NCBI GenBank assembly: GCA_000934665.2
Contig: KZ538152.1
Coordinates: 1-64,000, forward strand
Direction: 5' to 3'
DNA length: 64,000 nucleotides
From: Catajapyx aquilonaris
Taxonomy: Eukaryota
The notes below the pieces were generated by a model. It searched no databases. It was not told the origin of the DNA and saw only the letters and a program-made list of their open reading frames with translations. The translations under genes and the position numbers were made by a program. Positions 1 to 64,000 of the stretch are shown here, piece by piece (within the stretch, counting starts at the first letter, position 1; every line of letters begins with the position of its first letter).

Positions 1-618
1 GGTAGGCCTTTAGGCCCTGAAAACAGTCAAAATAGGCTCTTAAATAGGCACTATAAATCAAGCTGGTTCTAATTTATTTTAATTTCTACACATATTTACA
101 GCCTACTCCTGGCCATGGAATTTTGCAGAACAGTAACGAACTAGCAGTTATTCCATATTTTCGTTGGTTAATCGCAGTTATTCGGCGACAGTTAAGATGC
201 TCCCTCACGGGGAGCCGATATGGCCGATAGAAAATCCGTCGGGCCGAATGCAGCAGCTTATTTAACGGCTATTAATAACAGTTATTTCTACTAGCAATAG
301 CTGTTAACGGCATATTACCCGGGATCTTGCCGATCAACCGCTTCTTCGCTTGTCACAGGTTGAAGTGGGAGGGATTCCTTGAACGGAAAACCTGCAGAAC
401 TCTCGAAAATCTTACCGAATGGCGTGAAAAAGGTCGAAATAGGCACTAATAGGTGCTAATAGGCCATTTAGGTCCCAACACCCGAAATAGGCATTTTTAG
501 GTTCGATAAAACTACGATTTTTGAGGTCCTTGTGTTATGAAACGGATAGATATTTTGGTTCCGGTGTTCTGCCTACAAAAGAAAAAGTAGGTAAAAACCT
601 AGAAATCCGTTCTCTAGT
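1..618. mobile_element. Right end of a non-autonomous DNA element truncated by the window edge (TAG...CTA-type termini)
   Basis: Repeated aataggc motifs; terminus cctagaaatccgttctcta is the inverse of a related end tagagtccggaattttagg at 8254. Confidence 0.45.
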
Positions 619-1399
619 AATCACCAACAAAATCCCGTTGCCATGGGCAAACAAAAAAAACAAAAACTTTGCCTTACATACATAGATTTTGAAAACATGT
701 TATCTATTAATAATTTATAGCAGCAAACCAGTGTGTAGTGTATGGTAATAGATAATATGTTGAACTTGGTATCCCGACAACTGGCTGCAGGTCAACTGGC
801 CGCATATCATTTGGCTGTGGTGAAAATGGCTTCTGCCTTTTAGTTGTCGATTAACTTGGCTGCAGTCAGAGTTGCTAGATCAAATGGCTCGAGACAAGGT
901 TTTTGTGGAGTGAAAACCCAAGTATACATAAATGCAACTTGGCCTTTAGGCTATTAATGAAAAAGTCTGTGCCCGTTGTGGTGGTATGGCTTTGGGGTGA
1001 CCACACCAATACTGTCCGTCTTGTGGCCCTGTCAGGCACTGTACGTCGCCCATGCGTGATAATTTCAGTTATAATGCGGAGCGAAAGCATGGAGCTATAG
1101 GTGCTTATTGTGAGTTTTGAATCCGCGCCATTATTTACTGTCCGTCTTGTGTCACTGCAGGCCAACGAACACTGTTGTGCCTTTGCCCACCGTAAAGCGG
1201 AAGTTGATATATACCATACTCCTGTATATACGTATCATTAAAATCAGCGAAATGACCTCCCACCAGGAGTGCTCCCACCCAATGACCGGCAGCCAAAAGT
1301 CGTAGATTCGTTGAACTTGGTGTCGGTCAACGTACGCAGAAGTGATTGAAAGCGGAGGGATAAGTATTATCAAATATCCATGTGGGGAGCCTTGGGAGC

Positions 1400-1902
1400 C
1401 TCAAAATGTCGGGTTTGCCGCCATTATTTAAGCGTGATTGAAGCAAAGCTCAACGTAGTTCTGGCTTTTCCCGCCAGAGAAAGCACATGCTTTGTTCTGC
1501 CATCTTGTGGCCCTCTTTAGAACAATAATAATAGCAAAAATAACTATTAATGTAGTGAAGGGTAGCCAGGGTAGCTAATATAACGATTTTTGTATGTTGG
1601 CATCCTTGCGTTGTGTTCGTTAACTAAAATGTTTAATCTACTAGTTGCTTTTTTTCTTCTCTATGGATGTTGAATCAATGTTATAGTAATTGGAATAGAT
1701 ATAAATATTTTTATCTATGCAACAAGTGTGAAATTCCAGAGCGTGGGTTGGCAACTCCAGAGTGAATCCGTGTTCCTTGTATTTTTTTTTCTTCCGTTCC
1801 ATTTTTTTCACGTTTCGCCTTTTTTTTTTATGTCATCGAACTTTCAACGGACTTTTCGATTCCTTCTTGTGTGAATCCGAAACTTTGTTGGGCCACCTAC
1901 AG
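1400..1902 (+). promoter_or_regulatory. Probable ASPP promoter / non-coding first exon
   Basis: CpG-retaining stretch with YY1-like GCCGCCATT (1417) and GCCATCTTG (~1499). Donor CAG|gtacgt at 1903 pairs with the acceptor at 2030. Confidence 0.4.
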
Positions 1903-2061
1903 GTACGTCATCAGAAAAGAATGGAGTGGAGATTTGCCGTCTAGGCTGACAGCAGTTGACCTGAATGTAGGTCATTTTCCCCATTGATTGGCCACTTTCG
2001 TCAAATTTGGATTTGATCTGCTTTTGTCAGGCAGTGAGATGACGCTGATGCAGGAGATGGC

Positions 2062-2112
2062 ATGAAGGACCCCACCTTCCTCAGCGATCTTGTGAGTACA
2101 TGGCCGAAGCAG
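2062..2112 (+). CDS. ASPP: ASPP coding exon 1 ([17 protein letters not shown])
   Basis: Acceptor ttttgtcag ends at 2030; in-frame TGA at 2035 lies upstream of ATG 2062; donor AG|gtacta at 2113 is phase 0. Resembles the MKEPT start recalled for insect ASPP. An alternative in-frame donor gtgagt lies at 2092. Confidence 0.7.
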
Positions 2113-5100
2113 GTACTATTTCTCGCAAGGCAGAATGCTTCTCAAATGTAGTGTGTTGACTGAATACATGCCCACTAACATTACGGTACCTGGAAATGGG
2201 CATAAGAAGTAATCTTGGAACACAAATGTGAATGAATGTGTCATAAATGAGCAGATGCTTTGGGTTAAGCCATGCCGAATGCTGAGTTGAAATCGTACTG
2301 TATAGGTTGTGCTCCCGGCATAGATTTAGTGCTGCATTGTATACCTGGATACATTATGTGTCGAATCTGCATTGTCAGGCAAGTTCTATATTCAGTGGGA
2401 GCAAATAACATTAGTCTGGCTAAAATTGTGCACAAGCATTATGTACTAGGCCTAGCTACTTACATTATGAATACCTTGCCAATTACATAAAGATTTGCTT
2501 TCACCATACATGATTACTGACGATTAGCAATTTTTACTAGGAAAATGACTAGTGTGCTGAATAGTCCCAAGCCTGAGATGTGTCAGAAAGGCAATGCCAT
2601 GGCAGAAAATGACAGCATAGTTCAGTTTAAGCATGATTTCGGCATGCAATGGGCTCCCACTAGTTAATCATGTTGTGAATTGCACTGGATTGCTATGACA
2701 GTGTGATAGCTATATATTACAATGCATGGATAGTGGGTTAAGTGAGCTAACTAGTAACGGGAAGGGAAAGCTCGGAGACAGGAAACAGAAAAACGCCTAC
2801 ATGTGAAAGGTTATTGCTATACAACCAGGCTATGCATGCAAATATCAGAGTTTATAGGAAAATGCCAAATAGTGGACCTTGAAAGACCATTAAAATGCCT
2901 GAGATGTGTTCATTGTTCATATTGCCATTAAAGGGTTCGCTTTTTGTTAATCTGACACTGCACAGTGTTAGTGCTTGTGTGCAGAATATATTGCTCTCTC
3001 ATAGTTTGTATGGTACAGTAGAACCCCGATTATCTATCACCCATGGGACTGGGGCATTGTCGGATAACAGAAAAGGTCTGATAATCCAAGGAGCAAAGGA
3101 AAACACAACAAAAAGCAATAAAAATAATGAAATAATGTACAATATTACTCATTTCTAAGACCTAGTGAAGTATTTATCTTTTATGTACACACACTGCTGT
3201 TCAAAATATAACTAAGACAATACAAAACAAATGATTAGTAGGCCTGCATTACAGTATTTGATGAGAAAACATACATTTATTGCTGGAGAGGGACGGTCGG
3301 ATAATCCGAGGACTGAGATAATTCGAGCTCGGATAAACAGGGTTCTACTGTATTTTGTTTCCATCACGTCTATACTTCATGTGGCTTCTCAACATATAAT
3401 ACCTGTTTGAATCTGCAAATAGTAAGGGAAGGGTAGCCAGGTTCAATACCTAGTGTTCCAGCATGCTTCCCATCATTTTTCTGTGGGTTTGAGTGGAGAC
3501 AAGCCATAGCAATGGCTATCTGGCTGTAAGAGGATATGCTTTCGTTAGACTTTTCTTAGCCATTAGTGCTAATGGAAGGAAGATTAGAATGAGAATATTA
3601 TTTTACTGGTCACAGCTGACAATAATACGTCAGGAAGTGCGTACATACTAATATACAGTATGTTATGGCATCTACTTTTTGTTATTCTTGATTTCCATGG
3701 CCTTGTGCATCATGCTTTTCAGAAATGCACCTCTGGGGTGGGAAGAAACAATAACAACAACAAAAATCCAACTTCTTAGTGAGCAGAGTGGAAATTGCAT
3801 GTCAGATGGATGCACAAGGCATAGTTGAGGATAGTGCCTCAGGTCTCCGGTACAACTTGTCAATACACATCCTGATTTTTAGGAGTGTTGTCCTTTTGGG
3901 TAATGTGGAATGCCTCGATAACAATTTTAAAACATATCATTTGTGCTCAATACTCGTATCTACACGACGGTATGAATGCAGTAATGTGAGCATGTCATAT
4001 TTTTAAAACCTGGAATCAAAGTAGTTCTGAACTTTAAACTACAAAAGGATATTACCCTTAAAATAATGGTCTGTTGCATTTGCATATAATGTTGATTGGT
4101 ATGCAGGTATGTATGCCTGCGAGATTAATGGCACATTTATGTATACAATGTAATGTATCTATATTTTATTCAGGTGTCATGGTAATTAAGTGACATGTTT
4201 GACTTTTTTTAGCTGGACAGTGGGCTGGAGTTGGGTGGAGGGGGAGGTTCGCTGCTGGGCGTCGTGGGCGTATCTGGAGGTGAAACGCTGCAGGAACTGC
4301 GAGCGATGGCCTCCCGCCAGCAGCAGCAGCTGGAAGCCCAGCAGCAGCTCCTGGTGGCCCGCCAACAGAGGCTCAGGTTTCTCCAGCAGTCGCAAGAATC
4401 AGCCCGGCAACAGGTAGCTGTTGCTCAGGAGGCTGATCGTCTGAGGCGACTTAGGGACAAGGTTGAAGCACAGGAGGCAAAGTTGGCACGACTACGAGCA
4501 CTGAGAGGACAGGTGAGATGTTCTTTGGTAAAATACCAAGTGTAGTGAAACTTCAGCATTTTCTGTCACTGATACACTTTTATGACGACAGGGAAGATGA
4601 TGGTGTATGTGACAGGGGCTCTGTCTCAAAAATTGAAACTTAAAATTGAATTTTTAAAGCATCCTTTTAAAAGTGTGCCAATGAAATTCTCCCCTCAAAA
4701 TTTGATACTCCAAATGGAAAAGATGAATTTTCTAGGTTGGGTACAAAGGAGTGGGGGAGGGGAATCTAGCCTTGCTTTCTTTAGCATTTCGAGGGTTGTG
4801 AAGCTGAAATGAGAGTGTCTCGCATGAGTAAAGCTGCCAGCATCAGGGTGCCATGCATTAGTATAATAATAATAATAATGGATACCCCATGATAGGCCTT
4901 CTTGGGCCTCTTAGGGGATCGTCTTTTAGGGCCGGTTGCACGAACCGTTCCTAGGAGATGGGGGCGCTCTTAGGAAGGGATTTCATTGCACCAACCCCTC
5001 CCAGGTGGTGGGAGCGCTCCTAGCTGCTAGGAAGACCCGGACCCACTCTTACCGGCTGGGAGCGCTCCCAGCAGTCCAAGGTATTTCCTCCCTAATCCGG

Positions 5101-8100
5101 TGAGCCCTGTGTTTGATTTGAAACAACTCCTAGGCAGATGATCCAAAAAATCATATTATATATATCATTCGAAAGCTTGTTTCAATCCTCGTAGGATACG
5201 TGCAAGTTGCTTTCCTATGATCTTTGTGTAATTTTTTATCCCAAAAAGAAGGTGGAAAGGTGTCTTTTTTTGATACGTTGCCGGGCGTTACGCCAAAAAA
5301 GGTTTTTTATTCGACACTTACCGGAGGCCACAAACGTTTTCCTGTGAACCCTGGATAGTGCAAATCTTTGTCTATCTTACCATATATTTAAAATTTAGAA
5401 ATTACCATTTGGGCAATCACAATTAAGTATATTGCAAGCCTCTGCTATCTCGGCCGTTTTTTATCCGATTTACTTCGCGAATGTTTCGGTGGCAAGCCAA
5501 AATTGTGGGTAATAAAATTAAACAGCGCTACCCAAAATTAAATTTTTCTCAGCCTCCGCAACCACAGCGACGAGGATAAGGTAAAGCGCTAATAAATTAT
5601 TAGAACGATGTAAACATACGATGTCGCCGTGGTTACCGAACTGGCAGTCACCGCGGCGCTGCCGGTGCGTCGCGTTCGTCGTGCAAGTTGTTATTGTTCA
5701 TGGAGGGGGGTATTTTCGATCCCAAAGTTTGGCCAAACCAAGACTGCCACACTCGTGCCCTTTCACACACTTACGGTAATTCGGCGTAAAAACCTCGTGA
5801 TGGTCTTGAATCTCACAGGTACCGACATGGAAAGGAGTGATTTGCGGGTCAAAATAAAAAACTGTATCTGGCCGCCGCGGCCGCAAATATCGCCCCAGGA
5901 GAAAAATAAACGCACCATCTCAAAGTGCAACTCTTTCGCGTCCAGATACTCCAGTTTCATGCCGATACCTCCATATTTGCGACCGTGACAGCGAGAGGAA
6001 GAAGTGTCAAACTCATGGGCCGGCCCACGACGGGCTCCCCACAACAATGGATAGCGTAGCCTAGAGCGCGCTCTTAAGTATTTTTTTCAGCGGCCGCAAA
6101 AAGATAATTTCACTCAAGTTAATCTGGTTTATTTATGCACGATTTTGTAGTGCAAATCTCGCGATTTTTTATGCGAGAGAAAATTTAAAAAACCACACAG
6201 AAACCACGTTACATAGTGGGAAAACGCTATAGTTTTGCCAGCAGAATTTTTTAAAGCCACCCTATCAGCATATGATATGCCCGTCTTATTAGGGTTAAGA
6301 ACTTGGAGGTGTTCTGATTCTGAGTCAGAGAATCTGTTGTATTAATATGAAGAGAAACGGGATATAAATTTAATACTTGCCGAAATTAAACTGGTCAGGT
6401 TCGTTTGAGATAAAGGGCTCTGAAATAGTTTAATGAACTTGGGACTGAAAACATCTTTTAGTACAGAGGATGCTGAATTTTTTTAAACAGGTTGACCAAC
6501 AGCGAAGCCTGAATGGGAACTTGACTTCTGACCTGGAATCAATTCGTGCCCTTTTCAATGAGAAGGAGAAAGAGCTTGCCTTAGCAGTTGCACGAGTTGA
6601 CCAGCTGACCTCTCAACTTGAAGATCTTCGCAGGTCTAGACGAACCAATGCTGGCCACCAGACCCACAATGCTGTTGAATTGGAGCGGCTCAGGCGTGAG
6701 TTGGGTTACAGGCAGCGGCTGGGTGAACAGCAAGACCAGAGGGTTTTGGCCCAAAGGCAAGCCCTAGGCCAGAGGCAAGATGAATTGGCTCGGATTGATC
6801 AACGTATAGCTGAGCTTCAGGCCAGGTTGCATCGTAAGAGGATGCTTAATCAGCAACTAGCACAACAGATTAGTGCTGCTACAGCAGCAAAACAGGCTAT
6901 GCTGGTCCCAGGAGCAGCACAGGGGCGTCCTCGCCCAGTTAATGTGGCTGCAGTGGAGCCATTCACTCGGTCAGATGCAACACAGGACGACATTCATGCT
7001 AAAATTGGAGCTCAGTTTGCACCAAACAAAAATGACCCTAAATATCAAACCCTGCCGTATAATACCAAGTTTGGGAAGGCCCCCAGGTTCGCCTCGGGAT
7101 TTTCTCAAGGGCGGGATGGTGAAGAAAATCAAGGGCCAGCTGCAGAAGAGGAGCGTACAAAGTCAGCAAGCCAGCGACCATTTGGAACGTCCTACACCAA
7201 TGTAGTCTCACCAGGTGGCCACTCACCCCCAGGGAATTCACTAGTGGGCCACTTGCCTGCAAGCCAGCCGATAGATGCAAATGGAAACCCAGTGAAGCCG
7301 AAGCCACCTGCCATGTTTCAGACAACTTCTACTCGTGTGACTCCTCTCCAACCACACACTCTGAGCTCCACACCTCAGGGAATGCTGCAGGAGGCCACTC
7401 CAGGGCCACCCATGGTCTCACCACAGGGCCAAAAGCCACCAAAGCCAGCACTCCCTCCTAAACCAGTGGTTCCCATCAAACCAACACCCCCTCCAAGGCA
7501 GTATCCTCCAGAAAAAGATTCTGACCAATTAGCCCCTCAATTACCAACTGGCAGGCCCCCAGCTCCAGATCCAAGCTTTGCTCCTAGGCAGCTGTTTTCT
7601 GAGGGACGACGAGCAAGACCTCCACCAGTGCAAAGCTATCCAAAGCCCAATGTGGCATCAGTACAGCCAAGTCGTAGGGTTGAAGTCATAGCACAGGGCA
7701 TGACACAAGATGAAGGTGGGGTGGACTCAGGAACAGATCAAGTTGATCGAGCAGCTACAATGATGGAGGGCTGGGGCAGAACCAAGGTGGAGGAGCTGAG
7801 AGATGAGTGGAAAGAAGGGCAGACATCTCAAGGCCAGATGGAGGTTGAAGACCGGGGTACAATTGGTAAGGCATCCTTTGTCGTATATGTATCTAATAAT
7901 TTGTTGTCTGTGATTATGATTGGGCATGATGAAGTTTGCTGGAGCAGAGTATTTGTAATAATTCATTGATATGAGCAACTTTTATTCTGATCTGCAATGC
8001 TGCTTGTGAGGGAAACAGTTATTTGCACTCTAAATGTCTTACCACATTACCCAGAATAGAGCAGCATGCCACTAAAGTGGGGTTGACCAGGGGACCAGTA

Positions 8101-11100
8101 TACCCAAGGGAATCAGCCGGCTGGTATAAAGTGGGTTAATCTTTCGTAATTTTTTCTTCCTGTAGAATTTATTGAGATCTCCAATAAAATAAATACACAT
8201 ACTCTCAGATACGTATTTAGAATATTTTATGCGATACTGAGATAAGTCATAAGTAGAGTCCGGAATTTTAGGCAAATGCCTATTTAGTTCCTTAACAGTC
8301 GGGATGGTTTTGTGAAGAGATCTATCTGTTTCATAAGTGCATCATGTGGAAAATGTAGGTTTTATAGTGCCTGAAATGGCATATTTCGTGGTTTTGGGAA
8401 CCATTTTGCCTATTGTGGCTTTTTGCGACTTTTCATACCTATTTGGCCTTTTTTGGGAAAGTTTTTGAATTTTCTGAAGAAATTTTGGGACTTTTTGGGC
8501 CTATTCCGGACCTATTCCTTCAGAGGAGTGTTTGTTTTTTTGACGGAGTATTTTTTGTGCTCCTGAAAGGACCAAAATCGTTCAGAAGTAATACGAATCA
8601 TGTTGCCGTGATGCGTATGCCAAATATGTTTCTAAATGTTCCTCTGATTGTAACAAGGAAAACATACTCCACGGTGGAGTGATGATAAGAACAGGTTCTA
8701 CAGTATATTTTTTATGCATTTCTTTCTGTTATTAACCTTGCTGGTTAGTTATTAACTGTGGTTCATGCATAATGACAATGAAAATAATATTATTACTAAT
8801 ACTATCACTACTTAGCAGTTTTTACTTAGTTATAGATTTTCATTCCAATATTCCTTGTTAAAAACCTAGAACACAATAGGCCTACAACAAGCACAATTTC
8901 ACATTCAGGCCAGCAATTGTGCAAATAAAAAAATGCAGTAAGGGAACAATGAGGTAGAATAATAAACTATTATCCTTCACTGCAAGAGGAGTGAATTCCA
9001 TCTGCCTACACGATATAGAGGCAGCACCAGCGTTTTTATGAGCTCAATGCAATGTCATATTTGCTTTGTGTGTAGGAGGGAAGATATTGATGTATGAGGA
9101 CATCCTAGTGTTACGTGCAGCTGTATCTATTTTTCTACTAGACACTGCATAGTGTGTTGACACTGCCCAGTTTAGTGTAGGCTTGCTGGTGAAATATGTG
9201 CTTATTTATTTTTTACTGTGAATGAAGTTCTATTTCTTCCATCTCAAGTGCATTAAATAAGCAAAATGTCCCGCAAGCGACTGGCATTACGCCAGTTTGC
9301 TCGCCACTTCTTAAGGCTGAATGTCAGGATTTACCATGTGCAATCAGGTGTGTTCTTTTGATATTATGGTTTGTGCCTTTTTGTTAGGAAGTATTTTTAT
9401 CACAAGGCCACGTTTCTCTGGGTGGAACTCAACATAAGTGCATTGAGTTTTTATGCAACAACTGCATCTAGGTGACACGATTTTGCCTATTAATATAACA
9501 ATATTGACAGAAGACTACATGGCATTAAAGAAATACTTCACTTGTTGGACAAGTTGGGCTCTAAAGATCAAGCAAAAATATTTCATTCTGAGGGCACAGT
9601 TTGTTTAACTGGTAGCTGAAAGGTAATCCAGGTCAAAAGGTCAAGTTGACAGGAAAGCTGACATGTTAATTAAGGGTGCCATCTGGCAGCAAGGGGTGGA
9701 TAAAAGATAGTTCTTGATATAGTGTGCTTCATCTGGCAACCCCTGCTCTAGTGAGAAGCTGTGAGTTAACTGCCTCCACCTGCAACCTTCAAGTAGTATT
9801 CTAAAGCTGTACTTAGCACATTCAGGTCCATTCCCAATAACCTTGGTTCAGAACTTTTCCAAGGCATTGCTGGGTGTCCCTTGCCACTACAGCAGACCCC
9901 AAATTCGACCTATTTCCCTGAGGTTGCCTTTCAATTCTGAAAGAAATATGATTGTACCATATGCAGTATCATAATCTAGATTTTTTGCCTATTTTTCGAG
10001 CCAAACTTGTAAGTAGAGTTTTCCAAAGACAACGTATGACTATTTTTTATTATTTCATCTCTGTAGTTGGAACAAAAATTTCAGAATGGGTTTACTTTTA
10101 TTTCGGCCAAGTAGCATCCTACACACGTATTGGAATGTACTACAGTACTCTGAGCAAGTCTGTGATGGAGAAAGACCAAGACTTATAAGAGTGTTTCCAG
10201 TGGGGGGTAGCAGAATGCTACCACTAATATTGCAGAAGGCAAATTATATCATGCAGAGTGATAGAGTTCTTACTCCTGGATATCTCAGGAAGGAATGCGA
10301 TATTGACCCTTCCTCTTCCTTAGATGTTGATCCGACGCCATCTGGCCAATATCTGAGTGTGGTTCAACGCATGAAGAAGGGGAATCTCAAAAACAAGGAA
10401 GTTGACAACCCTCCTGTCTCATCTCATTCGGGACCAGGGACAACTCTTGGGCAGCCAGGTGGAGTCCTCCGGCGGGTTAGCTTCGACCCTTTGGCCCTCT
10501 TGCTGGATGCTGCCCTTGAAGGTGAACTTGAACTGGTCCGCAAGACATCGGGTGAGGTCTCAAACCCTAGTGCTGCCAATGATGAGGGCATAACTGCCCT
10601 TCACAATGCCATCTGTGCTGGACATCTTGATATCGTCCGCTTCTTGGTGGGCTATGGGTGCGATGTGAATGCACAGGACTCGGATGGGTGGACCCCATTG
10701 CACTGTGCAGCTTCATGCAACAATTTACCAATGGTCCGGTTTCTGGTGGAACATGGTGCTTGCATTTTTGCCACCACTCTTAGTGATCAGGAAACTGCAG
10801 CTGAGAAGTGTGAAGAAGACGAGGAAGGATTTGATGGCTGCTCTGAGTACCTGTACAGTAAGTACATGCCATGTGGTGCTCCTGTTTCTTCTCATAATCC
10901 AAAACCTTCTCTTCCTCTCTCCCAAAAACCAAACCAAACCAACCTTGTCTAGAACCCATGCCTCATCTTGTTTGGAGTGTTCCATGGTGCACTCCTGGAA
11001 CTCTTCCCTGCCAAAATACCAGTCTCTTTGCATAGCCTTTAACTCTTTGTCTCCTGCAGCCATGATGGTTGCATTATAATGCAACCACACAAAATAGTTT

Positions 11101-14100
11101 TTTCAAATTCACTGGTATAACCCCGACAGATTTTTTTTTTCACCATAGCCCCTTAGGTAACTCTTCTAGTTTCTATGTTCATGAGTATTTACACCACTCG
11201 TGTGATATTTTTAGTGGCATGACGTCATTGTCTCTTGCATAGCATATGAGGCAGTAGATGGCTTCTCGCGTGATGCAACAAAAGTTGGTATGTCTTGCAA
11301 GGTTCAGCCCCATCTTGTGCATGAATTGGGAGTGAAACCAATGGTACCAGATCCAGTGGTTTTCATGTAGGCCGCTATTTTTAAGCCCCCACCCACCAGC
11401 GGTAGACAAAGGGTTAACTGGCTTCACTTCCTGGAAATTTTTGTTCATTAGCAGATATCTGGCATCATCAGGGCCATGGGTTCACACATCAACCCCTAAT
11501 TTAAGCTACCCCTTTTATGGTCATGTCATTTGGGCACCATACCTTTGCCCATGGGACTTAATTGTGCATTGTGCAGGAAGGATTGCTGGAGGGAAGATAA
11601 TACTTCCTACTGGAAGCCATAGGCAATGACAGCTCCCAAAGGATTCAATTCATTATGTTCTCTGCACACAGTTTTCAACTCACTGGCTAGTTCTAGAAAG
11701 CTGGCTACTGAAACAGCAAAGGTTGACAGCTTGCTATCTTCCCTAGAAATATTTCGAGGGCTAGCTGAATACTGTAGTTGATTTGATGCACTGACATGAT
11801 AACAACTACATATATTCACAATGGAGTCACTACAGCTATTGTCTTGGTTTGACATGTCATGCAATTTCGTGAGGATTAATGCTGTGATACTTGTGGTGAT
11901 GCAAGTGTGATGAAGTAATATTTGGCATCAATTTTTGTGCAATTGAACAAGCCCTATGCTGATTGAAGAGGTGCTTACATTGAGTTTCTGCAGACTTAAT
12001 AAAGCCTTGTATATTCTACTGGCGCTTCTAAGTGGAAAAAAGTACATTTACCCCTGCCATGTCTCTGGCCTTTACAGATAAGTGATATATGTATTAGACA
12101 CTTACCTGTTATTCTGGGAACAATACTGCATAATGTGCTGCATTGTACTCATTCCCATCCAGTAGGCCCTACTCATTTTCCTGTCCATAGTGAATTACAT
12201 GAATGATAAGTTGTTTCTCATTATTTCATGCTTAATTGATGTATAGAGTAGGGGTTCTTAACTTTTTTTATGCCTCGTGTTTGATTCATGCTTGCACCCC
12301 TACAACAATAACATCAGATGAAGAAGTCTCATGTTTAATTTTTGAACCACAAATTGAACCACATACACGCAAAGAGAACTTTGTGATGCAAAACCAGTGG
12401 AAGTTCATGTTCTAATGTTTTTTGGCCCTCAGGAAGTTATTCTGTGCTTTTGGCCAGAATCTTGGTTCATAGAAGTTTCTTGGGATGGGGAATAGACTAC
12501 AACATTTCATAATGCCAGATATTGTGAATTATGCAGGGGTTACAGGGTTGCCATCCTGTCAGAGGTCGGTTACCTTTATTGTTTACTACCTGACTGAATG
12601 ATAGCATGTGACTCGTCACTTAACCCATTGATGGCTAAGTTTTTGGCAGGTTTTTGGGCCGTTTCTCTTTCTTTTTTTTGTCAAAATTTCGACGTAGGAG
12701 TGATATTAATGAGTAACAACTTCACGGCAAAATTAATCATTTTAATTCGTGGCGGTCCTTTTGAATTTAAAATGCGGAGAAAATTCATCTACAGGGTGAC
12801 CCATAAATCAATTTTTTTAGAATCGTCTGGCTCTCAGAACGTCGATAGGCCCAACAAGTTTACATAATCACTATACACTGTTATTATGCTTGCATAATAT
12901 TACCACAACACTGTACTATGAGAAACTCCCAAGGGTCCAGACTTTACAGGGGACCCTGTACTCAGGGCATTTACATGAAAGATGACATGGCAACCGCATG
13001 ACCTTGGCATGTTTGACTCGGGTTGGCTCCTGCCCAGTGAATTGTTGGGCTGTTATAGTAGTTTAGTCACCATCCAAGAGATGGCAGGATTATATTGAAC
13101 TGAATTTTTATCACCAAAGTTTGAATTCACTCTGCACATTGTAGCGCTGGAAATTCAGCAATTTTAAGTTTGGAGATTTCAATTTACTCACTCAGCTCTA
13201 CTCATTCCATTGTGTATTCAGCAAAGTGCTCAGCCTAACCACGTGATTGAATCAACAAACAGTTTGCAGCCTATTAAAAAATGACATGGCAAAAAAACGA
13301 TACCCTTTTTGTTTCCCTGCCTCCCTTGCGATATGGGTGACATCTATATGCCATATCAAATTGTAATCACCGGTGCTTCAAAACTCAGCAAAGGTCATCT
13401 CTGTATGTGTTACCGTTTTTGAATTAAAAAATACGCGCCATGACTTAGAAACAACTCGTGTGATTGTATAATCATGTCCCCTTTGTAGTATTTAGATGTT
13501 AATGAATATTCCATGGTAAATAGGCCCAACCCACTGACCCTTTTTCTTATTGCTACATGTCAGTTCATTGATAGAAAACCAGAGCTGAATTAGGAATTCA
13601 TGATTCAAATTTATTATAGGCCTATGTCATAATTAAAGTTATCCACAAAGCCTGAACAATGCTTGAATTGATCTTATCTAATTTTATTCCTGAAGTGCAT
13701 GAATCAAAGTCTATTAATACACTGTACTCCCAATTATTATTGGGGCTAATGACTGCACTTGGAAAACACGGATAATCCATAAAATTGTTCTAGATACCAT
13801 AAAAGTGAGCTGTTCAGATGTTTTAAAAGAACTGCGGTCCATACTGTATGCTACTTTGAATAAGGTTGAATCGAAATAATGAAACTTCCCACACATTTTT
13901 AGTTCGTCTTCTGGAAAAAGTATGCTATACAGGGTGTTTCTTACTAGTATGGCCAACAGCCGTCAGTGTACTGCTTGGCCCAAACCAAGTCTAAAATGTA
14001 GGGGGCAAAAATGTCAAGAGACCAACCTGTAACGAGGTAGACGACCTGAAACATTTACCTACCCCTCGACACAGGTGGGAACATACACGATGCCTTTTTG

Positions 14101-25559: not shown

Positions 25560-26080
25560 TATTAAAATAACCAGATTAGTGGCAAACCTTAGACACCTAT
25601 ATCACCTAGACTTCTTTTAATGGGTCGCGCCATTACGCTTGACAACGAAAACGACTGCACTTGGTGTAATCTAAAAGAACCCTACTCTCTCTATCATACT
25701 GTATACTTTACAACTGTCCAATTTTCCGTGCCCCTCGTAAAGCCTTCTTATGCCCAACTATCCTCCAGACAAATTTCACTGTTTATTTATTTCCCTCTCA
25801 TCAGAAGAAGCCTTTTTTACTCTATAATTTTTTTTGAAACAGTTGCTAAAATGTTTGAACTGTGCAATTAAAAACTTAACAATTCCCCCCCTCCCTGCCA
25901 CGTGATTTATCAGTGTGTTTTTTGACAAATGTTTTTGATCCGAGTATGTCTCTCTTTACTTTTCTTTTTTACGGTTAGCCATGTTATTGTACCCATAAAA
26001 TTATCTGGTGTCTGATGTCCCCCTAAAAGGGCTCCGCCCTATCATGGGGTCGAATATATAAATAAAAAGAATAAAATAAA
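25560..26080 (+). mobile_element. LINE 3' fragment
   Basis: RLVANLR and CTWCNLKEPYSLYH zinc-knuckle remnant; tail ccccctaaaagggc...cctatcatggggt followed by an A-rich run. Confidence 0.7.
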
Positions 26081-26167
26081 TACTGTCACGATCCAACATA
26101 CTTACCGGTATGCGAGGTTTTCTGATGGGTAACATAACAGTGAAACGGTGAGATTGATACCCTAGCC

Positions 26168-26395
26168 CAGGCGCGTAGCTACCGGGGGGGGGGGGGNCTC
26201 ATGCAGTAACAATAGGAAAAATAGTAGAGCGAAAAATGGGAAGATACGCGAAGAGAAATTGCAAAAAATGAAAGAAATATAAATAAATAATAAGTCAAAG
26301 TGGGGGGAAGGCAGATAAAAGCTTAATAATAAACAGCTTAGTGCAGAAAAATCGCTATTAAACCCCCCCATAAGAATTTTCCAGCTACGCGCCTG
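26168..26395. mobile_element. hAT-like MITE
   Basis: caggcgcgtagct...agctacgcgcctg TIR; near-perfect 8-bp TSD ccctagcc/ccctaacc. Confidence 0.8.
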
Positions 26396-26881
26396 CCCTA
26401 ACCCACATACGACAAACTGTGTACGATTGTATATTATATATGATCCCATGTTCCAGCATACCCTTTGAAGTTCCAGAGAAACACCCCGCCTAAATAACCT
26501 ATACATCCAATGTTGTATTGATCCTCTGAACAGAATCCACAAGGATTCTTAAATACGCACTGATTAAGATCCGTTCAGAATATGATTAAGAAACTCAGTT
26601 ACTACTTTTCCAAGAATTCTCGATGGACCCAAATACATCGGAAGAAAAATTGCACCGTGTTTTTATTTTTATTATTCCTAGGCATTGAACAGCGGTTTTA
26701 TGTGCATGGACTAGCGCAATTATCATAATTAAACTACGTAACTATATGTGAGGCCTTGAGGACTATGAAACAGCGTGCCCCAGTATGAAATATTAAAGGG
26801 CGATCTGCAATAACTATCCTGTTAATTTTTTTTAGAGACCAGTTTACAAGGGATTCTTGTCATTTCATTTTCAATAATGGA

Positions 26882-27533
26882 GGAGGCACAAATGGGCGAG
26901 TGCTGGGCGAGTGGCCTTCCGTTCGATTTGCCTGAAAATTGGATATGTTGCAGCTCAGACCATCCTGATCAATGTTGGCAGATGTTGGATAGGGACATTT
27001 CGAGGTAGGACCTACAGGGAGCATGCTAATTGCTATTCATCGAAGAGGCTAGAAGACTGCTGTGAGAGAAACCTCGCTTCCTTACACTGACCCAATGAAT
27101 GTTGAAGTGCACTGGAGGAAACTCCAGATGACAACCTTCAAGGAGTAGAATATGAACCAGATGAATAGGTAATAAAGATTCATAGATAATTTAATGCAAT
27201 AACCATTGAGTTCCTGAGACTTATTGTAGTCTACTACTCCCCCTATTACCTTTGGAGGTCATTAGCATGCTCCCTGTAGGTCCTACCTCGAAATGTCCAT
27301 ATCCAACATCGATCAGGATGGTCTGGGCTGCAACATATCCAATTTTCAGCCAAATCGAACGGAAAACCAGAGCATATCCCATATAACCTTCGGAGGTCAA
27401 TAGCATGCTCCCTGTAGGTCCTACCTCGAAATGTCCCTATCGATCATTGATCAGGATGGTCTGGGCCATAACATATCCAATTTTCAGGCAAATCGAACGG
27501 AAGGCCACTCGCCCATATATTTTGTGCCTCATC
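26882..27533. repeat. Inverted repeat whose right arm is tandemly duplicated
   Basis: 26882-27030 is the reverse complement of two consecutive ~140-bp units at ~27253-27367 and ~27393-27533. Confidence 0.8.
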
Positions 27534-27602
27534 CTTTGTCCACATAACAAAAAGACTTAATACAGTGGTTTCCAACCGGGGGGTCGCGAGCCTTGGTTCA
27601 AC

Positions 27603-27652
27603 GTTGTTGTTGTTGTTGTTGTTGGTGGTGTTGTTTTTGTTGTTGTTGTTTT
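27603..27652. repeat. (GTT)n microsatellite inside a hAT-like end (cagtggtttccaacc at 27563)
   Basis: Direct reading of the sequence. Confidence 0.8.
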
Positions 27653-27887
27653 TTGCAACTTCTGTGTCAATTGAACCATTTTTGCGGCCGTACAGAGTGT
27701 ATGTTTTCTGCAAAGGGGCCAGTTTTAGAAGGGGTCGGGGGGGGGGGGGTCGCACATTTATGGAAACATGTATAGGGGGTCCCGAGATGAATATAATAAG
27801 TTAGGCAGCTTACTTATTAATTTATAAAATATTACGATTTATATATTTCAAATTGCAATATGTAGCCTACGATAAAATAGACATAGA

Positions 27888-28077
27888 TCACTTTATTACC
27901 CGTATCTAGGTGTACGTACATCATTGAGCATTTCTTCCTTAATTATTGGATAATATAGTAATATTACTATATTATCCAATAAGTTATTATTATCCAATAT
28001 AGTAATATTACTATATTATCCAATGAGGAAGAAATGCTCAATGATGTACGTACACCTAGATACGGGTAATAAAGTGA
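27888..28077. repeat. Perfect 52-bp-arm inverted repeat enclosing nested AT-rich palindromes
   Basis: 27888-27939 is the exact reverse complement of 28026-28077; 27943-27982 is a perfect 40-bp palindrome. Confidence 0.95.
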
Positions 28078-28539
28078 CACAAATAATGGCAGGTGCATAG
28101 CCCTAAGGGAGGTTTTCATTATAAAAAAGGACAGAAGCGCTATGTATAAAACGGTATAAAATATGTATGAAGTTGGCTACTTTCCATCCTGTCACGCCCT
28201 GCCAGGGTCAGATTTCATTTTGCGATAATAGTGAATCTACTGCAGCGTTTGATGAACATATGACATTGCTCTGCTCTCTCTCACACACGATTGCAACATC
28301 GTCAGTCAGTAAGGTCGGTGGCTGTGCATGTATTTTACACATTCTAAAATAGAGATTCGTGAAATTTTGGCAATTATTATTATTGCTATATGAATAAGTC
28401 AGACAATATTATAGAGACAAAATGTAGGCGCTAGGTAGTAAATGGACCTACAACATTCTGAGTAGACCTATGATATGAAGGTGTGGGTGACAAAAGTGTT
28501 GTTAGCTTCAGGGCAACTTTGAGACAGAATCGATATTGC

Positions 28540-29415
28540 AGAATGCGGGGGCGTAAGGTGCGGGGGAGTAGACACAGTATATATTGTCTTCCTGTTGACG
28601 TCACCCGCCTTCAAAATCTGTATGCTGCTCGTTAGTCGCGACAATAACCATCTTGCATTCTCTAGAAGTTTGAACCGGCAATTAAAAAGACGTACGGATG
28701 GATGAATAATAGCCAGTCATAACTGATACTGCCTGTACCGCAATAACGGTGTGTTGTCTCCGTTACCTGCGATTTATGTCGCATTGCTCATTGCCATGCG
28801 ACTGGGATAACGTACTGTACATATAAGAGCCAGTTGTAACACATTTGACATTTGATCAAAATATGCCATATAACATTTTTTTCCCGTACATTGCACAAGC
28901 TTTGATGGACCGTCCCTCATGCCCCCATCGCATGTAGACTGATCAGCATTATAATCCCAACTGACGCAGGCTGTCGACTTGTGATCGACCAAATGTTGAA
29001 GGACTTCCTGCCCACGTGTTTTTTTGCGCGCGATTCGGGACCCCAAATGAAAAACCAGTCCCTCGTGACGTCAGAGGTGTCGAAACACCCCAACCTCCTC
29101 CCCCCTGGCGCGTAGGTGTTCCAATTGTACAGCATATAAAGCTTTTTATTCGTATCCCAAGTCCTGGCACGCAGAGTCGACAGCACCTTTATTCCAGCAA
29201 GGACGTGTATGTGGAGAGAACCTGTTCTGTGACGTAGTGTGAAAGGATAGGGGTGGTGCTTAGAGGGGATAGTATCGAACTTGCATTGTACTTGCGATCG
29301 GTTGTCTACCTGGCTCCTGGCTGGTGTGGCCAAGGAGGAAAAATGAGTTTGTCTTGAACACGGGTCTTGAAGCTGGTCTGCTTGCTTGTTTCATTAGGAG
29401 TGGACAGCAGGACAG
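28540..29415 (+). promoter_or_regulatory. Probable QPCT promoter / 5' non-coding exon with CRE sites
   Basis: CpG-rich; full TGACGTCA at 28596 and 29066; donor CAG|gtaaat at 29416. Confidence 0.45.
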
Positions 29416-30386
29416 GTAAATGTAGGGGTGACCTGTGTATTGGTGCATGCAGTCGCCAGTGAAAGTGCGAGGAGTATTTTTAATGGGGTCTATTTGGCTG
29501 CTTGGTCGTGCGACAGATTGGCGAAAGTTTGGCCGAAGTAGGTATAAAGTATCAAGGACGTGGTGGTATGGCAGTGGACCACATTTAGCTAGTACTGACG
29601 CGACGGTCAGGTAGAACCTTCTTGCCAATGCTGCATGGCAGTTATGAAGTTGCTATAGCAACTCAAGGATTGATCCTTTTTTGACTTGTAGTTCAGGGAA
29701 TGGTTATGGAACAGTAATCATTGGGAAGTAATATGGTGGCAAATATTGCTAGTGCATCAAAGTTGCTGTTAAAGTGGTATTGCAGTAATGTGTGTCATGC
29801 CGCAGTGTACCTCTAAGATGCAGTAAAAATGTAAGTGTTTGTATACAGGTCTTGCATTGTTGCTCATGTTTCAAAAGTACTTGTAAAATTTTATGAGAGT
29901 TGGGTTTCTCCTGTTTAGAAAGAAAACTTGAATGTAGGGAAGTGCCCAACACACATGTAGGCAGCGTTATTATAGCACCTCACAGTCTGGTCTAGACTAT
30001 AGTTAATTGGGCTACTTTGTGATGGACCTTAATTTACATCAAATCATCTCACGCTGCTTAAATAGCATGAACAATTTTAATGCATTTTAAATATGTAGTG
30101 AACACAACTGATGTGGTACTTGGGAAACTGATAGCTGTAGGGAACCGCGAGAGGTGAGTTCTGCCACGTCAATTGGCAATGCCAGTCACAAAGTAAGAAA
30201 CACCTGCTCATATTCTTCCCTGTGGGGCATTATATTGTCAGTTACTGGTATTAAGTATATCAAAACTGACTTATTTGTGCTGAATTATTTGTCACCAAAA
30301 TTAGATAATGTTATCACGTTAATATTACTCATACGGAAGCATTTTTTGACAACCATATGTTTTTCAGAGTACTGCAGGAATTTCCA

Positions 30387-38368
<7,982 letters not shown>

Positions 38369-38729
38369 GACAATCACTGAGGCTGAGGTAATGCAGTTGA
38401 TGTCCATATTGTATCTCAGGAGAGGTGGATAACCACCCTTTCAAAATATTCTTCAATATCAGAGAAACCTACCAGTTTTTAAAAATCCAGATAGGCCACT
38501 ACCCATTCATAAAATTGAAAATAGTTGGCTAAATTCTGTTTACAGAGCACTTAGTGAAGAGAATGATGGTAATAAAATACTTGGTACTTGTAATCTTCAT
38601 GATACAATCAAATTGTGGTGTGCTATGTGATATCACCAGATTCCGAAGTGCATGGTTTAAGTGAAAGGCCACCTGGATAAATTGATCCAGAATCTGGTTC
38701 ACTTTTAGTGATGTTTTGAGGAGCACTTG

Positions 38730-38972
38730 TACCTTCCCCAAACCCATGGGTTTATGCGCACCCCCTGGTTTGCGAGTCATTGCGGCATAACTCGTACAAA
38801 ATGTATGGGTCAGTGATAACCTCCATGGGCCATTGGCACATGCATTTTCTTTCTTACATGTTTTCGCACTTTTTACGTGGAGGTTATCACTGACCCATGC
38901 GTTTCGTATGAGTTACCCGCAATGACTTGCAAACTGGAGGGTGTGCATAAACCCATGAATTTGGGGAAGGTA
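38730..38972. mobile_element. TA-bounded hairpin MITE downstream of the QPCT stop
   Basis: ~97-bp inverted arms (taccttccccaaa... / ...tttggggaaggta) with a ~50-bp spacer. Confidence 0.85.
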
Positions 38973-41900
38973 AAAGACAGGTGGGTGGATATTGCCTTGT
39001 GCAATACAGAAAGAAACTCCAGGAATCATATGAAAATACAAAATTGTGACTTTCATATATTTTGTACTTTCCACAAGAATTGGTAGAGCAATGCAATTTT
39101 AAGGGGCATTTTTTGAACATGCACTTTTGAGCAAAGTATTTTGTGACTTTTCTAATTGATGTGCAGCACATTTTCTTGCTTGTGTGAATTGAGCAGTTTC
39201 TACAAACTAGTGTATGGATAAAAACAAGGCATGACCATTCTGGCACCATTAGAACTCTGTCCTTACTGGTTCAAATGTTGCATTGTTGAAAGGTCAGCAT
39301 CTTCTGCATCCAAGGTGATGGGGGACATTCACTTAAACCTTGCTGACAGTCTTGGAATGGATAAAGGATAGCACAATTTATTGCAACTTCTGTTGGGAGT
39401 GCCTTCTCAAAGCTGCTTTATTTGTGCAGTGTTTAATTTCTAGTGTGAACCAAGTGGGACTTGTAACAATCAACTCTTCTCAAAGAAATAAGGAGGAAAA
39501 TTGAGCAGTGCATATTAATCATTTTGAAGAGCAGAGCCTTCATGATGATCAATATTATTCTAGTGTAGGTGTGAAAATGTAAATTTTGATGTCGATAACT
39601 GATGTAAATATGTGAATTGTGGTATTAACGTACTTGTGAGCAATGTGAAAGCTCAGCAGTAACAATATGGGCCGTTTGTAAATGTGAAATGTGCAGATCT
39701 AGCCATAAGGTGCAGAAGGAAAATTTGCTGGTGTCTTTCTTTGTGGTAAACAAAATGCAACCTTAAGAAAGTTCAGGTTTAATGTTATGATTAATGGCAT
39801 TCTTTAAAATGAAGTGACAGCAAGAAAAGACATTCCTCTGCCACCAGAGGAATTGCATATTATTTGTGGTGCATTTTTTTCTTGTTCTTGGGTTCCAAAT
39901 GTGTGAGCAACTAGTGTGTGATTAGTAAATGCTGAAGGTATGATTGAGAGGACAAGCAACACTTATACTTGGCATCGAGGTAGTTTGAGAGTAGCTTGAT
40001 GACAGCAGCTAGTGTCACATGTCTGATTTTGGGATGACCGTTCATTATAAATTATTTGCTAAATGACCGGCACATGAAGGAGATATTGCGCAAGTCTGCT
40101 CAAGGGACCAGCAATGGATACAGAACTGCAAATCAGCAGGGGAATTGCTGTTCAGTTAACTTATTGTGTGCATTTTGCTATGGGAACAAATGCAGGCTCA
40201 ATTGTTCACGAGGTTAGTTAAATTATTATTCATTTTGCAATATTGAGTTCCTTCTTTCCAAGGATGCCAATGTGGCCTAAATGCTTGATTCTTATCTTTA
40301 TGCTGGTACCAAGCACACAGAATTGTGTAAAATTTGCCATATTGGGAAGCATTTTGGACTGTAATGCTAACTTACATGTTGACTGAATTTTAGTAACAGA
40401 TAAATGCAACTTTTCTGAACATAGTGCTTCACAGAAGTCTTGCCAACCCAGGCATAAGTTTTACTGGGCTGTATGTCACCACTGGACGTATATTATTGAC
40501 ATTTTGACTAAAATTGATCATTAGAATGCAGAAAAAATGTGGCAAATATACTTCGGGCTAAAGAGTGATGATTTTATTCTGTTGTGTTAAAAACCACTTA
40601 CAAATTAGTGTAGCCAGGTCAAGAGTGTCCACTGTATGTTCCTTAATGCTGTGCAGGTGATAGATTGCAATGCACTGCACAATAGTTGTGGATGACCTGG
40701 TGACATCATGCACCTACACCTGCCTTCTCAGTTGTGGTGTGTGCCAAGCAATGTCCAGAAAACAAAGTGTTGGAAAGTGATGTATTGGTCACATATTGAA
40801 AGTCTTATGTAATGGATACACTTCTCATGCACATTAGAGGCATAGTGAAAACTACATACCATATTTAACATGCTCACTCCATTTACTGGCATAAAGTGAC
40901 CTCACATCTATCTAATACAAAAGAAATATAGTGTATAACACTGTTGTCTGGTGGCAGAGTTGTATACAGTATGCTACTATCTCAGCACCCTCTCTCTCTC
41001 CTGGCTATTTAAGTTCTGGTGGGAAGAAGCCATCTAGGCTTTACGAGAGGGAAAATCAAAGATCGAACATAATTTTCATAAGTTATTTCCTCACGTATCT
41101 CATGTATGAAGAAAGTAAGAGCTCAACCTTATATATCCTGCCCTGCATAATTGTTAGGGCCAGTTGCAATGCCTCCTGGAAACATTTTTCATCTGGAAAT
41201 CAGCCAGGAGTTCATTATTCATTGTTGACGATAGTCAATAACTCATTTTTGTGGCTCCTGCCCAGCCCAAAAATGTGTCCTGGGGGCAGTGCAACCAGGC
41301 CTCATTGGATATGCCAAACCTCCCAATATTGCAATGATCAGTTCAAAGGAGAGAACTAGAAATTCTATGGTGCCCAAAAAAAATCTGAATTTCCTCTACT
41401 GATGCTGGTAGGCTGGCAATTTCACAGTAGTAGATGACACCAGATGACACCCAGGAGGTGATCTAAACACGTCCAGCTCAAGCGAGCATCAGGCTGTGTG
41501 TGTGGAGAACTAGAGTTATGCATAATAAAATGACTCATGCAATATTTGATGTAAGATAAATGATAAGGACCCCATTAATATATGCATATCAACAATGTCA
41601 TTGTCCTACTTGTATTGCATTCAAATGACCTCATACCTTGTTTACCATACGATGTATTCAAATTACACTTACAGTATGAGTAAGAACATTGTTGATACCT
41701 GTATGATTTGTGCATTTTTGTCTCGAGTTATATTTTTGATAAATTTTTTTGCAAACTTTTATTGTCGTATACGTTGTTGTGACAATTGAGGTTTTATTAC
41801 ATTATTGAAGTGTAGCAATGTCTTCAAGTCATGATAATTGCTGAGAAGCAAAATCACACATTTGCTGCTGTCATCTTCTAGTTGTAATTGTCCCTCCTCC

Positions 41901-43139
41901 ATATATGAAGGTATGCACTGTGCCTATAATAATGTGACTTTGTGTAGCCTGCAGAGCAGTCTGGGTTACTCTATCTCTACCATACCTTTGGCTAGCAGTG
42001 GCATAGGGTTGGTTTTTTGTCCCACTGCTACTTAGCAACTGTACCTCTATCAACAAGTTACCATCGTAACCAACAAGGAAGCTTATGGGAAAATCCTCAC
42101 TAGCAGAAAAAAACACCTCCCATTCTCTGTGGCATAGGAATTGTGTGCATTGTTTGCCTCCCTTATTCCTCCATCCCGTTCAACATGCCCCTTTCCCATT
42201 AATTTGGTTCAATGATAGTGTTTTCTGTTTACTATGATTTGGACAAATTCTTTGTTAAATGAGCTAGGTGTCTATGGACATCTGTTGCATTGCACTATTA
42301 TTGTCATTATTTTATAATATTATTACTTAACATTCCAGTGACTGTTTACTTTGGACTGTAACTTTGTATATTTTTATGTTCCTGTACAGAAACTCCGTGA
42401 TCATAGTTGTAAGTACTGTCATTGAAAAGACGGGATGTTTTATACTGTAGCAGACAATATTGTATCAATACATCCGTCCAAATTTTTATTTGAACATGGC
42501 AAAGAATTTTTTTTGTATATCTTGGGGCATTTACGGGAGTGTTATGTACCATACTGTATGGCAATATTTGTGACATGTATTTTATCACATTTCATGTAGC
42601 AGGAATTATTATTTTTTGGTTACTTGAATGGTGCTTCTCTTTTGCAGAAATGGTGTGGCATAGTATTTGTACTGTGTTAAGGTTCAAAATTAAAACTATA
42701 TATATTTATTATGCTTTGACACATTATTTGGATCTTGCTCGCTTCATAGTTTCAGTTGCAGCGGAGCTGAAAAAGGCCTTTTGCAGATATGATAAACACA
42801 GCTGAAAAACTTATCATTGAGTACTGGCTTTTGCTGTTTTGGTTTGGATCTGCCAACTTGTTAAAACCTACAATCCTGACGACTACTGCAATATCAGAAA
42901 TCAAAATACCGCTAGTAAACCCCCCATCGCAAACCCATCGACTTAAAAGCACTCTTATGCGAAGCGCTCCATCTGGCCATGGTTAGTACGCACTAGAGAC
43001 GAAGGCAATATAAACTATCGGATCCTGTTTATCCTCCTATTCCCGTCCAGCCTGCCATCCCCCGCTCCCCGCCGCTGGAGAGTGGGCAGAAGACCCGGGG
43101 ATAAAAAACAGAACGAGAGAAGGCGGATGATAGAGGGAG

Positions 43140-43235
43140 GGAGGTGGGGGGGCGCCTGTACCCTCCAATGCCATAAAAGGCAAGGTTTGCCTAATTTGGG
43201 AGCTATGCGCGCTCAACATGGCGGCCTCCAGTCGC
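43140..43235 (+). promoter_or_regulatory. Candidate SRF promoter: GC-rich box, CCAAT (43165), CArG CCATAAAAGG (43171-43180), CArG CCTAATTTGG (43190-43199), YY1/PHO motif CAACATGGCGGC (43214-43225)
   Basis: Exact consensus matches clustered in under 100 bp of CpG-rich DNA, 1.2 kb upstream of the SRF ATG. Confidence 0.7.
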
Positions 43236-44416
43236 TCATCATTGTATTAGTACGCCTCATTTCAGATTGACTACCCGACAATTTATGCTCATGTCAAATG
43301 ATATAGGAGTACTAGTTTAGGTTTGGATGCTGTGCGGCTTTAGCTGTACATGCGGTTTGATGCACGTCTGGCTACTCTTCAACGCGCTGTGATTGGGGAA
43401 TACCTGGGACTATTTGTGCGGAGGTTTACCCAGGGCTATTTGGCTGCCGGACTAGCTATCACCCATGTAGCTATTGATGCATGTATTAGCTAGTTAAGAC
43501 ACCATGATATTAGATACAGGTATTAGGCTGGTATTTTGGTACGTGCGCACTTATTGGTGGTGCCGCGGGCATTTTGGTTCATTTAAAAATGAACATTACT
43601 TATATTAATAAACGTCAACCAGTTTACCCGCAAGAATTAACGACTAATTTTAAAGCTTTAATGGAAATTGTATCCTACAGGCTGTTATTGCATACAATAA
43701 CCTACACTACCACCAGCAGATTGCTATGCTCTACTCCTGATATAATATGCTTTTTCACAGTAGGGCCTAATCATTTGCAATTTACACAACATGTAGGTCT
43801 TTCGAAGCCAACAGCAATCTTTATGGTGCCCACAGTTTTAAACTTCAGTATTATTTAGATGATAAATTAGGCAATCCCAAGACCTCATCATATGACACCT
43901 ACCAATAAGTTTAGTCTTAAAAAGCCCGATAAAGCTTCAACCCTGTGAAGTACGCCTATTATTAAACCCCGACTATAACATCATATAGGTCAGGCCCGGT
44001 CTATACACAGGCCTGTCCTGCCAAATCCCAATAATTCTGGTATTCTGGTATCCCCGAAGTATTCGTGCCGTAAACTACACCGCCGTAAGAAGTCAGGAAG
44101 CAGCAATCCAGCTCTGCAAAGTTGGGCTCTTGCTCATCGGATGTATTCCAAAACGTTCCCACTTAATATTTTCCAAGCCATAGCCGTTACCTGTAAGCAG
44201 CTAGTCCGCCATACTGGCGATCCCAGGCGCCAGTAAGCAGCTGCGTTACTCCGAGTCGAGTGGCCCTCAACCCTGCAAGATCGGCTCAGAAATGGACCGA
44301 GCTCCGAACGGGAAGGAGCAGTGGACTGAGTGCAAGTGACGGGGGCGCGGTTGTGTATTGTGCGCCGCTTGCTACCCCCCGACCAGTGGTACAGTGTGGG
44401 TGTGGGACCCATAAGT

Positions 44417-44812
44417 ATGCAGACTGAAGAGGAGATGCAGGAGTCCAGATACCTGTTTGGGTCGGCCGGAGACGAGATGTACGGGATAAAGCGAAGTGCC
44501 GAGGAAGCCGAACTGATGGACCCGTCGGCGTTCGGAAACATCATGGACCACCACCCGCACCACCACCATCCTCATCACCATAATCCGCACCATCACCACC
44601 TGACGGGACAGCCTCAGGCAGACTCATCCCCGCCTCAGGTGGACAACAACAACAAGCAGCAACAACAGCAACAGAGTGTGCCGCAGAAGAAGGCACCTCC
44701 GCCGAACGGCAAGAAGACCAAAGGAAGGGTCAAGATCAAGATGGAATTCATTGACAATAAGCTCAGGAGGTACACCACCTTCTCCAAGAGGAAGACAGGA
44801 ATTATGAAGAAG
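44417..44812 (+). CDS. SRF: Serum response factor (blistered ortholog), first coding exon with the N-terminal half of the MADS box; gene incomplete in this window
   Basis: KKTKGRVKIKMEFIDNKLRRYTTFSKRKTGIMKK is the SRF MADS box; AAG|gtaggc donor at 44813; His-rich and Gln-rich N-terminus. The start ATG choice is inferred. Confidence 0.95.
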
Positions 44813-45797
44813 GTAGGCGGATGATTTTGCTTGATTTGATTGGCCTCTGGAGGTGTCTAGGTTCACGGCAGTCGGGTAAGGTTGGCAGTCCTGAGTTGCC
44901 GGCCAGGCCTACCAAAGCACGGGACACGCGTGGTTTTTTTAAGCCCGTCTGTACGATGGTGGGTGGGTTTTCTCAGAAGGTTGCCGTCACCGGTGTGCCA
45001 GCATTTATTTGTGAGGAGTCAACCACAAAGTTGGCTTCTTGGGGATTAGCTGGATTTTTCAAGAAGGTGTATTACTCGGTGGTACACGTAAGTGCTGGAC
45101 CTGAACTTAGTTGCCCGAAGAGAGACCGCAGGCATGATACAAAACATTGCAGGCTACTCATATCCGCATGGGCCACTTGAAAAAAATATGATAATTTAAG
45201 TGTTAGCTATATCACGTGACAGATATAAATCTATTGTGCAAGATAAGTCTATCCAGCCAACCATACAGTACACACCTCTCAGGATAGAAAGATGATATAC
45301 TGTGTATCCAAGAATAGGTGTTGAAAGGCGTCTGTCAGAGCATCCTGGATGTTGAGTGCAGGTGTCATAACCCCATGGAGTAATATTTTGTAATCACGAA
45401 AAGGGTGGGGGAAGGTAATAGGAAAAGCTGCCAATTCAGAGAAAGAAGGGCAGCTTCATGGTCAGTATATACTGATGATAATAGTTATAAGGAAATTGTT
45501 TCTGTATTTGAAATTAATAGCGAAGTGAGTGTACGTAGTATTTGAGAATATTATTCTAATTTTCTGTGCCTCAAGGCCCCATATACGCAATATAATATCC
45601 GGATTTGAAACATTAATTTCTCGGAATGCGAATTTTTTCTGGTTTGAACATAGTCTGATGTGCCGGTCTGTGAGGAGCACTTGTAAAGAATATTACCAAT
45701 ATGGATTTACACTTGGGCTCAGCGGGTCTTGTTGGTGTTATTTTAAATTCAAATGAGAATGTTATTTTGCTGTTCAGTCATACCAATAAATTATATG

Positions 45798-46061
45798 CAG
45801 GGTGTTCCAAGTATGCGGTTTGGTTTCGTTATATGAAATTTCGCTCGAAGCAGTTTTTCTTTTGTACTTGTTGCGACCAGATCCAGGTGCCCTATTATAT
45901 AGCAATTGCTATATTGGACCACCTGCGAATAATTGGGCACCTGGATCGGGGCGCAAAACGCTACACAAAAAATAGCTACTTCGGGCTATGTTAGCGTACT
46001 AACTAAACCGACCATGATGCTTGTAACCAGGGTCATCTAGACCTTGGCTTGTAACACCCTG
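45798..46061. mobile_element. Tc1/mariner-like MITE
   Basis: cagggtgttccaag ... cttgtaacaccctg|TA; internal hairpin gatccaggtgccc/gggcacctggatc. Confidence 0.7.
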
Positions 46062-47852
46062 TATAGTTACATGTAGCTGTACCGTTTTTAGCCAGGGAAA
46101 ACATGTAGCCCTAGCTCGCACTAGATTTGTTAATATTGTGTATGTTTATGTGTAGTTAATTTTACAGGAATTTTGCATTCCGAGCGTACGATTGCAAAAA
46201 CGACTGTATAATCGCAAATGAATGGATCGTAGATAAATTTATTAACATTTGTATCTGTATGTTATAAATTGACCTAAAATGTTTAATTAAACTGTTTTAT
46301 CTGTGCTATGTACACTTTCAGTGGAATAGCAGTCGATAGTATGCTTTTTTTTTGCTGTTGTCAGTCCTTTTTATCTATCAATTCAGTAACAGTTGTTTAC
46401 TTGTACACTGTAACGATTAGGGAAGATATTAAAACGGGATTTTTTTTTTTGCTTTCTTGAGCCTTGCATATCTGTAATCATGATCTGTAGGCCAGCGTCC
46501 CTAATGGAAAATTTCAATTCATAAATTAGACCTCACATTACACTTAGTAGTTATGCAAATATGATATAATATATGGCGACCTGAGGGAAGACCACCAAGG
46601 CCACATTTTGGGTGAAATTGAGTTATGGGTGGCAACGTTTGGTAAGCAGGAGTGTGTAGCATAGCTGCCAACCATGTGATTTGAATCAAGACAAGCATTC
46701 GGATGTCGACGACACATGATAAGAAATAACTAATGACTCTGGCCGCACTTACATTTTCACAAAGTTCTAAAATTTATAAAATAAAAACGCACTATTGCCG
46801 ATAGATGGAAGTACCTGCATTTTACATGCAAAATTACTGCAAGCTTATAAATGAAATTACAAGAAAGTAATACCTACTTGGCATTGTCCCATCGAATGTC
46901 TGTTATGGTGATGCTTTGATGCTAAATTATGTGATTCATTTCAAATATTTCATTTCAAGTACAAATTAAGCTCGTTTTAACCTGAGGGTATGTGCAGTAG
47001 TACAGTACGGCGACGTATTTATTTGGCACGGGATTGTTTTTTGTTTGGAGTGATGAGTGTTATTTCATCTTGGCGATCTTTCATTCTCTGTACTTTAATG
47101 CCGTTAACTTTCTTGTAAAAACTTAAAACATAGATAGCATCCCATTTGACAAGCTGCCTGGACTCAAAGGCGCCATCCGAAACTGTAATGAGGAATGACA
47201 GTGGTGAACCTGGCACTACATAAACCTGAGCGACGGAAATTGCCATTGAGAAGAATGCGACGTATAAATGCGAACTCATTACAGTAGGGGCACTTTGCCT
47301 AGTTCAATGTGCAAAAGCATCTTGCTTGTTCCAAGCGAAAGGGGGGTATGCCCGAAGATTCTGAATCGTGTTCTGAATGTATGTTCCTTCACCAACAGTA
47401 ATATTTGTAGTAATTCGCAAGGAATTTTTGGCACTGTTGACCATCTCGTCTTCAATTTGTGCTGCTGTGATTTTTTAAGGATTTGATGACCCGCATTAGT
47501 ACAGAAATCACTATGATTTTACTGTGATTCTTAGGAGATACAGAAGCTGAAATGACTGGAATTTTCAGACTTTGTATGTGATGTGTACAACAGTTGTACA
47601 CATCACATACTATGCCTGTATGCGAGTGCATCGTTATGAAATTTTTAAGGTTATACTATTTTATCTGAAGGTCCTGGTCGACAGTTTCGATAATATGATT
47701 TTTCCATGGGTGCCCAGTGTGTTAGGAAGACTCTTTCTGGGGTAATTCGGTGAGTGTGCCACTTAGCTTGATAATTATGTTGTCACACTGGTCAGTGCTG
47801 TATAGAGTAGTGGAACTGACGACAGCAGATATACTTGCATTCAGTTGAATAT

Positions 47853-48141
47853 AATAATTACTAATTCACACCCCGTTATCAGCCTATCAGCTCTTTAGGG
47901 GGGAAGTTTTTGTTTTGCCTGGAACTCTTTGCTTTCATTTTACTGCGCTTTTTGGGATAGGATAGGGACGGAAGGAAGCGGCTGTGGCCTATTAATTACG
48001 GAAGCAACTCCGGAATTTTCCTGGAAGGACCGTGGGAAACCACAGAAAACCACGGTCAGAGTTGCCGGCCCCGGGATTTGATCCCAGGACCTCCCGATTA
48101 CCAGTCGGACACCATATCCCCTACTCCAAACTGCTTCGGTG
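47853..48141 (-). mobile_element. tRNA-derived SINE with LINE-like 3' tail
   Basis: Minus strand A box TGGAGTAGGGG, B box GGATCAAATCC, body ggttttctgtggtttccc...ccaggaaaattccgg...aggccacagccgcttccttcc; 13-bp TSD ttcagttgaatat at 47840-47852 and 48142-48154. Confidence 0.85.
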
Positions 48142-51100
48142 TTCAGTTGAATATTGGCAATGTAGGGTTAATGTGTCTACTCAAATTAAGAGGAAAATCG
48201 GTGATTTCACAATAATCAGAGATTTCCCCTAATTTGCGTTCACACAACTGACCCTTAGATTGCGAAAAATTTGAATCATCTGGCACTTTCTGGTTGGGAC
48301 TAGACTACCATGATATGAATGAATTGGATGTATATGCCAGAGATTGGTTTAATATGCGAATGTGCACCGTGTTCTACTTTTTATTGCACCGGTATATCAG
48401 GGCAACATTCCAGTATTATGATGGTATCGCTAAAACTAGGTCGTTCCAATAAATTCACATAGTGTGTCCTAAGAAAGGGAAGAAAGTGGGATGTGGATAC
48501 ATATCAGAATAACTCACATTGTGAAAAAAATGGAGATATCCGAATTTTTGCAGCAGAAAAATTAAGAACTCTCGTCTAGTTGGTGCAGCCGTTTGCATTC
48601 TGTTAATGTGTTACTTTGTTGTGCACCTGCTCATGTGAAATATTTCTAATAAATTAACATTATATTTTATGATATGGCAAGAACATACGTAAATCTGTGG
48701 TAACCTTTTCCATAGGGCAGTCCAAATTTTTGGGTCTGAAAATCTTTTGATGTCCTTATATTAAGCCAATTTCTTGCACTCCATGAGTTTAGTCCCTAAA
48801 CCCAAATTTCTCCACCCCTGGTCTCTCTCTTGTACTGTACGAGTACCATATTGATATTACATACCATATACATCACATATTGCCAACTTGCATCACTCTT
48901 ATTATATGGTTAGTGTCATTTATAGTCATATTTACTTGCAATTTTGAGTAGGCCTAATTTCATGCTCGTATCCACTGGTCAAATGACTATCTCCAATTAT
49001 TCTAGCTATCTAGCAAGTTGAATTGCCTTTAACACTGAGAACTGCACGGAGGGGGTATAAATAGGAAAATTCGAGAAACAAGACAGAATTGCAGTTCTTG
49101 AGTAGCCATGACTAATGGTGAAACTATCCTATAGGGCGTAATGGCAGGTCACGCGAAACCTTGACCAATTGCAAGAAGAAAATGCTATACATCATTTTTG
49201 TATGTCATAAAATAAGACTCACTGTGACAGTTAAACTCTGGTAACTTCCCATAGGAAATTATAGGAAGTATCATGTTGGTTAGACAACTCTCAAATCACG
49301 AGTGGCAGACTAGTATTTTACTTTTAGATCAAGGAATTGCACCACCTGCATATCACCTGAGACTTATGACCACCCTGTATAAGCACCAGTTGTAAATATT
49401 ATTAACCCTTTGAAACCCTTTGAAAAGTCACGTGTCATGGTCACTGGTCATCAGTTATGCAGGAAAAAAATATACCAAAGTGATTCCTTACATACTTATA
49501 TGTACAGTAGTTATGAGGTGTTTTCATCTTGCCATCACCACGGCACATTGAGCGAATCTTTGAAACCCGTAAGAAATAATAGTGAAAAACTGCCATTCCA
49601 AAACGATTTATTGGACCCTGTAGCACATTTTCTTAAGATAATTTTGCGCATCACAATGCAACACTGCCTGTAGAGCATGGCCATCTGATTGAGCACATTG
49701 TTGTGCAATAATTATTGTCTCACAACATTGTACTCAAATGGAAACACCTGTAATATTACAAGTTATTGGCTTTACAAAAACAAATTACTGCCCATTTACA
49801 TTTTGCCCTGAACCGAGAAAATGGCGCAATTACTTATCGAAGGCTTGGATATACAAGCCGCAAGTTCTGGAACCATGTAGGAGTTTCCTGTTACATTGTT
49901 GTAGTGTATGGTAACTATGGTTACATATACAATTATACATGTATATATGGTAACCATATACTATACAACAATGTAATAGGAAAGCCCTATAGTTTCAGAC
50001 TTGAGGGACACCCAGGGGAAAAAATTGCACAGACTCGCACGTGCCGATGTCAAAGAGCGCGCCATTACAATGGGCCGGATCCAGCGGAGCTGCTTATTCT
50101 TTAGCAGATTTTCGAGTTCGTCCCAAGCTGGTCCCAAGTTAGAGGGCAGTGTGGCACGCACACATCCATGGTGCTTTTATCTAAACACCATCCGTTACGG
50201 CGGGAAAAAATATTTTCGGGTGTTTGCATTTGCAAACACTATGCCTCAATGGGTTAATCTTAGATTTTTATTCAGGGGCCATATCAACTGATAACTTTAT
50301 GACAATATGTCACGATCTCATTAGATTCATGCAGCTATGTGTAGAGCTAATAAAGCACTCTAATTACTTAGTAGCAACTATACTACGTACACTTATTGTA
50401 TTACCACACTTCTACAATATCGTCACGAAAAAAAAAACTGTGATGTCAATGGGGTTAGTTGTAACTGCGATTATATCGCGAGGAGTGACAACAATCTCAC
50501 TGTTCGGAGTAAATTAGGAATGTAATTTTTTATCTTATCAAGTAGGATACCGGTATGCTAATTTCAGTGCCGACTCCTTGATTATTTATTTCTAATGCAG
50601 CTGTGTATGTGAACAACTACAGTACCTATGTGTATCACAACTGAGCTCAGTGCCAACTGCCTCATGAGTCCCGGATCCCAGCAGGTGAGGGCCCCAGGTG
50701 TCAAAATGGTAGGCACAGAGTGGTCATCCACCGATACGTTTGTTAGCCGAAATATAATAGTACACCGTGTGTATGAGTGTATGTCATGCAGGCAAATTAA
50801 ATGGATTGCTCAAAATTTCCACTTTTGTGATACAGCCATGTAAGCCATTTTTGCCAGATGTGGAGGATACAAGGGGGTAACCACTTCGGTACTCCGGTGT
50901 ACACCTGCAGTGGTACTCCTTAAATTTGGTACTCCAGTGTACACTTTACAGTCGAGTGGCTTGGGAGGATATCCTCAGACTGCTCATAACACCGGATTTA
51001 AATTTGTCACATATTGGAATATGGAAATAGCGATTAGATAGAATGCCAAGTTATTTGCATAGCAACTCGCGATTAATCTCTTTCGTTTTTTTTGTTTTTT

Positions 51101-51396
51101 TGTTTTTGAAATATACGCCGTTCAATAACTTTCAAGTTATTATTAATTGTAAGTTGCCGAAAATTTTCTTCCCCTGAAACTGAAGAGTATAGCCGTACAG
51201 TACTACACGCGAGTAAGTCCGGAATATAGGGATTCCCTCCTAATGTTCCTAATTGGTAAACTGCTGCTTTAGCCTTTTACGGCGACATTATAGTTACACG
51301 GTGTGATGCAGGACACTTTTTTATGAGTAGCTCTTGTAATACCCTATAGCTACTGCATAATATACAGTAGTATAGTCTACTAGCCGACAACTTGTA

Positions 51397-52086
51397 CAGG
51401 GTGTCCCACAAATTACGCTAAACCCAGAATTACTTCCATAACATCAACACAAATGAAGATATTGCAACGAAATTTGAACTGAACTAACCTTGTCATGTGT
51501 GATTTGAAATGGCATCACAACATGTGTTGGAAATGGCCACCATTAGCGGCCAGGGAGGTCTCAACACGGCGCGACATATTTTGGAATGTTCTGGCCAGCA
51601 TATCCTGCGGTACTTCCTGAATTTCCTGGACGATGTTGTCCTTCAAGGGCTGGATGGACCGTGGATTGTTGCGGTACACTCTTCCTTTCAGAAAGCCCCA
51701 TAAGAAGTAATCAGGTGGCGTAAGATCGGGCGACCGCGGTGGCCACAGTCCCTTCGAAATGACTTGGTCGCCCAAGAAGGACTTTATTTCGGCCATGCTG
51801 ACATGTGATGTGTGGCATATCGCCCCATCCTGTTGAAAATATCCAGTCGAAAGTTCCACATAGTTTGGATCAGGAAGCAAGGACATCCGCCGCGCGCCAC
51901 TGCTCAGGTGTCGTCTGGCCGATTCGTCGCTCCAGCGTCAGTATTACAGCACCCACATTTCACAGATCCATTCCAATTCATTTCTCACGTGTTGAGGTTG
52001 CTTGAGTTCAAATTCCGTTGCAATATCTTCATTTGTGTTACAGTTATTAATGTAATTCTGGGTAGCGTAATTTGTGGGACACCCTG
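51397..52086 (-). mobile_element. Internally deleted Tc1/mariner (rosa/DD41D-related) element retaining the transposase C-terminus
   Basis: TA|cagggtgtcccacaaattacgct TIRs (~90 bp, imperfect); minus ORF YFQQDGAICHT...WPPRSPDLTPPDYFLWGFLK...NGGHFQHML. Confidence 0.92.
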
Positions 52087-54331
52087 TATTATCCCTCATT
52101 GGAACTGCACGCCCAGCTCGGCTGGTGTAAATGCAATGGATATGCTTGCAAGGGACTTTTACAAAGTACCGGTACATGTAACTTATGCGGCTTTTTTTGT
52201 GCACTTGGCTGAACTTGTCCTGGTGGCCGTGACAGAATATTTGATCATTGACTGTAGAGTAAATATTACACAACGGTGCACATAGGTCCATTATACTGTG
52301 TCATCGATACTGTGTATAGGCCCGGCAATGGAAGTTCAGTCCGGACATCATTAGCGTTTAATTGTTAGTCTCCTGTTGGATTTTTTGAGAGTCATGATTG
52401 CCATTGTAAAGTCAGCAACCCAAGTTTTGATTACTGCTATTGTACTTCTTTACTAAGGATGCAGTTGTGTAAAATAGTAAAAATACTGAACTGTAATTGG
52501 TGGTAGTAGTTTTTCTTCCATTGATATGGATTAAAGGATCGACGTGTTCCAAATAAAGGCAGCATTATTTTCAGGTGGGTTAATAATAAATGGAACTGAG
52601 GAACATCGTATGGATTACCTTGCACTCACGTGCATGCACTGCACTATAGCGGCCAAGACGATGATGACGTTCCATGTTGCCATACATAATTATGTCTGAC
52701 GTAATGTATGATTAGTGTACATTCTCGTTGGAGCAGAGACATCGTCGATTTTCCAGTGATTTCGTTGGATTTTTCCGTTGTTTTGGTCGCGACCATTGTT
52801 GTGTCCTAGCTGTTCTTCAGGACAGGGATAGAGAGGACTGATTCGAATTCGGGTAGCTAATATTCTCCAGTTAACATTAGGATCACCTACCAAAAATGGC
52901 GCGAAACTGTGCATGGTTTTACAATTGGCTTCGTTATTAGCACTGGGTTATATAGGACCATTCTGAACAATATTTGAGGCCCATTATTGCAACATGTTTC
53001 ATGTTGAGGAAAAAAAACTGACCGTGTTTATCGTTCAACACTTAACAGTTACCGTACGTAAAGAGAAATGAGTTGCACTAATGCTGTTGTCTTTATGATG
53101 CCGTGTCTCTAGTATGCTACACTGTGACGCAAACTTTCCCAACTGGCCACGGTGGCTTGCAAAGCTGCTGACTTTGCAGACATTTTACATACTCAAGTGC
53201 GTATTAATGTAATCTGCATGCTTGGAGCTACTGAATGACCATACTCCACAGCACGAGGTTGTCATAATACTTGCAAGAAAAGGAATTTCACAGTATCATA
53301 TTGCCACGAAGATGCTTTTTCTCTCTTCCCTCGGGACAGCTTTGTTTTGGGAGAAGAAGAAAAAATTCTGAATGTTGTGAACCCTTCAAAACTTGCTCAC
53401 AAGTGTTGCCTTTTTTGCACATTAAGATGCTGAGCAGCCACTGTATAATTGTCAAGAAATGCATAAAGCCATAAATATTATTACCTCCGAGTTTCATAGC
53501 AGGCGAGAAAAAAGACATTAAAGTCATAAATGGGCTCCACGAAAAAATAATATGAAGCGATACACGTTTGGGCAGATCTGAGTGATGGCCGGGAGATAAA
53601 GTATGATCGTTAAAAGCTGCGAAGTGAGACTCTGTTGCTGGCCCAATGGGTGGGTGGCCTAGAAAAGGTGGGTATGTGGTGCGGGTGGGATCCCCTTGTG
53701 AGCCAGCATGCAAAGGCAGTGTTGCACCTTTTGTCACTTTTGACCCAGCCCAATTAAGAATGCTATTTCGTAGCGTTTTTGTCGATACATATCGGGAGAT
53801 TATCTCGCCAGCCGATAGATGCCAGCATTCACCCCCAATACAAAGAGATGCGGTGGGTAGTCGCTTCGCCAAGTTGAGAGTTGGTGGAACTATTCTGTTT
53901 ATAAGCTATCGTGATTCCGGAACTTTCTACTAATGTTTTGGGTCTTAAATGTAGTCGGTAAATCTGGAACGATTATTATATTGTTAATTAATGAAGAAAA
54001 TATGAAGAATCACAGAAAACATAGAAAAACGTAATTAAGCTTGATTTATGTTCGGATATGTTCGAATTCAGATTAGGTCTGGCAGCTCTGGCTCCCTGAC
54101 TGCAGGCCGCCATACTGAATCCATGTCGTCTCGGTAGGACGCAAACGGACTTGCAGCATCAGGTGTTTGCTACCAATGGAGGTCACAACGCTGGCTGCGA
54201 ACACAAGCATATGCTTGCATGAATCACCGTGGTCTTTCCTGCTCGGTACACTCGATTATTGTGCCTATTAGATACAAGATGGTGGCAGAATCCCCACCGA
54301 TCTACACCCATTCTCATATGAAAATACCAGG

Positions 54332-54459
54332 GGTAATGATCCAATCGATTGTGACCCAACCGCAAAGGTGCAACAGATCCTTACCAAGTGTCATAGAAAA
54401 CACTTGGTAAGGATCTGTTGCACCTTTGCGGTTGGGTCACAATCGATTGGATCATTACC
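54332..54459. repeat. Perfect 60-bp-arm hairpin with 8-nt loop
   Basis: 54332-54391 is the exact reverse complement of 54400-54459. Confidence 0.97.
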
Positions 54460-57400
54460 ACCGGTAATGTCTTATATGACACTTCTTATTTTCTGTATAT
54501 TTGAGCAGGGCCCACGGCATAATGTAGCAGCATTCTCCAAATGCCACTTCAGACAATATAATGGATTAAGATTGCCAGAAAAAGAAGGGCTTTCCATGCT
54601 GATATTCACTCTCAGCACTTATTGGTAGTTAGACCACACTGTATGCAAATTGTTATTACTGAAGTTAGTTTCCGCATTTGAGCGAAATTATTTTGAAATT
54701 CTATCATCCTGCTGGTGGTTTTTGTGGAATTTCAACTCAATACCACCCAGAAAAGGGAATGCGTGGACCTCCCATTGAATGATTCAGTGGAATTCAATTA
54801 CTAATTATTTTCTGGAAAGAACCAGCATTCCGACTGGTAAATCTTGCCCTCAGACGTCCGTGCGATTAATTTTCGCAATTAGGCTGGTATCTCATAAACA
54901 GAATAACTTTCCCGCTGACCGGTTCGGAAATGTTGCACGTGTTGGTCGTATGTTGGCCTGTAGGAGGATTGCTTGGACTACGTGACGTTCCTTATGTGAC
55001 CATTTTAGGCGAGACGGTGCAAATTGATAAATTGTGTTATTTGTGAGTAACTAAACGTATACTCAGGGTGGCCATGAAATAATGCACTATTTCAACACGT
55101 GACATTAAGGGGTCGTCTTTCATTGAAGGATGACATTAAGTTGGTACTGTTGACAGGCGAGAACACATATAGGGCTATGCTACACTTGTTTAAAATTAAA
55201 AGGAAGCAAATATGACCAGTTTGGTCCGCAAGTGTATATTTTATCCGCCGCGCCCGTCTATATCCTTGAAAAATGGCATTAATTTATGCACATTCTTTTG
55301 AATGATGATACCAGAAAAACAACACTTGTTTAGGAACCCTTACGCAATTCCCGCCATACATAGCGGCTCTGACAGGTATCAATCGGACATGGTATCAAAT
55401 GATCACCTTATCACGGACAAGTCTTGTTTCTTTACATTAGCCCCGCGATATAGGCTGCCGCAATGTTGTACCATGGCCAACAGTTGAATCACTTCCACCT
55501 GGATGTCAGAAAAGGGTAAAAACAATTAGTTCCTCCATGTCCTGTCCATGTAGGGGATGCGGAAAAAGCCCCAATGAGAAGATGTTGCCGAGACGAGATT
55601 GCCCATAAGAGGATGCGATGTCGGAAGCGAGCTCTTTTTGGGAGAAAGGTGGGTGTGGCAGCAGGCACAAGGCTTGGCTGGATGTGGCCTGCCTTGAAAG
55701 TGGCCGGCCTAAGCCCATGTAATGGCCTATTAGTACTTCTTTGGCGAGTCCTTTGCGAGCCACGTGACTGCTCGGGAGCGAAGTCACGCTCTCCGCCAGT
55801 TCCCCCTACCACCCCCAACCGTTACGCAACGTACGGCCACCTTTCTGGGAGATAACAGCGCGGCTGTAATATCAAGATTTATAATGTCGCTGGGTTCGGA
55901 TTCGAATGAAACAGGGCTGATCCAGTCGTTGCGAAACACGTTGCGAATTTTCACGGGGCATTAGCGCGTGCCGAGGAGATGGACACCAAGGTCGTGGGAC
56001 TGGACAAGTGTAATCCGATGCAAGGACGATCGAATGAAATATAATCGAATTGAAATGTGCTGGAAATATAATATTGAGGTGCACTCTTAATGTTGCAGGA
56101 AGGTGTTGTTGTTTTTTGAGTCTTGTGGTTTTATTTTTTATTTTTTTAAAGTAGTAGTAGTAAAAATATGCATTTTGGCTCGTGTTTGGAATTGCTGCTC
56201 AAGGATGACAGACTGTGTGATATTACAGTTAGAACTCCAGGGTCTTCCCGAAAGAGTTAGTTGCGGTACCGAGGCACTTAAGTCATATTCTGGGACGTCT
56301 GCTCACCTTGCTCAGTGTTAAATTACCCCGTTCTTTATGTGGTGCTGGAAAAGCAAATATACATATGTGCCTTTGTGATGAGTAGTTCTCTGCTTGTGCG
56401 TAATATGCATTGCTGCGATCATGCCATTTGGCTCCTATTATGTAGAAATACGTGCGCAGACCTGATTTGTTTCAAGTATCATATTTCTGATTATGAGAAG
56501 GGATTGGACTGCTCACTCCAACATACGTATTACCAAGCTTTTCTTCCACCTTTTATAACGGATGTGGGGGGGGGGGGGAAGGACGGAATCGGTGCTTTAG
56601 ATATAATATATTGTGAATTTCGTGTTACCGTAACTACGAGTAACTTGTAGGTATATAATTATAAAGCAAGATACTGCGTACTGCTCTGTGTCTGTATTAA
56701 ACTGCTAATACTGGAAGTCTTTGAGCCGGTTGACGTTGACGACGAATAAATAATAATTTATTTGTACATATTCAGCAGAAATTAGCTAAATATGCTTGAC
56801 CAATACGATTTTATCCGAGGTAACCAATATGATGAATCCTAAAATATCTTATAATATCTTAAGATTGAAGACAGATATCTAGGGCAGTGGCAGACAGCTA
56901 TGCGTCTGTTGGGTAGTTCTCATAAAAGTAGGCTTATGGACCTCTTGGATATTTCGGGCGAACGTCAGGGCCGATTTCTTCAATGAAAATTAATGGAAAA
57001 TCTGAGATTATATATAAATGACTTCATAAATCACAACTAGATAAAATCGACCCTATATAGTATCCGCGCAGTATAGTATAGCAACAGTAAAGGGAGTGAA
57101 AAAAAAAGTTAGGAATATGGGGAAGGTGTGAATTAGTGGGCACATTAGCCACTGTAAAAGAAGTTTTTTGACAAGCTGCAACCTTACTTCCGATTTGGAA
57201 TAAGAGCCTGTACACCACGCGTATCATAATTAAAGTTACCTTCACGTGAAAATGTCGCGGACTGCTCTCCAATCAGATCTGTAAACTCGGAACCGTGCTC
57301 AGAACTATCGGATTGCATTCCCGCTAGATAGCAGCTTCTATCATTGTTACCACCAGCGGTTGCACAGAGTATATATACTCTCGAAGAGGAGATAATTTAT

Positions 57401-59325
57401 TCTAATGAAGTGATACAATATGTTAATGTAAAAGATGGCTCAGAAGTTCTCCTTCAGCTACTGACTTTTCTAACGCCATTTGCCCAACTATTCCTGATGT
57501 TCAAGGGTCAGTTTATGTAAAATAATATGGTTATTTTGGTTGCTCAACTTTGTTAGTAATTATTGCCTCACCGATGATTTTGAGAACGGGAGGAAACGGA
57601 AGAATTTCGGATGGAGAAAATTCACACAAGGACTAAGAATCCACTGAATCACCTAGCGGCTAGGACTTTATTCTATATCGTGAGATTGCCCATATCTCCC
57701 AAGTACCTCCAAAAATACTCGAAATAATAGTGTGGAAAGTCAAATTCTGATTTCCCATTTATTTTTATGCCCTTCTATTAAATTGATCGGTATATGCGTG
57801 ATGTCAAAGAATTAAATAACTTTATTCAAAAATATTTGTCATCAGATTTGGATAATATTGGGCCGGTCCAAGTACTGTATTAAAATAAGGATATAGTAAA
57901 AATGTATGGAACTAGATAAAGGTATTCTTTGATTATTCTACATTCATAAAACCGCCCGTATACGTGCAGATCTAGTGCACATTCCTCCCAAACTGACGTT
58001 ATACGTACGCATACATTAGTGCCTCCTGAATCTTTTCGCACAGAACATATTTCGATTAGCACAAAATTACAGTCGTCTTTAGAAAACACTACTTTTTGTT
58101 ATTTGCAATTTCATGATCAACAAATGACGCTAGATAGCAAGGAGGTGAGAAATGAGCACCAAGTAACGTTGTAAAACTCGTTTCTCGTGGTTTCAGAAGT
58201 CGAGTGTTTAGCATCTCAACGCCAAAACCTCATTCGCAAGGGCTTCACGAAAATTCGGAGCCCACCGGAGTAGCTCTTTTACGGTCACTGTACCGTGATT
58301 GAGTGAATCTCTCCAGCTCTGTAATATTAAGTAGTTATGTATTAACTCCTGCAATATTAAGTTGTAACCGTTCACTTATAACATATAGGAATTTATCAGT
58401 GATATGCCATGATGTCCAATACAATTTCTGCCCATCACAGGCCTACTGTTGAAAATTTAAGTAACTTGTTGTCGAATCTTTAATTTAAAAAACTGTGCAT
58501 GTCCAGTTATTCATTGGCGCGTATACTGGGTGTTGCTGTGCACTACCTATGACACCTCCAACAATGGAGCAGAGAAAATCGGGATTGATGACTCCTGTCG
58601 CGATGTGCACTCTAGTCCCGCGTACCAGGAAATATGTCAGTGGGAATGCTCTTGTTTTTGTATGACATGTTTTTTTTGTATAACTTACGTATTTGTCAAA
58701 AGGTTACGCTGTGTGAGCTTATATATAAAATATACCTATATTTTTTGGTGTTCGATAAAAATAAAACAAACGCGTAATCAAGATATTGGGTTACAAAAAA
58801 AATCATTCTGGCTTGTGAGTCACAATTCTCTGAATTAATTCTTTATTATTGCCTTCAATTTTGGCAGTTTTGTGAATTCTACGCCTCTTTGGAAGGTCAA
58901 TGCAACGGGCTTCTCAATGGTGAGGTGAACTGGAGTAATTCCATACACCTTATACATTATTATAAGTTAGATGAACTTTCAATGGTCACTACTGGAAGAG
59001 TATTGGTTTGTAACGGATGTTTAACGTGAGGCATTTATATGCTTTTTATTTTCAATATAAAATACGTACAGTACATTTTTCACATACCGTATACGTTCAC
59101 CGTGACATAGTCGAGGTCAAAGTGTGTCGATCCATTTCTTCCAGCAGCATACCAGAGGAATTCCGTACGGTGACATTTTTTTCTCCCAGGAAACCTTGAA
59201 CCAAGTTCTAATAAAAGGCTGTTCACCACCAATTTTTCCTCTTTCGTACACTTGAGTTCCATCGCAATTGGTCAAACGTGGTGGGGGTTATGAACATTTT
59301 TGTGTTTTGGGTTATAAATTTAATA

Positions 59326-59680
59326 TGAGGGCGAGTCCAAATGAAAGCGAGACAAGGCGATTATGTCGGAAAGTATTTCCTTTACGTCAAAAAAGTCACC
59401 ACCAGCACTGACAAACAAGCCTGGTGATTCCAATCTCATAGAAGTCTCTTAGTTGCTGCGTAAGAATTGGTGTAACTGCCCCCTGAACGTAATCCTCCAA
59501 CGCAAATCTTCAGCTGCTTGTTCAACTTAACGAAAATGTGAATGTCATAAAGCGAAAGATCCAGGCTCTGGGAGTGTGTGAAAGACTTTTCCACTTGAAC
59601 TTCCGCACTGAGCGTTTATTTCCACGGAGCACATTAGCCGTATCAAGTCGCGCATTGTCGTGCAACAGGATGACATCCCT
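59326..59680 (-). mobile_element. Decayed mariner (DD34D-type) fragment
   Basis: Minus strand reads VILLHDNAR...KFKW...SLDLSLYDIHIF across frameshifts; tatgagggcgagtccaaa resembles a mariner TIR. Confidence 0.7.
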
Positions 59681-61456
59681 CGACTATATAAGCCACGAGG
59701 TGCTTCCCCTTAACCCCCCCGCCCCCCGTCGGCCATTAAAAGTCTCGACCAGATCGCGGCAATGGGAATTCACAAAGGATCAGTCTATCTTGCGACGCAT
59801 ATTATCCCTCTGCGTTATGTATACTTACTACATATCTTGGCTCCTATTATGCATTACCAGGGATTACAAGTAATGCTGCCGCTACATGATAGAGGCAGGT
59901 ACAAACCACGCAAATCACGTTAATGATGTTTCGCATCTAGAGGCTAATGCATATAGCCGGATTATATATCCGTCGTAAGATAGACTCGTGCTTTGTGAAT
60001 TCCATTCGCCGCGACCTGGTTGATTACATTCCTTTGACAGGCTGACAGTTTTTGTTGGAGCCGTGTACTTTTTGTTTACCCCTGTGATGTTTTTGGCTTT
60101 GGTATTATATGGCGCTAATGTGTGTGTGGGAGATGAGAGAGGAGCAAGTGGGATTTCTTTGGTACCTGCTATACTCTACGGGTGGTCCAACAATGCAGAA
60201 ATACTACTTAGAGAAATTATGCGCATTTAGCTGTTTTCCAAAGTAAATACGTACTTATACCCTTGTAGGGCCGGAAAAAATTAATGGCGATGGCTATACA
60301 GGGTGGTTCACTGCCCAAGTTAACGATCCAAGATGGCGAAAATTGGCGGGGATTATGGATTGGTCCCTCTTGGAGATGTAAATAAAGGTCCCATTTGAAC
60401 GACAGTCTCGAGTCCAGGTTTGCATGGGTGTGGGCTTCTCTTACTGCACCTGGTTTCTCTCGAATTGTTAAGTTGCGTGCACCCGTCTTGGAAATTGATA
60501 GCCACTAAAACTAACTATGCAAAACTAACTGCTTCAAAACGAACAGATCAGTGCCAACAAATCGCCGACCACTCCTGACATATCAATTGAAACATAATAC
60601 AACTACGCACCAATAAAAAGCTGAGAGCCTGAGATATTGTTTTGGGAACTGTTGGGAGCCTTTATTGATAGGCCTACCTGGTCCAGTTTGTGACATAATT
60701 CTGGACATTTCCTGACAATTATAGGAAATGAAAGTTATTTTAAGATCCGAAAACTTCGTGATCATAAATGTGGCCTGGAATTTTACATCGTGATATACTG
60801 GACTGTATACCATCAGTAATGAATGACACTGTCGCCTTAAAAATATGTGCAGATTATAATCTACAACATGTGCAGTTACACTATATACTCGTATATAGAG
60901 ACAGACGCGCTCGAGACGTGGTCACAATGCCATGTAGGGATGACACCGAATTTCAACCTCAGGGATTTTTAGTTATAAATTCATCGATATTTGGCTAATG
61001 AGTGGATGTCAATACACAAATATCAACTTTTCGTTCGTAAATAAAAAATGTTACAGTGAGCTTATTCATAATAGCAGTTAACCTCTTGGCATTTTTTAAA
61101 TGCCAGAAATTCTCCAATTGCTTTTCTGTCTGTTTTAAAAAGGCTTGCGAACGAGTTTATATTGTGTCGGTCGTTTCAGATGTAGGCAGCATGTGCACTA
61201 AAAAGAGTTAAGGTGTGCTGATCTTCTTTTCAAATAGTAGCCTATGTCTTGACCGTCGGATTTGATGGAACTACTCTCAATTCGAAATGTGTGATGTCTT
61301 AACCTCGAGCGGAGAACAAGCTGGAAAAATATTTGGTCGCCTTGTAATAATGTTCCCAAACATTATTACACGCCACCCAGTTTGTTATACTTGCTGTTTA
61401 AAATTTATTCACATTAACCGCTAATTTACGTCCAAATCTTTTGTCACATTCATTAA

Positions 61457-61720
61457 CCATGGAACCGTGCCGTAGGGTCTTTTTGGACCCCAAGGAAAAA
61501 AATGCATTAAAATGATAATTACAATGAACTTTTGCCATTTTTTTACAGTATATAACAGGAAGTGCAGGTTTATTTTGAATTAGCGATCCTTTTAGGCATT
61601 GTTCAAAGAATGATACATTGAAAAGTATTATATAATAATAAAAATAAAAATATGGTGGGGTCCGAAAAGACCCCACGGCACGGTTGCCGTAATACTCGTA
61701 GGCACGGCACGGTTCCAGGG
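61457..61720. mobile_element. piggyBac-like MITE
   Basis: TTAA|ccatggaaccgtgccgt ... acggcacggttccaggg|TTAA with GGGTC/GACCC subterminal palindromes. Confidence 0.85.
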
Positions 61721-61726
61721 TTAAAA

Positions 61727-62096
61727 CAGGGTGACCAGCGGTCAGGGAAAGCAGGGAAATTGGAAATTAGCCGGTAGACAGGGAAAATACAAGGAAATTC
61801 GTGTCAATGACTCAAAATATGCTAAAATTACACTTGGCAAAAAAATGTCAAATTTGTTGACCTGGAAGGATATTTTGATGTTGTTTTTTTATTAAGTTTG
61901 GTGTGAGAAATCAAATCCAACGGTGGTATTTTTTTTTTTGGGGGGGGGGGGTATCAAGATTTTTCTAGTTTACTTAAATTTTGTGAAATTTGCACAGAGG
62001 TTCCGAAAAATACAAAAAAAGAGGCAGGGAAAAAGTCCATTGAAGACACAGGGAAAACAGGGAAATAGTATTTTAGTCACTGCTGTGGTCACCCTG
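61727..62096. mobile_element. hAT-like MITE with repeated CAGGGAAA motifs and a possible 5-bp TSD (TAAAA)
   Basis: cagggtgacca ... tggtcaccctg TIR; taaaa on both flanks. Confidence 0.75.
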
Positions 62097-64000
62097 TAAA
62101 ATTATTTTACTGCATAATATATTTTAACCATTTTTGTTCTCGTTCTTACGTTTGTGCCTGCGGAGCACATTACCGAGTTCTGTCTTACAGGGTACGATTT
62201 GTACTGCATCTTGTATGAACCCTACACATAACTTTGAGACTGAAAAATTGATTGTTTATTCCCGCAAGACATCATTTTATAAACACTAGTCGCACCAGTA
62301 CATGTTGTGCCACGGAGTACTTTGCGTTTTACAGTACGAGTACATGCGCATACACAGTGGTCGTTCCCCGTGTAGCAGGTGCGTGAACGGTACAATGTCC
62401 TCAAGCAACGTTTGCTATACTGTAGTAAGAGCACGAGCTTGTCTTCTTTCTTAACCTAGCAGGGGGATGGGACGGATTACGTGAGTGCGATTTGTGACCC
62501 ACAAGAATAGCTTAGGAACCGTTACCCAGGACCCGCTTTTATCCGCTCAAAATCACTATTTTTGTCTTGGCTTTCGTTTCTCTCGTTGCGTGTCATCACA
62601 CGCCGCATTGCTTCATAATGTGGCGTAGTTTATGTTGACATACAGTGTGTGGGTGCGACCTGTTGGAAACTCTCTAGTCTAGACAAATAGTCGCGTTTCG
62701 ATTTCTGCACACGATGGCACCGTTTCGAATGATATTGTATCAGATGGAAGAAAAAGCTGAATTTTGTAGCTTGCCTGTGCAGTTCGCCATACGAAAAGTG
62801 CGTGTCTAGTACATTCCCCATTATATTATATGTCGACTTAGGTGTGATTTAGTTGTCATCATGCTTGTTAAATTGCCAAGAGTAATTTTCATGCTCTCGT
62901 GTTAGCAGAGCAGCATGAAATCAAGTCGATTGCTGCTCTCATTAGGTTCTGCTTTGGTCGCCGTTATTAACGAGAGTCAGCAGCATGCTGAGAAAACACT
63001 GTTTCATTTCAAATGCGTGATCAGTGAACCAACCAGATTACCTGCGGAAGATTCCAAATTGCTCCATGGCAATCAATGCACAATCAACGATACATTTTTG
63101 AAATATCCCATCTCGGTAATGAGTGACGACGATAAATGATGGGCATTAATGAGTAACAGTTTTTTTTATGTATAAAAGTACAAAAATGAGGCGTGCCCTG
63201 AAGCAGCGGGATTCAGAAGTGTCAAAAGCAGCTTCGAGAGTCATTTCTCGCCCACCTGCGGCGTGACTAGCTCCTGGTCTCAACCTTGCAAGAGTGCCTA
63301 ATCAGTATTCTATTGGAAGTTTTTATTCGGTCAACCGCCTCTGACAAAAGGCCTACTTCTTCTCTTTTTTTTTGTTCACTACTACCACTTTTTTTTCTTC
63401 TTCTTCTTATTTTCTTTTCTATCTCCCCCGTGCCTCCATGCCTCTTCAAGTGAGAAACTAATCCGTTCCGTTCGCATCAGGAAATTTGGTTATCGGATGC
63501 CCCCGCTCTTTTTAATGGGGGAATAGTGTAGCGGAGCGAAGGAATAGAATCTATCTAATCCGACATGAAAGTGCAGGGGAGATAGCCATTAGCGAGAAAT
63601 CGGATCCGGGCTTGTTATTTGTGGCTCGTGAGCGAGGGAATCAATCGCAGAGGAGACCTCTTTTTCCCCTGCCTGTCGGGCTGACCACTTATCTTTCGGC
63701 TGTCATTGACAAATACACGGTGGTGCGGTGTCCGCGGGTGCCGTGAAGCAGAAACCGACACGGACATGAACTGTCAATCAGTCTTTTCTTGTGCCTTCTG
63801 TATACAAGTATCGTTAGGAGAAATCGTCTGATTACTAGGTTGGGATTTTAGTTGGACAGGGGAACCGGTGTAGTGCAGGTGTCCTTTTCACACTGGAGGT
63901 TATTAGAATTATAAAGCATTGCACGGTCGAAATCTTGCCAATTGAGACGATGACAAATGATAACGCATCGAAAGGGTTGTATACCCAAGCATGTTTGTCC

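Follow-up and report, generated by a model that had tools for sequence, protein, structure and literature searches.

The closest described counterpart of the element analysed here is the mammalian SRF promoter, which carries upstream CCAAT and Sp1 sites and reportedly regulates itself through two proximal CArG boxes, as Spencer and Misra (1996) and Belaguli et al. (1997) are said to have shown. The accessible part of PMC7203814 places two CArGs no more than 60 nt ahead of the start, describes the promoter as SRF-regulated and records that a reporter driven by the human SRF promoter was repressed when SRF was overexpressed. An antisense primer for the human promoter given there reads, on the other strand, as the end of a CArG-type box, 10 spacer letters and CCAT; if this primer shows the two boxes, they would stand 20 nt apart, start to start.

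Muscle promoters offer a further comparison. The available sections of PMC7732823 describe YY1 and SRF as sharing overlapping CArG sites in the SM22alpha, SMMHC and skeletal actin promoters, which belong to mammalian SRF target genes rather than to the SRF gene. Among arthropods, Drosophila SRF (Blistered) binds a classical CArG in gel shifts and has Act88F as a target (PMC6467476), and the direct MAL targets given for the fly ovary (n=6) are Actin5C and five others, mostly heat-shock genes (PMC4035534). The accessible portions of these two papers indicate that CArG boxes are bound by SRF in an arthropod and that feedback between actin and MAL is conserved, and they contain no report of SRF regulating its own gene; the available text of PMC4035534 does not name the SRF gene among the MAL targets, and the name occurs in its references only. 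The parts at hand of PMC2174087 and PMC7925694 hold nothing on SRF promoter structure, and a literature search that most subscription papers lay beyond found no report of CArG pairs or of autoregulation at an invertebrate SRF gene.

Here we describe a 51-nt element upstream of the SRF gene of Catajapyx aquilonaris, within a 64,000-nt stretch of DNA (the window). As in the mammalian promoter, two closely spaced CArG boxes precede the SRF gene, and the conserved pattern of letters makes it probable, in our judgement, that the element is a promoter-proximal autoregulatory module.

Results

The twin CArG boxes and neighbouring elements

Both CArG decamers named in the original prediction are perfect and match the CC(A/T)6GG consensus as given in PMC6467476. 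They are separated by a gap of 9 nt, 19 nt start to start (Table 1), and lie 1,246 nt ahead of the ATG at 44417, in agreement with the 1.2 kb first estimated. The G-rich stretch, the CCAAT and the CAACATGGCGGC motif (43214-43225) likewise stand where they had been noted. The complete layout, 51 nt in total, is CArG, 9 nt, CArG, 12 nt and CTnAAnATGG. A YY1/Pho site has the core CCATnTT, in its extended form GCCGCCATnTT, and in the window the third element is closer to a YY1 site than to an SRF site. An Rfam scan of the module segment gave no match, so no structured RNA was found, and a bacterial promoter scan of the region, which is of no relevance here, was empty.

Table 1 Features of the SRF upstream region and first coding exon (positions in the window)
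Feature	Position	Strand	Remarks
G-rich/GC-box-like stretch	43141-43154 (GC-box-like 43147..43154)	+	Loose match in insects
CCAAT	43165..43169	+	Position not conserved
CArG box 1	43171..43180	.	CCATAAAAGG; same letters in insect locus L007
Spacer, 9 nt	43181..43189	.	Equal length in three insect lineages; 56-67% identity to theirs
CArG box 2	43190..43199	.	CCTAATTTGG; same letters in L007 and termite-like loci
Third element	43212..43225	+	CTCAACATGG(CGGC), 12 nt past box 2; YY1/Pho core AAnATGG
Lower-GC stretch, candidate 5'-UTR intron	43520..44180	+	GC 0.40 between 0.50 and 0.60; starts at donor-like site
SRF coding exon 1	44417..44812	+	N-terminal half of MADS box; GT donor at 44813

Rarity and copy number

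Single CArGs occur in the window at chance level (8 found against 7.04 expected), and pairs with a gap of 6-25 nt number 89 in 285.6 Mb of genome, a frequency of about 6 in 10,000 per 2 kb, and are not enriched there, since a reversed control pattern gave 166. Both figures could be cited in favour of a chance pair without function. A close pair nevertheless arose in just 1 of 150 simulated windows and in 4 of 3,000 simulated copies of the SRF upstream region, and these simulations, together with the 89 pairs genome-wide, bear out the earlier statement that a pair at SRF is unlikely by chance. The exact triple pattern is present once in the whole genome, namely upstream of SRF; viral contigs contained neither an SRF locus nor a match to this pattern. 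A multi-copy repeat, which the original prediction had named as one of the outcomes that would undo it, is rejected because the segment is single-copy: neither the 281-nt module segment nor the next 1 kb has a genomic match other than itself.

The SRF gene and its surroundings

The gene downstream of the CArG pair is a true SRF. From GKK onward, 35 of 36 aligned residues in the N-terminal half of its MADS box equal those of human SRF. The second exon follows some 22.5 kb further along the contig, outside the window (G000:C273:67328 onward), and runs (L003:1507-2025, equivalent to G000:C273:67334-67852) into a histidine/proline-rich tail followed by a stop; this tail, with 'KVRQ', is of the short isoform type seen in the listed crustacean and insect proteins. 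A genome search found no second SRF gene, only a weak MEF2-like MADS hit on contig C2835. An MRTF-like exon set is present elsewhere in the genome (G000:C240), with three RPEL-type repeats, a pattern that we take to mark the MRTF/MAL family. Across 120 SRF homologs, the variable position of the KIKME-x-I motif is tyrosine in the named winged insects and phenylalanine in the named crustaceans, chelicerates, one myriapod and the springtail Folsomia; the window SRF reads KIKME-F-I (44747-44749), with phenylalanine and without the winged-insect tyrosine. Together with the exon 2 tail, this residue marks the SRF as most likely that of a non-winged pancrustacean, a placement that ASPP homologs did not narrow. 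Lophotrochozoans, tunicates and vertebrates have signatures of their own within the same 37 MADS residues, which makes this segment a handy taxon marker.

Two genes precede SRF on the same strand, one of the ASPP/TP53BP2 family (4213-15315) and one for an M28 peptidase (30309-36298), the latter reading as glutaminyl cyclase-like. Decayed transposase-like fragments lie in the SRF intron (51515-51937) and upstream (23618-24199), both presumably of Tc1/mariner type. An 892-nt contig from run X1 matches the CpG-poor stretch 41637-42528 with zero differences and may represent the 3' end of the upstream gene's transcript; the coverage of this run comprises 41637-42528 and a repeat near 45.9 kb, with the module and exon 1 outside it.

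Conservation in winged-insect SRF loci

Relatives were collected by scanning metagenomes with the SRF exon, keeping the best 80 of 142, and one locus was added from a scan of prokaryote genomes. The resulting 81 SRF loci comprise 58 genomic ones, with a GT after the exon, the remainder being cDNA-like. The two boxes and their 19-nt spacing were set by the window before relatives were searched, and loci within a lineage group, which are 95-100% alike, were counted as one.

The CArG sites are evolutionarily conserved. Ten fetched loci from three insect lineages carry the triple pattern 425-627 nt ahead of the SRF ATG, so that the boxes, which the original prediction had proposed seeking in other species, recur there at identical spacing. 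An insect locus that we could not place further (L007) has a perfect 19-nt pair whose distance to the ATG is 465 nt, with both decamers identical to those of the window. Six termite-like loci (L011-13, L015-17), whose N-termini are 92-95% identical to Zootermopsis and Cryptotermes, have a perfect 19-nt pair 425 nt before the ATG, and three ant-like loci (L027, L029, L030), 97-98% identical to attine ants, have theirs at 618-627 nt. No fetched locus beyond these three insect lineages carries the triple pattern. A locus from a fourth insect lineage (L026) shows a variant, in which a box with one mismatch is followed after 22 nt by a perfect one and, at a greater distance, by a YY1 core.

Across the window and the three lineages, 29 of 51 columns of the module are invariant, whereas the upstream flank has 4 such columns in 100 and the downstream flank 7 in 100; identity between the flanks of the window and of the insect loci is 0.22-0.28, a random level. 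The CC and GG letters and the A/T rule of the boxes hold throughout, while the inner A/T letters vary. Judged from these alignments, the 51-nt module is a real and strongly conserved cis-regulatory module. The exact spacing and near-identical letters at the same gene in three other lineages, set in flanks of random identity, refute the chance pair unless the fetched loci have been misassigned, and we give that reading next to no credence.

The YY1-like element flagged earlier is conserved in position too. It stands exactly 12 nt past box 2 in the window and all three insect lineages, where its consensus was read off this same alignment, so that the match in these lineages is not an independent test. 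Its insect counterpart at that position, CTAAATATGG, is also a one-mismatch CArG. AAnATGG lies downstream of box 2 in the window and in four of four insect lineages, at the same offset in three. The GC-box-like stretch is matched more loosely, 16-17 nt ahead of box 1 in three of four insect lineages and absent from the ant-like one. The CCAAT, 1 nt from box 1, is not found at that position in any relative and probably falls outside the module as the alignment delimits it.

Distance to the ATG and candidate start region

The module of the window lies twice or more as far from the ATG as those of the insects, with 21 ATGs in between, which implies either an unseen 5'-UTR intron or action at a distance. 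The former is suggested by the donor-like site at 43520 and the lower-GC stretch that starts there, a candidate intron on compositional grounds. The alternative is that the element is genuinely SRF-bound and acts not as a core promoter but as a short-range enhancer, some 0.8-1 kb upstream of a start nearer the ATG. Besides the distance and the intervening ATGs, this would accord with TATAA words at 43741 and 43974 and with a second GC-rich zone directly before the SRF ATG. We nevertheless think it unlikely: GC content peaks locally around the module itself (CpG depletion ends near 42.5 kb), the insect modules lie within a few hundred nucleotides of the ATG, and the donor-like site with its lower-GC stretch would fit a UTR intron. 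The cDNA-like contigs of relatives can be matched to genomic loci as far as about 320 nt ahead of the ATG and thus do not reach a module.

SRF upstream regions beyond insects

The 58 genomic loci fall into 27 groups, of which nine with less than 1,200 nt before the exon end were dropped; the longest member of each of the remaining 18 was used. No dipteran locus was among those fetched, and the two vertebrate-like ones, L053 and L061, extend just 222 and 52 nt ahead of their ATG. In the proximal 2 kb, 5 of the 18 groups have two perfect boxes within 45 nt, compared with 0 of 18 control regions and 1 of 5,400 simulations. Perfect CArGs number 19 in 33.4 kb of proximal sequence against 9 in 99.9 kb of control, for which the Poisson P of 6e-10 overstates independence because the lineage groups are related. 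At least one perfect CArG lies in the proximal 2 kb of 11 of the 18 groups and none in the other seven, and a perfect proximal pair is absent from 13; the groups without a pair include a springtail-like locus, loci that could not be placed and a group of annelid-like loci whose MADS box is divergent.

Perfect pairs recur in two of three loci with a lophotrochozoan signature and a Capitella-like N-terminus: the annelid-like L076 has one at 19 nt and L072 one at 18 nt plus a third box, while the 801 nt of L073 contain no perfect pair. Loci L079-84 are placed with tunicates by their MADS signature, which Phallusia, Ciona and Clavelina also have. In four near-identical loci with this signature, a cluster of three perfect boxes and a near one, with successive steps of 33, 20 and 20 nt, stands 420 nt ahead of the ATG. 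In a Daphnia-like locus, 15-16 nt separate an imperfect box from a perfect one.

Several further patterns were seen among these loci. In four copepod-like loci a lone CArG, 0.7-1.1 kb ahead of the called ATG, precedes a conserved tail that ends in AGGAGGAG; sites of this tail type are L035:397-421, L045:4698-4722, L047:67-92, L070:538-562 and L022:988-1013, and part of the tail (CAT..AGGAGGA) is common to the Daphnia-like locus. From its letters, the pattern resembles another form of the SRF upstream element, particular to crustaceans, in which the CArG would be joined by a different partner site. The springtail-like locus has a one-mismatch CArG pair at 19 nt (L020:1590-1618), 4.1 kb upstream of the SRF ATG and with a donor-like site about 65 nt past it, which may mark a distant first exon or be due to chance. 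The annelid-like group without an upstream CArG pair, in which the MADS N-half of SRF diverges unusually far (L057-L059, L062, L069, L071, L074, L075, L077, L078, L081, L085) is possibly a paralog that has lost the feedback sites. An animal-type SRF exon with a GT donor (L086:5800-6114) stands in a contig assigned to a bacterial genome, which is probably contaminated with eukaryotic DNA; it is the sole SRF-like locus from prokaryote genomes, is unplaced and has no CArG.

Discussion

The original prediction of an SRF feedback module like that of mammals is supported in part, in that the segment is single-copy and the boxes are conserved in relatives. Its analogy to the mammalian CCAAT/Sp1 arrangement is weak, since the CCAAT stands only 1 nt from box 1 in the window and recurs at that position in no relative. 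The boxes of the window stand 19 nt apart against the 20 nt inferred for human from the primer in PMC7203814, and the spacers have no evident likeness. A conserved third element follows the boxes in the window. Start site, binding and feedback, which have been tested in mammals, are predictions for the window module.

We propose the following mechanism of how the module might work. Each CArG box would be occupied by an SRF dimer, and 12 nt beyond them another factor would sit, likely YY1/Pho or else a third SRF dimer, weakly bound. Aided by MRTF/MAL, the coactivator that senses actin, or by other cofactors, SRF would regulate its own gene, upward or downward, and through this feedback the supply of SRF would track cytoskeletal demand. 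SRF binding and feedback at the module are predicted, as are a start site close by, the sign of the feedback and the identity of the third factor. The MADS N-half nearly identical to that of human SRF, the CArG binding of fly SRF and the MRTF-like gene in the genome speak for this mechanism. Fixed CC and GG letters and a fixed spacing, with the inner A/T letters free, would fit selection on two SRF dimers held at a set distance. YY1/Pho could set basal activity or damp the loop, given that YY1 is reported to compete with SRF in the available part of PMC7732823. The insect module resembles the muscle SRF/YY1 sites described there, as its third element combines a YY1 core with a CArG of one mismatch; the YY1-like site of the window is separate from the boxes.

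These same features invite the question of whether the sites are read mainly by YY1/Pho or MEF2, in which case the promoter would be constrained and no SRF feedback loop would exist. The fit of the third element in the window to YY1 speaks for this, as do the binding of YY1 to some CArG boxes, in the accessible sections of PMC7732823, and the weak MEF2-like MADS hit in the genome. The boxes nonetheless vary in the manner of SRF sites, keeping CC and GG and changing only in the A/T interior, which is not the rule for YY1 or MEF2, and we regard a promoter governed mainly by these other factors as improbable. The autoregulatory module is our preferred reading. Against it weigh the distance to the ATG in the window, the 13 of 18 groups that have no perfect proximal pair and the fly-ovary MAL targets, among which the available text of PMC4035534 does not name the SRF gene.

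Winged insects and non-winged arthropods diverged roughly 400 million years ago or more, and a base-exact 51-nt non-coding module kept over such a split is unusual. We tentatively raise the idea, appealing although we are inclined to doubt it, that all twin-CArG modules are homologous and go back to a single element in the last common ancestor of protostomes and deuterostomes. If true, a promoter through which SRF regulates itself, its SRF dimers set about two helical turns apart, would be among very few such kept architectures, with spacings of 19 nt in arthropods, 18-19 nt in annelids, 20-nt steps in tunicates and an inferred 20 nt in mammals. The annelid-like and tunicate-like CArG clusters make an ancient circuit and its repeated re-evolution distinguishable in public genomes. 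SRF autoregulation has been described in mammals, and the conserved arthropod module is the new part; it provides a small, defined target for CRISPR or reporter work on self-feedback in the insect actin-MRTF-SRF circuit. An SRF feedback loop of the kind described in mammals would then be very old.
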